A DNA stretch of 64,000 nt. It comes from Calditrichia bacterium. Its GTDB lineage: Bacteria; Calditrichota; Calditrichia; RBG-13-44-9; J075. The position numbers were made by a program, and so were the translations under genes. The stretch spans positions 32,001 through 96,000 of the forward strand of contig JBOEGD010000030.1 in the NCBI GenBank assembly GCA_050633245.1, given 5' to 3'. How positions within the stretch are numbered: position 1 is the first letter of the stretch; every line of letters begins with the position of its first letter. The notes under the pieces are model-generated. The model did no database searches. It saw nothing but the letters and a program-made list of their open reading frames with translations, and was not told the origin of the DNA. This document shows, one piece after another, positions 1-64,000 of this stretch.

Positions 1-2
1 CA

Positions 3-224
3 GAAGAGGCAATTACAATCCTGCGAATAAATTCCGATAATTATCCTGAATCAGCCAACTGCTTCGACAGCCTGGGTGATGCCTATTTGGCAGCAGGACG
101 CACCGAAGAAGCACTCGCAAGCTACCAAAAGGTGTTGGCTCTGGATCCGACAGGTGAATTTGGCAGACTTGCACGCGAAGCTATTGCCGAAATTGAACAG
201 CAACAGCAAAACGAACAGGAGTGA
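3..224 (+). CDS. C-terminal part of a TPR-repeat protein (runs off the window start)
   Basis: Frame 3 is open to TGA at 222-224 and reads ...YPESANCFDSLGDAYLAAGRTEEALASYQKVLALDP..., a typical TPR motif. Not in the ORF track. Confidence 0.8.
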   Translation, partial: EEAITILRINSDNYPESANCFDSLGDAYLAAGRTEEALASYQKVLALDPTGEFGRLAREAIAEIEQQQQNEQE

Positions 225-228
225 GACT

Positions 229-699
229 ATGCGCCAACAAACAATCGGAATGTTGTTTAAAACGCTGATTATCGCATTGTTGGGAATTTCCTTCAACGGC
301 TGCGGCCTGTTTAACTCCAACGATCGTTCTGAATTAGATGAGCAGCTGGCCAAATGGCAATCGTTCAATCTATCTAATTACTCGTATGAATTTCGCGCCA
401 GCTGTTTTTGTTTTCCAGAGTTCAACGAATGGGTTTCGGTTACCGTTAAAGACGACACTATTTCAAGCGTTACCATTCTCAGTACTACCGAGCCACCGCA
501 GGAACTTCCACTAAACAATTGGTTTACAATTGACGATCTCTTCGAGACTGTTTCTACCGCTGTTGAAACTGCGGATGAGTTCGAGATTTCCTACAATGAT
601 GAATATGGCTATCCGGAAGTAATTTCAGTAGACTATATCGAAGAAGCGGTAGACGATGAGGTGACGTATAACTCGATAAACCTTACAATTGATGAATGA
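229..699 (+). CDS. Lipoprotein, DUF6174-like
   Basis: ATG at 229 follows GGAG. Lipobox-like FNGC, a CFC motif and C-terminal YGYP...DDE match my recollection of DUF6174. Confidence 0.7.
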   Translation: MRQQTIGMLFKTLIIALLGISFNGCGLFNSNDRSELDEQLAKWQSFNLSNYSYEFRASCFCFPEFNEWVSVTVKDDTISSVTILSTTEPPQELPLNNWFTIDDLFETVSTAVETADEFEISYNDEYGYPEVISVDYIEEAVDDEVTYNSINLTIDE

Positions 700-723
700 T
701 GATTGATGAGGTATGATTGATTG
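688..723. repeat. Heptamer tandem repeat TGATGA(A/T)
   Basis: ATTGATGAATGATGATTGATGA at 688-709 recurs exactly at 11869-11890. Confidence 0.7.
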
Positions 724-727
724 TGTA

Positions 728-1507
728 TTAAGGAGTCCAAGCCTCTTCAAGCGTTTCGCGAAAAAGAAGATCTAGAACCTCGGTTGAGGGCGTATCGTTC
801 CTTTGCACTGATTTAACAATATTCGAAAAATAGTCTATTTCCCGCTCAAGAAACCGGTTGAGAATCTCAATCTTCGGTTCCTTATCCATCTCCATACCAC
901 CGCGCTTTCTTTCCAATAAGCGAAGAACCTCAGATTTAACTGCTAAATCGTTAAGCTGAGAGTTTATAAGCTTCTGAAACTCCATTGGTGCAATGGTATC
1001 GGTCTGTTCTATCCATTTGCAGGCAAGAATTGGCCTGAGAACATAAAAGTATTTTTTAACTTTTACCATATCAGCTTTCAGATACTCACGAAAGTTTCCA
1101 GACGCCATGTTTAGATAATGATGTAAGCACGATTTTGCGCTAAAGTAGTCTGCCGACAGTCTGCGGAGGCGTTCGGTAGTTGAGAATTGCTCCAGATAAA
1201 CCAAGGGGCTGCCCAGCCATTCAAGCAATGGAGGATTCGATTTCCTAAACAGCCGAAGTGCCTTTTGCAATTCCCAGCCGGCAAAGTCCAAATCGTTTGG
1301 CAACATAACCTCAATTGTATCGCGCTTATTATCAATAGAAAGATACCATTCTGGCTTATGAATGTAGACAAAACGTACATCCCAGTCGCTATCCTGCGAG
1401 GCAAATCCCCAAGCTCGACTTCCGGATTCAACGGCAAAAAGGACTTTAACATTATGTTCACATTCAAAGTTGCGCAATTCTGTGGTAATAAGATTTTGTA
1501 TATTCAT
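728..1507 (-). CDS. Nucleotidyltransferase, DNA pol beta superfamily (YcgL/RlaP-like)
   Basis: ESGSRAWGFASQDSDWDVRFVY motif, plus KSNPPLLEWL and KKYFYVLRP. Confidence 0.85.
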   Translation of the reverse strand: MNIQNLITTELRNFECEHNVKVLFAVESGSRAWGFASQDSDWDVRFVYIHKPEWYLSIDNKRDTIEVMLPNDLDFAGWELQKALRLFRKSNPPLLEWLGSPLVYLEQFSTTERLRRLSADYFSAKSCLHHYLNMASGNFREYLKADMVKVKKYFYVLRPILACKWIEQTDTIAPMEFQKLINSQLNDLAVKSEVLRLLERKRGGMEMDKEPKIEILNRFLEREIDYFSNIVKSVQRNDTPSTEVLDLLFRETLEEAWTP

Positions 1508-1538
1508 AAACTTTTCACTTGAGTATATATACTATGCC

Positions 1539-2222
1539 CTAGCTTGCCAATGCAAAATCTACCGCTGCACCAACATGAATCTGTAGCGTATCAAAAACCG
1601 GAACGGAAACATCGCCCTGCGACAGCAGCAGCGGAATTTCGGTACAGGCAAAGGCAATACATTCGACGCCATCCTCAACGAGCTCGTCAACGATTTTCAG
1701 ATAGGCAGCTTTCGTTTCCGTTTTTAGAATTCCTCTACCTAATTCTTCCTTCAGCGTGTGCTGAATATAATCACGCGTCTTTTGCTCAGCCGGAACAATG
1801 GCCTCGATCCCGGCAGCAGAAAGACCATCTTTGAAGAAGTCGGCCTCCATGGTAAATGCCGTGCCCAATAAGCCAACGCGCTTGAGCTCTGCTTTCTGAA
1901 TGGCCGTTGCCGTCTCCGATACAATGGAGATCAATGGAACGTTAATTTCTGCTTGTAGCTTTTCTGCGTACAGATGGGCCGTATTTGCACAGAGCATGAG
2001 ACCTTCGGCTCCACTGCTCTGTAAACTTTCGCAGGCATTTAGCAAGAGCGGAAACGCATTACCCCAACCACGAGCCTGCAACTCACCAAAGTTCAGTGAG
2101 TACAAAATAAGCTCAGCAAAGTTTAACCCGCCCAACCGGGCATTTATGCCTTCATTGATATTGCGATAATATTCGACGGTTGAGACCCAGCTGAGTCCAC
2201 CGACGAGACCGAGTTTTTTCAT
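1539..2222 (-). CDS. Aspartate/glutamate racemase family protein
   Basis: MKKLGLVGGLSWVST start after GGAG; catalytic CANTAH and ACTEIP motifs. Confidence 0.9.
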   Translation of the reverse strand: MKKLGLVGGLSWVSTVEYYRNINEGINARLGGLNFAELILYSLNFGELQARGWGNAFPLLLNACESLQSSGAEGLMLCANTAHLYAEKLQAEINVPLISIVSETATAIQKAELKRVGLLGTAFTMEADFFKDGLSAAGIEAIVPAEQKTRDYIQHTLKEELGRGILKTETKAAYLKIVDELVEDGVECIAFACTEIPLLLSQGDVSVPVFDTLQIHVGAAVDFALAS

Positions 2223-2280
2223 AAAATCTCCCCGGTAAGGACGAAATTGTAAGTAAGAACATAATTCATTGCGTTCCCAC

Positions 2281-3804
2281 TTACTTCTTTTTGACGAATT
2301 CATATGTCATATCACCAAACGCTTCAGCAGAGAACACCAGTTTTTTTACAGAGTTCTCTATCGCAAAAAGTTGTACTTTTGCCGGGCTAAATTCTGGTCG
2401 GGAAAACGTACACAAAAAGCTGTCGTTACCGATCGGCTGTAACCTCCCGGACAACTGGTTTTGATGCTGCAAAAAGTTTAACGTTAAGCCAGAATCGGAT
2501 TGAGTAATCGATACGCTGCCATAGAGTTTATTGGCGTATTTCCCGCTAAATGCTTTTAACGTTTCAGGAGAAACCTGAATTATTCCTTCCTCAATTGTCT
2601 TCTGTGCTGCAAGCTCCGCCTGCCACTCCTCGGAAAACTCTGCCAAATAAGTAGTGCTGAAAGACTGATACGGTTCGTCTTGCAATGCATAGTGAAGCTC
2701 ATCTGCGACAGCTTCCGCAAAATTATGAGATCTTGAGTTCGTGAGCACAACAACACCAAAGCGCCTTTCCGGAAGCACCATTAGAAACGATTTAAATCCA
2801 TCTGTTCCTCCGTCATGAAAATACGTTAGATTATCGAACTCATCGTGAATAGACCATCCCATTCCAGAGAAAAAAAATCGTAGCTGATTGCTATTATCTT
2901 TTCGAGTACGATATCCTCGTAGTTGATAGGGCTTTCGGATGATCTTCATGCTGCGCTCCGAAAACACCCGTTTGCCATCAACCATCCCCATATCCATAAA
3001 GGCCATCATCCATTGGCACATATCCCTGGCAGTCGACGAGATAGAACCAGCCGGTCCCATATTGTCTATATTCTCTACCGAAAGTTCCAACAATGCATTG
3101 CCGTTTTTTAAATGCGGAGAGGCAATATTGGTATTTAATGGGATCTGGGAAGACAGTGCATAACTATTGTTCATTTTCAGAGGTAGAAAAAAGCGATCCC
3201 GTACTGCTTCTGCCCAACTGTTACCGATGGAACGTTTAATTACCACATTCAATAGCATGTAGGACAAGTTGTTGTAGATAAATTTTTGTCGGACTTGGTG
3301 TTGCGGTGAAAGCTCAGACAGGATATTTAATAGATGCTGCGTATCGTGTTCAGTTTTCCAAAAGAGAAAGTCGCCTTGATGGCTACCAAGACCGGTTCTC
3401 CCGGTTAATATATCCTCTACTATAATATGTTTAGAGGCAAGCCGGTTTTTTAACTGAAAATCCGGAATCCATTTCTTAATGGTATCATTTAGGGACAACG
3501 TATCGCTTTCACTAAGCAAAACCGTCGTCGCGCCAGTTATCGCTTTCGTAAGCGAACCAATCATAAATAGGGTATTTGAATCAACTCTTGTCTGCCTGCG
3601 AATGCTTTTTACACCATAGCCTTCACAGAAAATGATCTCTCCATCTTTTACCACTCCGATAGTGAGACCCGGGATATCCCAGCTCTTCAAACCATCTTGA
3701 ATATAGGTATCCAGGGAATCGTTGATGAAGGTGGAGAACCTACATGGTTGTGCCAGTACTGGGAATACGGCGCACAGAAGAAGAGCGATGGTGAGTCTAC
3801 TCAT
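2281..3804 (-). CDS. Secreted serine hydrolase (beta-lactamase family) with C-terminal DUF3471-like domain
   Basis: Signal peptide from MSRLTIALLL; SxxK (GSLTK), YxN (YNN) and HDGG motifs. Confidence 0.85.
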   Translation of the reverse strand: MSRLTIALLLCAVFPVLAQPCRFSTFINDSLDTYIQDGLKSWDIPGLTIGVVKDGEIIFCEGYGVKSIRRQTRVDSNTLFMIGSLTKAITGATTVLLSESDTLSLNDTIKKWIPDFQLKNRLASKHIIVEDILTGRTGLGSHQGDFLFWKTEHDTQHLLNILSELSPQHQVRQKFIYNNLSYMLLNVVIKRSIGNSWAEAVRDRFFLPLKMNNSYALSSQIPLNTNIASPHLKNGNALLELSVENIDNMGPAGSISSTARDMCQWMMAFMDMGMVDGKRVFSERSMKIIRKPYQLRGYRTRKDNSNQLRFFFSGMGWSIHDEFDNLTYFHDGGTDGFKSFLMVLPERRFGVVVLTNSRSHNFAEAVADELHYALQDEPYQSFSTTYLAEFSEEWQAELAAQKTIEEGIIQVSPETLKAFSGKYANKLYGSVSITQSDSGLTLNFLQHQNQLSGRLQPIGNDSFLCTFSRPEFSPAKVQLFAIENSVKKLVFSAEAFGDMTYEFVKKK

Positions 3805-3966
3805 AGATATCTTTTCCGGTAAAAAGCGACATAAGAGATGTGTTTTAAACACTGAAAGATATGAGGTGCCGACAGGGTAGCCTGGACTTACTGAAGAAAG
3901 ATTCTTCCGTATCCGCACTGCATTGCAGCTTTACCATCTCTTTTCTCTCAGCGAAGCGATCTGTAT

Positions 3967-4986
3967 TTAGATATTCCAGTTTTTCTTGATAAGGCGGGTG
4001 TTGCTTTCGATGCTTTCCAGGATGCGACCGGCAATGTCCAGCGCGCGGCGTCCCTCTTCTCCGGTAACCGGAGGCGTTGAATTATTCAGGATTGCACGGC
4101 AAAACTCCGTCAGTTCATAGCGCATCGGATTCAGCTCTCGCTTTTCCAAACGGGTATAGCGAATTTCTTTCTTGTCCGTGCCGGATTCGATAGCTCCCAA
4201 AGAAAAGGCCAGGCTTTCATCAGCCGAACGAAAGCGATCGGTGTCTACATGATAAATTTCGGTAATGCCTTCCGTGAAATCCACCGAAACATAAGCACTC
4301 GGCTCGAAGAAGCGCATCTTGCGCATCTTTTTAGCGGAAATGCGGCTGGCGGTAACGTTTGCCACGCAGCCATTGGCAAACTGCAAACGACAATTGGCAA
4401 TATCTTCTGTTGGAGAAATAATTGAAGCGCCTGAGGCATGCACTTCTGTAACCGGACTTTTAACAAAACTGAGGATCAGATCAATATCGTGAATCATTAA
4501 ATCCATTACCACGGCAACATCGGTTCCGCGCGGGTTAAAGTTTGCCATGCGATGGGCTTCTATAAACAGCGGATTGATTTCGAGCGGCTCCAGTGCCATA
4601 ATCGCCGGGTTGAATCGCTCGATATGACCAATTTGAATCTTTAGCTGCTTTTTCCTTGCAAGTGCAAGAAGTTCATCAGCTTCTTCAAGGGTGGTTGTCA
4701 TCGGCTTTTCAATGAATACATGCTTTCCGCTGCCTAAAGCCTGCCTAGCAAGCTCGTAATGCCAGGTGGTAGGGGTAACGATGCTGACTGCATCAACCTT
4801 CGCAAGAAGGGCTTCTGCCGAATCAAAGACAGGAACATCAAACTCTTTGCCAATCTCTTTGGCGCGCTCGGTACCCGTATCAAAAACACCAACGAGTTCT
4901 GCTTCTTCAATTTCCTTAAGCTGCATGGTATGAAATCTGCCAAGATGACCGACGCCTAAAACGCCAATTCGAATTTTATCCGCCAT
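3967..4986 (-). CDS. Gfo/Idh/MocA oxidoreductase (GnnA-like)
   Basis: GVGHLG Rossmann motif, HVFIEKP, GHIERFNPA and DLMIHDID; start MADKIRIG. Confidence 0.9.
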   Translation of the reverse strand: MADKIRIGVLGVGHLGRFHTMQLKEIEEAELVGVFDTGTERAKEIGKEFDVPVFDSAEALLAKVDAVSIVTPTTWHYELARQALGSGKHVFIEKPMTTTLEEADELLALARKKQLKIQIGHIERFNPAIMALEPLEINPLFIEAHRMANFNPRGTDVAVVMDLMIHDIDLILSFVKSPVTEVHASGASIISPTEDIANCRLQFANGCVANVTASRISAKKMRKMRFFEPSAYVSVDFTEGITEIYHVDTDRFRSADESLAFSLGAIESGTDKKEIRYTRLEKRELNPMRYELTEFCRAILNNSTPPVTGEEGRRALDIAGRILESIESNTRLIKKNWNI

Positions 4987-4987
4987 T

Positions 4988-6277
4988 CTAAAGATCGCTT
5001 TCGGTTGTTTCCGCCAACTCATATTCCTTCCGGCCATCCAGCGCGCGAAATAGATAATCGAAACGCTTGCCCTGCTTCTCATCAAAATAGGTCCAGCGTA
5101 AATAAGGAGTCGGTATTGGTGCCAGGCTGCGATCGAGAATTTCAGCCGGGGGGCCATTTGAAATGTAAATCTTTCCCAGATCCGTTTCCCAACCGAGCCG
5201 ACCGCGATTGCTAAACAGCTTCAGTGTAGAATCCACCCGCGTGTAAAACTCCAGCTCCAGCTCATTGAAAGGCGTATTTGCAGTAGGGTCGCGCTCATCC
5301 CAAAAGCTGCGAACATTGGCCAGCTTCTTATCACCATTACCTTTAATCAACCCCTTAAACGTTTCTTTATCGATAATATACTTCAACGGGCGCGTGGCAA
5401 GCTCAGGGCTCCAGCGGCTAAGCGGTTTATTAAACCATACAATATTCACAGGAAGAATATGCTTTACAGAATCATCAGCCGTGCTGTGAACAATTTCAAT
5501 GCGATAGGTTTTCTCGCGCAGCTTTTCTTTGGGCAGAACGATATGTAATTGCGCCTTCGCTGTCGTCGTCGTATCGTTTTTAAAAACCATCTCACCAGAC
5601 TCATTGTCTTTTACCCGCACGACTGTTTGAATATTTGCATCACCCTCAAGAACTGCAGCAGACAGGTAAAGTCCCATATCTTTATTAAAATGCCAGTTTC
5701 CACGTAGTGGAGACGGTTGCGCAGTTACACCGGGGATGGCAGTTTTATTTTCTTTTGCGGGATAATAAAGCAGTGGGGGCGAACTAGCCAGCGTACTCGG
5801 CGTTTCCAGAGTCAGCTTTTGCCGGTAGGCGATTCGCTGCTGTCCGTTCAGATCGCGCTCTTTAAACTGAATGGTATAGGAAGCCGCTGGCAGGTCCAGT
5901 GAGTCTACAGTTAGCAGATAGCGATTACGGCTATTGGCCTTCGAATAGCTATCGGTGTCGATGGAAACGCGCCATATTTTATGATTAACCTGATCGGGAC
6001 CGCCTTTGAATGTAACCTCTACCTCTGCCTCGGCTCGAAACGTTCCACCTTCGTGCAGAAATTGCAAAAAGCTATGCCGGATATTAGCCATGAGGTAAAC
6101 CCGGAAAGTATCTGCAGACAGATGCTTTGGATAGGCCCTGAAGGTAACCGGTATAACCTGCGGGTATTTGCTTTTCAGAAACGACTTCTCATAGGTCTCT
6201 TTATAGGCATTCTGTCCCATTGTTGATAAGCTGAAAAAGAGACCCACTAGTAATACGGCACGGAAAAGCTGCTTCAT
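4988..6277 (-). CDS. GWxTD domain protein, secreted
   Basis: FWDERDP..NELELEFYTRV..GWETDLGKIYI motif; N-terminal signal peptide; SD AGGAG. Confidence 0.85.
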   Translation of the reverse strand: MKQLFRAVLLVGLFFSLSTMGQNAYKETYEKSFLKSKYPQVIPVTFRAYPKHLSADTFRVYLMANIRHSFLQFLHEGGTFRAEAEVEVTFKGGPDQVNHKIWRVSIDTDSYSKANSRNRYLLTVDSLDLPAASYTIQFKERDLNGQQRIAYRQKLTLETPSTLASSPPLLYYPAKENKTAIPGVTAQPSPLRGNWHFNKDMGLYLSAAVLEGDANIQTVVRVKDNESGEMVFKNDTTTTAKAQLHIVLPKEKLREKTYRIEIVHSTADDSVKHILPVNIVWFNKPLSRWSPELATRPLKYIIDKETFKGLIKGNGDKKLANVRSFWDERDPTANTPFNELELEFYTRVDSTLKLFSNRGRLGWETDLGKIYISNGPPAEILDRSLAPIPTPYLRWTYFDEKQGKRFDYLFRALDGRKEYELAETTESDL

Positions 6278-6629
6278 TGTAACTCCTAACATGGTATCAA
6301 AAAATATAGGCATTATAGATTTGGCAACGCAAGTCGAAACCTGAATCAAAAAGACATAGATTTATGTGCAGGAACAAACTTTTTTTGTTGATTTGTCGGA
6401 TATATTCGACATGGAAAACTCTCTATATGTTTAGACTCAATTCCTTCAACGATCAACACGTGAAAAAGTTCGCAACCGCACGCAATTGATTGTATCCTCT
6501 GGACTTGCAGGTTTTCAATTTTACGTACAAATAATATGTGATTTTCAATAAGTCATTTCTGCTAAAAATTCGAGACTATTTTTTAACGAAAAGAAGGGGT
6601 TAACGAGCGAGGGATTAATGAGATTTTCC

Positions 6630-6658
6630 TTGATTTGATTCTTTAGATGCGGTATTTT
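6630..6658 (+). promoter_or_regulatory. Putative sigma70 promoter of nrdJ
   Basis: TTGATT-N17-TATTTT. Confidence 0.4.
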
Positions 6659-6799
6659 GGAGCCGGAAATAGAGCGGCTTCATTGATATTTGAAAGCGTG
6701 CTCCACCCACACCGATTTTTGTGATCAATAGCGCCCAAGTTTTTAATAATCAAGTAATTACATACATACATTTACTGTGCTAAATCACGGAGGAGCACG

Positions 6800-9121
6800 A
6801 TGGCCTCAAAGCAGTCTGACAGTATCGACGCGCCGTTGGGTGACGATAAAAAACCCACCGGAAACGGGGTTTCCAAGGAACGTTTGGAAACCGCTCAGTT
6901 TGAAGAAGTAACCCCTCCCTTAACTATCGTAAAACGCGATGGCCGATCCGTCCCTTTCGACGTTTCCAGAATAGAGAAAGCAATTGACAGCTGCTTCAAA
7001 AGTTTTGGTCGTAAGCCCTCCACGCCAGTTTCTAAGATTGCCGAGCAGGTTGTGAACATTGTTGCGGTTAAATTTGACGAACCAACAGTCGAACAGGTCC
7101 AGGACATTGTAGAAATGGTTCTACAAGCCGCTGGAGAGTATGAAGCGGCGAAACACTATATCCTTTATCGCGCTGAGCAGTCTATAAAGCGCAAGGATCG
7201 ACCGGTTCCGGAAGATGTTCGCGAGGCATTTGAAGTCTCGGACATTTATTTTCCCACACAGCTTCAGAAATTTCAGTTTTATGACAAATATTCTCGTTTC
7301 AACTATGAGCTCGGTCGACGTGAGACATGGGTCGAAACGATTGATCGTGCTGTTGACTTTCTGAAAGAGCTTTCAGAGTTTCGATTGCCCGCATTAACTT
7401 ATGAACGCGTTCGTATGGGAATGTTGGAAATGCGCGCTATGTCTTCCATGCGTCTGCTCGCCATGGCTGGCTCCGCAGCACGACGCAATAATATTTGCAT
7501 ATACAACTGCTCTTATATGCCGGTAGATAGCCTGGACTCATTCGTAGAAGCGCTGATTATCTCCATGTGTGGTTGTGGTGTCGGTTATTCCGTCGAAAGC
7601 AAGTACATCGAGAAATTCCCTCGTATTCGCAGACAAACCAATGCCGCTCCGGTTCGCTATGTTGTAGAGGATAGTGCCGAAGGCTGGGCAGATGCACTTC
7701 GCGTCGGTTTGCAAATCTGGATGGATGGTGGCGATGTTCAGTATGATTATTCTCAAATTCGCCCGGCTGGCGCACCGCTTCGTATTAAAGGCGGACGTGC
7801 TTCCGGTCCTGAGCCGCTACGCAAGATGCTGGATTTCTCCCGTGGCCGTATTCTGGCACGTCAGGGTGGTTTCCTGCGCTCGCTTGATGCACACGACATG
7901 ATGTGTGCCGTTGGTAATGCCGCCGTATCCGGAGGCGTTCGCCGCACGGCAATGATTTCTCTCTTCGACATCGATGATATCGAAATGCGCAACTGTAAGA
8001 ATGGTGACTTCGAGCGTTTAAACAGCCAACGCTGGAATGCCAACAACTCTGCCGTCTGGCCAAATCGCCCGCTGTCTCAGGCGGAAGTATCTCGCTTCGT
8101 ACTACAGATGGATGAGTCTGGACGTGGAGAGCCGGGCATCTTCAATCGCCAGGCTGCAATTCAATCGCGCCCGGAACGACGACTGGAAGCAGAATTCGGC
8201 ACAAACCCATGTGGCGAAATCATTCTGCGTCCTTATGAATTCTGTAATCTATCTATCGCCATTGCTCGCGAAGAAGATACGCTCGAGACGCTATCTGAAA
8301 AGGTTGAACTGGCAACGATTATCGGAACCATTCAGTCGATGGCAACACACTTCCCGGGACTGCGTAAGCAGTGGCGCGAAAACTGCGAAGAAGAACGCTT
8401 GTTGGGCGTAGACGTAACCGGACAGCTGGACAGTAAAGCTGCAATGGATCCTGAAGTTCAGCGCAAGCTGCGTCAGGTAGCCGTTGAAACAAACGAGCGT
8501 ATTTCCGGCATGCTGAATATTCCGCAATCTGCTTCCGTTACCTGCGTAAAACCATCAGGGAACTCTTCACAGCTATTCAACTGTGCACCGGGAATTCACG
8601 CACGCTGGTCGAAGTACTATGTTCGCAACGTTCGCGTAAGCTCTCATACACCGTTCTTTAAAGTTCTGCGAACCGCAGGCGTTCCGATGGATCCGGAAAA
8701 TGGTCAAATGCCGGAAACAGCAGAGACTTGGGTTATTCACTTTCCGGTGAAGGCACCTGAAGGCTCCATTACGCGTAAAGAACGCAGCGCAATTCAGCAA
8801 TGTGATTATTGGTTGCAGAATAAAACCGAATGGACAGAGCACAATCCCAGCGTAACGATTACGTATCAGGAAAGTGAAGTGATTGACCTGATTAAGTGGA
8901 TTTGGTCAAACCAGGATAAGATTGGCGGCATGGCCTTCTTACCGGCCTTCGATGCGATGTACGATCAGATGCCTTATGAAGAGATCACTGAAGAAGAGTA
9001 TAAGAAGCTGGCCTCTCAGTTCCCGAATATCGACTTCTCGAAGCTGTATCGCTATGAGGAAGAAGATTACACCACTGCCGCTCAGGAATTGGCCTGCCTG
9101 GCTGGAAACTGCGACATCTAA
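6800..9121 (+). CDS. nrdJ: Class II (B12-dependent) ribonucleotide reductase with N-terminal ATP cone
   Basis: ATP cone (IVKRDGR...VEQVQDIVE..L), TNPCGEI, CVKPSG and C-terminal CxxxxC; no beta-subunit gene nearby; SD GGAGG. Confidence 0.9.
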   Translation: MASKQSDSIDAPLGDDKKPTGNGVSKERLETAQFEEVTPPLTIVKRDGRSVPFDVSRIEKAIDSCFKSFGRKPSTPVSKIAEQVVNIVAVKFDEPTVEQVQDIVEMVLQAAGEYEAAKHYILYRAEQSIKRKDRPVPEDVREAFEVSDIYFPTQLQKFQFYDKYSRFNYELGRRETWVETIDRAVDFLKELSEFRLPALTYERVRMGMLEMRAMSSMRLLAMAGSAARRNNICIYNCSYMPVDSLDSFVEALIISMCGCGVGYSVESKYIEKFPRIRRQTNAAPVRYVVEDSAEGWADALRVGLQIWMDGGDVQYDYSQIRPAGAPLRIKGGRASGPEPLRKMLDFSRGRILARQGGFLRSLDAHDMMCAVGNAAVSGGVRRTAMISLFDIDDIEMRNCKNGDFERLNSQRWNANNSAVWPNRPLSQAEVSRFVLQMDESGRGEPGIFNRQAAIQSRPERRLEAEFGTNPCGEIILRPYEFCNLSIAIAREEDTLETLSEKVELATIIGTIQSMATHFPGLRKQWRENCEEERLLGVDVTGQLDSKAAMDPEVQRKLRQVAVETNERISGMLNIPQSASVTCVKPSGNSSQLFNCAPGIHARWSKYYVRNVRVSSHTPFFKVLRTAGVPMDPENGQMPETAETWVIHFPVKAPEGSITRKERSAIQQCDYWLQNKTEWTEHNPSVTITYQESEVIDLIKWIWSNQDKIGGMAFLPAFDAMYDQMPYEEITEEEYKKLASQFPNIDFSKLYRYEEEDYTTAAQELACLAGNCDI

Positions 9122-9136
9122 GCTTATCCTCCTTAC

Positions 9137-9175
9137 AAAAAAGCCCGTCCCGATTCGTCGGGACGGGCTTTTTTT
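9137..9175. terminator. Bidirectional intrinsic terminator
   Basis: A-run, GCCCGTCCCGA-TTCG-TCGGGACGGGC, T-run, between convergent genes. Confidence 0.9.
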
Positions 9176-9245
9176 ATTTATAGTTCAAACCTTTATCAAA
9201 ACGATTATAGCGAACTGATTGAAAAAGCAGCTGTATATTGTAATT

Positions 9246-10112
9246 CTAGTCAATCCACTTGAACACCAGTTCGCCCACACTACAGCTAACGCGCATATCA
9301 AGACGCGTATCAGCTTTTTCCCAATTCTCAGTGGTATAGATATCGCCGTTTTTAAACACATCGTTGATGGTGAGGCTGGTTAGAAAAGTATCCTCTATCT
9401 CAATGCGCGCAGCAATATCTCTTGGGAGATATATCGTCATGCTACCCATGCCGAGCTCAACATCGACATTTGCGCTGCGCTGGAGCTTTCCACCAAAGTC
9501 GAGTATGTAGGAACCAATCCCGGCTTCAAAATCGAAAGATGAAAAATTCGCATTAGCCAAATTATACATGCTTAGTTTACCGAGGCCGTTTTCGACATCC
9601 AGTTTATTCAAATCAACAGTATTCGGCTTACCAAAATCGATTGTTGCTTTGCCGGCAGCAGCGGTCAGTGAGCAATTGGCTATTTTAAGATCGCTAAGGT
9701 CAAGGTTTCCCTTCATCATCCCGCACTTCATTTTCAGAGATAGCGCAACGTTATTTGAGAAGTTCAATCGACATTCATTGGCATCAAAGTCATCAAAGTC
9801 GATATTTAATCCATCTTCATCATAGCGATCGTCACTAACGTGGATCACCAGCCGCCCTTCATCATCAACAACGCGATATTCAATTTCAGGCTTTTCGGTA
9901 TCGAACAAAAATTCCCCGCTAAACAGGCCCGAAACGGCAGATGAGGCTTGAATATCAAGCAACCCATGATCCATATTGATCCGGGCATACACGGTTTCTT
10001 CAACCGTTTTGTCGATCGAGTGATTCAGTTTCGTTTTGCCGTCTTCAACGGCATATAGAGAAGAGATAAAAAGCAGACATAACAATGCGGGCAAGCGATT
10101 GAAGTTCTTCAA
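9246..10112 (-). CDS. Secreted LiaF/toast-rack-like beta-repeat protein, co-transcribed with the ECF sigma factor
   Basis: Signal peptide; repeated xGxGx beta motifs (GLGKL, GIGSY, GMGSM); TTGA overlap with the sigma gene. Confidence 0.6.
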   Translation of the reverse strand: MKNFNRLPALLCLLFISSLYAVEDGKTKLNHSIDKTVEETVYARINMDHGLLDIQASSAVSGLFSGEFLFDTEKPEIEYRVVDDEGRLVIHVSDDRYDEDGLNIDFDDFDANECRLNFSNNVALSLKMKCGMMKGNLDLSDLKIANCSLTAAAGKATIDFGKPNTVDLNKLDVENGLGKLSMYNLANANFSSFDFEAGIGSYILDFGGKLQRSANVDVELGMGSMTIYLPRDIAARIEIEDTFLTSLTINDVFKNGDIYTTENWEKADTRLDMRVSCSVGELVFKWID

Positions 10113-10690
10113 AAGAGATCTTTAACCTTTTTATTAAGCATCTCTCTTGCACGGAAAATGCGGGCTTTAACGGTTCCCAGCGGCAGTTTTAAAATCTCGG
10201 AAATTTCTTCGTAAGATTTTTCTTCCTTATGCCGCAGCACAATTACATGACGATAGCGCGGTGGTAAAGACTGAATGGCATCATCAAGAATCTTGCTTCG
10301 CTCCTCAGCCAGTAAATACTTCTCTGGCGTTGGGTCCACATCCGGCACTTCGATCTTAACCTGTTCTTCCTTGTACTTAATCGGTTCATCAATCGAAAAT
10401 GTCTTCAGCTTCTTCTTCCGTAAAAAATCGATGCAGTTATTGGTGGCAATTTTCATAAGCCATGTAGAGAAGGCATACTCTTCGTTAAACGAAGCCAGTG
10501 CCTTAAAGGCCTTGATAAACGCTTCCTGCAAAAGATCTTCCGCCTCCTGCGGATTGCGAACCATCTTTATCATTACATGATAAACGAGGTTTCGGTATTT
10601 GACCATAAGCTCTTCATATGCCTTTTGGTCGCCGCTACGCGCCCTGGCAATTAGCTTCTGATCTTCAATCTTTCGCTGTTCTACATCCAT
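10109..10690 (-). CDS. ECF sigma factor (sigma70 group 4)
   Basis: AEDLLQEAFIKA..FSTWLMKIATN (region 2) and SYEEISEIL..GTVKARIFRAR (region 4). Confidence 0.92.
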   Translation of the reverse strand: MDVEQRKIEDQKLIARARSGDQKAYEELMVKYRNLVYHVMIKMVRNPQEAEDLLQEAFIKAFKALASFNEEYAFSTWLMKIATNNCIDFLRKKKLKTFSIDEPIKYKEEQVKIEVPDVDPTPEKYLLAEERSKILDDAIQSLPPRYRHVIVLRHKEEKSYEEISEILKLPLGTVKARIFRAREMLNKKVKDLF

Positions 10691-10908
10691 CTATTACGCA
10701 AGTGGTTTATAATGGTTACATTTCCCGACAGAAATATATAGAACTATCGACAGCTTTCCAAACAGAACGATCGCGTAGCTTGGAAAATCGCCTTAAAATA
10801 TAACGCGAAAATTCTTCTTTGAAATTCAAACAGGCATACCTATCTTTTTTACCCTTACAAAAGCCCCAAATAAGCAACCGTGTTTTCCTAACATGAAGGA
10901 ATAGGTAT

Positions 10909-11256
10909 ATGAAGATTAAAGAATCCTTCGACAAAAACATCGCAGTACTTGCTCTCACTGGCAATATGATGGGCGGTCCGGACACTACTGCACTCCACCA
11001 AAAGGTAAAAAGCCTGCTTGATGACGGCATTAAGAAGATCGTTATCGATATGAAAGGTGTTAAGTGGATGAATAGTTCGGGTCTTGGTGTCCTGATGGCT
11101 TGTTCAAGCTCAATTGCTCAGGCTGAAGGTGAGTTAAAGTTATCCAGTGTCGCGGAAAAGGTGAACTCCGTTTTGATGATCACAAAGATGGTGGAGTTTT
11201 TTGACACCTACGAGACATCAGACCGCGCAGTAGGGACTTTTAAAGAAAGCGATTAA
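10909..11256 (+). CDS. STAS-domain anti-sigma factor antagonist
   Basis: IVIDMKGVKWMNSSGLG with the conserved phosphorylatable Ser. Confidence 0.9.
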   Translation: MKIKESFDKNIAVLALTGNMMGGPDTTALHQKVKSLLDDGIKKIVIDMKGVKWMNSSGLGVLMACSSSIAQAEGELKLSSVAEKVNSVLMITKMVEFFDTYETSDRAVGTFKESD

Positions 11257-11304
11257 CATCGCTTGTCCAGCACCTGCTGTGATTCATAGCAGGCGTGGCG
11301 ATTT

Positions 11305-11859
11305 TTAAAAGCCAATTGTTTCGGCTATTTCCTGCATTGCCTTTATTGTAAAGGCAATGTGTTCATCCATGTCCAGCCCAAGTTCTTCAACTCCCTGCCG
11401 GATGTCTTCCCTGCTTACGGATGCAGCAAAGCGCTTATCCTTCAGCTTTTTCTTTACGGACTTTACCTTTACGTCTTCCAGCTTTTTACTTGGCCGAACA
11501 TAGGTTACAGCGGTAATAAGCCCACAAAGCTCATCAACGGCAAAAAGCGTTTTTGCCATTTTTGTCTCCCGAGCAACACCGGTATGCTGTCCATGACCAA
11601 GGATCGCCGTTATCCACTCTTCAGGATAACCTTTCTCGCGCATAATTTCTGCGCCACGGAATGGATGATCTTCTAAAGTGGGATACATTTCGTAATCGAA
11701 ATCGTGCAGCAGTCCGACAATCCCCCACGCTTCAACATCTTCATTATAGTGAGCCGCATAAGCACGCATAGCTGCTTCCACTGACAACGCATGATTAATG
11801 AGCGCCTCTTTTTTTGTATACTCAGTTAAAAGCTGAAAGGCTTGTTCTCTTGTAAACAT
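11305..11859 (-). CDS. HD-domain (HDIG) phosphohydrolase
   Basis: NHALSVE..GLLHDFDYE..AVDELCG; start MFTREQA. Confidence 0.88.
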   Translation of the reverse strand: MFTREQAFQLLTEYTKKEALINHALSVEAAMRAYAAHYNEDVEAWGIVGLLHDFDYEMYPTLEDHPFRGAEIMREKGYPEEWITAILGHGQHTGVARETKMAKTLFAVDELCGLITAVTYVRPSKKLEDVKVKSVKKKLKDKRFAASVSREDIRQGVEELGLDMDEHIAFTIKAMQEIAETIGF

Positions 11860-11868
11860 CGGATATCC

Positions 11869-11932
11869 ATTGATGAATGATGATTGATGAATGATAATTG
11901 AACAATGAAAATGGACATTGGACATTGGACAA
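11869..11932. repeat. Mixed heptamer tandem repeats (TGATGAW, TGGACAT)
   Basis: Direct reading of the intergenic sequence. Confidence 0.7.
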
Positions 11933-11956
11933 TTATTACTACACTGCCACCTGTGG

Positions 11957-13228
11957 CTATTTTAAAAAAACCGCTTTCCGGCGGATAAAGCCCGACTTAG
12001 TGATTGCCTGAATATAATACACGCCTGACGCTGGTGAACCAGACTCGCCGCTGCCATTCCAGCGGACTTCATGATGTCCACAGTCATAGCTCTTATTTGT
12101 GAGCGTTTTAATACGCTTTCCATCGGAAGAGTGAATGTCGACTCTTACTGTCAGTTTAGAATATACGCGGAATTTCAGGACAATATCACGATCATCCGGA
12201 GTAGATTCGCGCAGATCGGTAAATTCGAAATTCTTAATGTGATCATCAGAAACCGGCGTCACACGCTCCTTGACTAAACCGGATGCCAAAAAGGCTTCGG
12301 AGTGAAGCTGCAGAGTACGTCGCATGTGCAAATCGGCGAAATGCCAGTTGTGAAGGGCATCATTAGACAATACCAATTCGTCGGCCTGATTAATAACTCC
12401 GTATTGCTGTAAAATAGAAACGAGATGCACACCACGATCTCGATTACCTTCCATGCCATCTGCAGCTGCGGTGGTAATATAGAACCGACACTTTGCAACG
12501 GACTCGCGCTTTTTGGCAGGGTAGCTTTCCAGCATGTTCAATATATTGTAAGACAACAAATGTTCTAAATCGTGTTCATCTGTTCCAGGGCGACGAAATG
12601 CCGGAGCAAACATCTGATCACGTCGCAACCAAAGGGTATCGTTGCGCAATCCGGGATAACGCGGGTCGTTCATCCCGTTAAACATATGGCTACCGTCATA
12701 GCTACCGACAGAACAAAACAAATCGGGGTGCTTTACTGCCAGCATCAGGCTGGTGAATCCCCCCAGAGAGAATCCATCAGCTGCACGAACACCTTTTAAC
12801 GTGCGGTAAGCGGAATCGATATGGTTAATAACGTCTTCACAAAAGTAGTCTTCAAACTGACCACTGCCAATCCCCTTAACCTTTTTGGCCGCCTTGGGAT
12901 TCAGAAAATTGACGCCCAAACCATAGATACTGCCATTGTCAGACGTCATTCCCGGCCCGACGATTATCATTTCACAGATGCGCTTATCCGCAAGCAGTTC
13001 ATCAGCTAAATGCTGAATGGCTCTATTCCCACGACTATGATCCTGATCCGGATCGAACCATTCTTTCTCGTGCCCACGAAATAAATATAAAACGGGATAG
13101 CGTTTTTCGCTGGTAAAATATCCTGGTGGTAAATAAATGCGATAGTTTTTCTTAACGCCAAGTATTTTGCTCGAAAACGAGATATTCTTCACCACACCGG
13201 GCTGACGCTTCTCAACAAGAGTTTTCAT
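11957..13228 (-). CDS. Alpha/beta-hydrolase esterase with C-terminal FlgD-Ig-like domain
   Basis: IYLPPGY..RYPVLYL, nucleophile motif GFSLGG, HNW; C-terminus RWNG...ASGVYY. Confidence 0.8.
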   Translation of the reverse strand: MKTLVEKRQPGVVKNISFSSKILGVKKNYRIYLPPGYFTSEKRYPVLYLFRGHEKEWFDPDQDHSRGNRAIQHLADELLADKRICEMIIVGPGMTSDNGSIYGLGVNFLNPKAAKKVKGIGSGQFEDYFCEDVINHIDSAYRTLKGVRAADGFSLGGFTSLMLAVKHPDLFCSVGSYDGSHMFNGMNDPRYPGLRNDTLWLRRDQMFAPAFRRPGTDEHDLEHLLSYNILNMLESYPAKKRESVAKCRFYITTAAADGMEGNRDRGVHLVSILQQYGVINQADELVLSNDALHNWHFADLHMRRTLQLHSEAFLASGLVKERVTPVSDDHIKNFEFTDLRESTPDDRDIVLKFRVYSKLTVRVDIHSSDGKRIKTLTNKSYDCGHHEVRWNGSGESGSPASGVYYIQAITKSGFIRRKAVFLK

Positions 13229-13354
13229 ATTTAGTTCTTTTTCATTTAATGTCACAACTGGCTCCGAAGATAATCGACGTAAAAGAGAGCGGTATTGAGA
13301 TATCGCATGAAATCAGTTTACGGAATTTGATGTTTAAAGAAAAGGCGGAAGGCA

Positions 13355-13400
13355 GAACTCAAAACTCAGAGCTCTGAGCTCTGAGCTCTGAGCTCTGAGC
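13355..13400. repeat. Heptamer tandem repeat (GAGCTCT)x4.5 with degenerate flanking copies
   Basis: Direct reading of the sequence. Confidence 0.85.
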
Positions 13401-13509
13401 AAATTAATCGAGGTTAGACAGAAAAGTGAGAGACCGTCATGAATTAAGTATTATCTATTTCATTCCGGCAGCTGTCTTCATCATAATTAATCAGTCAAAA
13501 TTCATCAGT

Positions 13510-15849
13510 TTAAATGCTTAGCTCAAAACCAAGGTTAAAAAAGCGTCGGGTATACACACGTGGGATTCGTACCGGATCGCCAGGGAAAATCTGAAACCAG
13601 GAATACCCGGCAACGTTAATATTATTAAATACATTCAGCACTTCAGCGCTTATGACAAGCGCGCGGTCATCTCCTATCGTAAATCTACCGGTCATACCGA
13701 GATCGGCGCGAGTATAGCGACTAAACCGCTCTAACCTTGCAAAGTCTACCGCCAGGACGTTCTGTCCATTCTGATCAACTACACTGCGTGGGTGAAACAG
13801 ATAGCCGCTTCCATAAAGCAATCGCAAATGAGCCTGAATATTGGGGTAATTCGGCACTTTATCCTGCAAAAAAATACGCGCAGTATGCGTTTGATCCAAA
13901 ATTCGGCGACGGTTTATTCCCGTCTTAAGATCGCGTTCTTGTGTATTCAAATAACTGTAGCTAATCCAACTATTCAAACCTTCAACAATTTCTCCGCGGA
14001 TTGAAATATCCATTCCATAAGCAAAGCCATCCGTACGTTCTTCCGGACGATAAATCAGTTTAAGCTCATCCACATAATACGGGATAATTCGGTTCAGCTT
14101 TTTGTAAAACACTTCAGCTTGAAAAGAAAGCCGCTCCTTAAAAAGCTGCTCCCACCCCAAAATCCCGTGTATACTTTGCTGCGAATTAAATCCATCAAAG
14201 GCTTCTCGCTGCACGCCCTGAAGCTCATAAAAAAGTGGCGGCTGTTCATAAATTCCGCCGCTAAGGCGCAATACCTTATCCTCAGACGGTTTAAAAGAGA
14301 TCGAAGAGCGCGGGCTAACGCGCGTCTCATTATTCAGGCTATAATGATAAACACGCAAGCCGGCGGTTGCCTGTAGGCGCTTGCTGAAGCTGTAGGAATC
14401 CTGTAGATACCCGCTAAAGTAGTCTACGCGTTCGCTGCGTCGATCTCGATTCACTAACGGCACTTCCTGAGTAGACTCTCCACCTTCTTCGAAGAAGGCT
14501 TCATCGATGCGGCTTTTCATGGAAATAGAGCGAACGTTTATGCCAGCCTGAATCTTGTGCACACCAGATGTATGCTCCGCAGTAACATGTGCTTCCAGCG
14601 TCTCCAGATCCAGCAGATTGTCTGCTGTTTCAACACGAGACTTCAAATATTCCCGCGTGCTCTGCGGTTCGCTGGCATCGAGCACATAAAAGATATTTCC
14701 CGCAAGATCGACCTGCTCCTCTTCGCTGGTATTATAACCAGCAACAGAGAAACGCACGCTAGTTTGCTCGGAAGGATGATAGCCATACGCAAGCCCCGCC
14801 AATGAAGACTGAAACGAGTAAGCGCTATTTCCATCATACTCGATTTCCACGGCACGTACGTCCACTAAACTAAACTTAAAGTTGCCGGTAAAGGTATCCG
14901 GAGTAAGATCGAAGCGATTGCGTGCATGTAGTGCAAAAAGCTGCAGTTGGGAGTTCTTGCTTAGTTTCAGACGAGCAAAGAACTGACCATCGAAAAATTC
15001 CGGACGGTAATTTCCGCTTGTTTGTAGACGGTTCACAAAAAGCTGCGGGTTTGCATAACGAACACCGCCACTCCACTGTAGCGTTTTTCCTGAATGTTTT
15101 ACCGCAGCGCCCATGGTAAGAAAGTCTGCACGAACGGTCATCCTGGTATTGTTTTCAGGGGCAAGCCCATAATCCACTTCCAAAGCTGAAGAAAGCCGAT
15201 CGCCGAAAAGCACTGGAAAGCCACCGCTGTAGAACTTCAGATTCTCAACAAGATCGGGATTTATCAGCGATTGGTTTTCTTCCACACCGCGGCGTAATAA
15301 AAAAGGTCGATAAATTTCATAGCCATTCAGATAAATCAAATTCTCATCGAAGTTGCCACCGCGAACATTATAAGCACTACTAAGCTCATTATTAGATGCG
15401 ACACCGGGGAGGATTTTTATACTGCGTAGCGGGTCGGAATAGGGATCAGGCATTTTGCGTATATCTGCCGAAGCGATAATCTTTTCCTGTCCATCATGCA
15501 GTTCGAATACAGTTACAGATTTTCCCGCAACAGCAGCTGGCTGAAGCACAATAAAGAGACGGGCATTTGGCACACGGGAAGTTAAACTCAACGGCTGCTC
15601 GAACGGTTCATAACCAATAAACTGACATTGCAAAAGTTGTTCACCAATAGGAACTATCAACTCAAACCTGCCGAGACTGTCGGTTACCGTACCAACCTGT
15701 AACGCCTTAATATAGATTTCACATCCTGCAAGCGGTTCACCGCTATCTTTGTCGCTAACAGTACCGCGAATACTCCCGCTCTTCTGTGCAAGAAGTAGCG
15801 TGTTAAACAATATGAAAGGTAAAATAATAGCTATGTTGAGAAATCGCAT
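13510..15849 (-). CDS. TonB-dependent receptor with N-terminal carboxypeptidase-regulatory-like domain
   Basis: Signal peptide, GSIRGTVSDKDSGEPL, plug LPGV..VRGG..ENL, beta-barrel C-terminus. Confidence 0.88.
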   Translation of the reverse strand: MRFLNIAIILPFILFNTLLLAQKSGSIRGTVSDKDSGEPLAGCEIYIKALQVGTVTDSLGRFELIVPIGEQLLQCQFIGYEPFEQPLSLTSRVPNARLFIVLQPAAVAGKSVTVFELHDGQEKIIASADIRKMPDPYSDPLRSIKILPGVASNNELSSAYNVRGGNFDENLIYLNGYEIYRPFLLRRGVEENQSLINPDLVENLKFYSGGFPVLFGDRLSSALEVDYGLAPENNTRMTVRADFLTMGAAVKHSGKTLQWSGGVRYANPQLFVNRLQTSGNYRPEFFDGQFFARLKLSKNSQLQLFALHARNRFDLTPDTFTGNFKFSLVDVRAVEIEYDGNSAYSFQSSLAGLAYGYHPSEQTSVRFSVAGYNTSEEEQVDLAGNIFYVLDASEPQSTREYLKSRVETADNLLDLETLEAHVTAEHTSGVHKIQAGINVRSISMKSRIDEAFFEEGGESTQEVPLVNRDRRSERVDYFSGYLQDSYSFSKRLQATAGLRVYHYSLNNETRVSPRSSISFKPSEDKVLRLSGGIYEQPPLFYELQGVQREAFDGFNSQQSIHGILGWEQLFKERLSFQAEVFYKKLNRIIPYYVDELKLIYRPEERTDGFAYGMDISIRGEIVEGLNSWISYSYLNTQERDLKTGINRRRILDQTHTARIFLQDKVPNYPNIQAHLRLLYGSGYLFHPRSVVDQNGQNVLAVDFARLERFSRYTRADLGMTGRFTIGDDRALVISAEVLNVFNNINVAGYSWFQIFPGDPVRIPRVYTRRFFNLGFELSI

Positions 15850-16041
15850 GAATCGCTTTCTTAGCTGAATCTCATCCTCAATGCCAATTATGTGTTCAGA
15901 AAAGGTTGTTATTCTGTGTCACCGTTAGGCATCTCATGAACATGTCACGATCGACTTTACTGTTCTACCTGTCATACACCACGCGGTTCCAAAAATGCCC
16001 TAATTCAGATAGAAGATAAGACTTTTATTTGCTGAAAACCG

Positions 16042-16719
16042 TTACGCAATCTGGTAGCGGCGAATGTTAAAAATGAAGTTGCTCTCCCACCAGTTTTTAC
16101 TGGTAAAAGATAATTCCATCGAGTATCCATGACTTCTGGCAAGACGTTTGATTTCGACAATGTCGCAATCCTCTGAAAGGATCATATAAATTTGCGATTC
16201 ACTGTTCAGGAAGGCCAACATCTCCGGAAAGAGTCGACGAAAGTAAATATGTCCCTTGCCACAAAACCAGGCGTACTGGCTTTCTTTTTGGGGATTCTCA
16301 GGGTAGAATGGCGGGTTAATAACAATGATATCAAAGGTTTGTGGCGGTAGTTCATTAAACAGATCCGATTCACAGACCGTTAACTCAACTTTATTTTGCC
16401 AACCGTTACGTACTAAACCTTCTACCGCAGTTTTACTAATATCAGTGGAGGTTACCTGTGCTCCTCGCTTGGCAGCGTATACCGACAGCAAGCCGCTCCC
16501 GGCTCCCAGCTCCAGCATCCTTTTACCATTCAGGTCGACCTTTGATAAGAAGAAAAGCAGAATTCTGGTACTGAAAAAAAATCCCGGGTGAAAAACACCA
16601 GGACGCACAGTAATTCGAATATCATCAAACTGATAATCTCTTTCGCTGGCCAAATAGCGATCCATTACCGGCTTTAACAGACGATGAGATACTTTTTTGA
16701 ACGTCTTTTTTATATGCAT
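16042..16719 (-). CDS. SAM-dependent methyltransferase (HemK-like)
   Basis: LELGAGSG and NPPF motifs. Confidence 0.85.
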   Translation of the reverse strand: MHIKKTFKKVSHRLLKPVMDRYLASERDYQFDDIRITVRPGVFHPGFFFSTRILLFFLSKVDLNGKRMLELGAGSGLLSVYAAKRGAQVTSTDISKTAVEGLVRNGWQNKVELTVCESDLFNELPPQTFDIIVINPPFYPENPQKESQYAWFCGKGHIYFRRLFPEMLAFLNSESQIYMILSEDCDIVEIKRLARSHGYSMELSFTSKNWWESNFIFNIRRYQIA

Positions 16720-16720
16720 T

Positions 16721-17716
16721 TTAATTGGTTGATTTTAGGCGCCAATAAATAGCTGTAATACTGCTTCCGGCAGCTAGAGTCAGGCTGGTATCGGTAATAG
16801 TTTCATCAAGCATTAAATCGTAAAAAGAAAGTTTCCCTAGTTCACTCCAGCAAAAGTATCTTCCATCCGGTGAAACTGCAAGAGCACTTTCCGCAGAAGC
16901 AAGCGAAGTAAGGCCCCGATTTGACATCCCGCTAAAATCAATTCTTCGCACCCCGCTCGCGTTGCTGGAAAGAACATCACCGTCAACAAGAAAGTATAGC
17001 GGTCCGCTTGGCAGATCTGGGAAAAATGCCGGGTTGATAGCATCATAAACACCACCACTCGTTGAAATATACTTACCTGTTGGGGAAAAGCTGTGAACAA
17101 CTAACTCAATCGGGGAAATTTGGAATTCATTACCAGAACTGAGAGACTTGCTAAAAAGGCCATCATCTTGTGTCCAAACGAGTTGATTTCCCTGTGTACT
17201 AAACAATGGTTGTCGTGAATTCTTGTTGCCGTCACCCGCTATAATAGAAAAGTCGCTATTCACAATGTCGAGCAATCCGATACGAGACGTGCTATCTGTT
17301 CGCGCTGTAAAGGCGACAAGCGTTCCTGCGGCATTAAATGTCAGGCGATCGACAATTTTATACGGAGATATATAATCGTTCGTTCTCCCATCCGACAAGT
17401 TTTCCACACGAATTGTAGAGTCGTTAATCGTATAGGCCGACCGCTGTGCATCAAACGAGATAACAGGTTCAGCGGGAGGGATAGCGGAGGCTGCAATGAT
17501 TTCACCACTCCAATTGCCGACGTCAAGACGCTGCACTTCTGTCGGATTGTCAATAACGGCAAAAACCAAACCTGGTAAAGCTGGTCGGGAGTTACCTTCT
17601 CCCATCCCACTTCTACCAGACCCCGATGGCCCAGAGGAGCTGGAACAAGACCAGAGGCTGAAGACTGCAGCAAGTAAAAGCATGTACAAAAGTCGGCTCA
17701 TCAGCGAATTTCTCAT
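16721..17716 (-). CDS. Lipoprotein with TolB/WD40-like beta-propeller
   Basis: Lipobox LWSC; FSPTGKY and VSPDGRY repeats. Confidence 0.65.
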   Translation of the reverse strand: MRNSLMSRLLYMLLLAAVFSLWSCSSSSGPSGSGRSGMGEGNSRPALPGLVFAVIDNPTEVQRLDVGNWSGEIIAASAIPPAEPVISFDAQRSAYTINDSTIRVENLSDGRTNDYISPYKIVDRLTFNAAGTLVAFTARTDSTSRIGLLDIVNSDFSIIAGDGNKNSRQPLFSTQGNQLVWTQDDGLFSKSLSSGNEFQISPIELVVHSFSPTGKYISTSGGVYDAINPAFFPDLPSGPLYFLVDGDVLSSNASGVRRIDFSGMSNRGLTSLASAESALAVSPDGRYFCWSELGKLSFYDLMLDETITDTSLTLAAGSSITAIYWRLKSTN

Positions 17717-17780
17717 TATTTTCTGTTCACGATTAAAGTTGAATATCGCTTCAAATCATTCTGAATGCCAGATAAATTGC

Positions 17781-19280
17781 CTACTCATTGCGACGATAGA
17801 CCCGATATCCCAACCTCTCTTCCCGTAGCACATAGTTCCTTTGAACAAGTTCTGAAACGACGTTCCGTTGTGTTAATGGAATCCATTCTTCGTATTCACG
17901 AAAGTTGGGGATCAATACCAGGTAAGGCGGGTTCTCCGACAGCTCTTTGCTAAGAGCTCCGACATTGCGGGCTTGTCCACTAAAGTAGCGTGTTGGGGAC
18001 TTTCGCATAGCGTAGGCTTGAACCTGAGCGCCATACCCGGCAATATATACCGTTTGCTCAGCAGAAGTATTTGCATAAACCCATTCTCCCAAATAGCGCC
18101 GCGCAATATCGATTGGCTTTGAATGGGGAACCGGAATAATAGTATACCCTGCAGGATGCCCTCGAATAGCCATATCCAATGCCCAAACGCTTTGCCGAGG
18201 AAGTTCGAGAGCAATAACAAGCACTAGTACAATTAATGCATTAGAGACCTTGTCCATTGCCCAACGTTTACTGGCTATCCTCTCCGTTAGCGCCAGGCCA
18301 ATTCCGGCACTCACAGAAAGCGCCGGTAACCAGGTTCGCAATTGGTACGTTGCGTAATTTCCCGCAATATTCAACGCTATAAATTCCAGTGCCACCCAGC
18401 TACAGAGAAAATAAAGCATGAGTTTCTGCTTCAAAGCTCCAGCGTATACCAAAAGTGCTGCAATGCCGATTATAAATACTACCAGTCGCACGTTTTGCGG
18501 CATGAAGCGGGAATAGAAGATCGTCCAGCGCTCCTGCAAGCTGTTTGTCTTTCCGATAGTTGATGCAGTAAGCAATTGATCGGCTATCTCGGATAATTCT
18601 GCTCCCTGTAGAAACGGAATCAAGAGAAGTAGCAGCGGTATAGCTACCGCACTGCCGAAGATTAACAAAGCTGCCTGCAATCGGTTTTTAGAAATGGACA
18701 AAAAAACGGCAACGAAGAGCACAAGCAGCCCGAAAACGGCGGACTGTTTAAATGCCAAAGCCAAGCCGATTATCAACCCTGCCGCGAGGAATGTTCTCGG
18801 AGAAACAACCCCCTTATTGGCCCCTCTAAGAAGAAGGTACACCGCGAGCGTGCTGAAAAGAACAACGAAAGACTCCGTCTGCGCTGTAAAACGCCACCCG
18901 GCGGCGACCCAGCTTACCGAACAAGCATATAATAAAAAGCTAATTAGCCCAGCTCTCTCATCATGTATCAATCGCGCTATTCTATAGACCAGAAGGCCCG
19001 CTAACGCCAATGCCAGAGAACCAATAATTCGCGGAAGAATAAATCCCGGACCAACCAGAAATGCACATAAGCCAAAGAGCAGAAAGATGGCAGGCTGCTT
19101 ATTATCTACCGCCTCTTTATAGAGGACCAAATCGCCCTCAAGCCACTGCTGCCCCATGTAGGTCCAATGCGCTTCATCGTAAGACAACCCAATATGTCCG
19201 TTGGCAAATGATAGAAGAAGCAAGTAGAGAAAAAGCAACACGGTGAGTATTGGGATGCGGTAGGGAATGGCATTTTTCAT
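17781..19280 (-). CDS. Membrane glycosyltransferase, ArnT/PMT (GT-C) family
   Basis: YDEAH..DNKQP motif and many transmembrane segments. Confidence 0.8.
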   Translation of the reverse strand: MKNAIPYRIPILTVLLFLYLLLLSFANGHIGLSYDEAHWTYMGQQWLEGDLVLYKEAVDNKQPAIFLLFGLCAFLVGPGFILPRIIGSLALALAGLLVYRIARLIHDERAGLISFLLYACSVSWVAAGWRFTAQTESFVVLFSTLAVYLLLRGANKGVVSPRTFLAAGLIIGLALAFKQSAVFGLLVLFVAVFLSISKNRLQAALLIFGSAVAIPLLLLLIPFLQGAELSEIADQLLTASTIGKTNSLQERWTIFYSRFMPQNVRLVVFIIGIAALLVYAGALKQKLMLYFLCSWVALEFIALNIAGNYATYQLRTWLPALSVSAGIGLALTERIASKRWAMDKVSNALIVLVLVIALELPRQSVWALDMAIRGHPAGYTIIPVPHSKPIDIARRYLGEWVYANTSAEQTVYIAGYGAQVQAYAMRKSPTRYFSGQARNVGALSKELSENPPYLVLIPNFREYEEWIPLTQRNVVSELVQRNYVLREERLGYRVYRRNE

Positions 19281-19310
19281 ACAATTTTGGCCATTTTTTT
19301 AACGCCAAAC

Positions 19311-19475
19311 TGGAGCATTGTTAGAATGGAGCAGTCTTGGGAGTTAAAGCGTTCGTACTTTATTAGAAAAAAAGAAGCAAATTTTGAATTGTTTTTTTTC
19401 TCTGCCCAAACTGGAGCATTGTTAGAATGGAGCAGTCTTAATTAGAAAAAAGATCTAAAATTTTGGACTTTTTTA
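19311..19475 (+). repeat. REP-like doublet element, copy 1 (28-bp repeats at 19311-19338 and 19412-19439)
   Basis: TGGAGCATTGTTAGAATGGAGCAGTCTT twice with a 101-bp period. Confidence 0.85.
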
Positions 19476-19499
19476 ATTTTGCCTTTTTTAGATAAAAAG

Positions 19500-21008
19500 T
19501 TAAAATCCCTCGATTTCTGGTTGACGATAACGCAGCCAACGACTTTGCAAAACACGCAGCTCATAGGGTTTCCAAAACCAGTTTAGCTTATATCGCAAGT
19601 TCGATAACATTCGCATCGTTTTACGCTGGAAATCCGTCAGTTTAATATCTGAGGCAGTAGGATAATATGCATTCAGCACTGTCTCAAAATTCATGATCTT
19701 GTCGACCATTTCCGCAGTAAGCCAAGGAGTCATTGGGTTCTTACGCAAGTCAAAGTTCTCCCAGCGTGGATTAATCCAATCATCCAGCGTTTGTGGAAAC
19801 TCGAATCCGCTATCTTTAACGCTTTCGTAAAGTTCAGAGCCTTCGGTTGGAACCGGACTGTACACATATATTATTATCTCCGTTGCCGGATTTATTTCCT
19901 TTACTTCCTTAATGAAATTGATATCTTCATCAATTTGTTTCATTACCTGTTCCGGGGTGTCCCCCGGGGTACCTAAAACGAAAGAATATTCTGGTACAAT
20001 ATCAAACTTTGCCATTCGTGCTGCGAAGTCTTTAATCTGCTGTCCGGTTTGCGTTCCGCCTTTATTCATACGCTTAAGCACTTCATCGCTACCTGTTTCC
20101 GCACCAAAAAAGATCATTTTACAGCCAGCGTCACGCAGAATGGACAAAGATTCATCAGAGTATTTGCTCATTGTATCGATACGAGCTTCGCCCCACCAAA
20201 CCATATTTTCTGGTTGAATGAGCTTTGAAAAAGCTACAGTGCGCTTTTCTGATACAAAGAAATTGTTATCGTGAAACTCAATAGCATTCGCACCATAGTT
20301 GTCTTTTAAGAACTTTGCGTCATTATAAATACTCTCTGCGGACTTGCCACGCCAGCGAGCGTTGTAAATAGGAACAACTGCACAGAATGAACAGGTGAAC
20401 GGACAACCAACGCTGGAATGATAGGCCGCCGTCTTACTCCCCAAATAGGTATTGCCCAAATAGTCGTTCATGGAATATGTGGAATGCAGTTTTTTATAGG
20501 GTAAACGAGGCAACTTGTCCTGATCCAGCAGCGGCTCTTTGGGCGTACGGTGAAGGGTTCCATCTTTCAAAAAGATCAAATTCTGAATGTCTGCCGGGGA
20601 TTTACCTGCATCCAAGACTTCCAAGAGCGCGGGAAATGTAACGTCACCCGGGCCAGCGACCACGTAGTCGACATACCTGGATTCCAATACAACCTTACAT
20701 TGATTAGTAGCAAAATACCCGCCCCAAATAATAGTAATGTCCGGATAAGCTTGCCTAATGCGCTTTGTAAATGGAATCGCTTCTTTCAGCTGTTGTGCCG
20801 GCATCGTAGTACAGGCAAAGTATCGAAACTTACCGCTATCCAAATAAGTTGTCAGCGTTTGCCAGGGATCTGTTTCACGATTTCCATCGACAAAAACATA
20901 TTCGAAGCGGCCTTCCAATGCAGCTCCCAGTTGCAAAATAGTATTAGGAATTCGATATTTTGAATTTGCGCTGCGCGGATTAAAAAGGATTACACCGTTA
21001 TCAGACAT
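19500..21008 (-). CDS. B12-binding radical SAM protein
   Basis: N-terminal cobalamin-binding domain (IIWGGYF) and CPFTCSFC motif. Confidence 0.9.
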   Translation of the reverse strand: MSDNGVILFNPRSANSKYRIPNTILQLGAALEGRFEYVFVDGNRETDPWQTLTTYLDSGKFRYFACTTMPAQQLKEAIPFTKRIRQAYPDITIIWGGYFATNQCKVVLESRYVDYVVAGPGDVTFPALLEVLDAGKSPADIQNLIFLKDGTLHRTPKEPLLDQDKLPRLPYKKLHSTYSMNDYLGNTYLGSKTAAYHSSVGCPFTCSFCAVVPIYNARWRGKSAESIYNDAKFLKDNYGANAIEFHDNNFFVSEKRTVAFSKLIQPENMVWWGEARIDTMSKYSDESLSILRDAGCKMIFFGAETGSDEVLKRMNKGGTQTGQQIKDFAARMAKFDIVPEYSFVLGTPGDTPEQVMKQIDEDINFIKEVKEINPATEIIIYVYSPVPTEGSELYESVKDSGFEFPQTLDDWINPRWENFDLRKNPMTPWLTAEMVDKIMNFETVLNAYYPTASDIKLTDFQRKTMRMLSNLRYKLNWFWKPYELRVLQSRWLRYRQPEIEGF

Positions 21009-21183
21009 AGCTACTCATCCAATGCTAAAAATTTATGACAAAGTACATTACAGCTCTAATATTACAGATAACTGTTAAAAGAATAGTAGGATATATTTCA
21101 AAATATTCAAAACAAGGTCAATTTTAGTTGACGTTCAAAAAGAATCCGTTCTCAAAATTGCCATATTTTGATCAAATTCCTAT

Positions 21184-21211
21184 AAGACTGCTCCATTCTA
21201 ACAATGCTCCA
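21184..21211 (-). repeat. Single 28-bp REP-like repeat (reverse orientation)
   Basis: Exact reverse complement of 19311-19338. Confidence 0.85.
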
Positions 21212-21301
21212 ATGTTTTTCGGATTTCAGCGACAACATGCAAACAAGCAGATTTCACCAAGTATTGATCAGTTTGGAACGGACTGGAATAGTTTTGCTCA
21301 G

Positions 21302-21330
21302 AGTGGATCAGTTTTAAAAACTGCTCCACT
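21302..21330. repeat. REP-like palindrome, GGAGCAGTTT family
   Basis: AGTGGATCAGTTTT-A-AAAACTGCTCCACT; related to 33898 and 57395. Confidence 0.65.
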
Positions 21331-21528
21331 TTCCAAGAACCTATAAAACTGCGCCGTTCTATAAAAGCAAACTTTCATGTAAAAGTACCGTATCTCTTAA
21401 CACAGCACAAAGCGGGTATTTAGCGGTTGCAGATACGCACATTTTTTTTTACCTTTTTGAGTACATCAACCTGTTTGTGAACAGTCGTTGATACCCCGCG
21501 TGAGATGTGAATAACAGGAGCAAATCGC

Positions 21529-21972
21529 TTGAAAGAGTTTCATTTCAGCCAGGAAGATATTAACACAATCAGCAAGGTACTTGGTGTCGAACCTGTAAAG
21601 AGAGCCGACAACTATCGCTTTGTTATAGAAAACACCCCTGAGAAGCGCCAAATTTCTGTGGAAATTTATCCGGATATTCCCATCGGGGATGAGAACGGTA
21701 ACCTGATCTCAATCTATACCATGAACTCACATATTCAACTGCATTTTTGCACCGGCTTTATCCCAAGTGAATCGCTCGGCGAGGTCGTTTTCATTAGCGA
21801 ATACCAAGGTCGCGTTTCCGGACTCATTGTTGAAAAAGGCGCCGGTTGCTCACTTTATGCCAACTTAAACAACAGCATTCTCTCCGGAGATTTCACAAAA
21901 ATGGCTCCTGAAGTAATGATGTCCGGTATTGCCCTGTCGGTAGCAGAACACCTGATTCCCGACGCCGAGTAA
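21529..21972 (+). CDS. Hypothetical protein
   Basis: TTG start with SD AGGAG; 147 aa; abuts the next gene. Confidence 0.75.
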   Translation: MKEFHFSQEDINTISKVLGVEPVKRADNYRFVIENTPEKRQISVEIYPDIPIGDENGNLISIYTMNSHIQLHFCTGFIPSESLGEVVFISEYQGRVSGLIVEKGAGCSLYANLNNSILSGDFTKMAPEVMMSGIALSVAEHLIPDAE

Positions 21973-21974
21973 AC

Positions 21975-22598
21975 ATGAAAATCCACAAAATGACGCTCGG
22001 CCTCTTCGCGGTCAACAACTACCTCATTCATTCTGAGAACTCCCGCAAAGCTATTCTTATAGACGCTTGTGAAGACTATCCATCCATCCTGAATACGATT
22101 TCAGAAAACAATCTTGAACTCGTTTATTTAATAAACACACATGGCCACGCCGACCACATGGCCGGTAATCGCGCCATTCTTGAGGCAACCGGAGCAAAGC
22201 TGCTTGCGCATCCGAAGGCGGTATCCCTACTGCTCGATCCCAAACTAAATCTCTCGGTTATGATGACTCCGGTTACATCACCAGAACCTGACAGGCTTTT
22301 AGAAGAGGGCGACAGCGTTACTCTTGATGATATTCATCTTAATGTTCTGTTCACTCCCGGACACGCTCCCGGACATATTTCACTAATCGGCGATGGACTG
22401 GCATTCAGCGGCGACGTGATTTTCAATGGCTCTATTGGCCGAACAGACTTTCCCGGATGTTCCTACGCAGACCTTGAACGTAGCATTCGAGAAAAAATAT
22501 ACACGCTACCTGACGCTACTATTCTCTACAATGGACATGGGCCGGAAACAACAGTCGGACATGAAAAAGCAACCAATCCATTTGTCCGCCCAGAATAG
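21975..22598 (+). CDS. MBL-fold metallo-hydrolase (glyoxalase II/YcbL-like)
   Basis: THGHADH, TPGHAPGH, GDVIF..GRTD motifs. Confidence 0.9.
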   Translation: MKIHKMTLGLFAVNNYLIHSENSRKAILIDACEDYPSILNTISENNLELVYLINTHGHADHMAGNRAILEATGAKLLAHPKAVSLLLDPKLNLSVMMTPVTSPEPDRLLEEGDSVTLDDIHLNVLFTPGHAPGHISLIGDGLAFSGDVIFNGSIGRTDFPGCSYADLERSIREKIYTLPDATILYNGHGPETTVGHEKATNPFVRPE

Positions 22599-22622
22599 CA
22601 AAACGCTTCGGGAAACGTCCGC

Positions 22623-23519
22623 ATGGCTATTAACTGGAAACGCCAGACAGAGAACTTCTACAACTATCTGACTCTAGAAAAGAATCTTTCCCATAATACA
22701 CTCGTCTCGTATGAGAACGATTTAAAGCGCTACGTCGAATTTCTTGAAGAACACAAGATTGCAACGATTGAAGACGTGACTCCACGTTTTATTGAGAGCT
22801 TCACGATTCTACTGACCGATTTAGGCCTGTCTTCGAACAGTGTAGCACGCAATTTTTCTGCTATTCGCTCTTTTCATAAGTATTTAGTGCTGGAACGTCA
22901 AACCGAACGCGATCCCACAGAACTGCTGGAAACACCACGTCTGAGTCGGAAATTACCGGAAGTGCTCTCCATTGATACGGTTTTGGAAATTTTAGAGGCA
23001 CCAGACACCGAAAGTGACTTCGGGGTACGCGACAGAACAATGCTGGAGGTAATGTACGGCGCCGGACTGCGCGTTTCCGAAATAATAGCAATGCGAGTTG
23101 AGGGAATTCTTTTTGACGATGATTTATTAAGAATTGTTGGGAAGGGTAATAAAGAGCGTATTGTGCCGATTGGCGAGCAAGGCATGGCATGGTTAAGACG
23201 TTATGTGATTGAAGTACGGCCGGGAATGACAAAGGGTCTTGGAAGCCACGTGTTCTTAAACCGCTTCGGTCGGTCGCTTTCGCGGATGGGCGTTTGGAAC
23301 ATTGTCAGGAAGTACGCGCTGGAAGCAGCTGTTTCCCAACGCGTATATCCACATATTTTTCGCCACTCCTTTGCCACTCATCTGCTGGAAAATGGTGCAG
23401 ACTTGCGAGCCGTTCAGGAAATGCTTGGCCACTCGGATATTTCCACGACGCAAATCTATACGCATGTGTCCCAAAGCTACCTAAAGCAAATCTATAAGGA
23501 TTTTCACCCCAGAGGCTAG
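22623..23519 (+). CDS. xerD: Site-specific tyrosine recombinase XerD
   Basis: GLRVSE, GKGNKERIVP, HIFRHSFATHLL, LGHSDISTTQIYTHV. Confidence 0.9.
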   Translation: MAINWKRQTENFYNYLTLEKNLSHNTLVSYENDLKRYVEFLEEHKIATIEDVTPRFIESFTILLTDLGLSSNSVARNFSAIRSFHKYLVLERQTERDPTELLETPRLSRKLPEVLSIDTVLEILEAPDTESDFGVRDRTMLEVMYGAGLRVSEIIAMRVEGILFDDDLLRIVGKGNKERIVPIGEQGMAWLRRYVIEVRPGMTKGLGSHVFLNRFGRSLSRMGVWNIVRKYALEAAVSQRVYPHIFRHSFATHLLENGADLRAVQEMLGHSDISTTQIYTHVSQSYLKQIYKDFHPRG

Positions 23520-23533
23520 CAAATTAGAGCGCC

Positions 23534-23743
23534 TTACTTTTCAGAGACCGGGCAGGTATTTAAACCAACTACTGCATACAGAGGACAAAAGTTAACAACG
23601 CTGGTTACAACTAGTACACCGGCAAATACAATTCCAACAAGTCCGACCATTCCGGTAATCGTATTCGTAAAATAAAGTGCTACAATTATTGCTGCTGCTA
23701 CGAGCCGCACAATTTTATCGGTAGATCCAACATTCTTCTTCAT
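23534..23743 (-). CDS. DUF2892/YgaP-like small membrane protein
   Basis: MKKNVGSTDKIVR...FCPLY..GLNTC; SD GAGG. Confidence 0.88.
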   Translation of the reverse strand: MKKNVGSTDKIVRLVAAAIIVALYFTNTITGMVGLVGIVFAGVLVVTSVVNFCPLYAVVGLNTCPVSEK

Positions 23744-23902
23744 AGTAAAAGTCCTCACTTTAGTTTAATACGTACTGCAGAAAAGAAACGATTGCATAAA
23801 CAATTCCCAAACAAAGCACGCAAACCAAAAGCAGCTTGGAAAGGATTTTTTTGTTCATGTTAAATCGCCACTTGCTTTGATTAATAGTGCTTATCTATGG
23901 GA

Positions 23903-23944
23903 AATCTAACTAAAGTGGGGATAAAAACAGTGTAACCTTGTTAC
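23903..23944 (-). promoter_or_regulatory. Promoter with a GTAAC-N3-GTTAC palindrome centred near -42
   Basis: Palindrome at 23932-23944; -10 TAGATT at 23908-23903; no good -35. Confidence 0.5.
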
Positions 23945-24607
23945 CTAACGATCACTTTTACATAGGTTCTTTAATACCGCTCGATCAACAATGGTTATCT
24001 TTCCACGTTGCTGCCGCACAATCCCAGCCTTGGAAAACTGCTCAAGAACCCGACTGATTGCAACCCGCGAGGAGCCTAATTCACGGGCAAGCTCTGCATG
24101 CGTCACTTCAACCACCATATTTGTTGGCTGCATCAATGAAAGCAGATAATGCGCGATTCGCGAATCGAGACGTTGAAACGCTATTTTTTCCAGCGTTGTT
24201 AAAATTTCGGTTAGCCGAACAGACATGCTGGCAAACAAAAATTCACGCCATACATCATACCGGGCAACCCAATCGCGTAATAAGTCGGCGGGGATTAGCA
24301 CAGCCTGAACGTCCGATTCTGCTGTTGCAAAAGCGGGAAACATGTTGTGGCTTAACAGACAGAATCCCGTAAGAATACAGCTCTGCTGCCTGGTAACATG
24401 ATAGAGCGTGATTTCCCGCTCGGTATCGCCGGGCTTATAGACGCGAATATTTCCAGATATCACAATAAAAAAGTGCGTGCAGCTGCCGCCTTCATAAGCC
24501 AAAATTTCACCGGCCTTCCAGGACATTGAAATAGAATTTTTTTCGAAAAGTTCGACGATGTTATCAGGGGCGTTTTGGAGGAACTGTGGTAAAAATGCCG
24601 TGTCCAT
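23945..24607 (-). CDS. Crp/Fnr family transcriptional regulator
   Basis: cNMP-like domain (REITLY..SCILT) and HTH THAELARELGSSRVAISR. Confidence 0.9.
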   Translation of the reverse strand: MDTAFLPQFLQNAPDNIVELFEKNSISMSWKAGEILAYEGGSCTHFFIVISGNIRVYKPGDTEREITLYHVTRQQSCILTGFCLLSHNMFPAFATAESDVQAVLIPADLLRDWVARYDVWREFLFASMSVRLTEILTTLEKIAFQRLDSRIAHYLLSLMQPTNMVVEVTHAELARELGSSRVAISRVLEQFSKAGIVRQQRGKITIVDRAVLKNLCKSDR

Positions 24608-24619
24608 AGGTCATTCTCT

Positions 24620-26335
24620 TCAACTTTGGTTCTGTTTTTCAGACTGTTTCTGAAAATAAGCAACCGCTTCCTGCTTACTATAAAAGAATTTCTCTTCACC
24701 AAGTTTTTTAAAGAAACCAGATCGCTGCATTACGTCGCGCACCTGACCACGCACATTACTAAACCACAAGTCTATGCCTTTATTTGCCAAGGTATCTGCA
24801 ATATCATGCAGTGCAGCCGCGGCGGAAGAATCCAGATCGCTGATGCCACCACCATCAAATAAAAATATTTTTGCATCGCTATGCGTTGCCAGACAGCGTT
24901 CCAGCCTATCTCGCAGGTAAGAAATATTCGCAAAATAGAGCGCGGCATCTATGCGAAAAATAATCAATCCGTCAAATTCTTTTGCTTCCTGAAATCGTTC
25001 AATATTGCGATACACTTCCGTCCCGGGAATCCGACCCAGCGTCGCTGTAAAGGGATGCACCGATCGATGGATCACAATTACAAGTGAAGCAAGAATGCTT
25101 AATAAGATACCAACATCAACACCTAAAACCAATGTCGAGACGAATGCAAATGCGAGCACCAGAAAATCTGAACGACGCACTCGATAAATCTGTAGCGCAG
25201 CACGATAGTCGATAAGTCCACTTACTGCAACAATAATGATAGCTGCCAATGCGACCTTCGGCAGATAATAAAACAGCGGCGTTAAAACCAAAAGCGTCAG
25301 AGCAATAACCGCGGCAGTTATAATTGCCGATACCGACGTTTTAGCACCGGCATCAGCATTTACTGCACTGCGCGAAAAACCACCAGCCACTGGAAAGCCC
25401 TGAAAGAAACCTGCTGCCAGATTAGCCAGGCCAAGTCCAATCAACTCCTGATTTGCATCAATTTCATCACGCTGCGAAACAGCAAGTCTTTTTGCCATTG
25501 CTATCGAGGCCATATAGCCAATAAGCGCAATTGTAATTGCAGACGTCAATAAACTCTGTATTACGACAAGCGTCAACTCTGGAAGCGCAAATGTGGGTAA
25601 TCCTTCCGGAACAGTGCCGACAATTTTTACCCCCTGCTCCTGTAGCTGAAAGATGCTAACGGCAAAGATTCCCAGTAGAACAACCAGTAAGGCTCCGGGA
25701 AAACGTTTTCTTATTTTTGAAAAGGCAAGAATGGCAATGCAAGATATTCCTAAAAGAAGAGTAAGAAAATGCGTTTGGCTTAAATGTATAATCACGTACC
25801 ACAACGTCTTATAGAAACGTGGCTCTGAGGGTGTTGAAAAACCAAAAACATGCTGAAGTTGATTGACTGCAATAATAAGCGCGGCAGCCGAGGTAAATCC
25901 ACTAATCACGGGGTGGGACAAAAAATTGACTAAATAACCAAGTCGTGCAATTCCCATCAGCAACTGAACTGCACCAACCATTAGGGCCAGAATAAGAGTT
26001 AGCGCAAGATATTCAGCAGTTCCGGTCTCCGCATGCTTACTAACACCGGCGTAAACGAATAAGGCAACAAGTGCTACCGGCCCGACAGAAAGATGCCGCG
26101 ATGTTCCCATCAATGCATACACGATCATCGGAAGGGTTGAAGCATAAAGCCCCACAATCGGCGGCAAACCTGCCAACAATGCCAGTGCCATACCTTGCGG
26201 GATGAGCATTATGGCGACGGTTACTCCTGAAAACGCGTCGCTGCGCAAATGTTGAAGCGAATAGTTCGGAAGCCATCTCAGGAAGGGGAATAATGATTTC
26301 AGAAGCGTCTGGCGCTTTGCATCCGGTTGTTTCAG
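24620..26335 (-). CDS. SulP/SLC26 anion transporter with STAS domain (probable CTG start at 26335)
   Basis: IPQGMA..GLY, GGFSRSAVN and STAS domain. The family N-terminal motif FPFLRWLPNY lies in frame upstream of the TTG at 26248. Confidence 0.85.
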   Translation of the reverse strand: MKQPDAKRQTLLKSLFPFLRWLPNYSLQHLRSDAFSGVTVAIMLIPQGMALALLAGLPPIVGLYASTLPMIVYALMGTSRHLSVGPVALVALFVYAGVSKHAETGTAEYLALTLILALMVGAVQLLMGIARLGYLVNFLSHPVISGFTSAAALIIAVNQLQHVFGFSTPSEPRFYKTLWYVIIHLSQTHFLTLLLGISCIAILAFSKIRKRFPGALLVVLLGIFAVSIFQLQEQGVKIVGTVPEGLPTFALPELTLVVIQSLLTSAITIALIGYMASIAMAKRLAVSQRDEIDANQELIGLGLANLAAGFFQGFPVAGGFSRSAVNADAGAKTSVSAIITAAVIALTLLVLTPLFYYLPKVALAAIIIVAVSGLIDYRAALQIYRVRRSDFLVLAFAFVSTLVLGVDVGILLSILASLVIVIHRSVHPFTATLGRIPGTEVYRNIERFQEAKEFDGLIIFRIDAALYFANISYLRDRLERCLATHSDAKIFLFDGGGISDLDSSAAAALHDIADTLANKGIDLWFSNVRGQVRDVMQRSGFFKKLGEEKFFYSKQEAVAYFQKQSEKQNQS

Positions 26336-26757
26336 ACCGCAACCTTATCGCTTTTCATTTTGTACTGCCTTAAGCCGAAAAGAAACGTACCAAAAGCGAT
26401 CCCGCCGATGGTAAACAGTGCTCCCAGCTTTCCCTCACCGAGCATTGCCAGAACGGTTCCGGGACACGCTCCGGCTAAGCCCCAACCGGCCCCCATAATA
26501 AGCGAGCCCGGGATTAAGCTTTGCTTGTAAGGTTTTCCTTCGAAGCTTAACGGCTTGTTATCTACAACGGCACTCCACGCTTGCTTTTTAAGTAGCCCCT
26601 TGCCGATAGCGCCAACTGTAGCAGCAGCAGCAATAACCCACATCAGCTGAAAGTTCTCAAATAAAAAAAGCTGTGCATAAAAATCGTATGTTGTGGCACC
26701 GGCACGGCTCAACAAGAAACCGAATAAAATACCCATGCCCAGGAATCCAAATTTCAT
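26332..26757 (-). CDS. YeeE/YedE family sulfur-compound transporter subunit
   Basis: GWGLAGACPG motif; ATG at 26757 with GGAG SD. Confidence 0.85.
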   Translation of the reverse strand: MKFGFLGMGILFGFLLSRAGATTYDFYAQLFLFENFQLMWVIAAAATVGAIGKGLLKKQAWSAVVDNKPLSFEGKPYKQSLIPGSLIMGAGWGLAGACPGTVLAMLGEGKLGALFTIGGIAFGTFLFGLRQYKMKSDKVAV

Positions 26758-26770
26758 TGTATTCACTCCG

Positions 26771-27265
26771 TTACATCACATTAAATAGAAGTTGAACTAT
26801 TACGATACCGCCCACAAAGAACCCGGCTGAGGCTAAAAAGCTTGGCGGGTTAAGCAAAGACATGCCGGCAATTGAGTGTCCGCTCGGACAACCACCAGCG
26901 AGACGAGCTCCAAGTCCGATCAGTGTACCACCGGCAAACAGCACCGCCCCTTTTGCCCACAGGGCTTGCGGCAAAACAGATTCGTACATCGCACCCATGT
27001 TAAAGCTGAGTTCTATTCCTCCCGGAGAAGTGAGCGCAGCAAGTAAGCCACCTAAAGGAAGCCCAACAATAAACCATAAACGCCAGTCAGTGGAATCCGT
27101 AAAAGAGCCCTTCCGAAAAAAAGGATGATTTGTAACCATTCCACATAGGTTTCCATAAGCAGAGGAAACACCTAATGCTTTTCCGGTTACAGCATATTGA
27201 AAAATAGCATACAAGCCGATGGCAATTCCGCCAACCCAACCCGGCCATACAATAACTTCGGTCAT
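26771..27265 (-). CDS. YeeE/YedE family sulfur-compound transporter subunit
   Basis: GARLAGGCPSGH motif. Confidence 0.88.
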   Translation of the reverse strand: MTEVIVWPGWVGGIAIGLYAIFQYAVTGKALGVSSAYGNLCGMVTNHPFFRKGSFTDSTDWRLWFIVGLPLGGLLAALTSPGGIELSFNMGAMYESVLPQALWAKGAVLFAGGTLIGLGARLAGGCPSGHSIAGMSLLNPPSFLASAGFFVGGIVIVQLLFNVM

Positions 27266-27280
27266 TTCATAATCCTCGTT

Positions 27281-28705
27281 CTAAACAATAATTCCATCAG
27301 CTTTTGCCCAGGCCAGAAATCCGCCATCCAATTGCACAGCTTTATAGCCTTTGCTTGCCAAAAGTCCAACCGCATAAGATGAACGGACGCCCGATCGGCA
27401 GTGAACCCAAATTTCGCGATCATTCGGTATTTTATCCAGGTGATCCAGCAGACGAGTATGCGCGATATTTAACGTCCCGGCTAAATGGCCTTCCTCATAT
27501 TCGTCCGGGCGACGCACGTCTAAAACGAGCAGCGGGTCATTGGTAGGGCAATTTTTAAGATCGGTCATGGGACGACAGGTAATTTGCTCCGTTGCTGTGC
27601 TCGAAGCGGCCAATTCTGCAGGCGTCGCATAACCAACCACATTGTCCAGACCAATGCGAACCAGATCCAGCACCAGCGATTCAATTTGATCATCTTCAGC
27701 AATAAGAAACAGATCCTGCTTTTCTTCTGCATAAGACCCGGAAACCGGGGAAAATGCTTTTCCAAATGGCGTAAACAAAGCTCCGGGAAGATGGCCTTCA
27801 ACGTAAGACGTCCATGCGCGCGTATCCAGAATGGCTGCGCCGTTTTTATTGGCTTGAATAATATCTGAGACAGATGTTTTTGCGGGCTTCGGCAGATCAC
27901 CCAGAATTGCTGGTCCCATTTTATTTTGCTGCTTCATCCGACCGAAATATAGCGGCGGCGCTGGCTGTCCGGTTGTAATCGCTTTTACAAAGCTATCCTC
28001 ACCGCTGGTAAAGTTAACGGAAGCATTGAAGCGCTTCTCGTATCCTACCGTACTCTGCGGTACAGCGCCAAGAGCTTTTCCACAGGCACTTCCGGCACCA
28101 TGCCCTGGCCAGAGCTGCAAATAATCTGGTAAATGTTTAAACTCCTGAATAGACTGATATAGCGTTTTAGCGGAGTCTTCCTGAGTTCCAACGATTCCGG
28201 CAGCCGTCTCCAGCAGGTCAGGACGTCCCACATCGCCGACGAAAACAAAATCTCCGCTGGCAATTCCCATCGGCTCGGCAATGCCGCTTCCCTTATCGGT
28301 TACCAAAAAGCTGATATGCTCCGGCGTATGTCCGGGAGTATGCAGCGTTTTGAACTCAATATTGCCAATCATAAAGGTGTCGTTGTGCTTTAGCAGCTGA
28401 TGCTCATAACTACCGCCGCCGGACTTACTGTTCAACCACAAATATTTCCAGTCGGCATCACCTTCATCTGAAACATAGACTTTCGCCCCGATACGTTCCG
28501 CAAGCTCACGTGCTCCGGAAAGAAAGTCTGCATGGATATGCGTCTCGGTTACTGCGGTAATTTTCAATTTTTCCTGAGCGGCAACATCAATATAACGATC
28601 CACGTCGCGCTGAGGGTCAATTACAATCGCCTCACCTGTTTTCTGACAGCCGATTAAATATGCAGCCTGCGCCAGATGTTCGTCAAAAAGCATGCGAAAA
28701 AACAT
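27281..28705 (-). CDS. Persulfide dioxygenase-rhodanese fusion (CstB-like MBL plus two rhodanese domains)
   Basis: ETHIHADF, GDVGRPDL, PGHGAGSACG and C-terminal rhodanese HCRSGVRS. Confidence 0.88.
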   Translation of the reverse strand: MFFRMLFDEHLAQAAYLIGCQKTGEAIVIDPQRDVDRYIDVAAQEKLKITAVTETHIHADFLSGARELAERIGAKVYVSDEGDADWKYLWLNSKSGGGSYEHQLLKHNDTFMIGNIEFKTLHTPGHTPEHISFLVTDKGSGIAEPMGIASGDFVFVGDVGRPDLLETAAGIVGTQEDSAKTLYQSIQEFKHLPDYLQLWPGHGAGSACGKALGAVPQSTVGYEKRFNASVNFTSGEDSFVKAITTGQPAPPLYFGRMKQQNKMGPAILGDLPKPAKTSVSDIIQANKNGAAILDTRAWTSYVEGHLPGALFTPFGKAFSPVSGSYAEEKQDLFLIAEDDQIESLVLDLVRIGLDNVVGYATPAELAASSTATEQITCRPMTDLKNCPTNDPLLVLDVRRPDEYEEGHLAGTLNIAHTRLLDHLDKIPNDREIWVHCRSGVRSSYAVGLLASKGYKAVQLDGGFLAWAKADGIIV

Positions 28706-28744
28706 GAGGGATCCTCCGATAGAAGTAGTGTCAACCAAAACAAT

Positions 28745-28871
28745 ATAACTTTCAGAGAATATAATACGCTATTTCAAAAAAGTCAACAGACAGAACAAAA
28801 TCGTCCTAAATCGGGTTTGATCGCATCAAAAAAACTGTTTTTTCTGCTTTGAAACATTCCTCTGAAGGAAT
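28745..28871. promoter_or_regulatory. Two ArsR-type operator candidates in the divergent promoter region
   Basis: ATTC-N8-GAAT at 28856-28871 and a related site ATAA-N8-GAAT at 28745-28760. Confidence 0.5.
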
Positions 28872-28908
28872 ATATTGATATGGTAAACGCCAAAAAGAGG
28901 CTCTGAAG

Positions 28909-29229
28909 ATGTCTAAACTTGTTCCCTCCCACCTTCTTGAACGCGCTGCTAAGCGATTTCGCATTCTGAGCGAACCGCTTCGCCTGCAAATCCTGAATAT
29001 GCTTATGGTTGAATCTGAAATGAGCGTCATGGAATTGGTTGACGCAACCGGTCAACAGCAGGCAAACATCAGTAAACATCTGGCATTACTCGCCAATGAA
29101 CAGATCCTCGCCCGGCGCAAAGACGGCGTGAAAGTCTACTATAGCCTGGATGATCCGAGTATTCATGGGATTTGCACATTGGTATGCGGGCAGCTCGAAC
29201 AACTACAGAATACAGAAGCGACAAGGTGA
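28909..29229 (+). CDS. ArsR/SmtB family repressor with C-terminal CxxxC
   Basis: LSEPLRLQIL..QANISKHL..L...RKDG..VYYSL, then ICTLVC. Confidence 0.9.
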   Translation: MSKLVPSHLLERAAKRFRILSEPLRLQILNMLMVESEMSVMELVDATGQQQANISKHLALLANEQILARRKDGVKVYYSLDDPSIHGICTLVCGQLEQLQNTEATR

Positions 29230-29434
29230 GTGGGTGATGTGAGTAGCGCCGACCGATGTGCAACGCAGAGAATGGAATACCGCAAAGAAACAACTAAATT
29301 GGTGCAATTTCCTACAATACGATGTTGAATTTAGTTGGGAATAGTGATAATACAACGCGACGGGACTTCGACAAGATTTAGCCTAATTCATTTTTCGGTT
29401 ACAATTACCAAAACCCCGACACGGAAACTAGAAA

Positions 29435-30550
29435 ATGCTCAGACGACCTCTATTATACCTTCACGCTTTCATCCTGCTAACACTTCAATTCTGCCTGGCT
29501 CAATCCCATGAATCTCAAATACAGGCATTGCTGGATTCAACGCTGGCTGCCAATCCGCAGGCCGTTGGAATTATGGTGCATGTAGAAGCACCTGATTTAC
29601 AACTCTCCTTTAGCTCGGCGGCAGGCAATGTAAAAAAGGATTCGAACCTGCGACTTAAGCCACTACAGCCAGTATTAATTGCCAGCAATACTAAAACGGT
29701 CGTAGCAGCAGCCATTTTGCGATTAGCAGAAATGAAAAAGCTTCAGCTCGATGAAGCCATCGCTCCATTTTTGCACAAGAAGACATCAGCGGCATTGCTG
29801 GCCAGAGGATACCCGCTAGAATCAATTACGCTGATTCACCTGCTGTCACACACCTCAGGCATCACAGATTACGTCAATGACGCATACTTCGATTCAGTCG
29901 ATACCCAGCCGCAAAAACAATGGACCCGCGACGAACAAATCGAGCTGGCGATAACTGTCACTGATACACTCGTTGAACCGGGAAAAACATTCAGCTACGG
30001 CGACATCAACTATCTGCTACTTACCGAAGTCATCGAGACCTGCACCGGAAAGCCATTTTGGAAGGTCATTCCTGAGCTGCTGAACTTTTCAGCGAATAAT
30101 ATCAATGCAATGTGGTTTGTTAATCTCGAAGAAGCTCCGGCAGACGCTCTGCCGTTAGCTCATCAATATTGGGAAACGCGAGGGTGGGATTCGTATAATC
30201 TAAATCCATCCTGGGATCTTCACGGTGGCGGTGGACAGGCAGCAACAACCAAAGATCTTGCTGTTTTTTTTCAACAACTATTCACCGAACAAATAGTGAG
30301 GGATTCCGTATTGCTAAAAAGGATGTATACTCTTGTACTGCCAAAGAGTAAATCGATTTACTGTCTTGGTCTCAGGAAAATCAGCTTCGACGGTTATGAA
30401 GCCTATTATCATGGTGGCTTTTGGGGAACAGACGCTATGTATCTTCCCAAACTCAACATGACCATAGCAGCATTTACGCTGGAAAAGGATCAGCGAAACC
30501 ATAATGCCGATTTAAGCAAACGGATTATAAAGCTGCTTACCAAACCATAG
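29435..30550 (+). CDS. Secreted serine hydrolase (beta-lactamase/DD-peptidase family)
   Basis: Signal peptide, ASNTK, LLSHTSG and HGG motifs. Confidence 0.85.
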   Translation: MLRRPLLYLHAFILLTLQFCLAQSHESQIQALLDSTLAANPQAVGIMVHVEAPDLQLSFSSAAGNVKKDSNLRLKPLQPVLIASNTKTVVAAAILRLAEMKKLQLDEAIAPFLHKKTSAALLARGYPLESITLIHLLSHTSGITDYVNDAYFDSVDTQPQKQWTRDEQIELAITVTDTLVEPGKTFSYGDINYLLLTEVIETCTGKPFWKVIPELLNFSANNINAMWFVNLEEAPADALPLAHQYWETRGWDSYNLNPSWDLHGGGGQAATTKDLAVFFQQLFTEQIVRDSVLLKRMYTLVLPKSKSIYCLGLRKISFDGYEAYYHGGFWGTDAMYLPKLNMTIAAFTLEKDQRNHNADLSKRIIKLLTKP

Positions 30551-30569
30551 AATACCAGAGGTAATACTT

Positions 30570-30758
30570 ATGAAAAAGAATCAGGCTGGAGCGTTCTTTA
30601 TCGGCCTCGGCAGCGTCACAGTTGTCGCAGGGCTTGTTCAGTACTTTATTGGAGCAGACTTTTTCAACTACTCTTTTACCATTTTTATCGGAGTTACTTT
30701 ATGCGGTATAGCCTCGCTTTTGGGGAATACAGAGAAAAAGACTGACGGTGAACGGTGA
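30570..30758 (+). CDS. Small two-TM membrane protein
   Basis: SD GAGG; two hydrophobic segments. Confidence 0.65.
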   Translation: MKKNQAGAFFIGLGSVTVVAGLVQYFIGADFFNYSFTIFIGVTLCGIASLLGNTEKKTDGER

Positions 30759-30856
30759 ACGAAAAATAAATGCCTCAGGGTTTACAAATCAAAAAGATCT
30801 TCCTGTAGAACCAAAAGCCACAAGCCGTGTATTGAGAAGTAAACAACAAGGCAAAA

Positions 30857-31786
30857 ATGAATATCCCACTCCTTATTCTGGTATTAGTGCTAACTTTCAG
30901 CTGTTCGCAAGACACGCCCCAACTTAACAAAGAGACCTCCACTGCCGATGCTTTAAAACGCATTGTTGCCGAGCACTACCAACTTACGATTCCAAAACAA
31001 CAAACCGGACTTCTGATCCTTTTTCCATGCTTTCCCTGCAATGCTGAAAATACCGAACTTGAATTTGATATCGTGAATTTGGCTGCACAAAACGAGGTCG
31101 CCGTTTTGATGATGAATTTTAGTCAGCGTTTATGGCTATCCGATGCAGAGAATGCTGAGCTTGAGCGACAAATATCGGAAGCCATTACAAAGAACAATCT
31201 AAATTCAAATAATATCTACATTGGTGGATTTTCCAGCGGCGGCAATGTCTCACTTCTGCTGGCAAATCATCTCATCAAGATCGAATCTGACATTCAACCC
31301 AAGGGTGTGTTTATTGTCGATTCACCGATTGACCTGCTCGGTCTATACGAGAATGCCGTAGACAACATTACCAGGAATTATTCCGCTGTAGCCGTCGAAG
31401 AGTCCAAATGGATTGTCAATACATTCGACCGTGAATTTGGCAATGGAGATTCCAGCATTGCTCGCTACGAAGCAACATCTCCGTTTATTTCCAAGACTAA
31501 TTCAACAGTAAACCTGACTCACCTGGAAGACATGCAAATCCGCTTCTACTCAGAGCCCGATACTGCCTGGTGGAAAAAGAACAGACAAACGGATTACGAA
31601 GGTACAAATGCCTTCTATATTGAGAAGCTCGCCATCGAACTAAAAAAGCAATATGGTGATAACGCCGTTGAGTATATAGCGACTAAAAACAAAGGCTATA
31701 GAAACAACGGTGAACGGCATCCGCACTCCTGGTCTATTGTGGACAAGCAAAGCCTGATGGACTGGATGATAAGCGGTGAGCGGTGA
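30857..31786 (+). CDS. Lipoprotein, alpha/beta-hydrolase fold
   Basis: Lipobox TFSC, GFSSGG nucleophile motif, HPHSW. Confidence 0.75.
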   Translation: MNIPLLILVLVLTFSCSQDTPQLNKETSTADALKRIVAEHYQLTIPKQQTGLLILFPCFPCNAENTELEFDIVNLAAQNEVAVLMMNFSQRLWLSDAENAELERQISEAITKNNLNSNNIYIGGFSSGGNVSLLLANHLIKIESDIQPKGVFIVDSPIDLLGLYENAVDNITRNYSAVAVEESKWIVNTFDREFGNGDSSIARYEATSPFISKTNSTVNLTHLEDMQIRFYSEPDTAWWKKNRQTDYEGTNAFYIEKLAIELKKQYGDNAVEYIATKNKGYRNNGERHPHSWSIVDKQSLMDWMISGER

Positions 31787-31796
31787 GCGGTGAGCG
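31772..31796. repeat. Heptamer tandem repeat (AGCGGTG)x3.5 overlapping a stop codon
   Basis: Direct reading; related repeat at 30744-30761. Confidence 0.8.
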
Positions 31797-32039
31797 AAGT
31801 TTGCTGCGGTTGATAATTCATCCAACAAAGATCTAAGGCGTGTCCAGGTAGTGTTCTTGTCTCGTCGCCTTGTCTTCCCATAAGCGAAGCGACCAATAAG
31901 TCCCGAAGGGATGGCCTACCAGCGCCAAAGGCGCGACCCACCCCCTACCAGCGAACGCAGTGAGCGGTCTACCCTCGTCACTGTTGATTCTCCGCATTCT
32001 TTTTGTTAACTTGTATCGATATACATCCGGGAGAACATA

Positions 32040-32351
32040 ATGTTTATTAAACGACTTCCGCGGCATCGCGAATTTAAGTATAATCCAAGGGTTTACGATC
32101 CTGCGAAAGATGAAGAAGAGCAGGTCAATCGCAGACGAAATGCCTCTATGCGTTTCAGACGCTCGACGCGAGCAGCAGACAAAGCAGAAACCCTGCGCAA
32201 TACCGGAAGAAAAAGCTCGACATTAATGGGCATGCTGCACACTGCTTTACAATACATAACTAAACGCGGTAGTCTGCCGATAAAATGGGTTATTATGAGC
32301 GGACTTGTTATTTTCCTGATGTACATACTGGATCAGCTCTCAAAAGTCTAA
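32040..32351 (+). CDS. Hypothetical basic protein with a C-terminal TM helix
   Basis: SD GGAG; PRHREFKYNPRVYDP N-terminal motif. Confidence 0.7.
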   Translation: MFIKRLPRHREFKYNPRVYDPAKDEEEQVNRRRNASMRFRRSTRAADKAETLRNTGRKSSTLMGMLHTALQYITKRGSLPIKWVIMSGLVIFLMYILDQLSKV

Positions 32352-32383
32352 TACGATTTCTATTCTAACCGGGAGGTTAACGC

Positions 32384-33463
32384 ATGTTTCAGATTGCGGA
32401 GGTGCTCAAGAAAGTTCCTTTCTTTCAAACGCTTGGACGCGACGGCATCGATTTTATTGTAGAACGATTGAAGTTTAAGCCCTATGACGGCGAAGAGCTT
32501 ATTTGCCAGGCTGGTGACCCCGGCGATAAGATGTATATCGTTATCAATGGCGAGGTTAAAGTCGTCGTCAGCTCCGATGGCGGCGAAGAAAAGGTGATTG
32601 CCTATCTCGCAACCGGAGATTATTTTGGTGAAATGTCTTTGCTTACCGGTGAGCCGCGCTCTGCTTCTGTCGTTACCACCAAGACCTCCGAAATGTTTGT
32701 TTTGAACAAAAATGACTTCGATGTTATCATAGAAAAATTTCCCTCCATTACGCTTAGCATGAGTAAGATCATGAGTCAGCGGCTTCGCGAAACGAATCAA
32801 AAAGCAGCAAATGCAGCGCCTGATAAATCCAGCAATATAAAAGGTGAGCTCTCTGAAAAAAGCCTTGTCGACGTAATGAAATTCTGCGAAGAAAATTCCC
32901 TTAATGGCAAAGTTCTGATTCAAAATGGTGATGACAAGGGTCAGCTCCATTATGAAAAAGGTGAGCTTCAAAAGGTAGCCTTAAGCGACAAGCCGGAAGA
33001 CCAGGCGCTAGATTCGATGCTGAAGTGGAAAGTAGGACAGTTTGTCGTTGAACCCCGTCCGATGAAGCTCGATGAAAAAGAGCAAAAAAAACCGACTCCA
33101 CCGGCAGAGCCGCATCGCATTATTATCGTGAATAATAGCATGGTAGTGCAAAAGATTCTACAACGCGCCTTCGACAGCATGGGATATGAAGTTTATGCAA
33201 TCGAAAAAAGCTCTAAAGCATTAACCATGATTAAGTCTATGAAACCCAATTTGATTATTTCCGATACCAAGCTGCCCGATTCTTCCGGAAGTGAATTTCT
33301 GGCTTCCGCGCGTGAAGTCAGTCAGGTTCCCATCGTGATGCTAACGGAACAATCCAATCGCGCGCAGTTTGAGAATGATCTTAAAAACAATTCGAAGGTA
33401 TTTTTTACCAACTCTCAAGAGGTCGGGGAAGTTGTTAAAGTGGTTGAAAACGCTTTAAAGTAA
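32384..33463 (+). CDS. cNMP-binding + DUF4388 (PatA-N-like) + receiver-like domain protein
   Basis: GDYFGEMSLLTGEPRSA; IKGELSEKSLVDVMKF; C-terminal REC fold. Confidence 0.85.
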   Translation: MFQIAEVLKKVPFFQTLGRDGIDFIVERLKFKPYDGEELICQAGDPGDKMYIVINGEVKVVVSSDGGEEKVIAYLATGDYFGEMSLLTGEPRSASVVTTKTSEMFVLNKNDFDVIIEKFPSITLSMSKIMSQRLRETNQKAANAAPDKSSNIKGELSEKSLVDVMKFCEENSLNGKVLIQNGDDKGQLHYEKGELQKVALSDKPEDQALDSMLKWKVGQFVVEPRPMKLDEKEQKKPTPPAEPHRIIIVNNSMVVQKILQRAFDSMGYEVYAIEKSSKALTMIKSMKPNLIISDTKLPDSSGSEFLASAREVSQVPIVMLTEQSNRAQFENDLKNNSKVFFTNSQEVGEVVKVVENALK

Positions 33464-33500
33464 GCACCATTTTATCCCTACCTGCTGCACCGGAGGTGTT

Positions 33501-33881
33501 GTGAACGCTCCAAACGTGTCACCTCAGCTTTTTGAACAGGTCTTTTTGGCTTGTTATGAATTTGCCGGTATGTTACTCGGTGAACGGAAAACCCGTCGAA
33601 TTTGCCATGATAGTTACATGGCACTCCTGCCCTATTTCTATCACCTCAATCGCTTCGACTTCAGCGCAAAGAATAAATTGGATGTGCTCATTGCCGAACC
33701 CGGCGACAACGAAGTGCTGGCTTTTGCCGTCTGGATGCAGCTTTTCCTGCGCTATATGCAAAACGAGCTGGCCGGGCTCGACGCCGTCGACATTCGCATC
33801 CTCACTGGAGAATATGCTCTGGATCTGGAGCCTACCAATTTTTACGACTACTATAACCACGCCGCTGAATTGCAATATTGA
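33501..33881 (+). CDS. Hypothetical protein
   Basis: GTG start with SD GGAGG; 126 aa. Confidence 0.7.
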   Translation: MNAPNVSPQLFEQVFLACYEFAGMLLGERKTRRICHDSYMALLPYFYHLNRFDFSAKNKLDVLIAEPGDNEVLAFAVWMQLFLRYMQNELAGLDAVDIRILTGEYALDLEPTNFYDYYNHAAELQY

Positions 33882-33897
33882 TTTTCGAATCTTTTCA

Positions 33898-33930
33898 AAA
33901 GAGGAGCAGTTTTCAAAACTGCTCCTCTTT
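33898..33930. repeat. REP-like perfect palindrome (may act as a terminator)
   Basis: AAAGAGGAGCAGTTTT-C-AAAACTGCTCCTCTTT. Confidence 0.75.
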
Positions 33931-34011
33931 ATATTAGCGATGAGATTAGAATTTTTGTAGATTATTGCTCTCTACTACAGAACACTGAAACAGACCAGGC
34001 GAGGTTAGCAG

Positions 34012-35283
34012 ATGATAGACTTAAAGCGGATCCGGGAGAATCCTGAAGCGGTAAAAGAAGGCATTAAAAACAAGCGGGAAAAAGGCGATGTCGACCGTAT
34101 TTTAGAACTGGATGACAAGCGCCGTGCGCTTCTTCAGAATGCCGAGACTTTAAAAGCAGACCGAAATACATTCTCAAAAGAAGTAAATACATTAAAGCGG
34201 GAAGGCAAGAACGCCGATGAGCTCATTGCCAAAACCCGCGCCATTGGTGATAAAATCAAACAACTTGATGAGTCTTTAAAGGCAATCACCACCGAGCTGG
34301 GAGATCAGGTCGATCGCTTACCCAATTTACCTCATGCCAGTGTGCCAATCGGCCAAAATGAGACAGATAATGTTGAAGTAAAGACCTGGGGCGAAATCCC
34401 TACCTTCGATTTTAAGGTACGCGACCACATGGAACTCGGCGAAAATCTGGAGCTGTTCGATTTTGCTCGTGGTAGTAAGATCAGCGGACGTGGATTCCCG
34501 GTTTATACTGGTGCTGGTGCCAGACTCGAACGCGCGATGCTTAATTTTATGCTGGATCTGCATTCCGAACAGCATGGCTTTCGCGAAACTTTTCCGCCAT
34601 TTCTGGTCAATCGCGCCAGCATGCGCGGCACCGGACAGCTTCCCAAGATGGAAGAAGATATGTATCGTGCAGATAAAGATGACCTCTTCCTTATCCCGAC
34701 AGCTGAAGTTCCGGTAACCAATTTGCACCGTGATGAAATGCTGGATAAAAATGCTCTGCCAATCAAGTATTGTGCTTATACCGCTTGTTTTCGACGTGAA
34801 GCAGGCTCGTGGGGAAAAGACACGCGAGGTTTCTTGCGTCTCCACCAATTCAACAAGGTTGAATTGGTTAAATACGTCGATCCGGAAACATCCTACGATG
34901 AACTGGAAAGCCTGCTGATAAATGCCTGCCGCGTGCTGGAACTTCTGAAGGTTCCTTATCGCGTCATTGAACTCTGTAGCGGCGATCTTAGCTTTGCAGC
35001 CGCGAAGTGCTACGATATTGAAGTGTGGTCCCCGGCAGAGAATAATTGGCTGGAGGCATCATCCTGCAGTAATTTCGAAGACTTTCAGGCACGACGCATG
35101 AATATTCGTTTTAAGCGAGAAGCAAAGACAAAACCAGAGTTTGTACATACGCTCAATGGTTCCGGACTGGCGACGCCTCGTCTTCTTGTCGCTCTGCTGG
35201 AAAACAATCAACAGGAAGACGGCAGCGTAAAGATTCCGGAGCCGCTGCAAAAATACACCGGCTTTAGCATCCTAAAGCCCTAA
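34012..35283 (+). CDS. serS: Serine--tRNA ligase
   Basis: [32 protein letters not shown]. Confidence 0.97.
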
Positions 35284-35302
35284 CGCGGGAAGAAAACGAA
35301 TC

Positions 35303-36025
35303 ATGAACGTGCTTCGAACTATTTTCACGTTTACCCTGCTTGGTTTGTACACTGTACCACTGGCAATTATCGTAATTGTCATTGGCTATTTTGTAAAATA
35401 CTCAGACTTCAGCTATGAAGTCATTGCCAAAGCCTGGTCTCGCTGGCAGCTTTGGTGCGCTGGCATCAAAGTGAATGTAAAAGGACAGGAAAACCTGCAG
35501 GATGATCAATCGTATATGATCGTCTGTAACCACCAAAGCCACTCCGACATTCCGGTTATGCTGGCTCATATGCCAATGCGAATGACAATAATCGCCAAGC
35601 AGGAACTGTTTAAAATTCCTTTTTTTGGCCCGGGAATACGCGCATTAGGTATTCTGCCTATTGACCGTAAGAATCGCGAAAAGGCCTTTCGCACTCTGAA
35701 GGAAGCGGCAAAGGTTATTCACGAACGCAATATTTCCGTTTTGGCTTTCCCCGAAGGCACACGCACTGATGATGGAAAGATGCAGCCATTTAAGAAGGGC
35801 CCCTTTATGTTGGCCGTTGATGCGGAAATTCCGATTTTACCCGTAACTATTGATGGCACATTTGCTATTTTTCCAAAAGGCAGTTATACCTTCAAGCCCG
35901 GAAACGTAACGCTAACCATCCACCCACCGATTTCTGTAGAAGGCTACTCACGAGCAAACAGAGATCAGCTGATGGCAATTGTCCATGAAACAATGAGCAG
36001 AGGACTCTATGAAACCGTGGAATAA
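35303..36025 (+). CDS. plsC: 1-acyl-sn-glycerol-3-phosphate acyltransferase
   Basis: NHQSHSD (HX4D), FPEGTR, FKKG. Confidence 0.88.
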   Translation: MNVLRTIFTFTLLGLYTVPLAIIVIVIGYFVKYSDFSYEVIAKAWSRWQLWCAGIKVNVKGQENLQDDQSYMIVCNHQSHSDIPVMLAHMPMRMTIIAKQELFKIPFFGPGIRALGILPIDRKNREKAFRTLKEAAKVIHERNISVLAFPEGTRTDDGKMQPFKKGPFMLAVDAEIPILPVTIDGTFAIFPKGSYTFKPGNVTLTIHPPISVEGYSRANRDQLMAIVHETMSRGLYETVE

Positions 36026-36650
36026 TAAGACCAACTGCTTTGTATCTGATCACCCGCTGATTGCAGATAAATTGACTGTATTACGAGACAAGAATACAGT
36101 TTCAGAAATTTTTCGATCCGGGCTGGAAACCATTAGCCAATTTTTGTTTTTTGAGGCATCACGTCACATGAAATGCCGGGTTACTCCAATTGAAACACCT
36201 CTTGAAGCAATTGATGGCCAGCAGCTGGAACAGCCAATCTTACTTGTTCCTATTCTGCGGGCCGGGCTAGCCATGTCCAACGCCATTCGCCAGGTTTGTC
36301 CTGCCAGTGTTGGCATGATAGGTATGTACCGCGATCACGAGACGCTCCAACCTGTAGAATATTATTTGAACCTTCCTGATAGCGCCCCCGAAATGGAAGT
36401 CTTTTTACTGGATCCGATGTTGGCAACAGGAGGAAGTGCCGTTGCTGCAATTGAGGCCATCCACAAACAAGGTGTGAAAAAGATTACCATGATCGCCCTT
36501 ATCGGCGCCCCGGAAGGCGCAGACAAAATACATGAATCCTTTGCCGACATCCCCATCTATCTCGCCGCAATGGATCGACAGTTAAACGACATCGGCTATA
36601 TTCTTCCCGGTCTTGGCGATGCCGGAGACCGCTATTTCGGCACAGAATAA
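36009..36650 (+). CDS. upp: Uracil phosphoribosyltransferase
   Basis: VPILRAG, DPMLATGGS, YILPGLGDAGDR. Confidence 0.95.
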   Translation: MKPWNNKTNCFVSDHPLIADKLTVLRDKNTVSEIFRSGLETISQFLFFEASRHMKCRVTPIETPLEAIDGQQLEQPILLVPILRAGLAMSNAIRQVCPASVGMIGMYRDHETLQPVEYYLNLPDSAPEMEVFLLDPMLATGGSAVAAIEAIHKQGVKKITMIALIGAPEGADKIHESFADIPIYLAAMDRQLNDIGYILPGLGDAGDRYFGTE

Positions 36651-36690
36651 TCCATCCAAGCTCCTGCTAACGCTTAAAAAGCGTTTACTA

Positions 36691-36771
36691 TTGACAATGA
36701 GAAATTATTCACTATATTGCCCTTGTGAAGAATATCACGATTGTTGTCCCACATTGTGAACTCTCTCGCAA
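36691..36771 (+). promoter_or_regulatory. Promoter upstream of aceA with three TGTGA-N6-TCACA-like boxes
   Basis: TTGACA-N16-TATATT; boxes at 36697-36714, 36723-36740 and 36754-36771. Confidence 0.6.
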
Positions 36772-36928
36772 AAAATAAACATCCTTTTCATCTCTATCGT
36801 TCTTAGCCCATGTGATCTGTAGCCTACAGATCGCCTTTCTTTTTTACTTAATTGTAGTTATAGAGATGTAAAAGCAGGTCGATTATTGTTAAATAAAATG
36901 CAATTTAAAAATGCCGTAAGGAGGTATG

Positions 36929-38218
36929 ATGAGTCGCCTGAAACAAGCAGAAATGATGGAAAAAGATTGGAAAGAGAACAAACGTTGGGCGGGAATTAAA
37001 CGCTCTTACACTGCCGAAGAAGTAACAAAAATGCAGGGATCAGTCGTGTTGGAATATACGCTGGGGCAGCTTGGAGCAAAGCGCCTATGGGATCTTATGC
37101 ACAGCGAAGACTTTGTGAATTCGCTCGGTGCGCTAACCGGCAACCAGGCCGTCGAGCAAATCCAGGCCGGGTTAAAAGCCATATACCTGAGTGGATGGCA
37201 AGTTGCTGCTGACGCAAACCATGCCGGAATTATGTATCCCGATCAGAGCCTTTATCCTGCAGACAGCGTGCCGGGCGTTGTGCGTAAGATTAACAACGCT
37301 CTGATGCGCGCAGATCAAATTGATCACATGAACGGCAATACCGATATTCACTGGTTGGCTCCAATCGTTGCCGATGCCGAAGCCGGATTTGGTGGCGCTC
37401 TAAACGCATTCGAACTCATGCGCGCCATGATCGAATCTGGTGCTGCCGGAGTTCACTTTGAAGATCAGCTGGCCTCCGCTAAAAAATGCGGCCACATGGG
37501 TGGAAAAGTTTTAGTACCTACCGATGAGTTTGTTCGCAAGCTAATCGCGGCGCGTCTGGCAAGCGATGTCATGGGTGTACCGACCGTCCTATTGGCAAGA
37601 ACAGATGCATTTAGCGCCACGCTTATTACCAGCGATGTAGATGAATACGATCATCAATTTATCGATTATGATGCAGAACGTACTATCGAAGGGTTTTATC
37701 GCCTTAAAGGCGGCCTAGATCGCGCAATTGCTCGTGGTCTTGCCTACGCGCCATATTGCGACGTTATCTGGTGCGAGACAGCAACACCCGATCTGGATGA
37801 TGCTCGAACGTTCGCCGAAGCAATCCACGATAAATTCCCAGGTAAACTTCTTGCATATAATTGCTCTCCATCTTTCAACTGGAAGCGCCATCTGGATGAA
37901 GCGACCATCGGAAAGTTCCAGCGTGAACTTGGCGCCATGGGATACAAATTCCAGTTCGTAACGCTGGCCGGATTCCATACGCTGAATACAAGTATGTTTG
38001 AGTTAGCTCTGGGCTATCGTGATAAAGGAATGGCTGCTTATTCGAAGCTACAGGAAAGAGAATTCGAGCTGGAACGCGATCATGGTTTTCGCGCTGTGAA
38101 GCATCAAAGTTTTGTAGGTGCAGGGTATTTTGATGAGATTCAGAATATCATTACCGGTGGAGCCGCATCAACCCGGGCACTGGAAGGCTCTACCGAAGAA
38201 GAGCAGTTTCACGACTAA
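36929..38218 (+). CDS. aceA: Isocitrate lyase
   Basis: KKCGHMGGK signature, [29 protein letters not shown] spacing favours the second ATG (36929) over 36926. Confidence 0.97.
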
Positions 38219-38299
38219 GTAACTCACAAACTATAGATATCACTTGAACGCAGCTTATTGCCAATTCAGGTGGTATCTACTCCCAAAACAATTTTGAGC

Positions 38300-38334
38300 A
38301 AAAAAAAACACGGCAGGCCAAAGACCTGCCGTGT
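38300..38334 (-). terminator. Intrinsic terminator (minus strand)
   Basis: ACACGGCAGG-TCTTTGG-CCTGCCGTGT followed by a T-run. Confidence 0.88.
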
Positions 38335-38377
38335 AACCCAAATAACCAAAACAAAGGAGAGAGAAGACTCACCTTCT
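38300..38377 (-). ncRNA. Candidate trans-acting sRNA (~78 nt)
   Basis: Own -10 and activator site, 5' hairpin, single-stranded C/U- and G/U-rich seed, intrinsic terminator, and long complementarity to two distant loci. Confidence 0.65.
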
Positions 38378-38383
38378 TATGAG

Positions 38384-38426
38384 AATATACACCGTGAACT
38401 TACGTTACCATGTGATACCCTGCACA
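38384..38426 (-). promoter_or_regulatory. Class II CRP/FNR-type activated promoter of the candidate sRNA
   Basis: -10 TATATT (38389-38384); TGTGC-N6-TCACA (38426-38411) centred at -41.5 for +1 at 38377; poor -35. Confidence 0.55.
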
Positions 38427-38565
38427 AAAAGTTTACTTTCTCCCCCTTGCAACCCAACTAAAGATACATCATTTTTTTTCTATTTACAATCCACAACATA
38501 TAATTCTTCAAAAAACGCTCATCAGGCGTTATCTTTGCCCCTGTAAACCACAAAGAAACAGCATG

Positions 38566-40266
38566 TTAGCGATTTTCAATCACAATTTTGAACGGACGCA
38601 CCTGATTTCGACCATTTTCTTTTGCAGCGTAAAGGGCACTGTCAGCAAACCGAATCAGCTCTTCGGAATGCAGAGAATCGTTGGGGAAATTGGCAACGCC
38701 AATTGATATCGTCACCTTTTTATGAGGCAGCTGTTCTTCCTGAGGGAAAGGCGAGGTGGCAATAATATTGCATATTTTTTCTGCAAGCCGGATACCGCCG
38801 GCTTTATCAAGCTCAGTGCATATTATTACGAATTCTTCGCCCCCGTAGCGAGCGACAATATCACTACTTCGCGTATTTTCCAGCAATAAGCGAGCAACCT
38901 TACGCAATACAACATCACCGGCCTGATGGCCAAATGTATCGTTATATACTTTAAAAAAATCGATATCCAGCATCAGCAAACAGAAGTTGGTTTGATTGCG
39001 TTCAGAACGACTGACTTCACGTAAAAGCTGTTGATGAAAATAGCGATAGTTATACAAACTGGTAAGATGATCGGTTATAGCATCTTTTTCGGCGCGAAGA
39101 AATAGTTCCGTAAGCTGCTGACGAAGCTGAAGGTTTTGATGTGCAAGACTGGCTGCATTTATCAACATCTCCAGCAGTTTTACATCGTAAGGGGTGATTC
39201 TTCCGCTTATCGGTCGATCGATATAGAGAAATCCACCAAAATAAAACATCTCCGAACTCAAGTATTCATGCAGCTGACTTCGCACCATTTCAATATCCCG
39301 CTCAGACTGATGATTAAGTCCCGGTAAAAGCGCATCAAGCTGACGGCGAATATTTGTCGTCCCCGGAAGAGCGTCTCCGGCGGGCATCGATGTGCCCAAT
39401 ATCCCGAATAAAAACTGAGTTGCGCTTATCTCGTCTAAAATGCGATTGAAGTTGTCATCTTTAACTTTTCTGGAGCTGCTTATATAAAGCAGTGGTTTCC
39501 GCGAAAACAGACTTTGCACGAGTGTCGCATGGTAGGGCAATCGAATTTTCGACGCTTCGATATCGCTGAAGCCCGTAGAATAGGTTACACCAATTTGCAT
39601 AGACTCGTGGTTCACCTCTAAAAATGCGCAGCGCTGAAAATTGAAGTGGCTACTTATTTGCTCAACCAGCTGATGTTTTACCTCTTCCGGCGAGGTACAA
39701 AGCTGAAGGCCAGCAATAATATGCAGTAAACTTTCCAGCTTACCCGAGTAATTACGCAGCTTATGCGTGCTGTCCTTCAACAAATAGTTTGCCGTCTGAA
39801 GCTGCTTGATTTTATCGGTAAGATGATTAATGAGTGTTCGCTGATACTCTTTTTTATAGAACGCTCGGGACTCTTCATCAAGCACTTCGCGTTTTCCTGC
39901 TAAAAATTCGCTGATCTGCCGGGAAAAATTTTTCGTATCGATTGGCTTGGTAATATAGCCATCACACCCTGCAGTTAGAGACAGCTCCCTGGCATGAGAC
40001 TCACGCGTTGCTGTCAGGGCGATAATAATGGTTTTAGAGAGCTCGGGAAGGGTTTTTAATTGAGTGGCAAGATCAATACCGCGCATATCCGGTAGGTTCA
40101 AATCCATCAGGATTAAATCAGGAATAATTTCCTGTGCCTTTTGCAGGCCACTCATTCCATCTGGCGCTTCGAAGCAGTCAAATGGAGAGTTATCCAAAAC
40201 TTTTGCTATCAACATTCGAGATGCGTGATCATCTTCCACATATAAAACTTTTGGCGCATTTACCAT
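38566..40266 (-). CDS. Diguanylate cyclase (REC-GAF-like-GGDEF)
   Basis: N-terminal receiver (EDD..MD..KP); RSSD I-site and GGEEF. Confidence 0.9.
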   Translation of the reverse strand: MVNAPKVLYVEDDHASRMLIAKVLDNSPFDCFEAPDGMSGLQKAQEIIPDLILMDLNLPDMRGIDLATQLKTLPELSKTIIIALTATRESHARELSLTAGCDGYITKPIDTKNFSRQISEFLAGKREVLDEESRAFYKKEYQRTLINHLTDKIKQLQTANYLLKDSTHKLRNYSGKLESLLHIIAGLQLCTSPEEVKHQLVEQISSHFNFQRCAFLEVNHESMQIGVTYSTGFSDIEASKIRLPYHATLVQSLFSRKPLLYISSSRKVKDDNFNRILDEISATQFLFGILGTSMPAGDALPGTTNIRRQLDALLPGLNHQSERDIEMVRSQLHEYLSSEMFYFGGFLYIDRPISGRITPYDVKLLEMLINAASLAHQNLQLRQQLTELFLRAEKDAITDHLTSLYNYRYFHQQLLREVSRSERNQTNFCLLMLDIDFFKVYNDTFGHQAGDVVLRKVARLLLENTRSSDIVARYGGEEFVIICTELDKAGGIRLAEKICNIIATSPFPQEEQLPHKKVTISIGVANFPNDSLHSEELIRFADSALYAAKENGRNQVRPFKIVIENR

Positions 40267-40397
40267 AGAAGTATATCCATTTACAAAAAGTTACCGCTGC
40301 CCTGTCAACAGCATCATTCCCTGATTAATAAAAATCTTTTTCCGCTCAAATGAGCGAAAATGTTGTATATTGCCTTCTTCAAAACGGAAAAAATTGA

Positions 40398-41768
40398 ATG
40401 CGACCTCCCCACAAATCGAATGAGTTGATTGAAGGCCCAATTTTAGCAAATGTTTTGAAATTAGCAACACCAATGATTGTTGCCTTTATTTTCATTACCA
40501 GCTATAACTTTATCGACCGGTTTTTTGTTAGCCAACTTGGTGATACTGCCACTGCTGCAATTGGAATGGCATTCATAGTTCAACTTACAATTATTTCTAT
40601 CGGAACCGGCATCAGCTCCGGCATAAAATCCTATATCTCCCGCAACCTTGGTGCTCAGCAAACAGATGATGCTGTTCAGGCTGCGCTGCATGCATTACTG
40701 CTTGCAGTCATTATCGGCATTTGCTTCGCAATCCTTGGAATTGCAATACAGCGGCCATTATTTCAAGCGATAGGAGCTGACGGAGAGCTGTTAGAATTCA
40801 TTATCAGCTATTTAACGATAATTTTCTTATTTACCCCGGTTAACCTGCTGTCCGTTTTTGGCAGCGGTATTTTTCAGGGGTGGGGCGATACGGTTTCTCC
40901 GATGAAGTTTTCTGTTGTGGGCACGTTGCTGAACATTGCGCTAGACCCTATCTTAATTTTCGGTTTATCTATTGTGCCAGGCATAGGCATTAAGGGGGCA
41001 GCACTTGCAACCGGGGTCGCTCGCACGGTTTCGTTACTATATATACTATTTCTTCTGTTCGTTCGCAAGAAGCCAGTTACTCTTTCTTTCCGCAACTTTC
41101 GTTATAGTCCCAGAATCATGCGCGGCATTATGGGGGTCGGTGCGCCATCCACAATCAGCCAGATATTAACCAGCATTTCTATGGGCGCTGTCTTTTGGCT
41201 GCTCGCTCCATTTGGCGAATCTGCAAAAGCAGCTTACACCATTGTTTTTACCTATGAGATGGTTATTTTTCTGCCGGCGATTGGACTAGCTCAGGCTGTG
41301 TCTATTATGACAGGACATAACTTTGGCGCGAATAAAAATGAACGAATTCCCAAAATCCACCATACCGGAATCGCCGCTTCCTTTTTAATAATGGGATGCA
41401 CTGCCGGATTGATTATGTTATTTCCGCGAGCATTCGCCGGAGTTTTTGCCCAAAGCGAAGAGGTATTGGCCATTAGCAGCCATGCGCTACAAATTACGGC
41501 GGTAGGTATCGTTTTTCTAAGCATCTACATCTGCAGCGTTACCAGCTTTTTAGGATTAGGACTCGGAAGACAATATTTGGCGGCCAACTTCCTGCGAATG
41601 TATGTATTGATGTTGCCATGTGCATATTTTGGCATCCAACAGTTTGGCATTGACGGCGTTTGGTATGGGCTGGCAGTCTCGAACATCGTAAGTTCGGTTG
41701 CATTGTTTTTCTGGCATAAGTATATTTTTAATTACAAAATTTTAACGGGTCAGATTAAGCCGTTGTAA
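40398..41768 (+). CDS. MATE family efflux transporter
   Basis: GDTVSPM..NIALDPILIFG..GIKGAALAT; about 12 TM segments. Confidence 0.92.
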   Translation: MRPPHKSNELIEGPILANVLKLATPMIVAFIFITSYNFIDRFFVSQLGDTATAAIGMAFIVQLTIISIGTGISSGIKSYISRNLGAQQTDDAVQAALHALLLAVIIGICFAILGIAIQRPLFQAIGADGELLEFIISYLTIIFLFTPVNLLSVFGSGIFQGWGDTVSPMKFSVVGTLLNIALDPILIFGLSIVPGIGIKGAALATGVARTVSLLYILFLLFVRKKPVTLSFRNFRYSPRIMRGIMGVGAPSTISQILTSISMGAVFWLLAPFGESAKAAYTIVFTYEMVIFLPAIGLAQAVSIMTGHNFGANKNERIPKIHHTGIAASFLIMGCTAGLIMLFPRAFAGVFAQSEEVLAISSHALQITAVGIVFLSIYICSVTSFLGLGLGRQYLAANFLRMYVLMLPCAYFGIQQFGIDGVWYGLAVSNIVSSVALFFWHKYIFNYKILTGQIKPL

Positions 41769-41823
41769 AGATGCGCTTTTCTGACAGAGACGAAAACACA
41801 TAACACTGGATAGATTGCAGAAT

Positions 41824-44700
41824 ATGGCCTGGAAAACCAAGCTTGAACAACTTGTCGGTTTACTCGAAAAAGTGCCCCAGCCAAAATCCTTCGAAGCCAA
41901 GGAAGGTGTGTACGAACCCTACTTTCTCATTGAGCTGCGTTCCAGCAATTGGGAGATTGTCCCTTTTGCCAGCTATACAAGGCTCGATGGTTCTCCGGGT
42001 AGAGAAGTTCGATTGGCGCTTAGCGTAATTGATAACAGCAAAGTGAATATTAGCCAGAACGAGCTGGATGCGCTAATCTATCTCGAATCGGGAAGTTCGC
42101 CCAATTCTCGCGCGATATTCAACTACACTCAACCGGTTGGCTTTTTATTAAACTGGCTACGCGAAAGCACGCTGATGGTTAATGAGAATGGCCGCACTCC
42201 ATCAAAAATCACCCGTCATTCAGATAAGGCGAATCTTATTACCCGCTTAAAGAAAAAGCGTGGTGGATATATTCTTCAGCCTTCTCTGCTTTTCCCTGAC
42301 AATTCAATTGTTGCAATTGAAGGACCGGCCGTTATTCTGTCCTCAAACCCAATTTACTTGCTGTACAAGAACAAGCTTTACGAACTGGAATCCGCTTTAC
42401 CTGCGGTATTTTGGAACAATTATTTTCGCATTCGCGACGAATTTGCAATCCCAACGGCCGACCTTGGCGAGTTTATTCGTCTTTATCTGCCACACATCCT
42501 GCCGGTCTTTGATTGGGACAATCTGGGAGACAATATTCCGCAGGAATCGTTTCCAATGACGGAAAAGCGTATTGAGTTCAACGAGTGGAATAATAATCTG
42601 CAAATTGATGTAAAGTTTGTTTACGACAAGCATGAGTTCGCCGGATATCCAGCTTCCGATCGCAGTCTTGCGAATAAAGGACAAAATCTATTTGTCGTAC
42701 TGCGAGACAAAAAAGAAGAGGACGCCAGCCTGAAAATGCTGGAGGAGAATGGCCTTATTCTGCGCTCAGGCAGCTGGAGTATCGCTGCGGAGTATAACAC
42801 GCTCGATTGGATGAGACTCATTGTTCCAAAGCTCACTAAGGCAGGCTTCACCTTTACAAATGAAGAGGCCTTAAAACGTTATCGCGTCCATCGCCAAAAG
42901 CCCAAGCTACGCTTTAAGGTGAAATCAGGAATCGACTGGCTGGATCTATCATTCACTGTCTTTATTGGGCGCGAACAGGTCGAAATCCCCGAGCTACTTC
43001 AGCAGCTACAGGCAGAAAAAGAATATCTGCGTCTCTCCGACGGATCGCATGTGCACTTGTCCGAAGAGCAACGTGAACATCTGAGACGATTTTCCCTTTT
43101 TCTCGATCTGAAGAACGGCAACGGAGATCTAAAGCTTCCAATGGCTGGCATTGCACTTGTTAAGGAGCTGCAGGGCTTAAGCGAGATGGTAACGCTTGAC
43201 AGCAAGTCTGATAAGCTGGCAGAGAAATACCAGCAGTTTCGCGAAATAAGTAACCAACAGCCTCCTAAAGAACTTAATGCCACCCTGCGAAACTATCAGC
43301 AAGCAGGCCTGGATTGGCTGTATTTTTTATACGACTTCAACTTTGGCGGTATTTTAGCTGATGATATGGGATTGGGAAAAACTATTCAGGTCATCAGTCT
43401 TCTGCTAAAGGCAAAGGAAAATAAGACACTCAAAGGCCCCACAATGATTGTGGTTCCACTGACGCTTATTTTCAACTGGTGGGAAGAATTTAACAAATTT
43501 GCACCATCCATTAAGGTTCTGCGCTACTACGGAAGCAAAACCGAACGCAAAAAGCTAGCGGAGAAATTCAAAGATTTCGACGTCATTTTATGTAGCTATG
43601 GCGTTGTATTGCAGGATCAAAAACAGCTTTCTAATGAGACATTCAACCTTCTGGTATTGGATGAATCACAGAAAATCAAGAATCCGCAAACAAAAACCTA
43701 CAAAGCGATTGAGAAGCTGCAAACGCGACACAAGCTCGCCCTTACCGGAACACCGGTTGAGAACTCTCTGGTCGATCTGTGGGCTCAGATGAATTTCACG
43801 AATCCAGGCCTTCTCGGAACGCTAAAGCAGTTTCAGCGACGCTACATCGATATTGCAGATGAGGAGCGCGAAGAACAAATTGAAGCGCTTCGTAAGATAG
43901 TCTATCCCTTTATTTTGCGTCGTACGAAAGAAGAAGTCGAGAAAGAACTACCGCCGCTAACCGAGATCGTTCAATATATCGACATGACAGATTTGCAGCG
44001 CAAAACCTACAATCGCTGGCTCTCTCATTATCGCAATGAGATTTTCGAAAGCTTGGAGGAGGTTGGAATAAACCAAACCCGCATGAAAGTAGTTGAGGCG
44101 CTTACTTATCTTCGTCAGGTTGCATGTCATCCTGCGATCCTCAATGAAGAAGCAGATCTACAGGATTCCGGCAAGGTTGAGCTTCTGGAAGATATGCTGC
44201 GGCATCTTGCCCATAAAGGGCACAAGGTGTTGATTTTTTCTCAGTTTGTTCGATTCCTGGCACTTATTCGCAAGGTTATGGAAAATAACGACTGGAAATA
44301 TGAATATTTGGATGGAAAGACTCACAATAGAGCCAAACGCATTCACAACTTTCAAGAGAACGAGGATGTGACGGCATTCCTGATCTCGCTAAAAGCCGGT
44401 GGCCTCGGATTGAATCTAACCGCCGCGGACTACGTTATTCATCTGGATCCCTGGTGGAATCCGGCTGTTGAACAACAGGCAACCGATCGCGCACATCGCA
44501 TTGGACAAAAAAAGCGAGTATTTGCTTACAAATACATCGTAAAAGATAGCGTGGAAGAAAAGATTCTGCTGCTACAGAATCGCAAGAAACAGATCTCAGA
44601 AGAGTTGATCACCTCAGACAATGGTTTTGTAAAAACGCTCTCTCCGGATGATTTGGAAATGCTTTTTTCGATCGATAAAAGCGGGAAGTTAAAAGGATAA
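41824..44700 (+). CDS. SNF2/Swi2 family helicase
   Basis: LADDMGLGKT, LDESQKIKN, LTGTPVEN, QATDRAHRIGQ. Start is ATG 41824 or TTG 41815. Confidence 0.92.
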   Translation: MAWKTKLEQLVGLLEKVPQPKSFEAKEGVYEPYFLIELRSSNWEIVPFASYTRLDGSPGREVRLALSVIDNSKVNISQNELDALIYLESGSSPNSRAIFNYTQPVGFLLNWLRESTLMVNENGRTPSKITRHSDKANLITRLKKKRGGYILQPSLLFPDNSIVAIEGPAVILSSNPIYLLYKNKLYELESALPAVFWNNYFRIRDEFAIPTADLGEFIRLYLPHILPVFDWDNLGDNIPQESFPMTEKRIEFNEWNNNLQIDVKFVYDKHEFAGYPASDRSLANKGQNLFVVLRDKKEEDASLKMLEENGLILRSGSWSIAAEYNTLDWMRLIVPKLTKAGFTFTNEEALKRYRVHRQKPKLRFKVKSGIDWLDLSFTVFIGREQVEIPELLQQLQAEKEYLRLSDGSHVHLSEEQREHLRRFSLFLDLKNGNGDLKLPMAGIALVKELQGLSEMVTLDSKSDKLAEKYQQFREISNQQPPKELNATLRNYQQAGLDWLYFLYDFNFGGILADDMGLGKTIQVISLLLKAKENKTLKGPTMIVVPLTLIFNWWEEFNKFAPSIKVLRYYGSKTERKKLAEKFKDFDVILCSYGVVLQDQKQLSNETFNLLVLDESQKIKNPQTKTYKAIEKLQTRHKLALTGTPVENSLVDLWAQMNFTNPGLLGTLKQFQRRYIDIADEEREEQIEALRKIVYPFILRRTKEEVEKELPPLTEIVQYIDMTDLQRKTYNRWLSHYRNEIFESLEEVGINQTRMKVVEALTYLRQVACHPAILNEEADLQDSGKVELLEDMLRHLAHKGHKVLIFSQFVRFLALIRKVMENNDWKYEYLDGKTHNRAKRIHNFQENEDVTAFLISLKAGGLGLNLTAADYVIHLDPWWNPAVEQQATDRAHRIGQKKRVFAYKYIVKDSVEEKILLLQNRKKQISEELITSDNGFVKTLSPDDLEMLFSIDKSGKLKG

Positions 44701-44760
44701 ACAGTTCTCGCTGCCGCCGTTCATTAGTACAACATTTGAGGTATTAGAAGAGAGTACCGT

Positions 44761-44810
44761 TAGCAGTTAGCACCGAGTTGGCTTTAAGACCAACCAGGTG
44801 GTAACTGCTA
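44761..44810. repeat. Long imperfect inverted repeat between convergent genes
   Basis: TAGCAGTTA.CACC..GTTGG / CCAAC..GGTG.TAACTGCTA. Confidence 0.65.
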
Positions 44811-44846
44811 TAGAAAGGGGCAAGGGGTTATGAAAGCGATTTCAAA

Positions 44847-45863
44847 TTAAAACGCAAACTGCGTATTTAGTACAATGAGGTGATTATCAAAGGAGCTCGC
44901 ATCAGCGTTGATTATATAGTTAATCCTCAGTTTTGTAATTGAAGTTGGCCAATAGTTATATCCGAATAAGAATAAACGATTCGCATCAACAGTTTCATCG
45001 AGATCAATTTGATCCCAACGAACCAAAAGCTGATGATCTGGTTTTACCTTATATCCTGCCGTTGCTTGAAATCCCTGAGGATTAGACTCGTCGATGGTAT
45101 TGCTTCTACTGTCAAGCGAAGCATAGATATATTCTCCGGTCAAGAGTAACGCATTTTGCTCAAAATAAATATCTGCACCCAGAATATTTCGCTTTCCGCT
45201 AAATCGTCTGCTGGCGTATACCACATTGTTATCGTTACTGGTTGCACCATTCACGCCCAGCTCAAGGGATCCACCTGCTATCTCGGGCATTACAGCCGCT
45301 CTTGCCATCACCATTAGGTCGTTATTATCATTTCTATTCCCACCGTACCCATTACCATTATAAACTCCGGCACTGACCTTAAAGATATCGTTATGCACGT
45401 CCAAGTGCATTCCGATTTGCCTTCCGGGAATTAACTGAGAAGCAATTTGAGAACGAGTTGTGAAATTCAAAGCGGGAATCCCGATAGAAAATTCTTTGCT
45501 GAAGAAGGTTCTATACAAACCGGCATTCAAGCGTACATTTGAATTTAACTTCCAATATAAACTCGCATCTAAAACGGCGACCGAGCTTAAGAAGTTGGTA
45601 TTTAATAAGTATCCGAGTTTCTTGTCGAGCTCACCGGTTACAACGATACGAGCCATTGGGATTCTGAAGCCATTGTTCCCGGCTGCAATGCGCTCAGATT
45701 GAAAATCCAGAGAAGTCTGCAAGAGCACACCGAGACTTAAGTATGGCTTTTTAAATGTCTCTATTAGTTTCTCTGCCAACGGCTCATCGTCAGGAGAAGC
45801 TTGTATGGGGGTGAATAAGAAGAACAAAAAGACCGTCATCCAAATTCGTAGTGTAGTTTTCAT
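44847..45863 (-). CDS. Outer-membrane porin (OprO/OprP-like)
   Basis: Signal peptide, GFRIPMARI, GRQIG..GVYNGNG, terminal Phe. Confidence 0.75.
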   Translation of the reverse strand: MKTTLRIWMTVFLFFLFTPIQASPDDEPLAEKLIETFKKPYLSLGVLLQTSLDFQSERIAAGNNGFRIPMARIVVTGELDKKLGYLLNTNFLSSVAVLDASLYWKLNSNVRLNAGLYRTFFSKEFSIGIPALNFTTRSQIASQLIPGRQIGMHLDVHNDIFKVSAGVYNGNGYGGNRNDNNDLMVMARAAVMPEIAGGSLELGVNGATSNDNNVVYASRRFSGKRNILGADIYFEQNALLLTGEYIYASLDSRSNTIDESNPQGFQATAGYKVKPDHQLLVRWDQIDLDETVDANRLFLFGYNYWPTSITKLRINYIINADASSFDNHLIVLNTQFAF

Positions 45864-45980
45864 TTTGGAGCCCTATAATTTGGGGTGAATAAGTTCCATC
45901 TTAGCCATTAACCTCTCCCTACCGCAAATTAGTATTCATCAAATCAATACAATGGCAATCGTGAAGAGTCCTATGACCGG

Positions 45981-46424
45981 TTATTTGTTTTTTTTAAATA
46001 ACCGGCCATAGACAGGCTTACGATAGAGAAACTGTAGATACAAAGCCGGGTAAAGCAAAATACTCACAAAGGGAAATTTACCGCGGAAGGTGATATCGTC
46101 AATAATCGTGCTGCCACTTCCCTTGCGAACAATTCGATGTTGATGACGCCAGTAGGAAAGAAAAAACGGCAGTGTACGTCCTTCATCGATAAAGTATATT
46201 TCGTCATCTGAGTTGCCGGAATCCACGATCTCACTGACCCACAGCTGTGGAAAGCCGGGAAATTTCAGCTTTAGATGTACTTCATCTCCCTTTATACAAC
46301 CATCGAAGCGCAGCAGCTCAACAGGTATTCCGGGAGGGTTGAGAGCAAGAAAAAGCTCTTCGGTAAATCCGGAGAAAACTTCGCTTACAGACTGCTCTAC
46401 GGTTGTTGTTATTCTGATTCGCAT
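45981..46424 (-). CDS. SRPBCC family protein
   Basis: FIDEG..LPFFLSYWRHQH..TIIDDI; start MRIRITT. Confidence 0.75.
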   Translation of the reverse strand: MRIRITTTVEQSVSEVFSGFTEELFLALNPPGIPVELLRFDGCIKGDEVHLKLKFPGFPQLWVSEIVDSGNSDDEIYFIDEGRTLPFFLSYWRHQHRIVRKGSGSTIIDDITFRGKFPFVSILLYPALYLQFLYRKPVYGRLFKKNK

Positions 46425-46647
46425 TCTAAGCCGGGTATAGTAAGATAAAAAAACACGGATTCGCGGGATGGCACGCTCAGGCCGACAAAGCAAAAAGAGT
46501 GGCAGAATTTTCGAAATGCTTGAAAAGTCTCTTTCCAGCCTTGCCATTCAGTAACGTTTTACCTATGAATCCGTGTTTAAGACTATCCTTTAGACACTCA
46601 TACGATGTTTCATATCAGTGATCAATCTTCATATTCTTGTGGTAAGG

Positions 46648-47316
46648 CTAAACCGCCTCAACAAAGTTCAGTAAATGTCCTGACTTTTTTGCTTTTGTCT
46701 GTAAATATCCGCGATTAATGTCATTTGGTTCAATCTGCAGTGGAATGCGTTTACTGACATCAATACCAAATTCTTCCAATCCACGAATCTTATTGACGTT
46801 ATTTGTCAGAAGCTGTACAGAGTTTACGCCTAATGTTTTCAACATCTCGGCAGCAACATCATAGCGACGCAAATCATCTGGAAATCCCAAAAGATGGTTT
46901 GCCTCAACCGTATCATATCCTTCTTCTTGAAGAGCATAGGCACGAATCTTATTTCCAAGACCAATACCGCGACCTTCCTGTCGCATGTAAAGCACGATTC
47001 CACAATCACTATGATTGATATAGTTTAAACCTGCTTCGAGCTGTTCACGACAATCACACTTCAATGATCCGAGCACTTCACTCGTTAAGCACTCAGAATG
47101 AACACGAACCGGAACATTCTCACCATTGCTTATATCACCCTTCACAATCGCCAAGTGTTCCTTGTGGTCCAGCGTATTGCGAAAAACATAGACATCAAAA
47201 GCACCATGGGTTGTTGGCAGCTTTGTCTGGGCATAAATCCAGACGTTTTTCAAATTCTCTTTAATCACAGCGTACTCCGATCTGGCATGAGTCAAACAAC
47301 CAAAGTCCTCATGCAT
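46648..47316 (-). CDS. ribA: GTP cyclohydrolase II
   Basis: VRVHSECLTS..SLKCDC, QEGRGIGL, LLTNN. Exact start uncertain. Confidence 0.93.
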   Translation of the reverse strand: MHEDFGCLTHARSEYAVIKENLKNVWIYAQTKLPTTHGAFDVYVFRNTLDHKEHLAIVKGDISNGENVPVRVHSECLTSEVLGSLKCDCREQLEAGLNYINHSDCGIVLYMRQEGRGIGLGNKIRAYALQEEGYDTVEANHLLGFPDDLRRYDVAAEMLKTLGVNSVQLLTNNVNKIRGLEEFGIDVSKRIPLQIEPNDINRGYLQTKAKKSGHLLNFVEAV

Positions 47317-47459
47317 GAGTTAAATTTATATTTTGAGCCCTGCACAAGAATGTGCGCGAGGCGCTTGTATGTGTAATGTCAATATTTTCATCTTCGACGT
47401 TTGCCCATCCTCTATTAGTTTAGATGGATTTTTTAGCTAAAAGTTACCATGAATCGTAC

Positions 47460-47619
47460 ATACCAAAGGCCGACGGTGGAGTGTCGACCTCTGGCTTAAG
47501 CATTGGGGGAACAGGTTGGATATGTTGGAAGGCTTTATTAAGGAACAAGTTCCTTTGTTTAGATTATTTGGGTCAATTTTTATTTTTGTTATCCACATGA
47601 GCGTTTTGAACGTTTTCTT
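47460..47619 (-). ncRNA. Candidate ~160-nt RNA (sponge sRNA or structured ribA leader)
   Basis: Near-consensus promoter, 3' hairpin at 47463-47494 with G-U pairs on the minus strand, and 23-nt complementarity to the 38.3-kb sRNA seed. Confidence 0.5.
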
Positions 47620-47625
47620 GTTTAT

Positions 47626-47654
47626 ATAATAACAATACATCGCCTACTTGTCAA
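47626..47654 (-). promoter_or_regulatory. Strong sigma70 promoter
   Basis: TTGACA-N17-TATTAT with an extended -10 TG. Confidence 0.75.
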
Positions 47655-47665
47655 GGGGAAAAATG

Positions 47666-47706
47666 AAAAAATCGCCCAAAACGCTCGATGCGTTTTTGGG
47701 CGATTT
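47666..47706 (-). terminator. Intrinsic terminator of gcvP
   Basis: AAATCGCCCAAAA..TTTTGGGCGATTT stem with a T-run on the minus strand. Confidence 0.8.
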
Positions 47707-47730
47707 CAATTCAAAAATTAGGAGTGATTG

Positions 47731-50637
47731 TTATTCTACTTCAGAATATTCCTCAAGTGGAGGGCAGGCGCAAACCAAATTTCGATCTCCAAAGGCATTG
47801 TCAATTCGACCAACAGTTGGCCAAAATTTTCTCAGGCGCACAAACGGTAGCGGATAGACCGCCTGCTCACGAGAATAAGCGTGTTCCCAATCCGATGACA
47901 GAGCCTCTGTAGCGGTATGAGGCGAATTCTTCAGCACATTGTCTTCCGCATCGGCAACGCCAAGCTTAACATCCTGTATTTCGCGATAAATAGATAACAT
48001 TGCTTCACAAAAGCGATCGAGCTCGGCTTTGGATTCACTTTCAGTTGGTTCAATCATCATCGTTCCGATAACCGGCCACGACATGGTCGGTGCATGAAAA
48101 CCGTAATCCATCAAACGCTTCGCAATATCCTCTGCGTCCACTCCCGCTTCACCTTTGAACACACGCGTATCAATAATCAGTTCATGAGCAACAAAACCAT
48201 TACTTCCGGTATAGAGCGCCTTATAGTAGCCTTCAAGACAAGCCTTGATATAATTTGCATTCAATATTGCATATCGCGTCGACTCGGTAATTCCCCGCAG
48301 CCCTAACATTTTTATGTAGGCATAGGAAATTAACAGAATCGAAGCGCTACCCCAGGGCGCGGCCGAAATCGCCGAAATCGCCTTGGAACCACCAGTCTCA
48401 ACCTCTACATGTCCGGGCAGGTACGGAGCAAGATGCTTAGCTACACAAATTGGTCCCATTCCGGGTCCACCACCACCATGCGGAATGCTAAACGTTTTGT
48501 GTAAGTTCAAGTGACACACATCTGCGCCAATTAATCCGGGATTGGTTAACCCAACCTGTGCATTCATATTTGCGCCATCCATGTATACCTGACCACCAAA
48601 CTCATGAACAATTGAGCAGGCTTCCTGAACTGTTTCCTCAAATACACCGTGAGTAGATGGATAGGTAATCATTAATGCAGAGAGCGCGTCTGCGTGCTTC
48701 TCCGCTTTTTCGCGAAGATCCTGCAAATCGATATTTCCATTGTCTTCGCAGCGAATAACAACAACCTTCATTCCCGCCATAATTGCGCTGGCAGGATTGG
48801 TACCATGTGCAGATGATGGAATCAGAGCCACATTGCGATGGTGATCGCCGTGGTTTTGGTGATAAGCACGAATCACCATCATGCCGGCGTATTCTCCCTG
48901 AGCACCGGAGTTTGGTTGAAGAGATACCGCATCAAAACCTGTTATCTGGCATAACATGCGTTCTAACTCAGTAAAGATTTCGCTGTATCCGGCAGCTTGC
49001 TCCTTTGGAACAAACGGATGAAGCTTGCCAAACTCTGGCCACGTTACCGGTATGAGTTCGGCGGCAGCATTTAATTTCATTGTGCAGGAGCCAAGTGGAA
49101 TCATAGAGTTTGTAAGCGAAAGGTCTTTTTCTTCCAGAGACTTTATATAACGCATCATGTCGGTTTCACTACGATGCTTATGAAAAACCGGGTGCTCCAT
49201 AAATGGCGTATTTCTTTTCAGCGAAGAGCTGAATCTTAAATCGTCATCGTTGAATGAATCCAGATTTACGGCAGAAGCAGAGGCGCCGGTTAACGTTGAA
49301 AAGACAGCAAGAATCGCGTCCACATCGGCAAGGTCGGTTGTCTCGTTTACAGAAATACCGACGTGCCTGCCATCGATATAGCGAAAGTTAATTCCGGAAG
49401 CCAGCGCCGCTTTTTGCAGATCATCTGCGGAATGATCCCCGAGAGCAATTTTGATCGTATCAAAATATGTTTTGTTCAACTGCTCGAAACCGAGGTCAGT
49501 CAGTTCAGTACTTAGAATTTTAGCCTGAGCATGAACGCGTTCAGCGATTTCCTTCAACCCCTCTGGCCCATGATAAACGGCATAGAAGCCAGCCATGTTT
49601 GCCAGTAATACCTGGGCAGTACAAATATTTGACGTTGCCTTTTCACGGCGAATATGCTGCTCACGTGTTTGCAGTGCCATACGATACGCCTTATTGCCAT
49701 GCCGATCTACCGAGACCCCTATCAAACGACCTGGCAGCTGTCGTTTGTAGGCTTCCTTGGTTGCCAGGAAGGCAGAGTGTGGCCCGCCATACCCCATTGG
49801 AACGCCAAAGCGCTGAGCTGAACCAACTACGGCATCTGCGCCCATGCTGCCGGGAGATTTTAATAAGACCAAGCTGAGCAAGTCTGCAGAAACAGTAACT
49901 AAAACATCTTTTTCATGTGCGGTGGCAATGAGATCAGAATAATCGTGCACGTTGCCATCGAGATCAGGGTATTGTAAGAGTGCACCAAACACATCATCGC
50001 TAAAGTTGAATTCTGAAGGTAGTTGTATTCGCAGCTCAATATCCATGGGAACAGAACGGGTCTTTAGAATATCAATCGTTTGCGGCAAGCAAGTACTGGA
50101 AACCAGAAAAACATTAGCATTCTGCTTGCGCTTTGCGGCTGAGCGCGCGCGATACAGCAAGACCATTGCTTCTGCCGCTGCCGTTCCTTCATCGAGCAGC
50201 GAAGCGTTAGAAATTTCCATTCCGGTAAGATCCGCAACCGCTGTTTGATAATTAATCAGTGCTTCAAGCCGTCCTTGAGAGATCTCTGCCTGATACGGCG
50301 TATAAGACGTATACCAACTGGGATTTTCCAACACGTTCCGCAAAATTACGTTCGGGACAATACAATCGTGATAGCCCATACCGATGTACGATTTATAGAT
50401 AGAGTTTTTTGCTGCCGTTGCTTTTAGCTCGGTAAGAAAATGATGTTCACTCTGAGCAGGATCTATCGCCAGTTCTTTTTTTAAGCGGATTGATTGCGGA
50501 ACAGTCTTATCGATAAGTTCATCTAAAGACGCTACCCCAACTTTTTGAAGCATTGCGGAGACATCGTTCGAGCTGGTATTCAGATGTCTGGACTCGAAAG
50601 ACTCGAACTGTCTGATATTCTTTTTAAGCTTGCTCAT
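47731..50637 (-). CDS. gcvP: Glycine dehydrogenase (decarboxylating), P-protein
   Basis: [38 protein letters not shown]. Confidence 0.97.
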
Positions 50638-50995
50638 GGCACTCTCATATGTTGGTTATTTTATAGTAATTCTTTTCAAGTCACCCTATACCCGCGCCTG
50701 AGCGCGCCTAATCTTTCCCAAAATGCAATCGAAATTAAATCATTTTTAAATGACTTGCTACTGTTTTTTAAGACATTGAATGTAATTGGACGAACGAATG
50801 CCTTGCTGGAAGTTCACGCATTCTTTTTGGGAGAGAACAAAAACATTGTCATGATAAAAGTGTTAATACAATATTAGATCTACGTCTTTAACAAACGGAG
50901 AAAGTTTTTTGCAGAATCTTAAAGGTGGAGGTTTTTAAGAAAAAATTCAAAATTCTTTACTGATTAACAGAATATAGAGTACCCGTCTAGCTCAC

Positions 50996-51028
50996 AAGAT
51001 TGGAGCATTGTCAGAATGCTCCAATCTT
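50996..51028. repeat. Palindromic form of the REP-like repeat
   Basis: AAGATTGGAGCATT-GTCAG-AATGCTCCAATCTT, just after the stop of the upstream gene. Confidence 0.8.
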
Positions 51029-51035
51029 AGAAAAA

Positions 51036-52760
51036 TCAGCGAACGAGCAGCATCTTTTTTACCTCGATATTCCCATCAAACTGCATTCGGTAAAGATAGA
51101 CTCCGCTTGCGAGATTCGCAGCGTCAAAGGACAGCTGATACTGTCCGGCTGCGCGGGATTCGTTTAATAATATCGCTACGGTTCGACCAAGCGGGTCGAC
51201 AACATCAATGTAAATCGATCCCGATTGCCGGGTAGCAAACTCGATAGTCGTAGCCGGGTTAAACGGATTCGGATAGTTTTGCTTTAGTTCGAAGGATTTG
51301 GCAACAGCTGAAGTTGTAGGCTCAAGTCCTGTTAACACCGGAGACATTGAGCGAAAGACGCCACTACCATTGGTTCCGGCATAAACATGGCCAGCATTAT
51401 CAACCACAAAGGACCAGACGCCCGCATTTGTCAGACCGTCGTTAAAGGGCACCCAATTAGCACCTGCATCATCAGAGCGGAAAATGCCAGCCCCGTGGCT
51501 GGCAGCCAACATGTATGGTCCGGCTTCAAGAATATCCATTACGTGCGTATTGGGAAGAGCAATTTGCGACCAGCTAACTCCGGAATAGCGATAGATACCA
51601 TCAAACCAGGCACCCGCTAAAAAGCCGCCAGCGACATCAGGCTCTAACGTGCGCACATCAATTCCAGAGAGTCCAATAAGATCCCAGGAATCTCCACGAC
51701 TACTGCTGCTGTAAAGGCCTTCACCTGCCGTTCCGGCAAAAACATCACCAGATTGATCAACCGCAATCTTGTAAACAATGGTGCTCAATAAACTCGGGTC
51801 AGATTTATTCTCCCAATTTAGACCACTGTCTTCCGAACGAAAAACACCACTCAATACAGTTCCGGCATAAACTTCACCCGCAGGCGCTTCAGCCATAGTT
51901 AGAACAACTGAACTGCCCAAGCCATTATTTGCCTGTGTCCAATTCAACCCATTATCGTTACTTCGAAAAATGCCATCACCATTTGTAGCGGCGAACAGGT
52001 TACCAGACTGCGTGGCTATCAGATCTAAAACGTCGAGATTCGATAGGCCGGTATTTCGTTGGGTCCACTCGGACATGCCATTCTCGGAGAAGAATACGCC
52101 ACCGGTATCACTTGCAACAAAAACGCCATTAGACGTACTGACCATCGCATTCACAATAATATTATTCAGATCGGTGTGAATCCAGTCTACCCGCTCAATG
52201 TTACTGCCACCAGCTTCCAGAATCCACAGTCCACGCTCTGTATCCAGCGCAATTAAAACTCCATCGACAAATGCAATATCTGTCAGGAGCCTATTGTTTA
52301 AAGGAATATTTATCTCAGTCCAGGCACGCCGGTTTTTATAAATCACTACGATACGTTGATCATTGGTAAGGGCATAAAAGGCTTCATCTGAGACGGTAAT
52401 TGCAAGAGGTCTTTGAGAGGCCTCATAAGCAGGCACACGAAAGGAAGGTGATTTTGCATTCTCCTGCAGCTGTTTGTTAAATCGTGTTAGAAGAGTTGCT
52501 TCAATATTTTCAACCGTTCCATCGATGCGCACCCAGTTGAGTCCACGATCGGCGGATTGCCAAAAGCGTTGTCGACTTTCATGTGTGGCAGTAAGCAGGC
52601 GACCGTTATCGGATCCGGTGATTGAAACAGCTTCAGAAGGAAGCGCGCTCCCGGATTGTTGCCAGCTGGCAATCTGCGAATGGCCTGGTGTGATAAGGAA
52701 GAATAATAGCAGGCAAACGATTAAGCTGCCTGGGGCTATATGAAGAAATATGTTTTTCAT
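51036..52760 (-). CDS. Secreted BNR/YCF48-type beta-propeller protein with T9SS-like C-terminal domain
   Basis: Signal peptide; repeated GIFRSxDxGxNW; QNYPNPFNP...ASGVYLY..KKMLLVR. Confidence 0.85.
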   Translation of the reverse strand: MKNIFLHIAPGSLIVCLLLFFLITPGHSQIASWQQSGSALPSEAVSITGSDNGRLLTATHESRQRFWQSADRGLNWVRIDGTVENIEATLLTRFNKQLQENAKSPSFRVPAYEASQRPLAITVSDEAFYALTNDQRIVVIYKNRRAWTEINIPLNNRLLTDIAFVDGVLIALDTERGLWILEAGGSNIERVDWIHTDLNNIIVNAMVSTSNGVFVASDTGGVFFSENGMSEWTQRNTGLSNLDVLDLIATQSGNLFAATNGDGIFRSNDNGLNWTQANNGLGSSVVLTMAEAPAGEVYAGTVLSGVFRSEDSGLNWENKSDPSLLSTIVYKIAVDQSGDVFAGTAGEGLYSSSSRGDSWDLIGLSGIDVRTLEPDVAGGFLAGAWFDGIYRYSGVSWSQIALPNTHVMDILEAGPYMLAASHGAGIFRSDDAGANWVPFNDGLTNAGVWSFVVDNAGHVYAGTNGSGVFRSMSPVLTGLEPTTSAVAKSFELKQNYPNPFNPATTIEFATRQSGSIYIDVVDPLGRTVAILLNESRAAGQYQLSFDAANLASGVYLYRMQFDGNIEVKKMLLVR

Positions 52761-52949
52761 GGCGTCAGTTGGGTTTAGTGAAACTTCGATGATTTTGTTT
52801 ATTCACTTATATCGGCAGAATTTAATTCTACTTTTCCCGACAAATCGCCTGTTCCCGTAAAAAGATAAGGTACATCTTTGCTTTTTCAAAACGTGAAAGG
52901 CTTTTGCCTAAAATTCGATAAGACCCCTAAGAGTTCTCAAGTAATCTAC

Positions 52950-52966
52950 ATCAAATGCTATGCCAG
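52950..52966 (-). promoter_or_regulatory. Sigma54-type promoter (-24/-12)
   Basis: CTGGCATAGCATTTGAT on the minus strand. Confidence 0.65.
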
Positions 52967-53065
52967 CTAATAGCAGCAAAGCAAAAAACAAACACAGGTT
53001 GTTGTTTATTAAAAACTTAAATCCAAAAATCCAGTTAAGCATTCTCGTATATAAAAAAGACTCGC

Positions 53066-53099
53066 TGCAAATTTTGCAGCGAGTCTTGCAGGATATGCA
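53066..53099. promoter_or_regulatory. Tandem enhancer (UAS) sites TGCA-N5-TGCA
   Basis: 53066-53078 and 53087-53099, 21 bp apart. Confidence 0.6.
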
Positions 53100-53107
53100 A
53101 CTTTTAT

Positions 53108-53144
53108 GGAAAAGGCAGACCGGCTTAGCCGGCCCGCCTTTTCC
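53108..53144 (-). terminator. Terminator hairpin after the DUF4397 gene
   Basis: GGAAAAGGCGGGCCGGC-TAA-GCCGGTCTGCCTTTTCC; G-U pairs fit the minus strand. Confidence 0.7.
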
Positions 53145-53170
53145 GGGGTCCGTCCCTTGGGTTCCATGGG

Positions 53171-56100
53171 TTATTTGGACAACACCATTTTTCGGGAGGA
53201 TACAAATGAGCCTGCATTTATTTGATAGAAATAAACACCCGACGGGAACTGTGCAGCATTAAAGTCCAGTGTGTAAGCACCAGCACTCTGACGCTCACTT
53301 ACCAGGGTTGCTACTTTCTGTCCGGCAATGTTGAAGATAGTAACAGTTACGTCGCTTGATTGCGGAATAGAGTAGCGGATCGTAGTCGTCGGGTTGAACG
53401 GATTCGGATAGTTCTGCTCAAGCTCGAAGTTATTGATCGTTCCATCGAGCAGATCATCCTCAATACCTACGATTGGCGAGAACTCTACTACATCGCCATT
53501 TGGCAGTGCAGCAAAGAGTCCAAAAGCAGGACCGTTCTGGTTTGCTGAAGGCGTTAGGAAGCCAGAGGCAAAAACCTGAGCGGCTCCACCGGCAAGACCG
53601 GAAAGGTCAGCAGTAAAAGAAGCCACTACGGTTGAACCACTCGCATCCGTTACATCGAGTGTGTATGAAGCAGCAGGGACGCCAACATATCCCGTAATGT
53701 CACCATATGCCGCGTCGTCTACCAAGGTTGCAACACCGCGCGCAACGACGTCGACAGTTGGTGCATCGGAGGAGCCATGCAGCGCAGAGAACTCAACTGT
53801 ATTAACATCAGTAGAAGCTTCTTGACCTGTTGGATTGATGAACAGACCGAAAGCAGTACTTCGTCCATCCGGGTTCGGAGCAAATGCACTCGGATCGAGA
53901 ACACCATTGGCAATAACCACATAGGTCTCACCAGGAGTCAGAGTTACATTGAAATTAGCTAATGTATCACCAACACCACCGCTATTCGGACCGGCAACAC
54001 CAATGTCAATCGGCGTGCCCGCAGGTGCATCAATAAATGCAGTGGCATCACGGAAGGCAAAATCATCAAGAAGAATTCCACCGTTAAGATAAATATCAAC
54101 AACTGCTGCGCCAGGATCAGCGGCATTGTGAATGACTTGAACACGCGCTGTGTTGATCGCAGGAAATTCTACGATGTCACCCGTTGGTAAGGCTGCGAAT
54201 AAACCGAAAGCTGCGCCATTTTGATTTGCTGAAGGATCTAAAAATCCGGAAGCGAAAACAGTAGCGGCTCCGCCGGCGAGTCCCGAAAGATCAGCGGCGA
54301 AGGATGCGACCGTTACTGCTCCGCTTCCATCTTTTACGTCTAATGTATATGCTGCAGGGGGAACACCAATATAGCCGGTGATGTCACCATATGCTGCGTT
54401 GTCTACCAGTGTCGCAACACCCCGCGCATCAACATCAACAGTCGGCGCATCGGAAGAACCATGAACAGCAGCGAATTCAACGGTTGCCGGATCGCTGGAA
54501 GCTTCCTGGCCAACCGGATTAATAAATAAACCAAAAGCAGTGCTACGGCCATCAGGGTTCGGAGCAAAAGCTGTTGGATCGAGAACACCATTGGCAATGA
54601 TTACATACGTTTCACCAGCTGTAAGCGTCGCAGTAAAGTTCGCAAGCGTATCGCCTACACCGCCACTGTTAGGGCCAGCAACACCAATATCAAGCGGCGT
54701 GCCCGCAGGAGCATCAATAAATGCTGTTGCATCGCGGAAAGCAAAGTCGTCTAGAAGAAGTCCGCCGTTTAGGTAGACATCGACAATCGCTGCTGCCGGG
54801 TCGGCTGCATTGTGAATAACTTGAACACGGGCGGTTGTGATTGCCGGGAACTCTACAACATCACCTGTAGGTAAGGCTGCAAATAGCCCGAAAGCTGCAC
54901 CGTTTTGATTTGCTGAAGGATCCAGAAAACCGGAGGCGAACACCTGGGCTGCCCCGCCGGCAAGTCCGGAAAGGTCAGCTGCAAAGGACGCTACGGTTAC
55001 AGTACCTGTTGCATCTTTTACATCAAGCGTATAAGCTGCTGGTGGGACACCAACGTAACCGGTAATGTCGCCATAAGCTGCATCATTTACCAGAGTAGCA
55101 ACGCCGCGGGCATCGACATCAACTGTGGGCGCATCGGAAGAGCCATGTAAGGCAGAAAACTCAACCGTCGCTGGATCGGTGGATGCTTCCTGACCGAGTG
55201 GGTTTACGAACAGGGTAAAAGCAGTACTACGACCATCAGGGTTCGGCGCGAAAGCTGTTGGATCAAGAACACCGTTGGCGACAACAACGTAGGTCTCACC
55301 TGGTGTCAAAGTCACATTAAAGTTAGCAAGCGTATCGCCTACGCCACCACTATTCGGGCCAGCGACACCTATATCAATTGGTGTACCTGCAGGCGCATCG
55401 ATAAATGAAGTAGCATCGCGGAAAGCAAAATCATCAAGAAGAAGACCGCCATTGAGATACACATCCACAAGCGCAGCGCCTGGATCAGCCGCATTGTGAA
55501 TTACCTGGACTCGAGCAGTATTCGCTGCAGCACTTCCTTTATGAATAACGTGATCGACCCACAAATTGTCTGATGAGCTTCCTGAAGGACCTCCATCAGT
55601 TATGTAATAATTGATGGCGACGAATGGCTCGCTACCGGCAAATGCAGACATATCAAACGCATAACGATTCCAGGAACTAACAGGGCCATCGACTTTAAAG
55701 TAGCCAACAAGGTCTGTAAAGCTACCAAGTGAACTGTCGGTAGTCGAAACCCAAACACGAAGCGAATCAGGAAAATTACCATCGATTGCGCCAGCATAAA
55801 AGATTAGACTATCACCAGACTCAACGGCCGGTAATTGAGGTGAGATGATATATTCATCAATCAGAAACCCATTCGCATTATTAAAGCTGCTGAAAAAGAA
55901 ACTTTGTCCGGCTTCCGGGAAAATAGAATCACCGCTGAGAAAACCGACATCTTGACGAAATTCCCATCCGGCACCACTGCCGTCGTTATCAATCAACTGC
56001 CAACCGGCGGGCAGCGTAGTGGTATCAAATGTTTCTTCAAACTTAACGTTTTTCTCAGCAGCAACTTCCTGATTGCCGGGAACACCGCGCTCAAATTCAG

Positions 56101-56200
56101 TCGCGCGAATGCGATCTACAATTTCATCCTGCGCCAATAACGACATTGGCAGAACAAAAGCTGCAATCAGCAAACCTCGTAGTAAAACAGTAAACTTCAT
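53171..56200 (-). CDS. Secreted protein: cleaved-adhesin-like domain + 3 tandem DUF4397-type repeats + T9SS-like C-terminal domain
   Basis: ATG at 56200 with SD GGAGG; signal peptide; GWQLIDNDG..DEYIISP; ARVQVIHNAADP three times at a 684-nt period; QNYPNPFNP. Confidence 0.85.
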   Translation of the reverse strand: MKFTVLLRGLLIAAFVLPMSLLAQDEIVDRIRATEFERGVPGNQEVAAEKNVKFEETFDTTTLPAGWQLIDNDGSGAGWEFRQDVGFLSGDSIFPEAGQSFFFSSFNNANGFLIDEYIISPQLPAVESGDSLIFYAGAIDGNFPDSLRVWVSTTDSSLGSFTDLVGYFKVDGPVSSWNRYAFDMSAFAGSEPFVAINYYITDGGPSGSSSDNLWVDHVIHKGSAAANTARVQVIHNAADPGAALVDVYLNGGLLLDDFAFRDATSFIDAPAGTPIDIGVAGPNSGGVGDTLANFNVTLTPGETYVVVANGVLDPTAFAPNPDGRSTAFTLFVNPLGQEASTDPATVEFSALHGSSDAPTVDVDARGVATLVNDAAYGDITGYVGVPPAAYTLDVKDATGTVTVASFAADLSGLAGGAAQVFASGFLDPSANQNGAAFGLFAALPTGDVVEFPAITTARVQVIHNAADPAAAIVDVYLNGGLLLDDFAFRDATAFIDAPAGTPLDIGVAGPNSGGVGDTLANFTATLTAGETYVIIANGVLDPTAFAPNPDGRSTAFGLFINPVGQEASSDPATVEFAAVHGSSDAPTVDVDARGVATLVDNAAYGDITGYIGVPPAAYTLDVKDGSGAVTVASFAADLSGLAGGAATVFASGFLDPSANQNGAAFGLFAALPTGDIVEFPAINTARVQVIHNAADPGAAVVDIYLNGGILLDDFAFRDATAFIDAPAGTPIDIGVAGPNSGGVGDTLANFNVTLTPGETYVVIANGVLDPSAFAPNPDGRSTAFGLFINPTGQEASTDVNTVEFSALHGSSDAPTVDVVARGVATLVDDAAYGDITGYVGVPAASYTLDVTDASGSTVVASFTADLSGLAGGAAQVFASGFLTPSANQNGPAFGLFAALPNGDVVEFSPIVGIEDDLLDGTINNFELEQNYPNPFNPTTTIRYSIPQSSDVTVTIFNIAGQKVATLVSERQSAGAYTLDFNAAQFPSGVYFYQINAGSFVSSRKMVLSK

Positions 56201-56331
56201 AGAAGCCTCCAGATAAGATAGGGTTTTGGTTATTTGGGTTACACTTAAATTATCATACATACGTTGACTGCCTTGGGTTGAAGCAGACTTCGCTAAATAG
56301 TCAATTCGAAACCGCTTATGCCCGTTTTAAT

Positions 56332-56348
56332 ATCAAAGGTTGTGCCAA
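56332..56348 (-). promoter_or_regulatory. Sigma54-type promoter (-24/-12)
   Basis: TTGGCACAACCTTTGAT on the minus strand. Confidence 0.7.
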
Positions 56349-56436
56349 CGACAAAAGGGGGACAAGCAAACCCATGCTAAATAGACACTTAGAACAAAAA
56401 AGGCGAGATGGGCCGAGTTAAGAGGATCTGCTGAAA

Positions 56437-56470
56437 TGCAAAATTTGCAGCAGTGATTGCAGAATTTGCG
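56437..56470. promoter_or_regulatory. Tandem enhancer (UAS) sites TGCA-N5-TGCR
   Basis: 56437-56449 and 56458-56470, 21 bp apart. Confidence 0.6.
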
Positions 56471-56498
56471 AACGATAAGCGTTTTGCGCGTTCAGCAA

Positions 56499-57269
56499 TT
56501 AGAAGCGGATTGTAAGGCCAACTGAAGAAGTGGAGAGATTGGGCTGGATTGAGATAGATTCATCTTTAATCTGACTAAAGAATATTGCATCAATATGAGA
56601 ACTTAGCCATACGGATGCCAGGGCGTAGCCCCAGTAAAACTGACGCTGATATGAGTCATTGTATGTGTTGTAGCGAGATTCAAGAAGAGCGCGATCCGTT
56701 TCATTGATATACTCGTCGAAGCGGGTTTGTGTATTCAAGATAGACTGCCCGGTGCCGGTAATAGAAATTACTCCCATTGTAGCCCAGACAATGCCTTTAA
56801 TCTTATAGCCTCGGCGATATTGTTCCCAACCGGGAAAAACCAATGACCGCCAGGGTCGATTCTCTTTTTCAAAAGCCATTGCTGCTTCAATTGCGCTAAG
56901 GCGTTGTTGGATAGCAACAGCATAGTCCAGCTTAGCTTGTTGAAATACAAGTAAGATTTTGGGTGAAGTCGTTAATCGATCCAGCTCGATCGTCGGGTCG
57001 ATATCAAGCATCTGCCTGAAATAACTACGCGCAACTTCACTGTCATCGTTTTGGATGCGCTGAAAAGCACCGTAGCGATATATCTCTACCTGTACATCAG
57101 CCGGGTATTTTTGCGGTTGTTCGAAAGCTTTTTCGAGCAGACTATCTAATGCACTATAGTTGAAATTGTCGTAGGCAGATTTTAGCTCATCAGCCAGGCT
57201 TGATGACTGGCTAAAAACCGGAGCCACGAGAACAGACAGGAAAAGCGCTATGGTGAGTTTTTCTATCAT
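56499..57269 (-). CDS. Secreted/membrane protein with TPR-like N-terminus and DUF5683-like C-terminus
   Basis: Signal peptide; ARSYFRQMLDIDP..SPKI; RSLVFPGWEQY..KG; terminal LTIRF. Confidence 0.7.
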   Translation of the reverse strand: MIEKLTIALFLSVLVAPVFSQSSSLADELKSAYDNFNYSALDSLLEKAFEQPQKYPADVQVEIYRYGAFQRIQNDDSEVARSYFRQMLDIDPTIELDRLTTSPKILLVFQQAKLDYAVAIQQRLSAIEAAMAFEKENRPWRSLVFPGWEQYRRGYKIKGIVWATMGVISITGTGQSILNTQTRFDEYINETDRALLESRYNTYNDSYQRQFYWGYALASVWLSSHIDAIFFSQIKDESISIQPNLSTSSVGLTIRF

Positions 57270-57394
57270 ACAGAGCTTATCTGAATCAAAGGGTTATCAG
57301 TTATTCCTAGCCTGTTAATATACGCAGGAAAAACGAATTCGCTTCAAAAAAAGTTCCGAGTTTTGCCGGAAAAAGAGTATCCTGAATTGAGAGC

Positions 57395-57425
57395 AACAGG
57401 AGCAGTTTCGAAAACTTCTCCTGTT
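57395..57425. repeat. REP-like palindrome, GGAGCAGTTT family
   Basis: AACAGGAGCAGTTTCGAAAACTTCTCCTGTT. Confidence 0.65.
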
Positions 57426-57465
57426 TTGGAAAAGGGGTTTCTTTAAATTGTAAAAGAACAAACAC

Positions 57466-57630
57466 TGGAGCATTGTCAGAATGGAGCAGTCTTGGGATTT
57501 TTGAGACTCTGTACTTAATTATAAAAAAGACATGAAATTTTGAAAAATATATTCAAAATCTCACATTGGAGCATTGTCAGAATGGAGCAGTCTTTATTAT
57601 AAAAAACACCGAAAATTTTGAAAAAAAAAT
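57466..57630 (+). repeat. REP-like doublet element, copy 2 (28-bp repeats at 57466-57493 and 57567-57594)
   Basis: TGGAGCATTGTCAGAATGGAGCAGTCTT twice with a 101-bp period. Confidence 0.85.
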
Positions 57631-57636
57631 AAAGTT

Positions 57637-59313
57637 TTAGCGCAAATTCAACGTCACACGACGTGTCAGCGTATCACCTTTTACAATCGTAATGCGGTCT
57701 TTTCGATTCTGTTGCGGATGTCGAAGCTCCAGCAAATATGAACCGGGTGCTAACATAAGAGGTTTTTTGAGGGGTGTAGTGCCGTACAGCTTATTATCAA
57801 TATACACATCTGCCCACGGACGAACCGAGAGCTCCAAATATCCCATATTATTATAAAACGACCAGCTTAACTCCCGTGAACTTCCCGCTTCTATAGTCAC
57901 CAAATTTACACTTGGCGGAAAGTTTGGATGTGTTAATCGAATGGAGTGCTGTCCCGCAGGTAAGCTGAGTTCCAAGTTTGATGCACGAGCCTCAACCTTT
58001 TTCTCATCAACAAATACCGAAGCCCAAGGATCAACATTCAAAATCAATTTCCCCGGCGCAACAGCTAAAACATCTTCCATCAAACTATCATTCGTTTGAA
58101 CCTCTCCACGCTCTGATTCCTCTTCAGAAAAGTCCTTTCGACTTAAACCACTGGACAAATCACTTTGTTGTTCAGGAACAATTTCGCCTAAACCCGCTTG
58201 CTCTTCCACGCCCCTTACAACACGAGAAATATCCGCGATTAGAGAATCGGACTGTATGAACGAGCTATCCACAAAGCTCTGCCCAGGATCTTCGTCAACT
58301 GAAATTTTTGCCGCAATTGACTGCTGCATCAGCACAGCGACAAAAGCCAGCAGCGTCAGTAGAGCAACACCGCCGGCAACCAGTGGCCAACGCTTTCTTC
58401 GTGCCACAACCGCAGCAATTTCTCCACTCGGTTTCAATACCCGTTGGTGTTGCTCTGCGAATTTTGACAATAGTTCGGATATTGCACCAAAGTCGCCTCT
58501 ACGCAAACCTTGCAGCGCATTCCGTGCTTCAGATGCCGAAGACCAACGTTCATCCGCGCGCTTCGCCAGCAGCTTTGTGATAAAGGCTATCTCTGTATCT
58601 GTTAGATCTTTACGTAGCTGAGCCAGAGGCTGAGGGTCTTCATTGAGAATCTTATGCAAACAAGCCGTAAAGCTCTCACCTTCAAACGCCTGCTTACCAG
58701 TAAGCAGCTCATACAAAACGCATCCAAGCGAAAATAAATCGGCGCGCCCATCAGGGTCGTCACCAGTAATTTGCTCTGGGGACATATAGGCCGGAGATCC
58801 AACCATCGCATCTTGGTGAGTCACGGTCGAGTCTCCTTCAACGCGTGCAAGCCCAAAATCCGTGACCTTTAGTTTGCCATTCATTGCGAGCAGCACATTA
58901 GCCGGCTTGATGTCTCGGTGTGTAACTCCGGCGGCATGCGCATAATTCAATGCCTGCAATATTTCATCTGCCATTTGGAAAACAACTTCGGCCTCCAGCT
59001 GACCATTCTTCTCCAAAAGCTCTTCGAGGTTTAGCCCATCGACGTATTCGAGTATAATGTAGTGATACCCTTGCTCTTCACCAAGCTTGTGCACGTCTAC
59101 AATATGAGGATGCTTTAACCTGGCACAAGCACGCGCTTCTTTCTGGAAACGCTTAACACGATCTTCCTCCCCCTCAATTCCGGGGCGCAGCAACTTCACC
59201 AATACTCTTCTTTGCAAATTGGACTGTTCGCCAATCGCGACAAGATTGTACGGACCAACATAAATTATGTTGGTCAATTGCACATCACCGATTGTTGAGA
59301 AGGGAAGATGCAT
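57637..59313 (-). CDS. Hanks-type Ser/Thr kinase with a TM helix and C-terminal PEGA-like domains
   Basis: VLVK, HRDIKPAN, DFG, GSPAYMSPE; TM segment WPLVAGG..; PWADVYIDNKLYGTTP. Confidence 0.92.
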   Translation of the reverse strand: MHLPFSTIGDVQLTNIIYVGPYNLVAIGEQSNLQRRVLVKLLRPGIEGEEDRVKRFQKEARACARLKHPHIVDVHKLGEEQGYHYIILEYVDGLNLEELLEKNGQLEAEVVFQMADEILQALNYAHAAGVTHRDIKPANVLLAMNGKLKVTDFGLARVEGDSTVTHQDAMVGSPAYMSPEQITGDDPDGRADLFSLGCVLYELLTGKQAFEGESFTACLHKILNEDPQPLAQLRKDLTDTEIAFITKLLAKRADERWSSASEARNALQGLRRGDFGAISELLSKFAEQHQRVLKPSGEIAAVVARRKRWPLVAGGVALLTLLAFVAVLMQQSIAAKISVDEDPGQSFVDSSFIQSDSLIADISRVVRGVEEQAGLGEIVPEQQSDLSSGLSRKDFSEEESERGEVQTNDSLMEDVLAVAPGKLILNVDPWASVFVDEKKVEARASNLELSLPAGQHSIRLTHPNFPPSVNLVTIEAGSSRELSWSFYNNMGYLELSVRPWADVYIDNKLYGTTPLKKPLMLAPGSYLLELRHPQQNRKDRITIVKGDTLTRRVTLNLR

Positions 59314-59314
59314 G

Positions 59315-60802
59315 TTAATCCTGAATATCCCACTCTTTAGTTTTGTAGTGCACCCAGCGGAGGGAAACGCCCATCATCTCAGCGGTATGCGTTTTATTTC
59401 CTTCGCAAGATCGCAGTGTCTTCAACAGTAAAATACGAGAGACATCGTCTAACGTCATTCCAGAATCAATCCGATCTTGCTGCTGAAGACCGCGCACAAT
59501 AACATCCGATTCCTGAATTTCTTCCCCCGAAGACAATACAACAGCACGTTCAATTGCGTTTTCCAGTTCCCGCACATTGCCGGGCCAGCCATAAGCCTGT
59601 AATGAATCCATTACATCCGATGCAAACCCATGCCTGCGTTTCCCCATAGCAGTAGCAAACTTCTTCAGGAAGTGCTCGGCAAGCAGTGGAATATCACTTT
59701 TACGCTCACGCAGCGGTGGCAATTCGATTAGAATAATGCTCAGTCGATAATACAAATCTTCACGAAAGCGACCTTCGCGCACCTCATCGGCTAAATTGCG
59801 GTTCGTTGCCGCAATAATGCGCACATCAACTTTTTTAGGGGAGGCACCGCCAATAGGCATAATCTCTTTTTCCTGTAGGAAGCGCAGTAGCTTCGCCTGA
59901 AGACTCATTGGGATTTCAGCAATTTCATCTAAAAAAAGCGTTCCGGAGTTCGCAACCTCAATTAGACCTTTTTTATCGGCATTAGCACCGGTAAAAGCTC
60001 CCTTTTTGTAACCATACAGCTCGCTTTCCAACAAGTTTTCCGGTAGCGCGGCACAGTTAACGGGAATAAAGGGTCGGTCTTTACGCATGCCATTATAGTG
60101 AACCGCGCGGGCAATCAACTCTTTTCCGGTACCCGTTTCACCAACAATTAGCACCGTTGTCGAATTGTCCAGCACCTTCTTAATAATGTCAAAAACCGGC
60201 TGCATCGACTTGCTTGAACCAACGAGCTCTTTAAACGAGTAAATGCGATTCACTTCCTCTTTCAGCACTTCGTTTTCCTGCCGAAGCGATGCCAGAAGTC
60301 TGGCATTTTCAATCGCGATTCCTGCCTGGTTTGCAAACGCGGCCAAAAAGTCCAGGCTCTTTTGATTGAATCGCGCTTTCTGCCCACGACTGTCAATATA
60401 AATAGCGCCGATTAAAGTACCCTTTATTTCCAGTGGCACGCAGGCAATGGAACGAATTTTTTGCATCACCACCGAATGAGATTGATCAAACTGCTCATCC
60501 GTTAGTGCATCAAATGTAAGGATGGGCTTTTGAGCCTTTATCACACTTTCAATAGCCGTGCTGGAGATTTCACTGCTGTCTGCGCTCTTGCCGCTATCAT
60601 CTGTCCGCGAAGCTTTCGGAACGAGTTCTTCATCATCTCCTTCTTTCAACAACACAAACCCGCGTTCTGCCGAAAGCTGCTTAATGGCAATCTCAAGAAT
60701 GCGCGACAAGAGCGATTCCAGGTTCTGAATGGAATTAATCTCGGCACTCACTTCCACAAGTGCGGATAGATACTGTTCAGGAATGTTCAGAGCATTACTC
60801 AT
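59315..60802 (-). CDS. Sigma54-dependent enhancer-binding protein (GAF-AAA+-HTH)
   Basis: GAF domain, GETGTGKE, GAFTGA, LFLDEI, WPGNVREL, Fis-type HTH. Confidence 0.93.
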   Translation of the reverse strand: MSNALNIPEQYLSALVEVSAEINSIQNLESLLSRILEIAIKQLSAERGFVLLKEGDDEELVPKASRTDDSGKSADSSEISSTAIESVIKAQKPILTFDALTDEQFDQSHSVVMQKIRSIACVPLEIKGTLIGAIYIDSRGQKARFNQKSLDFLAAFANQAGIAIENARLLASLRQENEVLKEEVNRIYSFKELVGSSKSMQPVFDIIKKVLDNSTTVLIVGETGTGKELIARAVHYNGMRKDRPFIPVNCAALPENLLESELYGYKKGAFTGANADKKGLIEVANSGTLFLDEIAEIPMSLQAKLLRFLQEKEIMPIGGASPKKVDVRIIAATNRNLADEVREGRFREDLYYRLSIILIELPPLRERKSDIPLLAEHFLKKFATAMGKRRHGFASDVMDSLQAYGWPGNVRELENAIERAVVLSSGEEIQESDVIVRGLQQQDRIDSGMTLDDVSRILLLKTLRSCEGNKTHTAEMMGVSLRWVHYKTKEWDIQD

Positions 60803-60824
60803 ACAGCCTCTGCTTTCTATATAC

Positions 60825-61796
60825 TTAGTTTGAAATGATCAGGAAGCGTTCGCGAGAGCGGCTGCGATTGCCAATATTATCTTCTACCCCGATTGTCCAC
60901 TCGTAGCGGCCGTTTTGTAGTGCAGGAAGAGAATCCGGCCAAACAAGTTCCAGAGTTGAAGGCGAGATGTCTCTTGCGGTAAACCGCTCCACTGGAATCC
61001 CAAGATTCAACCGCACAACCTCCAGTGTAAAGCTATAGCTGAAGCCGGCAGAAAAGTTGTGCCATCTGAATAGTGGGCGTGCACTTGCGGTATCGGATTG
61101 TGCCGGAGCCAGAGCCAACGGAATATCGTTTATGATTCGTCGTAGAAAAAATGGCCCTGAAGTTACTCGACTTCCGGGAATATCGGTAAGTGTAAAAAAG
61201 GCATTCTTTTCAACAAGCGGTATCAGGCTAAGGCTAAATGCAGGATCAGTATCAGGAATGATCAGCTCAAACTGATTTGGCGCAACGCGATTCGCCGCAC
61301 GGCGGAATGGTATATCGGGGATTTCAATAATCAAGCTATCCAAATCAAAGTCGCCATCTGAGTCCTCTGCATTTAATGTGATAACCGCTTCCACAAAACG
61401 TCCCGGAATTGTGGTGTCGACATTTCGACTGGTATAGCTAAAGCTGCGGACCTCAGGCAGTCCATTCAGCACAAAGTTTCGATTCGAGATATTACCATTT
61501 GCCGGTAGATCCACGATAAGCGTATCAGCCTCAAATAATGGACGTTCTGCAATTGCGCGATACTGTCCCGGTGGAATACCGGTAAACTCGAAACGCCCAT
61601 CGGCATCGGTGAATACAAAGCGATCGAGCGGCTGCAGCGTAACCTTAACTCCGGAAAGCGGATCGCGAGGTTGATAAAAGGAAAATGCCCAACCCTCAAT
61701 ACTACCACTGGAAACACTGTCCAGTGGGTTTTCGCGAGGCGCATCAGGAACGCAACCAGCTGTAAGGAAAAATAATGTTAGCAGTATCCGTTTCAT
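60825..61796 (-). CDS. Lipoprotein with a carboxypeptidase-regulatory-like domain
   Basis: Lipobox TAGC, PRENPLD, TDADGRFEF..PPGQY. Confidence 0.75.
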   Translation of the reverse strand: MKRILLTLFFLTAGCVPDAPRENPLDSVSSGSIEGWAFSFYQPRDPLSGVKVTLQPLDRFVFTDADGRFEFTGIPPGQYRAIAERPLFEADTLIVDLPANGNISNRNFVLNGLPEVRSFSYTSRNVDTTIPGRFVEAVITLNAEDSDGDFDLDSLIIEIPDIPFRRAANRVAPNQFELIIPDTDPAFSLSLIPLVEKNAFFTLTDIPGSRVTSGPFFLRRIINDIPLALAPAQSDTASARPLFRWHNFSAGFSYSFTLEVVRLNLGIPVERFTARDISPSTLELVWPDSLPALQNGRYEWTIGVEDNIGNRSRSRERFLIISN

Positions 61797-61860
61797 TTTT
61801 TCCAGTAACTCGGTGATCGATGATGAGTTTGCTCAACTATCAGGTTAAACCATCGCTTTG

Positions 61861-61883
61861 GCTTCGACTCCGCTCAGCCTGAC
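61861..61883. repeat. Short REP-like element (CTTCGACTCCGCTCAG type)
   Basis: GCTTCGACTCCGCTCAGCCTGAC; degenerate relative near 29366 (CTTCGACAAGATTTAGCCT). Confidence 0.4.
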
Positions 61884-61904
61884 GCGAGTTAACGTCTTGC
61901 GCCG

Positions 61905-63212
61905 CTAAACCACATAGTTCTCGAGCGCATCTTTGTACGTTTTCAATACTCGCTCACGAGCAAATTTATGTTCTACAATCGCATTGGGATACTCTAACGA
62001 ATTAAGCTCTGGTACCCACTTTTTTATATACTTCAACTCTGAGTCAAACTTTTTAACCTGTGTGTACGGATTAAATACTCGAAAATAAGGTGCAGCATCA
62101 CATCCACAACCTGCAGACCATTGCCAGTTTCCATTATTAGCAGACAGCTCAAAATCCAGCAGCTTACGAGCAAAATATGCTTCGCCCCAACGCCAATCGA
62201 TTAACAAATGCTTCACGAGAAAACTTGCTGTAATCATACGAACGCGATTGTGCATAAATCCGGTGGTATTGAGTTCACGCATCCCGGCATCGACAATCGG
62301 ATAGCCCGTTTTACCATCGCACCACGCCTGAAATTCCCGCTCATTATTACGCCAGGGAATATCACTGTATTTTTTCTTAAACGGACTCCCAACGACATAA
62401 GGAAAATTCCAAAGAATCATCATAAAGAATTCACGCCAAATCAACTCATCCAGCCAGGTTTCGTTTAACTCCAGCGCTCGGCGAACCAGACGACGAATGC
62501 TTATCGTACCAAATCGCAGGTGAACACTCAAGCGCGTTGTACCATCTACGCTCGGAATATCTCTGGTATCGTGATAGCTCTGTACCAGCTCTTCACGAAG
62601 TTCAGCTGAAGGAAATTCCTGTCCTGCCGCTGCAAAGCCAAGTGACTCGAGGCTTGGTATTTCAAACGCAGTCGTCGACAGAAAGTTTTCCACCTCTTCC
62701 GATGGATGAGAGCGAATATGCTCTCCCATCAGGAAGCTGCGCCATTTATTCTTGAACGGTGTATAAACAGTGTATGGTGTTTCCTGCGCAGTCAAAATCT
62801 CCGTCTTTTCAAAAATTACCTGATCTTTGAAGGTGCGGAATTCAATTCCTTTTTCACGAAGCATCGCTTCAACAGCCTCATCACGAGAACGAGCGTAGGG
62901 TTCGTAATCGTGATTCGTATATACCGATGCAATTTCGAACTCATTCATAAGCTGCTGCCAGACTTCAATCGGCTTGCCATGGGCAACTAACAACGAACTC
63001 CCTTTTTCCTTGAGAGACCGATTGATTTCGCTAAGATGATGATGGATGAATTCGACACGACGATCATCTCGATCCTCTAACTTCTCCAGAATCGTCGAAT
63101 CGAAGATAAAAAGTGGTAATACGGGCAGCTCGCCCTTCAATGCAGCATGTAGTCCAACGTTATCTTCAAGACGAAGATCACGTCGAAACCAGAAAACGGC
63201 TATTTTTGACAT
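61905..63212 (-). CDS. phrB: Deoxyribodipyrimidine photolyase (class I CPD)
   Basis: WFRRDLRLEDN, ELIWREF, GFMHNRVRM, PYFRVFNP. Confidence 0.93.
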   Translation of the reverse strand: MSKIAVFWFRRDLRLEDNVGLHAALKGELPVLPLFIFDSTILEKLEDRDDRRVEFIHHHLSEINRSLKEKGSSLLVAHGKPIEVWQQLMNEFEIASVYTNHDYEPYARSRDEAVEAMLREKGIEFRTFKDQVIFEKTEILTAQETPYTVYTPFKNKWRSFLMGEHIRSHPSEEVENFLSTTAFEIPSLESLGFAAAGQEFPSAELREELVQSYHDTRDIPSVDGTTRLSVHLRFGTISIRRLVRRALELNETWLDELIWREFFMMILWNFPYVVGSPFKKKYSDIPWRNNEREFQAWCDGKTGYPIVDAGMRELNTTGFMHNRVRMITASFLVKHLLIDWRWGEAYFARKLLDFELSANNGNWQWSAGCGCDAAPYFRVFNPYTQVKKFDSELKYIKKWVPELNSLEYPNAIVEHKFARERVLKTYKDALENYVV

Positions 63213-63436
63213 CTGGTACTTTCAAAATGGATTGTTTTTTGGGTTTTCGGGTATAAACAAACCGTGCAAAATTTACATGGTTAAATGTTTATAATCAAGG
63301 AGGAAGAAAAACAGGAGTCAGAGAAGAAGGTCAGAGAAGGAAAGTGAGAGGCGGTAAAAAAAGAGAAACAGTTAGGCAGTTAGACAGTTCATTCCCCCCT
63401 TCTCCAAGTCTCCCTATCTCCCCGTTCCTATTTTCA

Positions 63437-64000
63437 TCATTTCCCCAATTCTTCTAACGGTCTCAGCTTTTCTACAACAGTCTCGCTGGAAACAGCTTCC
63501 ATGAATTCATCTGCAAGTTGCTGCCCGGCAGTGGCCACAGCTTCCCAGATCCGAATGCGTTCATCCTGTTCGTAGATATAAAAATCGTTACGGTCTGTAA
63601 TCTTGCCATTTGGCAGCTTGCTCACAAACTCAGGTGATGGAGCCAACATCAGAATATTGCGCAGATTCCTTTTACGCGGTTTTCGCCAGGAGAGAAATTT
63701 ATCGAACCAACCGGGAATAATGCGCGACATAAAGTGTGGATAAAGAACAATGCCATCGCCAGTGTTAAAGTTTGCTTCTATATGATAGTCTGCGATACCA
63801 CCATCATGATATGTTCCAGCAGGCGCATCCGGGATGTCCCGAATACCAGACATCACCAATGGAATAGACCCCGATGCCGTCAGCGCTTTTAAGATATTCT
63901 CATTGGTAAGGACAACATGCTTTGTAGGCATTGGGTTCGCTAATTCAGTTGGAAAGTTACTGCTCGGATGATGAAAGAGAATACGCTCAAAAAAGGCCGA
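63437..64000 (-). CDS. C-terminal part of a patatin-like protein (runs off the window end)
   Basis: The frame stays open to 64000 (SAFFERILFHH...); ASGSIP and DGG motifs. Confidence 0.7.
   Translation of the reverse strand, partial: SAFFERILFHHPSSNFPTELANPMPTKHVVLTNENILKALTASGSIPLVMSGIRDIPDAPAGTYHDGGIADYHIEANFNTGDGIVLYPHFMSRIIPGWFDKFLSWRKPRKRNLRNILMLAPSPEFVSKLPNGKITDRNDFYIYEQDERIRIWEAVATAGQQLADEFMEAVSSETVVEKLRPLEELGK

What the first reader, a model, noticed from the sequence alone, without database searches (positions are those of the whole stretch)
38300..38426. Candidate trans-acting sRNA with a G/U-rich seed and identifiable targets
Seen on the minus strand: TGTGC-N6-TCACA centred at -41.5, -10 TATATT, then AGAAG-GUGAGU-CUUCU (5' hairpin), CUCUCCUUUGUUUUGGUUAUUUGGGUU (anti-SD plus G/U-rich seed), and a strong terminator with a U-run. 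Positions 38331-38352 are perfectly complementary (22 nt) to the 5' UTR at 56223-56244. Positions 38336-38358 pair with 47551-47573 (23 nt, one G-U, one mismatch). Established: this layout resembles enterobacterial sRNAs, and GcvB uses a G/U-rich seed against C/A-rich translational enhancers. Inference: a multi-target sRNA in a lineage where I know of none. Alternative: the 3' UTR of the diguanylate cyclase gene.
Basis: partly seen in the sequence, partly recalled or inferred. Interest (0 to 1): 0.85.

Follow-up and report, generated by a model that had tools for sequence, protein, structure and literature searches.

The report
Conserved small RNA gene, one strong target
A short non-coding stretch between two metabolic/signalling genes of an uncultured marine bacterium is almost certainly a conserved small regulatory RNA gene, and one part of it matches the start of a surface-protein mRNA perfectly over 22 bases, but its expression and its wider target set remain unproven.

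Summary
The minus-strand block is a real, selected non-coding element. A relative about 5.5% diverged shows no listed change over 38292-38522. A relative about 73% identical keeps it in the same gene neighbourhood, with the longest identical run of 8.2 kb lying inside it. No Rfam family matches. No homologue was found in 36 other genomes of the order.

The 22-nt perfect complement sits at -44 to -23 of a gene for a type IX secretion system (T9SS) cargo protein and is the best site in the genome. The second site, upstream of ribA, is only borderline. There is no wider enrichment of complementary sites in 5' UTRs.

The 5' end is unresolved. The CRP-like palindrome plus TATATT fits a class-II promoter, and that motif is enriched in intergenic DNA genome-wide. 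Against a 78-nt-only RNA, a strand-specific 100-nt hairpin with compensatory changes lies upstream of the proposed start, and a 189-nt contig in another run also extends upstream of it.

Hfq was not found; RNase III is present.

Verdict: a new sRNA family of a known kind. Expression and regulation are untested.

The parts
38301..38377 (-). Invariant core of the RNA: short 5' hairpin or 3' strand of the long hairpin, U/G-rich stretch, terminator
   Evidence: Identical in the window, L004 and L005 except for one terminator-loop base and the U-run length. The longest identical run in 8.2 kb against L004 is 57 nt at 38321-38377.
38300..38334 (-). Intrinsic terminator: 12-bp stem 38334-38308, then a run of nine U
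   Evidence: All 12 pairs are kept in L004. The X1 relative has one U fewer.
38335..38350 (-). Single-stranded U/G-rich seed UUUGGUUAUUUGGGUU between hairpin and terminator
   Evidence: Unpaired in the consensus and MFE folds. 100% identical in three lineages.
38351..38450 (-). Long imperfect hairpin (35 pairs) capped by a GUAA loop at 38403-38400; its base hides the CU-rich 'anti-SD'
   Evidence: Minus strand -40.9 kcal/mol, z -5.61, 0 of 200 shuffles. L004 z -4.02. Plus strand only -19.1, z -2.8. Four pairs changed on both sides, three on one side, none broken.
38411..38426 (-). CRP-type palindrome TGTGC-N6-TCACA
   Evidence: Identical in L004. The motif is enriched in intergenic DNA genome-wide.
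38384..38389 (-). TATATT, candidate -10 box 21 nt after the palindrome (start near 38377)
   Evidence: Invariant in three lineages. Geometry is listed.
38461..38489 (-). Alternative sigma-70-like promoter TTGTAA-17 nt-TATCTT (start near 38454)
   Evidence: Read. Both hexamers and the 17-nt spacing are kept in L004. It falls below the threshold of the promoter scan.
38302..38490 (-). Stretch held as a single 189-nt contig in run X7
   Evidence: table 8, record 22: 0 differences, depth 34, flanks uncovered. The library type is not on record.
38566..40266 (-). Upstream gene: response regulator with GGDEF domain
   Evidence: Pfam PF00072 and PF00990. The same neighbour is present in L004.
56223..56244 (-). 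Target site 1: 22/22 complement, at -44 to -23 of the start codon
   Evidence: Duplex -37.5 kcal/mol including a second CUCC:GGAG contact at the SD.
53171..56200 (-). Target gene 1: 1009-aa secreted protein (Cleaved_Adhesin, 6 DUF4397, T9SS C-terminal sorting domain)
   Evidence: Pfam. GGAGG lies 5 nt before the ATG at 56200, and a signal-peptide-like N-terminus follows.
47551..47573 (-). Candidate site 2: 23 nt with one G-U and one U-U, 235-257 nt upstream of ribA
   Evidence: Duplex -32.3 kcal/mol. The score of 44 is reached by 7 of 40 shuffles somewhere in the genome.
46648..47316 (-). GTP cyclohydrolase II gene downstream of site 2
   Evidence: Pfam PF00925.

Best explanation
The block 38300-38490 (minus strand) is the gene of a small base-pairing regulatory RNA. 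It is specific to a narrow clade of an Hfq-less FCB-group (Fibrobacterota-Chlorobiota-Bacteroidota) marine bacterium.

Its invariant 3' module consists of a CU-rich stretch, 16 unpaired U/G-rich nucleotides and a strong terminator, and it is the working part. The unpaired stretch and its flanks anneal to the first 22 nt of the mRNA of a T9SS-secreted adhesin-like protein. That site lies just upstream of the Shine-Dalgarno sequence, and a second short CUCC:GGAG contact may form on the Shine-Dalgarno sequence itself. The expected result is lower translation and/or cleavage of the two-turn perfect duplex by RNase III.

Transcription is probably controlled by a CRP-family regulator. There are two candidate arrangements, and they may coexist:
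- A class-II activated promoter starting near 38377, giving a ~76-nt RNA.
- An upstream sigma-70-like promoter starting near 38454-38490, giving a 150-190-nt RNA. In this form the palindrome lies about 30 nt downstream of the start, and a long hairpin masks the CU-rich part.

Shown: conservation, structure, complementarity, motif statistics. Inferred: transcription, the 5' end, pairing in the cell, and the direction of regulation.
For: Selection:
- The X1 relative differs at 175 of 3175 aligned bases nearby. It has 21 listed substitutions in 38230-38291 and 10 in 38523-38551, but none is listed in 38292-38522, only one U fewer.
- L004 and L005 are about 74% identical overall and syntenic. They keep the 3' 77 nt almost unchanged. 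Identity is 93.5% for 38301-38392, against 44% and 55% for the two flanking spacers and 73% overall.

RNA-level structure:
- The terminator.
- The hairpin has z -5.61 and -4.02 in two lineages and is much weaker on the other strand.
- 94 of 94 cells are paired, 4 pairs changed on both sides, and 0 such pairs appear in six slid controls.

Not coding and not a known RNA:
- 0 Rfam matches at gathering.
- SRP and 6S RNA lie elsewhere in the genome.
- No match in plasmids or phages.

Target:
- 22/22 complement, score 52, against a maximum of 48 in 40 shuffles.
- Duplex -37.5 kcal/mol, against -33.0 for the best of 4747 other start regions.
- The site is in the 5' UTR next to a GGAGG SD.
- The organism uses SD sequences: 44% of longest starts carry one, against a 10% background.

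Promoter.

Cofactors: no Hfq match in a 97% complete genome; RNase III present; 17 cNMP-binding matches.
Against: - No RNA run is on record for this organism, and the library type of X7 is unknown.
- An X4 contig (probably DNA) also seems to end close to the block's edge (from_end values at 38523-38524). Contig ends may therefore reflect assembly breaks at a conserved island.
- The exact 22-mer was found in only 2 metagenome stretches, both of them the RNA gene itself. No second (target) copy was seen, not even elsewhere on L005's 408-kb contig. The perfect match may be recent or confined to this species.
- Both top sites lie within 18 kb of the RNA gene, which also fits local sequence duplication.
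- There is no significant excess of complementary sites in 5' UTRs against dinucleotide shuffles.
- The table of differences is truncated (40 rows shown, 1748 not shown). Conservation of the target sites in X1, X4 and X6 could therefore not be read.
- Covariation rests on two sequences, and the structure was derived from those same sequences.
Confidence: 0.6

Rival explanations
1. The block is the structured 3' UTR and terminator of the GGDEF response-regulator mRNA. It acts in cis on that mRNA's stability or termination, with no RNA of its own. The 22-nt match is then a by-product of a local inverted duplication.
For: It is on the same strand and starts 44 nt after the stop codon. Between the gene and the strong terminator there is only a weak 5-bp hairpin with a T-run. 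The GGDEF gene is the upstream neighbour in L004 too. Both complementary sites are local.
Against: The 43 nt directly after the stop codon are diverged in X1 (10 listed changes), whereas the block is unchanged. Candidate promoter elements inside the spacer are conserved. The flanks of the 22-mer share no residual similarity, so any duplication would have exactly the seed's borders. This reading and the sRNA reading can both hold, as for a 3'-UTR-embedded sRNA.
Confidence: 0.2
2. It is a structured RNA of 150-190 nt whose function lies in the long hairpin (protein binding or sequestration, or another non-pairing role). The U/G-rich stretch would be a protein-binding or terminator-proximal module, not a seed.
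For: The hairpin statistics and compensatory changes. The 189-nt X7 contig. CsrA is present. The UUGGKUU motif is repeated three times.
Against: The most conserved part is the 3' module, not the hairpin apex or the 5' strand, which are 42% and 83.5% identical. There are few GGA motifs, unlike CsrB-type sponges (read). 6S and SRP RNA are found elsewhere. This reading leaves the 22/22 match unexplained.
Confidence: 0.12
3. ACCCAAATAAyCnAAAC is a DNA operator for a transcription factor, shared by three local loci. The RNA-level complementarity is incidental.
For: There are three copies within 18 kb, all in non-coding DNA, and the motif contains a 9-nt direct repeat AACCnAAA.
Against: The whole 77-nt core is invariant, not just the motif. 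In the RNA gene the motif sits between a hairpin and a terminator, an odd place for an operator. There are only two exact copies of the 13-mer in the window, and nothing scores above 39 elsewhere in the genome. Operators rarely need 22 identical bases.
Confidence: 0.05

Closest known systems
CyaR (enterobacterial CRP-activated sRNA; recalled from memory, not from a call)
   Same: A short terminator-ended RNA, a CRP-type site at its promoter, a pyrimidine-rich anti-SD-like stretch, and predicted repression of an envelope or surface protein mRNA.
   Different: No Rfam match at all. The host is FCB-group and no Hfq was found. Pairing is 22 bp perfect rather than about 10 bp. A possible long hairpin precursor exists.
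GcvB (RF00022)
   Same: A G/U-rich single-stranded seed predicted to bind a C/A-rich stretch upstream of the SD.
   Different: No match to the Rfam model. It is not next to a gcvA-like gene. No broad target set is detectable. It would be Hfq-independent.
3'-UTR-embedded sRNAs with their own promoter (for example the DapZ/MicL type; recalled)
   Same: It lies just downstream of a coding gene on the same strand and shares the only strong terminator.
   Different: The candidate promoters lie in the spacer, not inside the coding sequence. Processing has not been shown.
Chaperone-independent sRNAs of Bacteroidota such as GibS or MasB (recalled)
   Same: FCB-group host without Hfq, and extended single-stranded seeds.
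   Different: No sequence relation was tested or found. This organism uses SD sequences and sigma-70-like promoters rather than the Bacteroides TAnnTTTG type (339 sense against 344 antisense occurrences).
Rfam L20_leader (RF00558) and RsaE/RoxS (RF01820)
   Same: These were the best sub-threshold Rfam alignments. RsaE also has a C/U-rich unpaired motif before a terminator.
   Different: Scores are 25.4 against a gathering score of 58.7, and 25.2 against 79. The alignments rest mainly on the terminator.

Membership tests
Trans-encoded base-pairing sRNA (generic class) | Discrete small transcript with its own start and an intrinsic terminator | tested here: inconclusive
   The terminator is present. 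Two candidate promoters exist. There is no RNA data; the only hint is a 189-nt contig in a run of unknown library type.
Trans-encoded base-pairing sRNA (generic class) | Conserved, accessible seed | tested here: met
   The 16 unpaired nt at 38350-38335 are identical in the window, L004 and L005, and no change is listed for them in X1.
Trans-encoded base-pairing sRNA (generic class) | Complementarity to an mRNA start region beyond chance | tested here: met
   Site 1 is 22/22 and scores 52, against a shuffle maximum of 48 in 40 shuffles. Its duplex is the best of all start regions. Site 2 is inconclusive.
Trans-encoded base-pairing sRNA (generic class) | Change of target expression that depends on pairing | not testable with these tools
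   This needs reporter or knock-out experiments.
Multi-target (regulon-type) sRNA such as GcvB | Excess of seed complements in many 5' UTRs | tested here: not met
   At thresholds 28, 30, 32 and 34 there are 82, 38, 20 and 8 sites, against dinucleotide-shuffle means of 74, 30, 12 and 4.4. The fraction of 300 shuffles at least as high is 0.36, 0.22, 0.04 and 0.10.
Any Rfam family (4227 models) | Score at or above the family's gathering threshold | tested here: not met
   0 matches in the 64-kb window. The best sub-threshold hits are 25.4 and 25.2 bits.
CRP class-II dependent promoter | TGTGA-N6-TCACA centred 41.5 bp before the start, with a -10 box 21 nt after the site | tested here: inconclusive
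   The site matches 9/10 and TATATT lies at a 21-nt gap. Both are conserved in L004. The motif and this geometry are enriched genome-wide. The start site and regulator binding are untested.
6S RNA / SRP RNA | It would be the genome's copy of that housekeeping RNA | tested here: not met
   Both are found above cut-off elsewhere, on C9 and C4.
Hfq-dependent sRNA | Hfq encoded in the genome | tested here: not met
   No PF17209 match in the genome, which is 97.1% complete.

The most novel reading that the evidence does not exclude
This would be a CRP-family-controlled, chaperone-independent riboregulator of an uncultured marine FCB-group bacterium made in two forms. The long form is self-masked: a 100-nt hairpin hides the CU-rich anti-SD. 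The short form is active. Its seed forms a perfect two-turn (22-bp) duplex with the extreme 5' end of a T9SS adhesin mRNA. It is encoded in trans but behaves like a cis-antisense RNA, handing the mRNA to RNase III. It would link carbon status and the neighbouring c-di-GMP and glyoxylate-shunt genes to surface adhesion.
Probability: 0.15. Interest if true: 0.65.

Novelty: new member of a known kind. Interest (0 to 1): 0.5.

Why it matters
Base-pairing sRNAs are catalogued mostly for Proteobacteria and Firmicutes. Table 1 of a 2022 review counts 345 annotated sRNAs for Proteobacteria, 16 for the FCB group and 1 for Calditrichaeota (PMC9029176; passages seen).

A conserved sRNA with one clear predicted target and a recognisable CRP-type control site would be a usable entry point into riboregulation in a lineage without Hfq and without cultured model strains. 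It would also give a first candidate post-transcriptional regulator of a T9SS cargo gene.

It does not change concepts. The kind of element is well known.

Tried and rejected
Bacteroides-type promoter. I first suspected one because T9SS sorting domains are present. I rejected it: TAnnTTTG shows no strand bias upstream of genes (339 against 344), whereas TTGACA does (249 against 173). SD motifs are also common.

Small ORF inside the hairpin (TTG, 15-16 codons; read). Rejected: the changes relative to L004 are not of the third-position type, and they fit stem pairing instead.

Small ORFs and a riboswitch around site 2. A 34-aa TTG ORF has an SD only 2-3 nt from its start. No Rfam match had an E-value below 0.5.

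Paralogues. The blastn-short hits in C24 and C11 lie in long ORFs.

Distant homologues:
- blastn in 40 relatives and in 16 family genomes found only a terminator-like piece in G020.
- Covariance model R1 was run on 37 genomes of the order. It gave two weak hits (26.0 and 21.8 bits) that align mainly over the terminator.
- 80 isocitrate-lyase loci from named genomes gave 0 hits.

RNA evidence. No RNA holder was listed by the look-up of sequencing runs.

Target conservation:
- The differences at 56223-56244 and 47551-47573 in X1, X4 and X6 were not shown, because the table was truncated.
- The part of L005's 408-kb contig that would hold the target could not be fetched.

Other limits:
- Literature: one search found no paper on sRNAs of Calditrichota or Ignavibacteriota among the 10 of 14 papers listed. 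This is one search of the held library, not proof that nothing is in print.
- Supplements were not consulted.

Full report
**What is in the sequence**

On the minus strand, the spacer lies between a response-regulator/GGDEF gene (38566-40266, minus) and a convergent isocitrate lyase gene (36926-38218, plus).
- TGTGC-N6-TCACA at 38426-38411.
- TATATT at 38389-38384.
- AGAAG-GTGAGT-CTTCT.
- A CU-rich and then U/G-rich stretch.
- A 12-bp G+C-rich stem at 38334-38308 followed by nine T. This is the only terminator-like site in 38000-38800.

The 81-nt version folds at -30.1 kcal/mol (z -5.28). No Rfam family reaches its gathering score anywhere in the window. The best sub-threshold alignments, L20_leader at 25.4 bits and RsaE at 25.2 bits, lean on the terminator.

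**The organism**

Two of nine proteins scanned carry the T9SS C-terminal sorting domain. A neighbouring protein without a Pfam family resembles DUF5683-type proteins, commonest in Bacteroidota and Ignavibacteriota. The nearest isocitrate lyase in named genomes is from a Calditrichaeota MAG, at 74% identity. I therefore place the genome in the FCB group without settling the phylum.

Unlike Bacteroides, this organism uses Shine-Dalgarno sequences: 44% of longest starts carry one, against a 10% background. It shows no strand bias for TAnnTTTG (339 against 344) but does for TTGACA (249 against 173). Sigma-70-type promoter logic and anti-SD logic are therefore appropriate here.

**Is the element real?**

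Yes. Three observations support this.

- *Close relative.* Logan contigs of run X1 belong to a close relative with 175 differences in 3175 aligned bases next to the element. In the table this relative has 21 substitutions and one deletion in 38230-38291, and 10 substitutions in 38523-38551. Nothing is listed between 38292 and 38522 except one U fewer in the U-run. At 5.5% divergence, the chance of 231 unchanged bases is about 2e-6 (my arithmetic). One caveat applies: the table shows 40 of 1788 rows ('best supported kept'). The rows for this contig run without a gap by position from 38230 to 38626, so I take the interval as complete.
- *More distant relatives.* An exact-pattern scan of metagenome contigs with the 22-mer returned two stretches. 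Both are syntenic relatives, about 74% identical to the window over 8.3 kb and 4.5 kb. L004 holds the whole element. L005's locus starts inside it.
- *Conservation profile.* Against L004, the 3' 92 nt are 93.5% identical, the two flanking spacers 44% and 55%, and the whole alignment 73%. The longest identical run in 8.2 kb is 57 nt at 38321-38377. In the three-way alignment, everything from TGTATATTC to the end of the terminator is invariant, except for a 6-nt patch just before AGAAGG, one loop base and the U-run.

The element is narrowly distributed:
- blastn found no match in 15 other genomes of the family.
- Among 40 relatives, blastn found only a terminator-like piece in one genome.
- A covariance model run over 36 other genomes of the order gave only two weak hits that align mainly over the terminator.
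- There were no hits in 80 isocitrate-lyase loci, in plasmids or in phages.

**How long is the RNA?**

Two readings compete.

- The palindrome is centred 41.5 bp before position 38377, and TATATT lies 21 nt after it. Both are identical in L004, while the 21-nt spacer and the 6 nt before AGAAGG vary. That is the pattern expected for a promoter followed by a fully conserved transcript.
- I tested whether such a regulator motif exists in this genome. TGTGA-N6-TCACA with at most one mismatch occurs 44 times in about 1.03 Mb of intergenic DNA and 38 times in 5.31 Mb of coding DNA. The density ratio is 6.0, against 0.44-2.16 for the 29 palindromes made by permuting the half-site.
- 17 of 88 oriented intergenic sites have TAnnnT at a gap of 20-22 nt, against a 5.9% background. 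The site studied here is one of them.
- The genome has 17 cNMP-binding domain matches, two of them in the window.

*Long form.*
- The consensus fold of the window and L004 is a 100-nt hairpin (38450-38351). Its base pairs GCAAGGGGGAGA with the CU-rich stretch, and its apex is a GUAA loop at 38403-38400. It has 35 pairs: 4 changed on both sides, 3 on one side, none broken. With only two sequences the shuffle control cannot go below 30 of 500, and the structure was derived from these same sequences.
- Without the terminator, the hairpin folds at -40.9 kcal/mol (z -5.61) in the window and -38.5 (z -4.02) in L004, with 0 of 200 shuffles as good in either. The opposite strand gives only -19.1 (z -2.8). 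The structure is therefore specific to the minus-strand RNA.
- A sigma-70-like TTGTAA-17-TATCTT (38489-38461) is kept, with its spacing, in L004. It would start transcription near 38454.
- Run X7, from another study, holds a 189-nt contig equal to 38302-38490 with no difference at depth 34, and nothing else of the first 9.7 kb of the stretch laid. That pattern is what an abundant RNA would give. However, the library type is not on record, and an X4 contig also seems to end near the block's edge. I count this only as a hint.

The two forms may coexist. In the long form the palindrome lies about 29-44 nt after the start. That is similar to one of two such palindromes that follow a near-consensus TTGACA-16-TATATT promoter upstream of the isocitrate lyase gene.

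**Targets**

*Site 1.* Positions 38352-38331 are 22/22 complementary to 56244-56223 on the minus strand. The gene there encodes a 1009-aa protein with a Cleaved_Adhesin domain, six DUF4397 stretches and a T9SS sorting domain. The start at 56200 is preceded by GGAGG at 5 nt and followed by a signal-peptide-like sequence. The longer frame from 56260 adds 20 residues before it. This puts the site at -44 to -23. A GATAAT box at 56254-56249 would place the mRNA's first base at about the first base of the complement (my reading).

*Genome-wide ranking.* In an ungapped scan of both strands of the genome, this site scores 52, the ribA-upstream site 44, and all others at most 39. In 40 mononucleotide shuffles the genome-wide maximum was 38-48, and 7 of the 40 reached 44. 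With loops allowed, the duplex with site 1 is -37.5 kcal/mol, including a CUCC:GGAG contact at the SD. Site 2 gives -32.3. The best of 4747 other start regions is -33.0. My gene calls had placed site 1 inside the longest ORF, so it was rescored separately.

*Site 2.* It lies 235-257 nt upstream of ribA, inside a leader that follows a TTGACA-17-TATTAT promoter (my reading). It is not significant on its own. It stands out only because the second-best site of a 6.3-Mb genome lies 9 kb from the RNA gene.

*Wider regulon.* None is detectable. Counts of complementary sites in sense 5' UTR windows exceed mononucleotide shuffles (fraction at least as high 0.02-0.04 up to threshold 34). They do not exceed dinucleotide shuffles (0.04-0.36).

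*Conservation of the perfect match.* The metagenome scan found no second exact copy of the 22-mer. The perfect match is therefore not shown to be conserved outside this species.

**Mechanism**

I found no Hfq in a genome that is 97.1% complete. CsrA and RNase III are present. SRP and 6S RNA map elsewhere.

The most likely mechanism is chaperone-independent antisense pairing of the unpaired U/G-rich stretch and its flanks to the 5' end of the adhesin mRNA. This would block ribosome access, through the C/A-rich leader and perhaps the SD, and/or create a two-turn duplex for RNase III. All of this is inference.

The neighbourhood suggests a link between carbon status and surface behaviour, which is speculation. 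It comprises a c-di-GMP-making response regulator, a glyoxylate-shunt gene and three CRP-type sites within 1.7 kb.

**Comparison and verdict**

The element works like a CRP-controlled enterobacterial sRNA (CyaR, recalled) with a GcvB-like U/G-rich seed, but it belongs to no described family. It is best filed as a new sRNA family of a known kind, possibly embedded in the 3' UTR of the GGDEF gene.

A review table counts 16 annotated sRNAs for the FCB group and 1 for Calditrichaeota, against 345 for Proteobacteria (PMC9029176; passages seen). The lineage is therefore poorly charted.

Interest is moderate. The candidate is clean, with one sharp testable target, but nothing conceptually new is demonstrated, and expression is not shown.

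Noticed in passing
window 36691-36770: Upstream of the isocitrate lyase gene there is a near-consensus TTGACA-16-TATATT promoter. It is followed by two CRP-type palindromes (36724-36739 and 36755-36770, each 9/10), positions that suggest repression. Together with the palindrome in the RNA gene, that makes three such sites within 1.7 kb.
   Followed up: partly
whole genome G000: TGTGA-N6-TCACA with at most one mismatch is 6 times denser in intergenic than in coding DNA (44 against 38 sites). 17 of 88 oriented sites have a TAnnnT box 20-22 nt downstream. A CRP-type regulon with class-II geometry seems to exist in this FCB-group genome.
   Followed up: partly
window 47316-47660: The ribA-like gene has a leader of about 300 nt behind a TTGACA-17-TATTAT promoter (47654-47626, minus strand), but there is no FMN-riboswitch or other Rfam match.
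   Followed up: partly
window 40443-40483: A 41-nt run identical to L004 lies near the start of the MatE transporter gene. It is the second longest identical run in the 8.2-kb comparison and ties with the RNA as the most conserved 80-nt window.
   Followed up: no
window 54835-55890 and 44707-45990: In the close relative of run X1, about 1054 nt inside the T9SS target gene (the DUF4397 repeat region) are replaced by 370 other letters. Two stretches around 44.7-46.0 kb are skipped. The target gene therefore varies in repeat content between strains (table 5).
   Followed up: no
whole genome G000: T9SS sorting domains are present, yet SD sequences are common and there is no Bacteroides-type TAnnTTTG promoter signal. 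The translation and transcription signals are unlike those of classical Bacteroidota.
   Followed up: partly
L004 about 6440-6500 and L005 about 130-180: Both relatives have an extra A/T-flanked hairpin between the isocitrate lyase stop and the RNA's terminator. It is probably the lyase gene's own terminator. The window lacks it (read).
   Followed up: no

What the first reader, a model, noticed from the sequence alone, without database searches (positions are those of the whole stretch)
47460..47654. Separately promoted ~160-nt RNA complementary to the sRNA seed (candidate sponge)
Seen: directly after the gcvP terminator, a near-consensus promoter (TTGACA-17-TATTAT, extended -10) would start an A/C-rich RNA at about 47619. 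It contains ACCCAAAUAAUCUAAACAAAGGA, which covers most of the seed and anti-SD of the 38.3-kb sRNA. An AAGGAA-CUUG-UUCCUU hairpin, C-rich tracts and a 12-bp 3' hairpin follow. The site is about 235 nt from the ribA start, too far for simple SD occlusion. Established: sponge RNAs such as SroC for GcvB exist. Inference: an sRNA/anti-sRNA pair, or sRNA control of ribA read-through in place of an FMN riboswitch.
Basis: partly seen in the sequence, partly recalled or inferred. Interest (0 to 1): 0.7.

Follow-up and report, generated by a model that had tools for sequence, protein, structure and literature searches.

The report
ribA leader RNA matching a small RNA
A strongly conserved, untranslated RNA made just upstream of a riboflavin gene carries a long, exposed match to a nearby small regulatory RNA, so the two very probably pair, but whether the leader soaks up the small RNA or is controlled by it needs an experiment.

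Summary
The promoter is 11 of 12 with an extended -10. The 23-nt site, the small hairpin, the C-rich tract and the 12-bp 3' hairpin are all where stated.

The partner at 38.3 kb is a real, structured, roughly 156-nt minus-strand RNA (z -7.55). It has a single-stranded G/U-rich seed and a terminator.

Two metagenomic relatives (L055, L056) have 4-fold sites only 37-40% identical to the window. They still keep the whole unit, and their site pairs with the seed even better: 22 Watson-Crick pairs plus 1 G-U.

The same seed matches 22 of 22 bases in the 5' UTR of a 6xDUF4397 secreted-protein gene at 56.2 kb.

New context:
- The promoter is flanked by operator repeats of a family-wide regulon of a CarH/LitR-type (B12-binding photoreceptor-like) repressor.
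- It is the orthologous ribA promoter.

The RNA is therefore the ribA leader. It probably ends partly at a conserved terminator-like hairpin. A sponge role is plausible but unproven, and no RNA data could be obtained.

It belongs to no Rfam family and was not noted earlier in this scan. Verdict: a new member of a known kind, of moderate interest.

The parts
47673..47702 (-). Hairpin plus T run after the gcvP stop (gcvP terminator). Its 3' arm overlaps operator O1.
   Evidence: Sequence. A homologous terminator-like hairpin is listed in L056.
47671..47688 (-). Operator O1 (TCGAGCGTTTTGGGCGAT), an inverted copy of the family operator, upstream of the -35.
   Evidence: Conserved in L055 and L056, while the DNA further upstream cannot be aligned.
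47626..47654 (-). Sigma-70-type promoter TTGACA-17-TATTAT with a TG extension. The start at about 47619 is predicted.
   Evidence: 11 of 12. L055 scores 12 of 12 and L056 11 of 12.
47598..47615 (-). Operator O2 (AAACGTTCAAAACGCTCA) just downstream of the predicted start. It is transcribed.
   Evidence: Identical in L055 and L056.
47551..47573 (-). 23-nt site complementary to the sRNA seed.
   Evidence: The first 18 nt have a predicted unpaired probability of 0.7-1.0.
47540..47555 (-). Small hairpin AAGGAA-CUUG-UUCCUU, overlapping the 3' end of the site.
   Evidence: Invariant in the three lineages.
47505..47532 (-). C-rich block with two UCCAAC repeats, function unexplained. Its first 27 nt are invariant in the three lineages; the last C is A in L055 and L056.
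   Evidence: No complement elsewhere in the genome. No significant pairing with the ribA RBS.
47451..47494 (-). 12-bp hairpin plus tail UAUGUACGAUUC: candidate intrinsic terminator or attenuator. This would be the 3' end of the roughly 160-nt form.
   Evidence: 2 pairs changed on both sides, further one-sided changes. Terminator-like in L055 and L056, not listed in the window.
47269..47450 (-). Rest of the ribA leader: hairpin 47429..47407, degenerate third operator 47367..47352, hairpin 47314..47285 with a G/U-rich loop, and SD GGAG 47278..47275.
   Evidence: The RBS-proximal hairpin has pairs changed on both sides. O3 is intact in L055 and L056.
46648..47268 (-). ribA (GTP cyclohydrolase II), likely starting at GTG 47268.
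   Evidence: Pfam PF00925, E 2e-66. Orthologues.
38300..38455 (-). Partner sRNA of about 156 nt: a long 5' hairpin, a free seed at 38351..38334, and a terminator at 38334..38308 plus a T run. Candidate promoter TTGTAA-17-TATCTT at 38489..38461.
   Evidence: No substitution listed in the X1 relative over 38292..38522.
56223..56244 (-). 22-nt site in the 5' UTR of the 6xDUF4397/T9SS gene (CDS 53171..56200), a perfect complement of the sRNA seed.
56476..56492 (-). Operator-like repeat about 250 nt upstream of the 56.2-kb site. Role uncertain.

Best explanation
The element is the 5' leader of ribA.

How it is made:
- It is transcribed from a near-consensus sigma-70 promoter flanked by operator repeats of a CarH/LitR-type (MerR HTH plus B12-binding) repressor. 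It is therefore probably switched on by light or B12 status (inferred).
- Part of the transcripts end at a conserved terminator-like hairpin, giving an A/C-rich, G-poor RNA of about 160 nt. The rest read through into ribA (inferred).

What it pairs with:
- The unpaired 5' half of the leader carries a 23-nt site. This site pairs with the free G/U-rich seed of a conserved, roughly 156-nt trans-encoded sRNA 9 kb away.
- The same seed pairs perfectly with the 5' UTR of a DUF4397 surface-protein gene. Genes of that kind belong to the same regulon in other genera. The leader RNA and that mRNA must therefore compete for the sRNA.

Proposed function: when the promoter is derepressed, the abundant leader acts as a decoy (sponge). 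This lifts sRNA control of the DUF4397 mRNA. The same pairing may also tune ribA read-through.

Status of each step: the predicted pairing, accessibility and conservation are shown by computation. Transcript ends, direction of control and the light signal are inferred.
For: Promoter and regulon:
- The promoter scores 11-12 of 12 in three lineages.
- The operator motif is in 13 of 15 family genomes, against about 0 for the reversed control.
- It lies within about 200 nt upstream of 16 of 17 CarH-like genes.
- CarH-like proteins carry MerR and B12-binding domains and the Wx9EH motif. The motif definition comes from passages of PMC9304148.
- ribA sits behind an operator-promoter in two other genomes.

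Conservation:
- 4-fold sites of ribA are only 29/77, 31/77 and 29/79 identical among the three lineages.
- The leader from O2 to the 3' hairpin is 80-88% (window against relatives) and 92-100% (L055 against L056) identical.
- DNA upstream of O1 cannot be aligned.

The site:
- 23 of 23 identical between L055 and L056. It pairs with 22 Watson-Crick pairs plus 1 G-U there, and 21 plus 1 G-U plus 1 mismatch in the window.
- Duplex energies are -38.4 and -32.3 kcal/mol. None of 500 shuffles reach them in any of the three.
- Both site and seed are predicted unpaired.

The sRNA:
- MFE -62.6 kcal/mol, z -7.55, against -37.8 for the other strand.
- A 12-bp terminator with T9.
- 100% identical to L055 from AGAAGG to the terminator.
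- No substitution listed in X1 over 231 nt, while the flanks carry 38 in 205 nt.

Second target:
- 22 of 22 at 56.2 kb. Kept in L055 with one G-U-compatible change and one mismatch.
- The gene has six DUF4397 domains.
- 4 of 7 first genes behind operator-promoters tested, and one more, are DUF4397 proteins.

Other points:
- The 3' hairpin has pairs changed on both sides and is terminator-like in L055 and L056.
- No Hfq was found in a 97%-complete genome, which fits long duplexes.
Against: - There are no transcript data. The one RNA run laid gave 0 reads and is no test.
- The window's hairpin lacks a good U tail and was not listed as terminator-like.
- ribA has no other recognisable promoter, so a strong terminator would starve it.
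- The whole leader is conserved, including a 27-nt invariant C-rich block unrelated to the sRNA. Conservation of the site cannot be separated from that of its surroundings.
- The three site differences between the window and the relatives are 2 transitions and 1 transversion, which neutral change would also give.
- In a genome-wide duplex scan the site is about fifth of 5454 prefiltered places. Several messy duplexes have similar energy.
- The operator-like repeat near the 56.2-kb gene is not in the usual promoter arrangement.
- The operator differs from known CarH operators: 9-bp repeats, not 11-bp nnnnTnnACAn.
Confidence: 0.4

Rival explanations
1. Plain target. The sRNA regulates ribA through the long leader, and titration of the sRNA is negligible. 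It could block or favour Rho loading on the C-rich, G-poor stretch, change termination at the hairpin, or displace a long-range contact with the hairpin loop just upstream of the ribA SD.
For: - The promoter is the orthologous ribA promoter, and no second promoter was found.
- Leader nt 21-125 are 24-26% C and 10% G.
- Rho is present.
- The loop CUUUGGUUGUUUG of a covariation-supported hairpin can pair with the same site. The fraction of 1000 shuffles reaching the energy is 0.011 (L055) and 0.010 (L056).
- Regulation of this kind is known for rpoS and other long 5' UTRs (recalled, not looked up here).
Against: - The site-loop pairing is not significant in the window (0.093).
- No conserved alternative structure links the site to the terminator.
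- The site lies about 283 nt from the start codon.
- Sharing the seed with a second, perfect target makes some competition unavoidable if both RNAs are present.
Confidence: 0.3
2. No pairing in vivo. The RNA is simply a conserved ribA 5' UTR. The complementarity reflects a shared A/C-rich leader motif or common descent of short segments.
For: - A/C-rich leaders ending in AAAGGAG recur in this genome, for example C2:29278.
- The three copies lie within 18 kb on one contig.
- The substitution pattern in the site is compatible with neutrality.
- Other places reach similar duplex energies.
Against: - Only these three places in 6.35 Mb come close. At up to 4 mismatches of the 20-mer they score 0, 0 and 4, and the other six hits also score 4. 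Shuffled 20-mers give 3-12 hits at that level but no near-perfect ones.
- The 38.3-kb copy is clearly an RNA of the opposite sense, by fold asymmetry and terminator.
- Site and seed both fall in predicted single-stranded stretches.
- They stay complementary across lineages whose neutral sites are saturated.
Confidence: 0.2
3. A cis-acting riboswitch-like or protein-binding leader senses an unknown signal, and the sRNA match is incidental. The protein might recognise the two UCCAAC repeats.
For: - A 27-nt invariant block and several conserved hairpins in the leader.
- An analogous C-rich RNA with repeated CAACCUCUA-like units behind the same promoter type in G003.
Against: - No Rfam family, even at E up to 10.
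- Most of the conserved part is predicted unstructured.
- The covariance model found no convincing homologues in 15 other family genomes.
Confidence: 0.07
4. The RNA encodes a small protein of 50-53 aa, from AUG 47598.
For: A frame from an AUG is open in all three lineages.
Against: - No SD precedes the AUG.
- The invariant nucleotide block is read in different frames in the window and in L055/L056 (offset 0 against 1). About 21 codons therefore differ completely while the DNA is nearly identical.
- C-rich sequence is poor in stop codons anyway.
Confidence: 0.03

Closest known systems
SroC, the mRNA-derived sponge of GcvB in Salmonella and E. coli (PMC4474525; search listing and abstract seen)
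   Same: - A G/U-rich sRNA seed that targets C/A-rich stretches upstream of start codons.
- A second transcript from the same regulatory neighbourhood carries a site for that same seed, so it would compete with mRNA targets.
   Different: - SroC is cut out of an operon mRNA and works with Hfq and RNase E. Here the RNA is a 5' leader or attenuated transcript with its own promoter.
- Hfq was not found, and the duplex is much longer (23 bp).
- Neither RNA matches GcvB, SroC or any other Rfam family.
- Decay of the sRNA is untested.
sRNA control of Rho-dependent termination in long 5' UTRs, such as the rpoS leader with DsrA/ArcZ/RprA
   Same: A long untranslated, C-rich, G-poor leader with an sRNA site far upstream of the start codon. 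Rho is present.
   Different: No evidence of Rho action here. A hairpin resembling an intrinsic terminator lies between the site and the gene.
Riboswitch- or attenuator-derived leader RNAs that also act in trans, such as Listeria SreA and the B12-riboswitch-controlled EutX/Rli55 (recalled, not looked up)
   Same: A prematurely ended 5' leader could have a second job as a trans-acting or sequestering RNA. There is a link to B12-dependent control.
   Different: Here B12 or light would act through a protein repressor at the promoter, not through an RNA aptamer. No aptamer was found.
CarH/LitR AdoCbl photoreceptor repressors and their operators (PMC9304148, passages read; PMC9758184, passages read)
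   Same: - MerR-type HTH plus B12-binding domains, the Wx9EH motif and the axial His.
- An autoregulatory site upstream of its own gene.
- Operators made of tandem direct repeats at a sigma-70 promoter.
- Known LitR regulons include cofactor genes such as folE, encoding GTP cyclohydrolase I.
   Different: - The repeats are 9 bp (AAAACGCTC), not 11-bp nnnnTnnACAn.
- They occur as inverted pairs on both sides of the promoter.
- The recognition helix reads IKRWTEE, not RxWERRY.
- Gly/Pro of the B12 motif is Ala.
- The regulon holds ribA and DUF4397 proteins. No photolyase or carotenoid gene was seen among the loci inspected.

Membership tests
sRNA sponge / anti-sRNA (SroC-type) | Base-pairs with the sRNA through the seed that the sRNA uses on its mRNA targets | tested here: met
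   Predicted only. The 23-nt duplex overlaps by 19 nt the 22-nt duplex with the 56.2-kb 5' UTR.
sRNA sponge / anti-sRNA (SroC-type) | Exists as a discrete, abundant transcript | tested here: inconclusive
   There is a near-consensus promoter and a conserved terminator-like hairpin. There are no RNA reads, and the window's U tail is weak.
sRNA sponge / anti-sRNA (SroC-type) | Lowers the level or activity of the sRNA and derepresses its targets | not testable with these tools
   Needs genetics or reporters.
Trans-encoded base-pairing sRNA (the partner at 38.3 kb) | Own transcription unit with an intrinsic terminator, a single-stranded conserved seed and multiple complementary targets | tested here: met
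   - Terminator.
- Fold z -7.55 and strand asymmetry.
- Seed unpaired.
- Identical in L055 and no substitution listed in X1.
- Two targets.
- The promoter is only weakly consensus-like (8 of 12 by eye; not listed).
Hfq-dependent sRNA / GcvB (Rfam RF00022) | Match to the family model; Hfq present | tested here: not met
   No Rfam match in the window at gathering score. Hfq (PF17209) not found in the 97%-complete genome.
FMN riboswitch (RF00050) | Match to the covariance model upstream of a riboflavin gene | tested here: not met
   No match in 47200-47800 even at E up to 10. The genome's one FMN element is at C11:407578-407715.
Intrinsic terminator / transcription attenuator | G+C-rich hairpin followed by a U run, located between promoter and gene | tested here: inconclusive
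   Listed as terminator-like in L055 and L056 but not in the window. The stem is supported by compensatory change. No alternative antiterminator was found.
CarH/LitR-controlled promoter | Regulator with MerR HTH, B12-binding domain, Wx9EH and axial His | tested here: met
   with the motif definition from PMC9304148. The G/P position of the B12 motif is Ala.
CarH/LitR-controlled promoter | Operator of tandem 11-bp repeats nnnnTnnACAn overlapping the -35 | tested here: not met
   The operator here is a 9-bp tandem repeat of different sequence, flanking the promoter. The assignment of this operator to the CarH-like protein rests on association: 16 of 17 genes.
CarH/LitR-controlled promoter | Derepression by light | not testable with these tools
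   Inferred from the family only.

The most novel reading that the evidence does not exclude
A light-gated RNA decoy circuit. In the dark, a B12-bound CarH-type repressor keeps the ribA leader off, and the G/U-rich sRNA silences leaky DUF4397 surface-protein mRNA. In light, the very strong leader promoter floods the cell with a decoy RNA that removes the sRNA. The photoreceptor regulon would thus be switched at both the transcriptional and the post-transcriptional level. This would be the first sRNA/anti-sRNA pair described in Calditrichota, and it would work without Hfq.
Probability: 0.2. Interest if true: 0.7.

Novelty: new member of a known kind. Interest (0 to 1): 0.45.

Why it matters
Calditrichota have no described regulatory RNAs. 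One search (Calditrichota, Caldithrix, small RNA, sRNA) listed no paper on the subject among the 10 rows shown.

This locus offers three things:
- a pair of new RNA families with a clear, conserved and testable interaction in a phylum that seems to lack Hfq;
- a newly inferred operator and regulon for a B12-photoreceptor-type repressor that includes ribA and DUF4397 proteins;
- a concrete case in which a gene's leader and another mRNA of the same regulon share one sRNA seed.

If the decoy role holds, it would tie light sensing to RNA cross-talk. If it does not, the locus is still a tidy example of sRNA control of a riboflavin gene that lacks an FMN riboswitch.

Tried and rejected
- Rfam, whole window at gathering score and 47200-47800 at E up to 10: nothing credible.
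- BLAST of the leader in 40 relatives and of the sRNA in 15 family genomes: only promoter/operator hits or noise. No same-genus genome is held.
- Covariance model R1 of the leader against 16 family genomes: only the window's own genome scored well. The five other hits (E 0.2-0.9) are anchored on the operator, and only G003:C39 looks like an analogue.
- Sequencing runs: no RNA holder listed. The poly-A RNA run X15 laid 0 reads, which is no test. The table of substitutions was cut off, so the X1 relative's bases in 47.4-47.7 kb could not be seen. Only its indels are known (47477, 47591, 47619), and none lies in the site.
- Anti-SD idea (C-rich block pairing with the ribA RBS): not better than shuffles (fractions 0.93, 0.20, 0.056). 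Rejected.
- Complement of the C-rich block elsewhere in the genome: none beyond its own antisense.
- Second promoter for ribA between the hairpin and the gene: none in the window or L056. One site listed in L055 overlaps the RBS and is not conserved.
- Small-protein reading: frame not conserved.
- Similarity between the 38.3-kb and 47.5-kb loci beyond the 23-mer: none, so they are not duplicated genes.
- Light regulon check: no photolyase or carotenoid gene among the 10 plus 7 proteins scanned. The signal therefore stays inferred.
- Earlier notes of this scan: nothing near this place or on these words.

Full report
WHAT IS THERE

The window is G000:C30:32001-96000, from a 6.35-Mb, 45% G+C genome. 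Its nearest named relatives are Calditrichia MAGs (record titles).

On the minus strand, gcvP ends at 47731. ribA (GTP cyclohydrolase II, PF00925) follows.

Between the two genes lie these features (coordinates):
- a hairpin plus T run at 47702..47673;
- the promoter TTGACA-17-TATTAT with a TG extension at 47654..47626, which scores 11 of 12;
- the 23-mer ACCCAAATAATCTAAACAAAGGA at 47573..47551;
- the AAGGAA-CUUG-UUCCUU hairpin at 47555..47540;
- a C-rich tract at 47532..47505;
- a 12-bp hairpin at 47494..47463.

I place the ribA start at GTG 47268. GGAG lies 7 nt upstream, and the N-terminal length fits the orthologues. The stretch between ATG 47316 and that GTG behaves like an RNA hairpin with compensatory changes, not like protein.

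IS THE COMPLEMENTARITY MORE THAN CHANCE?

- The 23-mer matches 38336..38358(+) with two mismatches. None of 100 shuffles gave two matches.
- In the whole genome no other place comes within 4 mismatches.
- The similarity between the two loci stops at the 23-mer, so they are not duplicated genes.
- A BLAST of the sRNA locus turned up a third copy. Window 56223..56244 is the 5' UTR of a gene on the minus strand and is identical over 22 of 22 bases to 38331..38352(+).
- At up to 4 mismatches of the 20-mer there are 9 hits, and the three copies score 0, 0 and 4. The other six also score 4, a level at which shuffled 20-mers give 3-12 hits.

THE PARTNER IS A REAL sRNA ON THE MINUS STRAND

- It has a 12-bp, 8-G-C terminator followed by T9.
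- The 156 nt from 38455 to 38300 fold at -62.6 kcal/mol, z -7.55. None of 200 shuffles fold as well.
- The opposite strand reaches only -37.8 kcal/mol. This fits the many G-U pairs of the minus-strand fold.
- A long 5' hairpin buries CUCUCCUUUG. It leaves UUUUGGUUAUUUGGGUUA free, with unpaired probability 0.7-1.0, just before the terminator.
- A weak but conserved TTGTAA-17-TATCTT lies upstream.

RELATIVES

No genome of the same genus is held. Two other sources helped.

Run X1:
- It contains a 20.7-kb syntenic contig.
- As far as the truncated table shows, it has 38 substitutions in the 205 nt flanking the sRNA locus and none in 38292..38522.

Metagenome contigs L055 and L056:
- A protein-anchored scan, and so one unbiased for the RNA, gave these two contigs with RibA 86% and 82% identical.
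- 4-fold degenerate sites of ribA are only 29/77, 31/77 and 29/79 identical among the three lineages. Neutral positions are therefore close to saturation, and the three count as separate lineages.
- Even so, everything from the upstream operator to about 47400 aligns. The stretch from O2 to the 3' hairpin is 80-88% identical (window against relatives) and 92-100% (L055 against L056). DNA upstream of the operator cannot be aligned at all.
- The site reads ACCCAAATAACCAAAGCAAAGGA in both relatives. Against the unchanged seed this gives 22 Watson-Crick pairs and one G-U, at -38.4 kcal/mol. The window gives -32.3. None of 500 shuffled leaders reach these values in any of the three.
- L055 also holds the sRNA, identical from AGAAGG to the terminator.
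- L055 holds the 56.2-kb-type 5' UTR site as well, with one G-U-compatible change and one mismatch.

A caution applies. The three site differences are two transitions and one transversion, which neutral drift would also give. The site is also no better conserved than its surroundings.

THE PROMOTER BELONGS TO A REGULON

- The promoter is flanked by AAACGTTCAAAACGCTCA just after the predicted start. An inverted copy lies upstream of the -35, inside the 'gcvP terminator'.
- With up to 2 mismatches this motif occurs in 13 of 15 other genomes of the family. It occurs in 1 of 4 and 4 of 17 genomes of two sister families. The reversed control pattern gives almost nothing.
- It often forms inverted pairs 54-70 nt apart around TTGACA-17-TATAAT.
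- In two other genomes ribA itself sits 95-115 nt behind such an operator-promoter. The promoter in the window is therefore the orthologous ribA promoter with a much longer leader.
- In L142 the divergent neighbour is a MerR-HTH plus B12-binding protein.
- The window's genome has two such genes. One (C28:1486-2325) lies directly behind two operator copies.
- Across the family, 16 of 17 such genes have an operator within about 200 nt upstream.
- The four genomes without such a gene have 0-1 operator hits.
- The proteins keep the Wx9EH motif and the axial His that define AdoCbl photoreceptors of the CarH type (definition from passages of PMC9304148).
- The operator (9-bp repeats) and the recognition helix differ from described CarH proteins.

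Control by light or B12 is therefore an inference from family membership.

Known LitR regulons include cofactor genes such as folE (passages of PMC9758184), so ribA is a plausible member.

DUF4397 lipoproteins are the commonest first gene behind these promoters: 4 of 7 tested, plus one. The 56.2-kb target gene encodes six DUF4397 domains and a T9SS tail. The sRNA's two complementary sites thus sit in two transcripts of one regulon theme.

LEADER OR STAND-ALONE RNA?

For a discrete RNA:
- The 3' hairpin is supported by two pairs changed on both sides, plus further one-sided changes.
- It is listed as terminator-like in L055 and L056.
- Conservation drops after about 47400.
- In G003 the same promoter type drives a stand-alone, roughly 170-nt C-rich RNA with a strong terminator.

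For a leader:
- The promoter is orthologous to the ribA promoter of other genera.
- No other promoter for ribA was found.
- The window's own U tail is poor.
- An intact third operator and a covariation-supported hairpin lie further down the leader.

I conclude that it is the ribA leader and that its hairpin probably stops part of the transcripts.

It is not a conserved coding sequence. The invariant block is read in different frames in the window and in the relatives, and the AUG has no SD.

It is not an FMN riboswitch. The genome's one FMN element lies elsewhere.

MECHANISM

Shown by computation:
- The free seed and the free first 18 nt of the site can nucleate a duplex that extends to 23 bp.
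- The seed region used overlaps by 19 nt the one that pairs with the DUF4397 5' UTR, so the two RNAs compete for the sRNA.
- Hfq was not found, which fits unusually long duplexes.
- Rho is present.
- The leader is C-rich and G-poor: 24-26% C and 10% G.

Inferred: when the repressor lets go, the near-consensus promoter makes far more leader than the weakly promoted sRNA, and the leader acts as a decoy. Alternatively or in addition, sRNA binding changes read-through into ribA.

A cis contact between the site and the loop CUUUGGUUGUUUG near the RBS is weakly supported in the relatives (0.011 and 0.010 of shuffles). It is not supported in the window (0.093).

Pairing of the C-rich block with the ribA RBS is not supported.

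The invariant C-rich block, with two UCCAAC repeats, has no complement elsewhere in the genome. It remains unexplained and shows that the RNA does more than carry the sRNA site.

WHAT IS MISSING

There are no RNA data. No RNA holder was listed. The one RNA run laid gave no reads and is no test.

The substitutions of the X1 relative in the leader could not be seen. Only its indels are known, and none lies in the site.

Supplementary files of papers were not consulted.

VERDICT

It works like an sRNA decoy or target in a 5' leader. Membership in the sponge class cannot be established without experiments.

It is a new member of a known kind. It lies in a phylum for which I found no described regulatory RNA among the 10 rows listed by one literature search. 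The interest is moderate.

Noticed in passing
Whole family (loci L025-L054). In the window: 47671-47688, 47598-47615, 56476-56492.: A family-specific operator AA[AT]CGCTCAAAACGCTCA, often as inverted pairs around a consensus promoter. It lies upstream of 16 of 17 CarH/LitR-like genes in 16 genomes. The inferred regulon holds ribA, 4xDUF4397 lipoproteins, a fasciclin protein, an SDR and a TMEM220-like protein.
   Followed up: partly
L004 about 1109-1466 (minus) = G000:C24, near 104400: An ArsC/Spx-like gene behind an operator-promoter has an in-frame TGA at the first position of a UxxC-like motif (MKKVHWYYHRSG-TGA-NTCKK). It is a likely selenoprotein. The genome is known from earlier notes to use selenocysteine.
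   Followed up: no
window 56223-56244 (minus), gene 53171-56200: The 5' UTR of a 1009-aa protein with six DUF4397 domains and a T9SS sorting tail is a perfect 22-nt complement of the 38.3-kb sRNA seed. It is probably the sRNA's main mRNA target.
   Followed up: partly
window 47505-47532 (minus): A C-rich block with two UCCAAC repeats. Its first 27 nt are identical in three lineages whose 4-fold sites are 37-40% identical. No complement was found elsewhere in the genome, and its function is unexplained.
   Followed up: partly
L138 = G003:C39:38966-39150 (minus); also L002: An analogous unit in another genus: operator pair, a 12-of-12-like promoter, a roughly 170-nt A- then C-rich RNA with repeated AACCUCUA units, and a strong terminator. 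It is not next to ribA.
   Followed up: partly
window 56440-56475 (minus); L055:350-395: Conserved palindromic motifs TCGCAAATTCTGCAA and TGCAAATTTTGCA next to the operator-like repeat upstream of the DUF4397 gene. They may be the site of another regulator.
   Followed up: no
L030, L046, L028 (genus g11): A variant operator-promoter (TTTACA ... TATAAT) is followed by odd tandem repeats of AATACG/CGTAA-like units instead of a gene.
   Followed up: no
G000:C11:407578-407715 (+), locus L135: The genome's single FMN riboswitch (99 bits), far from ribA.
   Followed up: no
G000:C30:101351-102184 (minus), about 5 kb beyond the window's end: A second CarH/LitR-like paralogue. It is the only one of 17 in the family without an operator hit upstream at up to 2 mismatches.
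   Followed up: no

Follow-up and report, generated by a model that had tools for sequence, protein, structure and literature searches.

The minus-strand locus described here is, on a modest balance of the evidence, one instance of a conserved module that signals from the envelope to a promoter, in which a membrane kinase would feed a sigma-54 activator that opens the promoter of a cargo gene. The locus belongs to Calditrichia bacterium GCA_050633245.1 (phylum Calditrichota, genome of 6.3 Mb) and lies on contig JBOEGD010000030.1. The window is the whole stretch of 64,000 nucleotides that was analysed, and positions refer to it unless another contig is named. The gene order is lipoprotein, sigma-54 activator, Ser/Thr kinase and 256-aa membrane protein, followed by two cargo genes.

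Genes of the cassette

The four co-oriented genes named in the initial annotation, encoding a lipoprotein, a GAF-AAA+-HTH activator, a PEGA kinase and a TPR/DUF5683-like protein, were confirmed on the minus strand as open reading frames and by their domains. The lipoprotein-type gene (60825..61796, minus strand) encodes 323 aa with a signal peptide, an invariant Cys15 and three tandem beta-sandwich (Ig/FnIII-like) domains. The start of the protein is signal-peptide-like (...FLTAGC), Cys15 is kept in 27 of 27 relatives, and the domain search detected CarboxypepD_reg (E 5.8e-10). The fold matches of the AlphaFold2 model (pLDDT 92.4) are generic tandem Ig-like arrays.

The activator gene (59315..60802, minus strand) encodes 495 aa with a GAF domain (E 3.8e-16), an AAA+ domain (Sigma54_activat, E 3.4e-71) and a Fis-type HTH (HTH_8, E 4.3e-07). 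Its translation carries GETGTGKE (Walker A), LFLDEI (Walker B) and KKGAFTGA, that is, an intact GAFTGA loop. In agreement with the initial annotation, the domain search gave no FHA or receiver (Response_reg) match in the activator at E<=0.01, and PF00498 and PF00072 were absent from all 120 best-listed GAF relatives. In public sources, relatives of the activator are automatically named 'Nif-specific regulatory protein'. Judged by its domains and motifs, the presence of rpoN, and -24/-12 promoters with upstream sites, the protein is a bacterial enhancer-binding protein, and ATP-dependent activation is predicted.

The kinase gene (57637..59313, minus strand) begins one base after the activator gene ends, as the initial annotation had stated: the stop codon occupies 59315-59317 and the kinase ATG 59313-59311. 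The 558-aa product possesses a cytoplasmic kinase domain (Pkinase, E 1.6e-48), a single hydrophobic (transmembrane) segment at about residues 309-329, a low-complexity linker and two C-terminal PEGA stretches (E 8.4e-10). All 24 relatives share, without exception, residues K40, E59, H132-R133-D134, N139, D152-F153-G154 and P179-E180. By these motifs (catalytic Lys, alphaC Glu, HRD, Asn, DFG, APE-type), the protein is a Hanks-type Ser/Thr kinase.

The 256-aa membrane protein (56499..57269, minus strand) consists of a signal peptide, a small TPR-like domain, a long helix and a DUF5683-like helical hairpin that bears an invariant PGWxQ motif. Its own match to DUF5683 (PF18935) is below the cut-off of 26.7 bits (E 0.023, 15.2 bits); among 16 relatives, DUF5683 was found in 11 at E<=1 (best E 4.3e-09) and TPR_2 in seven. 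The AlphaFold2 model has a pLDDT of 86.6, and its only fold matches are weak ones to TPR domains (E about 0.25). At the cytoplasmic tip of the hairpin Y187 and Y203 are invariant and Y200 nearly so. A Myxococcota TPR cluster lies at a score of 0.95 from this protein in a protein atlas, which is a lead only.

Conservation of the cassette

Four paralogous copies of the cassette are present in the genome. The four genes occur together in 14 of the 20 loci of the same family, in nine of the 12 sampled in other Calditrichota families, and in six of the 12 taken from MAGs that bear the label Bacteroidota, Ignavibacteriota, Chitinophagaceae or Spirochaetaceae, where most of the remaining six are truncated at contig ends. 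The marker, the 256-aa membrane protein, occurs in 78 of 86 Calditrichota genomes (50 of the 53 high-quality ones), and complete single-contig genomes of the phylum bear the module, for example G021 with loci L054 and L055. The neighbourhood conservation on which the initial annotation depended is thus borne out, and by gene content the four-gene cassette is conserved across the whole phylum and beyond. The pattern is broken in L047, which lacks the kinase, and in L061, which lacks both activator and kinase; no cargo promoter follows the cassette in L007 and L021, and the kinase is split over two open reading frames in L021 and L063. No published description of the four-gene cassette was found in a literature search.

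The envelope components follow the cassette closely. In the genome the lipoprotein, double-PEGA and 256-aa profiles each have exactly four strong matches, all within the four cassettes, and six of seven kinases with a PEGA match are followed by a 256-aa-like gene. Kinase pairs with FG-GAP or CHASE2 sensors have no 256-aa partner. The initial annotation had already proposed that lipoprotein and TPR protein cooperate with the kinase, and gene neighbourhood is consistent with such a role beside its PEGA ectodomain.

Cargo genes and type IX secretion

Cargo 1 (53171..56260, minus strand) encodes a Cleaved_Adhesin domain, six DUF4397 domains and a type IX secretion C-terminal domain (Por_Secre_tail). 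The probable start codon is the ATG at 56200, with GGAGG 6 nt upstream and a signal peptide downstream. Cargo 2 (51036..52760, minus strand) encodes beta-propeller repeats and the same C-terminal domain (E 2.2e-11 and 4.2e-10 in the two cargo proteins). A match to the translocon component SprA_N (E 4.7e-43) was found within a 2102-aa frame, and GldM_1st, which was also looked for in the genome, was not detected. At least 200 open reading frames of the genome match the cargo proteins, and most of the matches listed cover the C-terminal domain only. Given the sorting domain and a translocon component in the genome, both proteins fit the description of type IX secretion cargo.

Promoters, enhancer-like sites and sigma-54

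The genome encodes rpoN, as the initial annotation had anticipated, and 33 sigma-54 activators. The pattern TGGCAY-N5-TTG[AC] occurs 68 times, 35 of them in the 10.6% of the genome outside the ORF map, and most of these 35 intergenic sites are followed by a gene at a distance of 16-100 nt. The -12 element of the cargo promoters lacks the canonical GC, which counts against the preferred explanation; since 21 of the 35 intergenic matches carry TTGA, a non-canonical -12 element is usual in this genome.

Cargo 1 is preceded by the sigma-54-type promoter TGGCACaacctTTGA (56333..56347, minus strand) and by the enhancer-like pair CGCAAATTCTGCA and TGCAAATTTTGCA on the same strand (56437..56470, with sites at 56437-56449 and 56458-56470). 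The starts of the two sites are 21 bp apart, and the pair lies about 90-125 bp ahead of the promoter. This arrangement recurs in related loci. Ahead of cargo 2 are the promoter TGGCATagcatTTGA (52951..52965, minus strand) and the minus-strand pair TTGCATATCCTGCAA and TGCAAAATTTGCA (53066..53100, with sites at 53066-53078 and 53086-53100), of which TGCAAAATTTGCA lies within a terminator-like hairpin (14-bp stem, then T's). The sites of both cargo genes are of the TGCAAA-N-TTTGCA type. The initial annotation had given both genes a sigma-54 promoter with matching enhancers; this held across genomes for cargo 1, but the elements of cargo 2 have no counterpart ahead of its orthologues in the two related loci compared (L002, L020).

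The promoter pattern alone gave five matches in the scan of the window against 4.3 expected, which is not above chance; the significance rests on genome-wide and cross-genome counts. The exact 13-mer TGCAAANTTTGCA occurs five times in 6.3 Mb, two of them at the two cargo genes. A third exact site precedes, together with TGGCACatggtTTGT, a DUF4397 protein (E 4.3e-79) on contig C9, and a fourth, intergenic one (C11:449816) has no recognisable promoter. A composite was defined as a site with <=2 mismatches from TGCAAANTTTGCA followed 50-220 nt further on by a GGYAY-N5-TTG promoter. In 18 of 22 loci (all but L007, L035, L042 and L045) the 256-aa gene is followed by such a composite within 700 nt, while the whole genome holds 20 on both strands; pairs of enhancer sites 20-22 bp apart are present in 11 loci. 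The cargo after the cassette changes between loci (DUF4397 proteins, CarboxypepD_reg-repeat proteins and others). The recognition helix of the HTH varies between cassette groups, and the palindromes beside paralogous cassettes vary likewise. Because of the 18 of 22 loci against 20 composites genome-wide, the predicted action of the activator on the cargo 1 promoter is well supported, and that on the cargo 2 promoter is weaker.

Proposed link between kinase and activator

All six activators of the genome with a strong N-terminal GAF of the cassette type have a same-strand kinase gene within 1.4 kb. Only one of 25 activators without GAF has a kinase gene nearby, and that kinase belongs to an adjoining cassette; neither of the two activators with weak GAF matches has one. 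The six linked kinases carry three kinds of sensor, namely PEGA (four kinases), FG-GAP and CHASE2. In the fetched loci the kinase gene directly follows 32 of 41 GAF activators, with a gap of <=10 nt or an overlap in 27 of these 32 pairs, as measured from longest-ORF starts. The cassette holds no phosphatase, FHA domain or known kinase-docking motif, so no route from kinase to activator can be read from its sequence. Ser/Thr positions S80, T82 and S110 (hand-counted numbering of the activator of this locus) are conserved in kinase-linked GAF domains and are a lead only; the cassette activator of L036 lacks them. Control of the activator by the kinase, as put forward in the initial annotation, is thus a suggestion of gene neighbourhood.

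Proposed mechanism and alternatives

In the mechanism that we favour, the activator would bind the TGCAAA-N-TTTGCA pairs set 21 bp apart and, with sigma-54 RNA polymerase, open the -24/-12 promoter of the type IX cargo gene that directly follows the cassette. The same activator would probably also open the promoters of cargo 2 and of the second DUF4397 protein on C9, and perhaps that of a cadherin-like cargo on contig C20. Its input would be the membrane Ser/Thr kinase encoded one base downstream. Most likely, this kinase would relieve a NorR-like block on the ATPase by phosphorylating the GAF domain or its linker. The sensing part would comprise the two periplasmic PEGA domains, the TPR/DUF5683-like protein and the three-domain lipoprotein. 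Within this scheme, we infer the phosphotransfer, the envelope contacts, the signal and which way the control runs. A wider reading, which we hold more tentatively and rate somewhat below even, is that the cassette-type GAF clade serves specifically to receive the signals of Hanks-type receptor kinases. Clade and kinases would form a Ser/Thr 'two-component system' with exchangeable sensors (PEGA with lipoprotein and TPR/DUF5683 partner, FG-GAP, CHASE2), one that is widespread among Calditrichota, Ignavibacteriota, KSB1 and Rhodothermales-type bacteria. Such a system would link cell envelope or surface state to the sigma-54-dependent expression of single surface proteins exported by type IX secretion, with no need for the myxobacterial FHA adaptor.

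It is unlikely, but the strongest of the alternatives, that the activator drives the cargo promoters while its GAF domain responds to a small ligand in the cytoplasm, like those of NifA, NorR and FhlA. The kinase would then have other substrates, such as the hairpin tip of the 256-aa protein or secretion components, and kinase and activator would work in parallel, as two outputs or two inputs of a single operon. In characterised activators the GAF domain binds a ligand or a metal, and that of NorR is described as repressing its AAA+ domain (PMC2941729). The conserved tyrosines at the hairpin tip and the lack of both FHA domain and docking motif also favour this reading. However, such an arrangement hardly explains why the GAF clade, and no other activators, is paired in six of six cases with kinases of three sensor types, and the tight coupling of the two reading frames is hard to understand without mutual action.

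A rather improbable variant dispenses with phosphotransfer: the kinase domain or the 256-aa hairpin would hold the activator at the membrane until an envelope signal releases it. Precedents are NifL, which holds NifA, and PspA, which holds PspF. The kinase-activator neighbourhood statistics fit sequestration equally, and the cytoplasmic hairpin tip is conserved; but the invariance of the catalytic residues argues for catalysis, and the FG-GAP and CHASE2 pairs manage without a 256-aa partner. That another of the 33 activators serves the promoters, with the cassette beside the cargo by mere conserved synteny, is very improbable: a genome with so many activators offers candidates, but the enhancer and promoter persist after the cassette across phyla while the cargo protein changes.

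Comparison with known systems

Similar to NifA, NorR and FhlA, the cassette activator has a GAF-AAA+-HTH architecture, an intact GAFTGA, palindromic upstream sites and a -24/-12 promoter. In contrast to these systems, it has no nif, nor or hyc genes around it, is paired with a Hanks-type membrane kinase instead of NifL or a ligand, and would have type IX cargo as its output. The cassette shares with NtrB-NtrC a single sensor kinase gene beside the activator gene, tandem enhancer sites and modular sensors, but its kinase is of the Hanks Ser/Thr type and not a histidine kinase, and GAF stands where NtrC has a receiver domain. Myxococcus xanthus possesses sigma-54 activators with FHA domains that are linked to Ser/Thr kinases. 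In both cases the proposal is that Ser/Thr kinases signal to sigma-54 activators, whereas the cassette activator and its 120 best-listed GAF relatives lack FHA. Known controls of sigma-54 activators are histidine kinases, ligands, anti-activators and, in myxobacteria, FHA domains; if the proposal is true, a widespread direct pairing of eukaryote-like receptor kinase and GAF activator would be a further input route.

In Porphyromonas, type IX secretion genes are regulated by PorX/PorY and SigP, that is, by a response regulator, a histidine kinase and an ECF sigma factor. The cassette would likewise be dedicated signalling for type IX secretion-related genes, with different components. The literature search found no work that treats type IX secretion and sigma-54 together in any substance, and the lone co-mention concerns Aliivibrio quorum sensing. 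If true, the module would give the first regulatory logic for single type IX cargo genes outside Bacteroidota. Since it is compact, has sites and promoter defined to the base and is borne by complete genomes, the claim is open to ordinary genetics and biochemistry.

Candidate small RNA

The initial annotation had also proposed that a small RNA gates cargo 1. The candidate (38300..38460, minus strand) has no Rfam family and no consensus sigma-70 promoter, and it is not conserved in 15 related genomes, with no match beyond about 20-27 nt. What stands is its predicted structure and pairing (z -6.4), which give it the seed and the intrinsic terminator of an Hfq-type trans-acting small RNA. It would consist of a stem-loop, a single-stranded 22-nt antisense stretch, a 12-bp terminator stem (38334-38308) and a U run. 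A minus-strand transcript of 38331-38352 would be perfectly complementary over 22 nt to 56223..56244 (minus strand), which lies in the leader of cargo 1, 13 nt ahead of the Shine-Dalgarno sequence, and by this complementarity the RNA may gate cargo 1.

Gene content and reading frames of the cassette

The genome (6.35 Mb in 59 contigs) includes the window as positions 32001-96000 of contig C30 (G000:C30:32001-96000), where the region 51036-63212 is filled by seven co-oriented ORFs on the minus strand. According to Pfam, these encode a photolyase (61905-63212), a 323-aa lipoprotein-type protein with a CarboxypepD_reg-like domain, a 495-aa activator with GAF, Sigma54_activat, AAA_lid and HTH_8 domains, a 558-aa protein with Pkinase and two stretches of PEGA, a 256-aa protein with no significant family match, and two cargo proteins. 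Cargo 1 (53171-56260, 1029 aa) has a type IX secretion C-terminal domain, a Cleaved_Adhesin domain and six DUF4397 domains, and cargo 2 (51036-52760, 574 aa) has a type IX secretion C-terminal domain and propeller-type repeats. The four genes between the photolyase and the cargo genes are referred to as the cassette.

The activator belongs to the sigma-54 activator family, and the motifs GETGTGKE, LFLDEI and KKGAFTGA are readable in its sequence. Neither an FHA nor a receiver domain was detected in it by Pfam (E<=0.01), and since these are the defining domains, assignments as an FHA-type activator or as an NtrC-type response regulator were both ruled out. The kinase is a Hanks family member, whose catalytic residues are all invariant in 24 of 24 relatives. 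One base separates the stop codon of the activator from the ATG of the kinase. The gene list of the initial annotation, together with the GAFTGA motif, the lack of FHA and receiver domains and the 1-bp spacing, is thus present in the sequence in every element. Its description of the 256-aa protein as TPR/DUF5683-like holds for relatives, of which 11 of 16 match DUF5683 and 7 of 16 match TPR_2; the protein's own DUF5683 match is below the threshold (E 0.023).

In the window, and likewise in three related loci (L002, L008 and L020), the lipoprotein gene has the photolyase gene as its direct upstream neighbour; in L008 the two ORFs abut by one base. In these genera, the cassette may be co-transcribed with the photolyase.

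Conservation of the cassette

Four paralogous cassettes, on contigs C30, C36, C7 and C4, were found in the genome, each with a lipoprotein, a GAF activator, a PEGA kinase and a 256-aa protein. Three of the four also possess a Kelch-repeat protein of about 430 aa with the secretion domain, which the copy in the window lacks.

The four-gene neighbourhood, proposed initially from the window, proved to be conserved. Among 20 loci sampled around kinase matches in the 15 other genomes of the family, 14 contain all four genes. In the rest, the 256-aa gene is displaced (L018), the locus ends at a contig edge (L005, L010 and L012), or the lipoprotein gene was not detectable (L013 and L015). In the four-gene loci, the activator shares 62-67% identity with that of the window in the window counterparts, and 45-48% in the paralogous cassettes. 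Of 86 genomes of the phylum, 78 contain a match to the profile of the 256-aa family, as do 50 of the 53 high-quality ones. For other families of the phylum, nine of 12 sampled loci contain all four genes, two end at contig edges (L058 and L064), and L061 has no activator or kinase.

A one-genome-per-species scan with a 9-row alignment gave 26 loci. Twelve loci carry the titles Bacteroidota, Ignavibacteriota, Chitinophagaceae or Spirochaetaceae, and all four genes are present in six of them (L037, L038, L040, L041, L043 and L044, the 256-aa gene of L044 by tblastn match alone). The others contain three genes (L036 and L046), are cut (L039, L042 and L045), or have no kinase (L047). Among 1.84 billion proteins, the 256-aa family comprises 509 representative clusters at E<=1e-30, and public names on relatives of the activator's GAF domain include Calditrichaeota, KSB1, Bacteroidetes and Rhodothermales.

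At C36:51471-54330 (L048:1471-4330), sigma-54-type promoters pointing in divergent directions and GTGCAC-N5-GTGCAC palindromes lie ahead of the C36 cassette. The oppositely directed unit codes for a membrane protein resembling cytochrome b and for a multihaem cytochrome c, and therefore one copy of the module may control electron-transfer genes, not secreted adhesins.

Sigma-54 promoters and enhancer-like sites

A single rpoN gene, presupposed by the initial annotation, was found in the genome, together with 33 activators. Scanning the window for TGGCAC-N5-TTGC with one mismatch gave 5 occurrences vs 4.3 expected, which is not above chance. Genome-wide, TGGCAY-N5-TTG[AC] occurs 68 times, and 35 of these lie outside a crude ORF map, in a space equal to 10.6% of the genome, mostly 16-100 nt before a gene. 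Of the 35 extragenic occurrences, 21 carry TTGA in place of the canonical TTGC; the cargo promoters, TGGCACaacctTTGA and TGGCATagcatTTGA, thus conform to the local type.

A pair of palindromes, with centres 21 bp apart, precedes each cargo promoter by about 90-135 bp. The exact core TGCAAANTTTGCA has five copies genome-wide, four of them extragenic and two of these at the cargo genes. The third extragenic copy, on C9, is part of a similar pair and is followed by TGGCACatggtTTGT and a gene encoding four copies of DUF4397, a domain also found in cargo 1. On C20, a one-mismatch site and TGGCACcatgaTTGC precede a gene for a cadherin/Big_9 protein bearing the secretion domain. No recognisable promoter was found at the fourth extragenic exact site (C11:449816).

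A composite was defined as a site with <=2 mismatches from the palindrome and a GGYAY-N5-TTG element 50-220 nt after it, and was sought in the 700 nt downstream of the 256-aa gene. It was present in 18 of 22 loci and absent in L007, L035, L042 and L045. The whole genome contains 20 composites on both strands, which corresponds to about 0.001 expected per 720-nt stretch. The cargo behind the promoter varies by lineage, and includes DUF4397 proteins, CarboxypepD_reg-repeat proteins and others. Cassette, sites and promoter remain constant while the cargo changes, which argues that the promoter of the cargo would be served by the cassette's own activator; this is the strongest result of the analysis. 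The recognition helix of the HTH domain varies among cassette groups, and the palindromes beside paralogous cassettes vary too; these differences would fit separate specificities for each cassette group.

A sigma-54 promoter with enhancers had been assigned to both cargo genes. For cargo 1 this assignment stands, given the recurrence of the composite. The case of cargo 2 is weaker: site and promoter are both missing at its orthologues in L002 and L020, and in the window the site makes up the loop part of a hairpin with 14 bp and T's behind it, which also appears to be the terminator of cargo 1. The observation made in the initial annotation is confirmed and its interpretation supported in part; comparative evidence makes the transcriptional half of the predicted system (activator, enhancer pair, sigma-54 promoter and secreted cargo 1) well supported.

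A further composite match, at C11:451174, lies inside an ORF and was taken as a chance occurrence. The divergent intergenic region on C9 with the third enhancer pair also contains adjacent tandem octamer arrays, (GGCAGAAA)n and (CCTTGTCT)n, at C9:60330-60520 (about 3330-3520 of L051).

Pairing of kinase and activator genes

The genome was searched with local profiles of the GAF, AAA+ and kinase domains. The strong N-terminal GAF domain of the cassette clade (E<=8e-26) is found in six of the 33 activators, and a kinase gene lies on the same strand within 1.4 kb in all six cases. Two activators with weak GAF matches have no adjacent kinase gene. The other 25 activators lack GAF; a kinase lies within 3 kb of only one of them, and it is the kinase of the adjacent C4 cassette. 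Three different sensors are found among the six GAF-paired kinases: the four cassette kinases have PEGA, a 1397-aa kinase with its pair on C8 has FG-GAP/BNR, and a 659-aa kinase has CHASE2. In the fetched loci, the kinase gene directly follows the GAF activator in 32 of 41 cases, and 27 of these 32 adjacent pairs show a gap of <=10 nt or an ORF overlap, as measured from longest-ORF starts, by which overlaps can be overstated. This neighbourhood evidence points strongly to the kinase and the GAF clade acting on each other, as histidine kinases pair with receiver domains.

The kinase-linked GAF domains have S80, T82, S110 and a GxIYxD strand in common (window numbering, counted by hand). These features are absent from the unlinked GAF activator on C14, but also from the cassette activator of L036, and would serve as leads only. 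The signalling half of the system, from envelope proteins to kinase to GAF domain, is predicted from the consistent gene neighbourhood.

Myxobacteria reportedly possess Ser/Thr kinases linked to FHA-bearing sigma-54 activators, and these, like the two-component NtrB-NtrC logic, are among the closest working analogues. NorR/NifA-type GAF control of the ATPase is another; PMC2941729 describes repression of the AAA+ domain by the GAF domain of NorR. A literature search, with most subscription journals outside its range, retrieved no pairing of a GAF activator with a Hanks kinase, no PEGA kinase associated with sigma-54 and, in substance, no sigma-54 control of type IX cargo. Such pairing, Calditrichota and type IX secretion are all unmentioned in the passages searched of PMC3162934, PMC12288465 and PMC12316311.

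Two other genes were observed with related domains. The region C1:274160-277359 encodes a 435-aa protein whose GAF domain falls in the cassette clade (E 1.3e-43) and which lacks an AAA+ domain; its gene is convergent to another Ser/Thr kinase gene and overlaps the end of that gene, and a seventh kinase-GAF pair with a different output is possible. In a protein of 841 aa encoded at C4:153152-155677 (L050:4152-6677, minus strand), the CHASE2 membrane sensor is fused directly to a sigma-54 interaction domain, and no HTH_8 match is listed; this protein is predicted to be a membrane-anchored activator, unusual in the family. Its gene adjoins the C4 cassette, and downstream of it lie a TGGCATcgcgcTTGT promoter and a gene for an outer-membrane beta-barrel.

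Putative envelope sensor proteins

Strong matches to the lipoprotein, double-PEGA and 256-aa profiles number exactly four each in the genome, all within the four cassettes. Downstream of each of two more PEGA kinases, both without an activator, lies a gene with a weaker resemblance to the 256-aa gene; six of the seven kinases with a PEGA match thus have such a neighbour. No 256-aa or lipoprotein partner was found in the genome for the FG-GAP and CHASE2 kinase pairs, and the module thus appears to split into a sensor set, consisting of the PEGA ectodomain, the TPR/DUF5683 protein, the lipoprotein and often the secreted Kelch protein, and a transmission set, consisting of the kinase domain and the GAF activator. 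Mutual contact of the sensor proteins is something that we infer, as is what they would sense.

Signal peptides, lipobox and topology were read from the sequence. The predicted structure of the 256-aa protein is all-helical (pLDDT 86.6), with a signal-peptide helix, a small TPR-like domain (25-90), a long helix (103-136), and a hairpin whose two helices of 33-38 residues flank an invariant PGWxQ motif. Y187 and Y203 are invariant at the hairpin tip. A fold search against the PDB gave no match at E<=0.001, and short peptide-binding TPR domains were the sole fold matches of the N-terminal part (E about 0.25). In the lipoprotein-type protein, Cys15 is invariant in 27 of 27 relatives. Its model comprises three beta-sandwich domains in tandem (pLDDT 92.4), for which the fold search returned generic tandem Ig/FnIII arrays of adhesins and receptors alone, with no functional clue.

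With 77.8 bits, the lipoprotein also matches the C7 cassette's cargo. Both contain the CarboxypepD_reg domain, of which the C7 cargo has eight copies, and since this explains the match, a special link between the two proteins was dropped. The genome possesses an SprA-type translocon gene. At least 200 of its ORFs gave matches to the two cargo proteins, and for most of those listed the match spans the type IX secretion C-terminal domain only. The secretome is very large for a phylum outside Bacteroidota.

Candidate small RNA and intergenic repeats

The same 22-nt sequence stands at 38331-38352 on the plus strand and at 56244-56223 on the minus strand, and genome-wide no other place is closer to it than four mismatches. 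The match falls within what is probably the cargo 1 leader, 13 nt before GGAGG, with the ATG at 56200. A minus-strand transcript from the 38.3-kb element would therefore be perfectly complementary to this leader, and would run straight into a 12-bp terminator stem and U-run. The 191-nt stretch folds far better than shuffled sequences (z -6.4), and the antisense stretch is largely unpaired. No consensus sigma-70 promoter was found at the element, no Rfam family was detected anywhere in the window, and no match beyond about 20-27 nt was present in 15 related genomes. The element is a good candidate for a small RNA. Its putative gating of cargo 1 and the proposed control of cargo 2 are the weakest parts of the initial annotation.

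A leader motif, GAGCG(T/A)TTTGAGCGAT, is conserved just after the sigma-54 promoter in the cargo 1 orthologues of L002, L008, L010 and L020. It is absent in the leader of the window, where the 22-nt target of the candidate small RNA stands instead.

The gap between the kinase and the 256-aa gene (57270-57636, 366 bp), which measures 0-236 nt in related loci, contains two copies of a 26-nt core. Further copies in the window are at about 51026, 19336-19437 and 21186, and one variant, immediately downstream of cargo 2, folds as a perfect hairpin. The genome has 54 copies at <=5 mismatches, 50 of them outside ORFs, often as pairs spaced by about 100 bp that follow a T-rich, TATAAT-like stretch, and the core is also found in many contigs from a sequencing run of a relative. 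Beyond short pieces of repeats and of the C-terminal domain, a contig run gave no matches. Possible identities of the core are an intergenic element, either mobile or promoter-bearing, and an RNA family.

Follow-up and report, generated by a model that had tools for sequence, protein, structure and literature searches.

A conserved candidate small RNA and a perfectly complementary 22-nt site in the leader of an adhesin-like gene in a member of the Calditrichota

Minus-strand transcripts of two loci in the genome of a Calditrichia bacterium (assembly GCA_050633245.1) would be perfectly complementary over 22 nt. One locus encodes a candidate small RNA, and the other is the leader of an adhesin-like gene; they lie 18 kb apart within a 64,000-nt stretch of contig JBOEGD010000030.1 (positions 32,001 to 96,000), which we refer to as the window (Table 1). 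We postulate, giving it about an even chance, that the small RNA is an Hfq-independent antisense regulator that represses the adhesin-like gene. A functional, repressing antisense pair is the best single reading of these data; a neutral copying event comes next, and an activating effect of pairing and a shared DNA operator are less likely. The organism is an uncultured marine bacterium that appears to lack the usual RNA chaperones, and a conserved small RNA with a perfectly matched target would offer a way to study both how type IX secretion cargo is controlled after transcription and how target sites originate in a poorly known lineage. If the neutral copy explanation is true, the pair is a small curiosity.

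Table 1. Features of the small RNA locus and of the adhesin-like gene, in window coordinates
Feature	Position	Strand	Description
Candidate small RNA, ~78 nt	38300..38377	-	5' hairpin, CU-rich stretch, unpaired G/U-rich stretch, terminator
Leader-complementary stretch of small RNA	38331..38352	-	final 4 nt (38334-38331) inside terminator stem
Intrinsic terminator	38299..38334	-	12-bp stem (8 GC pairs), 3-nt loop, T9
-10 box TATATT	38384..38389	-	from the three-sequence alignment
CRP-type palindrome TGTGC-N6-TCACA	38411..38426	-	identical in L005
Possible second upstream promoter TTGTAA-17 nt-TATCTT	38461..38489	-	conserved in L005; two sequences compared
Upstream neighbour, response regulator with GGDEF domain	38566..40266	-	small RNA at least 190 nt past its stop
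Target gene, 1009 aa	53171..56200	-	signal peptide, Cleaved_Adhesin, six DUF4397 matches in three repeats, T9SS C-terminal sorting domain
Shine-Dalgarno GGAGG	56206..56210	-	5 nt before ATG; leader site 12-13 nt further upstream
C/A-rich leader site, 22 nt	56223..56244	-	-44 to -23 of ATG; perfect complement of small RNA
Sigma54-like -24/-12 element TGGCAC-N5-TTGAT	56332..56347	-	~130 nt upstream of gene
Two GCAAAWTYTGCA palindrome-like sites, ~21 nt apart	56437..56469		~100-130 nt upstream of sigma54-like element; candidate activator sites

A preliminary description of this DNA had proposed an exact 22-nt complementarity just upstream of the adhesin Shine-Dalgarno (SD) sequence, and direct reading together with searches of the window and the genome bore this out. 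The 22-mer occurs at 38331-38352 on the plus strand and at 56223-56244 on the minus strand (window searched with up to 3 mismatches); because the two copies are in inverted orientation, it is the minus-strand transcripts of both loci that would be complementary. Both of these positions are within the window and together they account for every copy in the genome (count of 2 in 6,345,459 bases on 59 contigs, up to 3 mismatches), on opposite strands, which rules out a widespread repeat. The match stops sharply at 22 nt: the 30-nt flanks, compared without gaps, are identical at 11/30 and 6/30 positions. The interior has the 9-nt period that the preliminary description had pointed out, with TAACCCAAA and TAACCAAAA agreeing at 8 of 9 positions. 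The same description had noted another 22-nt match arising from simple repeats, and we located it at 688 and 11869, in a low-complexity repeat of ATGA type.

The claim that such a match is unlikely by chance held for random sequence, for which the expectation is about zero (none of 100 dinucleotide shuffles of the window contained any 22-mer match), but less well against the genome itself, which has other isolated intergenic pairs. We counted 81 distant two-copy exact matches of at least 22 nt between intergenic regions, most of which belong to diverged repeat families. When “isolated” was defined as two copies at up to 4 mismatches with unlike flanks, 12 of the 81 qualified; six of these 12 were overlaps at contig ends and six were internal, the small RNA/adhesin pair included. 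At least two of the five other internal pairs resemble shared operator or promoter elements. One is a 23-nt exact direct repeat outside the window (G000:C30:6006-6028 and 7629-7651) that precedes two genes on the plus strand (distances to the predicted starts, 30 nt and 72 nt) and has the appearance of an operator or leader element common to both; another is a palindromic pair on contig C17. Processes besides small RNA targeting thus make such matches in this genome, and for this reason both a neutral copy and a shared DNA operator have to be weighed. Three features distinguish the small RNA/adhesin pair: one copy falls in the unpaired stretch of an RNA that is conserved and bounded by a terminator, the other is sense in a leader beside an SD sequence, and the orientation gives complementarity and not identity.

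A scan of metagenome contigs for the exact 22-mer retrieved two records (L005 and L006), both orthologous to the small RNA locus. These sequences are ~73 to 74% identical to the window over 6 to 8 kb, and 97 to 100% identical to it across the small RNA unit; this contrast is good evidence for a genuine small RNA gene. The three sequences hardly vary between the box TGTATATTC and the T-run. In the comparison with L005, identity was 73% overall, 73% in the GGDEF coding sequence, 79% in the coding sequence of aceA (isocitrate lyase), and 97.5% in the small RNA; it was 42.5% in the 80 nt beyond the terminator and 42 to 68% in flanking intergenic DNA. In the 8.3 kb compared, no 80-nt window is more conserved than the small RNA, which ties for first place, and the longest identical run in that interval (57 nt, 38321-38377) falls within it. 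An 88-nt stretch across the small RNA gave a fold z-score of -6.1, and both the minimum-energy and the centroid folds leave the G/U-rich seed unpaired between the 5' hairpin and the terminator.

The genomic context agrees with a free-standing gene. The downstream neighbour, aceA, is convergent, and no minus-strand gene lies downstream of the small RNA, which rules out a cis-acting leader or attenuator. A small open reading frame or leader on the plus strand at 38379 was likewise ruled out: its ATG is absent in L005 and L006, and an indel breaks the reading frame. Together, the empty minus strand downstream and the lack of a conserved plus-strand start codon point to a small RNA gene that stands on its own. 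We also observed that aceA converges on this gene in the interval 38218-38352 (plus strand), where the two units share a hairpin that has no T-run on the plus strand. Given the missing T-run, a read-through transcript of aceA would be complementary to the small RNA along its whole length and would include the 22-mer of the adhesin leader. Among the sequencing runs searched, none of RNA contained this stretch, and the polyA RNA run X15 yielded one read, which fell outside both 22-mer sites.

DNA searches of 40 relatives for the small RNA returned only a terminator-like match in one genome (G020), and a search of 85 genomes of the phylum returned only that same match. The exact 22-mer was absent from the GTDB species genome contigs scanned. 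Downstream of the orthologues of the GGDEF regulator in eight genomes of the family, we found neither a small-RNA-like element nor a CRP-type palindrome. Rfam gave no match in the window at gathering thresholds; at E values of up to 5, the best sub-threshold scores were those of L20_leader (25.4 against a threshold of 58.7) and RsaE (25.2 against 79), and membership in a known RNA family was ruled out, since no family reached its gathering score. At shorter range, strain X1, which is ~94% identical, carries both loci, and contigs of runs X4 and X5 cover them as well. The indels of X1 include one at 38300, in the T-run, and one at 56247, 3 nt upstream of the leader site; among the variants listed, neither 22-nt site contains an indel.

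The metagenome contigs scanned contained no second exact copy of the 22-mer, even though L006 comes from a 408-kb contig, which indicates that the small RNA predates the perfect leader site or does not depend on it. Orthologues of the adhesin-like gene in five other genomes of the family, all from other genera, lack the 22-mer motif, and the small RNA is absent from those genomes too. Such a distribution also suits a different explanation, namely that the small RNA is real and the leader site arose recently and neutrally by copying of part of its gene (or the reverse), with no regulatory effect, for instance because the cell never contains both RNAs at once or because the site does not limit translation. 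A perfect 22-nt match suggests copying over stepwise selection and so could be both recent and neutral; its abrupt ends and unlike flanks fit a copying event, as do the missing second copy in relatives whose small RNA is identical, the orthologues without the motif, and the other isolated short exact pairs in the genome. We nevertheless consider a neutral copy unlikely, though it deserves more weight than any other alternative. We are not aware of a process by which 22 nt would be inverted and transferred across 18 kb. The copy is sense in a leader, 12 to 13 nt from the SD sequence, and faces the stretch that the small RNA leaves unpaired. If both RNAs were present together, they could hardly fail to form the 22-bp duplex, for which the predicted net gain is ~-22 kcal/mol.

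The promoter of the small RNA gene was approached through the same three-sequence alignment. The 6 nt that follow the TATATT box vary among the sequences, and identity restarts at the seventh nucleotide, 38377. This pattern, in which a conserved -10 box is followed by six variable nucleotides and then by conserved sequence, places the probable transcription start site at 38377 and hence the centre of the CRP-type palindrome (38418.5) at -41.5, a class II geometry that hinges on the start site so deduced. Class II activators of the CRP/FNR type bind sites centred at -41.5, and the consensus for CRP is TGTGA-N6-TCACA. Three genes in the genome carry an HTH_Crp_2 domain above the cut-off, one of them in the window at ~23963-24160. 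A generic sigma70 scan found no -35/-10 pair at this promoter. We infer from the palindrome and its position that a CRP-family protein controls the small RNA promoter.

Upstream of the CRP-type site is a further conserved block (38431-38489, minus strand), in which a purine-rich stretch could pair with the CU-rich stretch of the small RNA. This block may correspond to a longer isoform or to sites for additional regulators. In the former case, transcription from the possible second promoter would give a form of ~155 nt in which GCAAGGGGGAGA is paired with the CU-rich stretch.

For the target gene, the start codon is the ATG at 56200-56198 and not at 56202; the orthologues begin at the signal peptide, which supports this start. 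The name “adhesin” given to the gene in the preliminary description agrees with the Pfam Cleaved_Adhesin domain, which is the basis of the label. Sigma54 control of the gene is plausible. The consensus for sigma54 promoters is TGGCAC-N5-TTGC, and the element upstream of the gene fits this consensus in its GG and its spacing but has an A for the C of the -12 GC, a single mismatch; matches of this kind occur in the window at the frequency expected by chance (35 against 34.8). The genome encodes a protein with a Sigma54_DBD domain (rpoN), and a gene for a sigma54 activator with GAF, Sigma54_activat, and HTH_8 domains is located nearby, at 59315-60802. The GCAAAWTYTGCA pattern was found at 3 places, with 5 strand-matches where 0.20 would be expected, a post hoc enrichment in which the test is circular because the pattern was taken from the same sites.

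A second sigma54-like element, TGGCAT-N5-TTGAT, is found at 52950-52965 (minus strand), upstream of a gene for a 574-aa BNR/T9SS protein. The third palindrome of GCAAAWTYTGCA type (53066-53078) precedes this second element and is located inside the terminator hairpin of the adhesin-like gene. With the same type of palindrome before both sigma54-like elements, the two genes for type IX secretion cargo may answer to one activator.

Predicted pairing between the two RNAs is strong. A cofold of both RNAs keeps the full 22-bp duplex at the expense of 4 terminator pairs. The preliminary description had added that an adjacent CUCC in the small RNA could also reach the GGAG of the SD sequence; this contact formed only when intramolecular structure was ignored and was absent from the minimum-energy structure of the cofold. 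By duplex energy, the adhesin leader came top of 4889 regions at -37.5, and the best values for shuffled seeds were -29.8, -37.9, -32.9, and -36.0. Since the shuffled seeds (n = 4) reach similar energies, we rejected energy-based target ranking as unspecific.

We propose the following model. A trans-encoded, Hfq-independent small RNA of ~78 nt would be made from the minus strand, from 38377 to ~38300, at a promoter with the geometry of class II activation by a CRP-family protein. Its unpaired G/U-rich stretch would pair over 22 nt with the C/A-rich leader element (-44 to -23), and pairing would most likely lower synthesis of the adhesin-like protein. One point against the model is that the leader site ends at -23, which lies at the outer limit of the region in which pairing classically blocks the 30S subunit, or outside it. 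By one route, the small RNA would mask an unstructured C/A-rich element that loads ribosomes or enhances translation upstream of the SD sequence; by a second, which could act alone or together with the first, the 22-bp duplex could be cut by RNase III, for which the genome has a gene. Independence from Hfq is suggested by the gene content of this genome, which is 97% complete: we found no Hfq (PF17209; five control genomes were positive) and no ProQ.

These elements overlap with an interpretation put forward in the preliminary description, that translational repression links CRP/FNR-type status to the sigma54 output. On the side of the small RNA, it agrees with a conserved unit with an unpaired seed, the palindrome at -41.5, and a CRP-family gene in the window; on the side of the target, it agrees with the sigma54-like element with one mismatch, the palindromes upstream of it, the activator gene nearby, and the favoured 22-bp duplex. 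Transcription of the small RNA and its start site, control by a CRP-family protein and by sigma54, pairing in vivo, and the direction of its effect are all predictions from sequence.

Pairing could also be functional in the opposite direction, activating or stabilising the mRNA by opening a weak hairpin at the SD sequence and start codon or by shielding the leader from nucleases. In the minimum-energy fold of the leader, the region of the SD sequence and AUG is indeed in a small hairpin, and the target site is upstream of the SD sequence without overlapping it. The hairpin persists in the cofold with the small RNA, so that no opening is predicted, and we think activation very unlikely. It is also at odds with the known role of C/A-rich elements upstream of SD sequences as enhancers that pairing silences (PMC3879156).

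The repression model resembles several known systems, each of which differs from it in some respect. In regulation by GcvB, pairing silences translation-enhancing C/A-rich motifs upstream of the SD sequence, and GcvB, like the small RNA described here, presents a G/U-rich single-stranded stretch to a C/A-rich sequence just upstream of the SD sequence (PMC3879156). GcvB is enterobacterial, Hfq dependent, and defined as an Rfam family (RF00022), whereas the present RNA has no Rfam match and occurs in a genome in which no Hfq was found. GcvB also uses a short imperfect seed, unlike the 22 perfect base pairs here, and the phylum and the promoter logic differ as well. CyaR and Spot 42 are CRP-controlled small RNAs of enterobacteria through which a carbon or cAMP-type signal reaches mRNAs post-transcriptionally. 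They are like the small RNA described here in having a promoter with a CRP-type site (deduced here from the -41.5 palindrome and the CRP-family gene in the window) and unlike it in that there is no sequence relation. RsaE/RoxS (RF01820) is similarly Hfq independent, with C-rich or CU-rich motifs able to pair with SD sequences, and its sub-threshold match covers 38306-38378; its 25.2 bits fall short of the gathering score (79), so the small RNA is not a member of the RsaE family, and here contact would be made by a G/U-rich and not a CU-rich stretch. Cis-encoded antisense RNAs processed by RNase III likewise form a long, perfect duplex; the one proposed here would span about two helical turns, in a genome that has an RNase III gene. 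The arrangement differs: the partners described here are 18 kb apart and would constitute a trans pair with cis-like perfect complementarity.

Regulation of this sort is already well known, and it is the length of the perfect match and the Hfq-less lineage that are unusual. A full-text search of the literature found no paper that names “Calditrichota” together with “small RNA,” which suggests that the phylum's small RNAs have yet to be described. A literature search on the control of type IX secretion by small RNAs returned no paper on such a pair of small RNA and leader.

Evidence for a wider regulon of the small RNA is weak. We derived a core motif, TAACCCAAATAACC, from genome-wide exact words of 13 to 14 nt, choosing it after the matches had been seen. 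With up to 2 mismatches, the core has 61 matches in the genome, nine of which are upstream of a gene in the sense orientation; seven of these nine end at -23 to -33, and one of the nine belongs to the Peptidase_C25 gene described below. Between -60 and -11, 8 of 4892 upstream regions contain the core, compared to a permutation mean of 1.56, and none of 400 permutations reached 8, a result to be read with the post hoc choice of the core in mind. The reverse complement of the core, used as a control, was absent from the same 4892 regions. An unbiased test, in which any 14-nt window of the 22-mer could match with up to 2 mismatches between -80 and -1, retrieved 20 genes against a mean of 12.9; 47 of 300 permutations reached 20, and the result is not significant.

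The core matches bear on the possibility that the 22-mer is a double-stranded DNA operator, composed of two 9-bp direct repeats and bound by one protein at both loci, with the complementarity of the transcripts being incidental. The internal direct repeat of TAACCCAAA and TAACCAAAA fits this explanation, as do the C30 (6006 and 7629) and palindromic C17 pairs, which look like shared operators or promoter elements, and several core-motif matches that are located just downstream of -10-like boxes of TGTAT type. A spacing of 9 bp between repeats is off the helical period, and the site would fall in the transcribed part of both units. Conservation at the small RNA locus extends beyond the 22-mer to the entire 78 nt, which means that the RNA accounts for it, and the 8 sense occurrences of the core in upstream regions against none of the reverse complement favour a strand-specific element that acts at the RNA level. 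For these reasons we regard a shared operator as highly improbable.

The best second candidate target is a gene for a Peptidase_C25 protein (gingipain family, T9SS type) with a propeptide and a FlgD_ig tail, at C10:159746, where pairing would comprise 4 + 13 bp. Its leader (in locus L007, G000:C10:159346-163720) has AAACCCAAGTAACC followed by CCCTAT ~33 to 56 nt before the start, like the adhesin leader. Homology between the two leaders was considered and rejected: the C25 leader ranked fifth, and its score of 26 is at the 99.9th percentile and not beyond the tail of the distribution. Another candidate target, at C1:11100, encodes a 145-aa protein that has no Pfam match and is pilin-like by its N-terminal hydrophobic segment.

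We speculate further, while judging the idea decidedly unlikely as a whole, that in a phylum without Hfq and ProQ, genes may come under the control of a conserved small RNA when a 22-nt piece of its gene is copied in antisense into their leaders, giving perfect, siRNA-like duplexes of a length suited to RNase III in place of short seeds. The small RNA would then link a CRP-type signal to surface proteins (the adhesin-like protein, the gingipain-family C25 peptidase, and the pilin-like protein) and would be titrated by convergent read-through from the isocitrate lyase gene.

Two minor observations concern the surroundings of the target gene. At 54835-55890, in the repeat region of the adhesin-like gene, the contig of strain X1 has 370 other letters in place of 1054 nt; given this replacement, the number or form of the DUF4397 repeats differs between strains. 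The intergenic DNA of the window also contains a repeated element, TGGAGCATTGTYAGAATGGAGCAGTCTT, which occurs with its variants at least six times and in both orientations (19305-19440, 21183-21212, 50999-51020, and 57466-57595). Words related to it recur throughout the genome, as illustrated by the 37 near-copies of one 27-mer.
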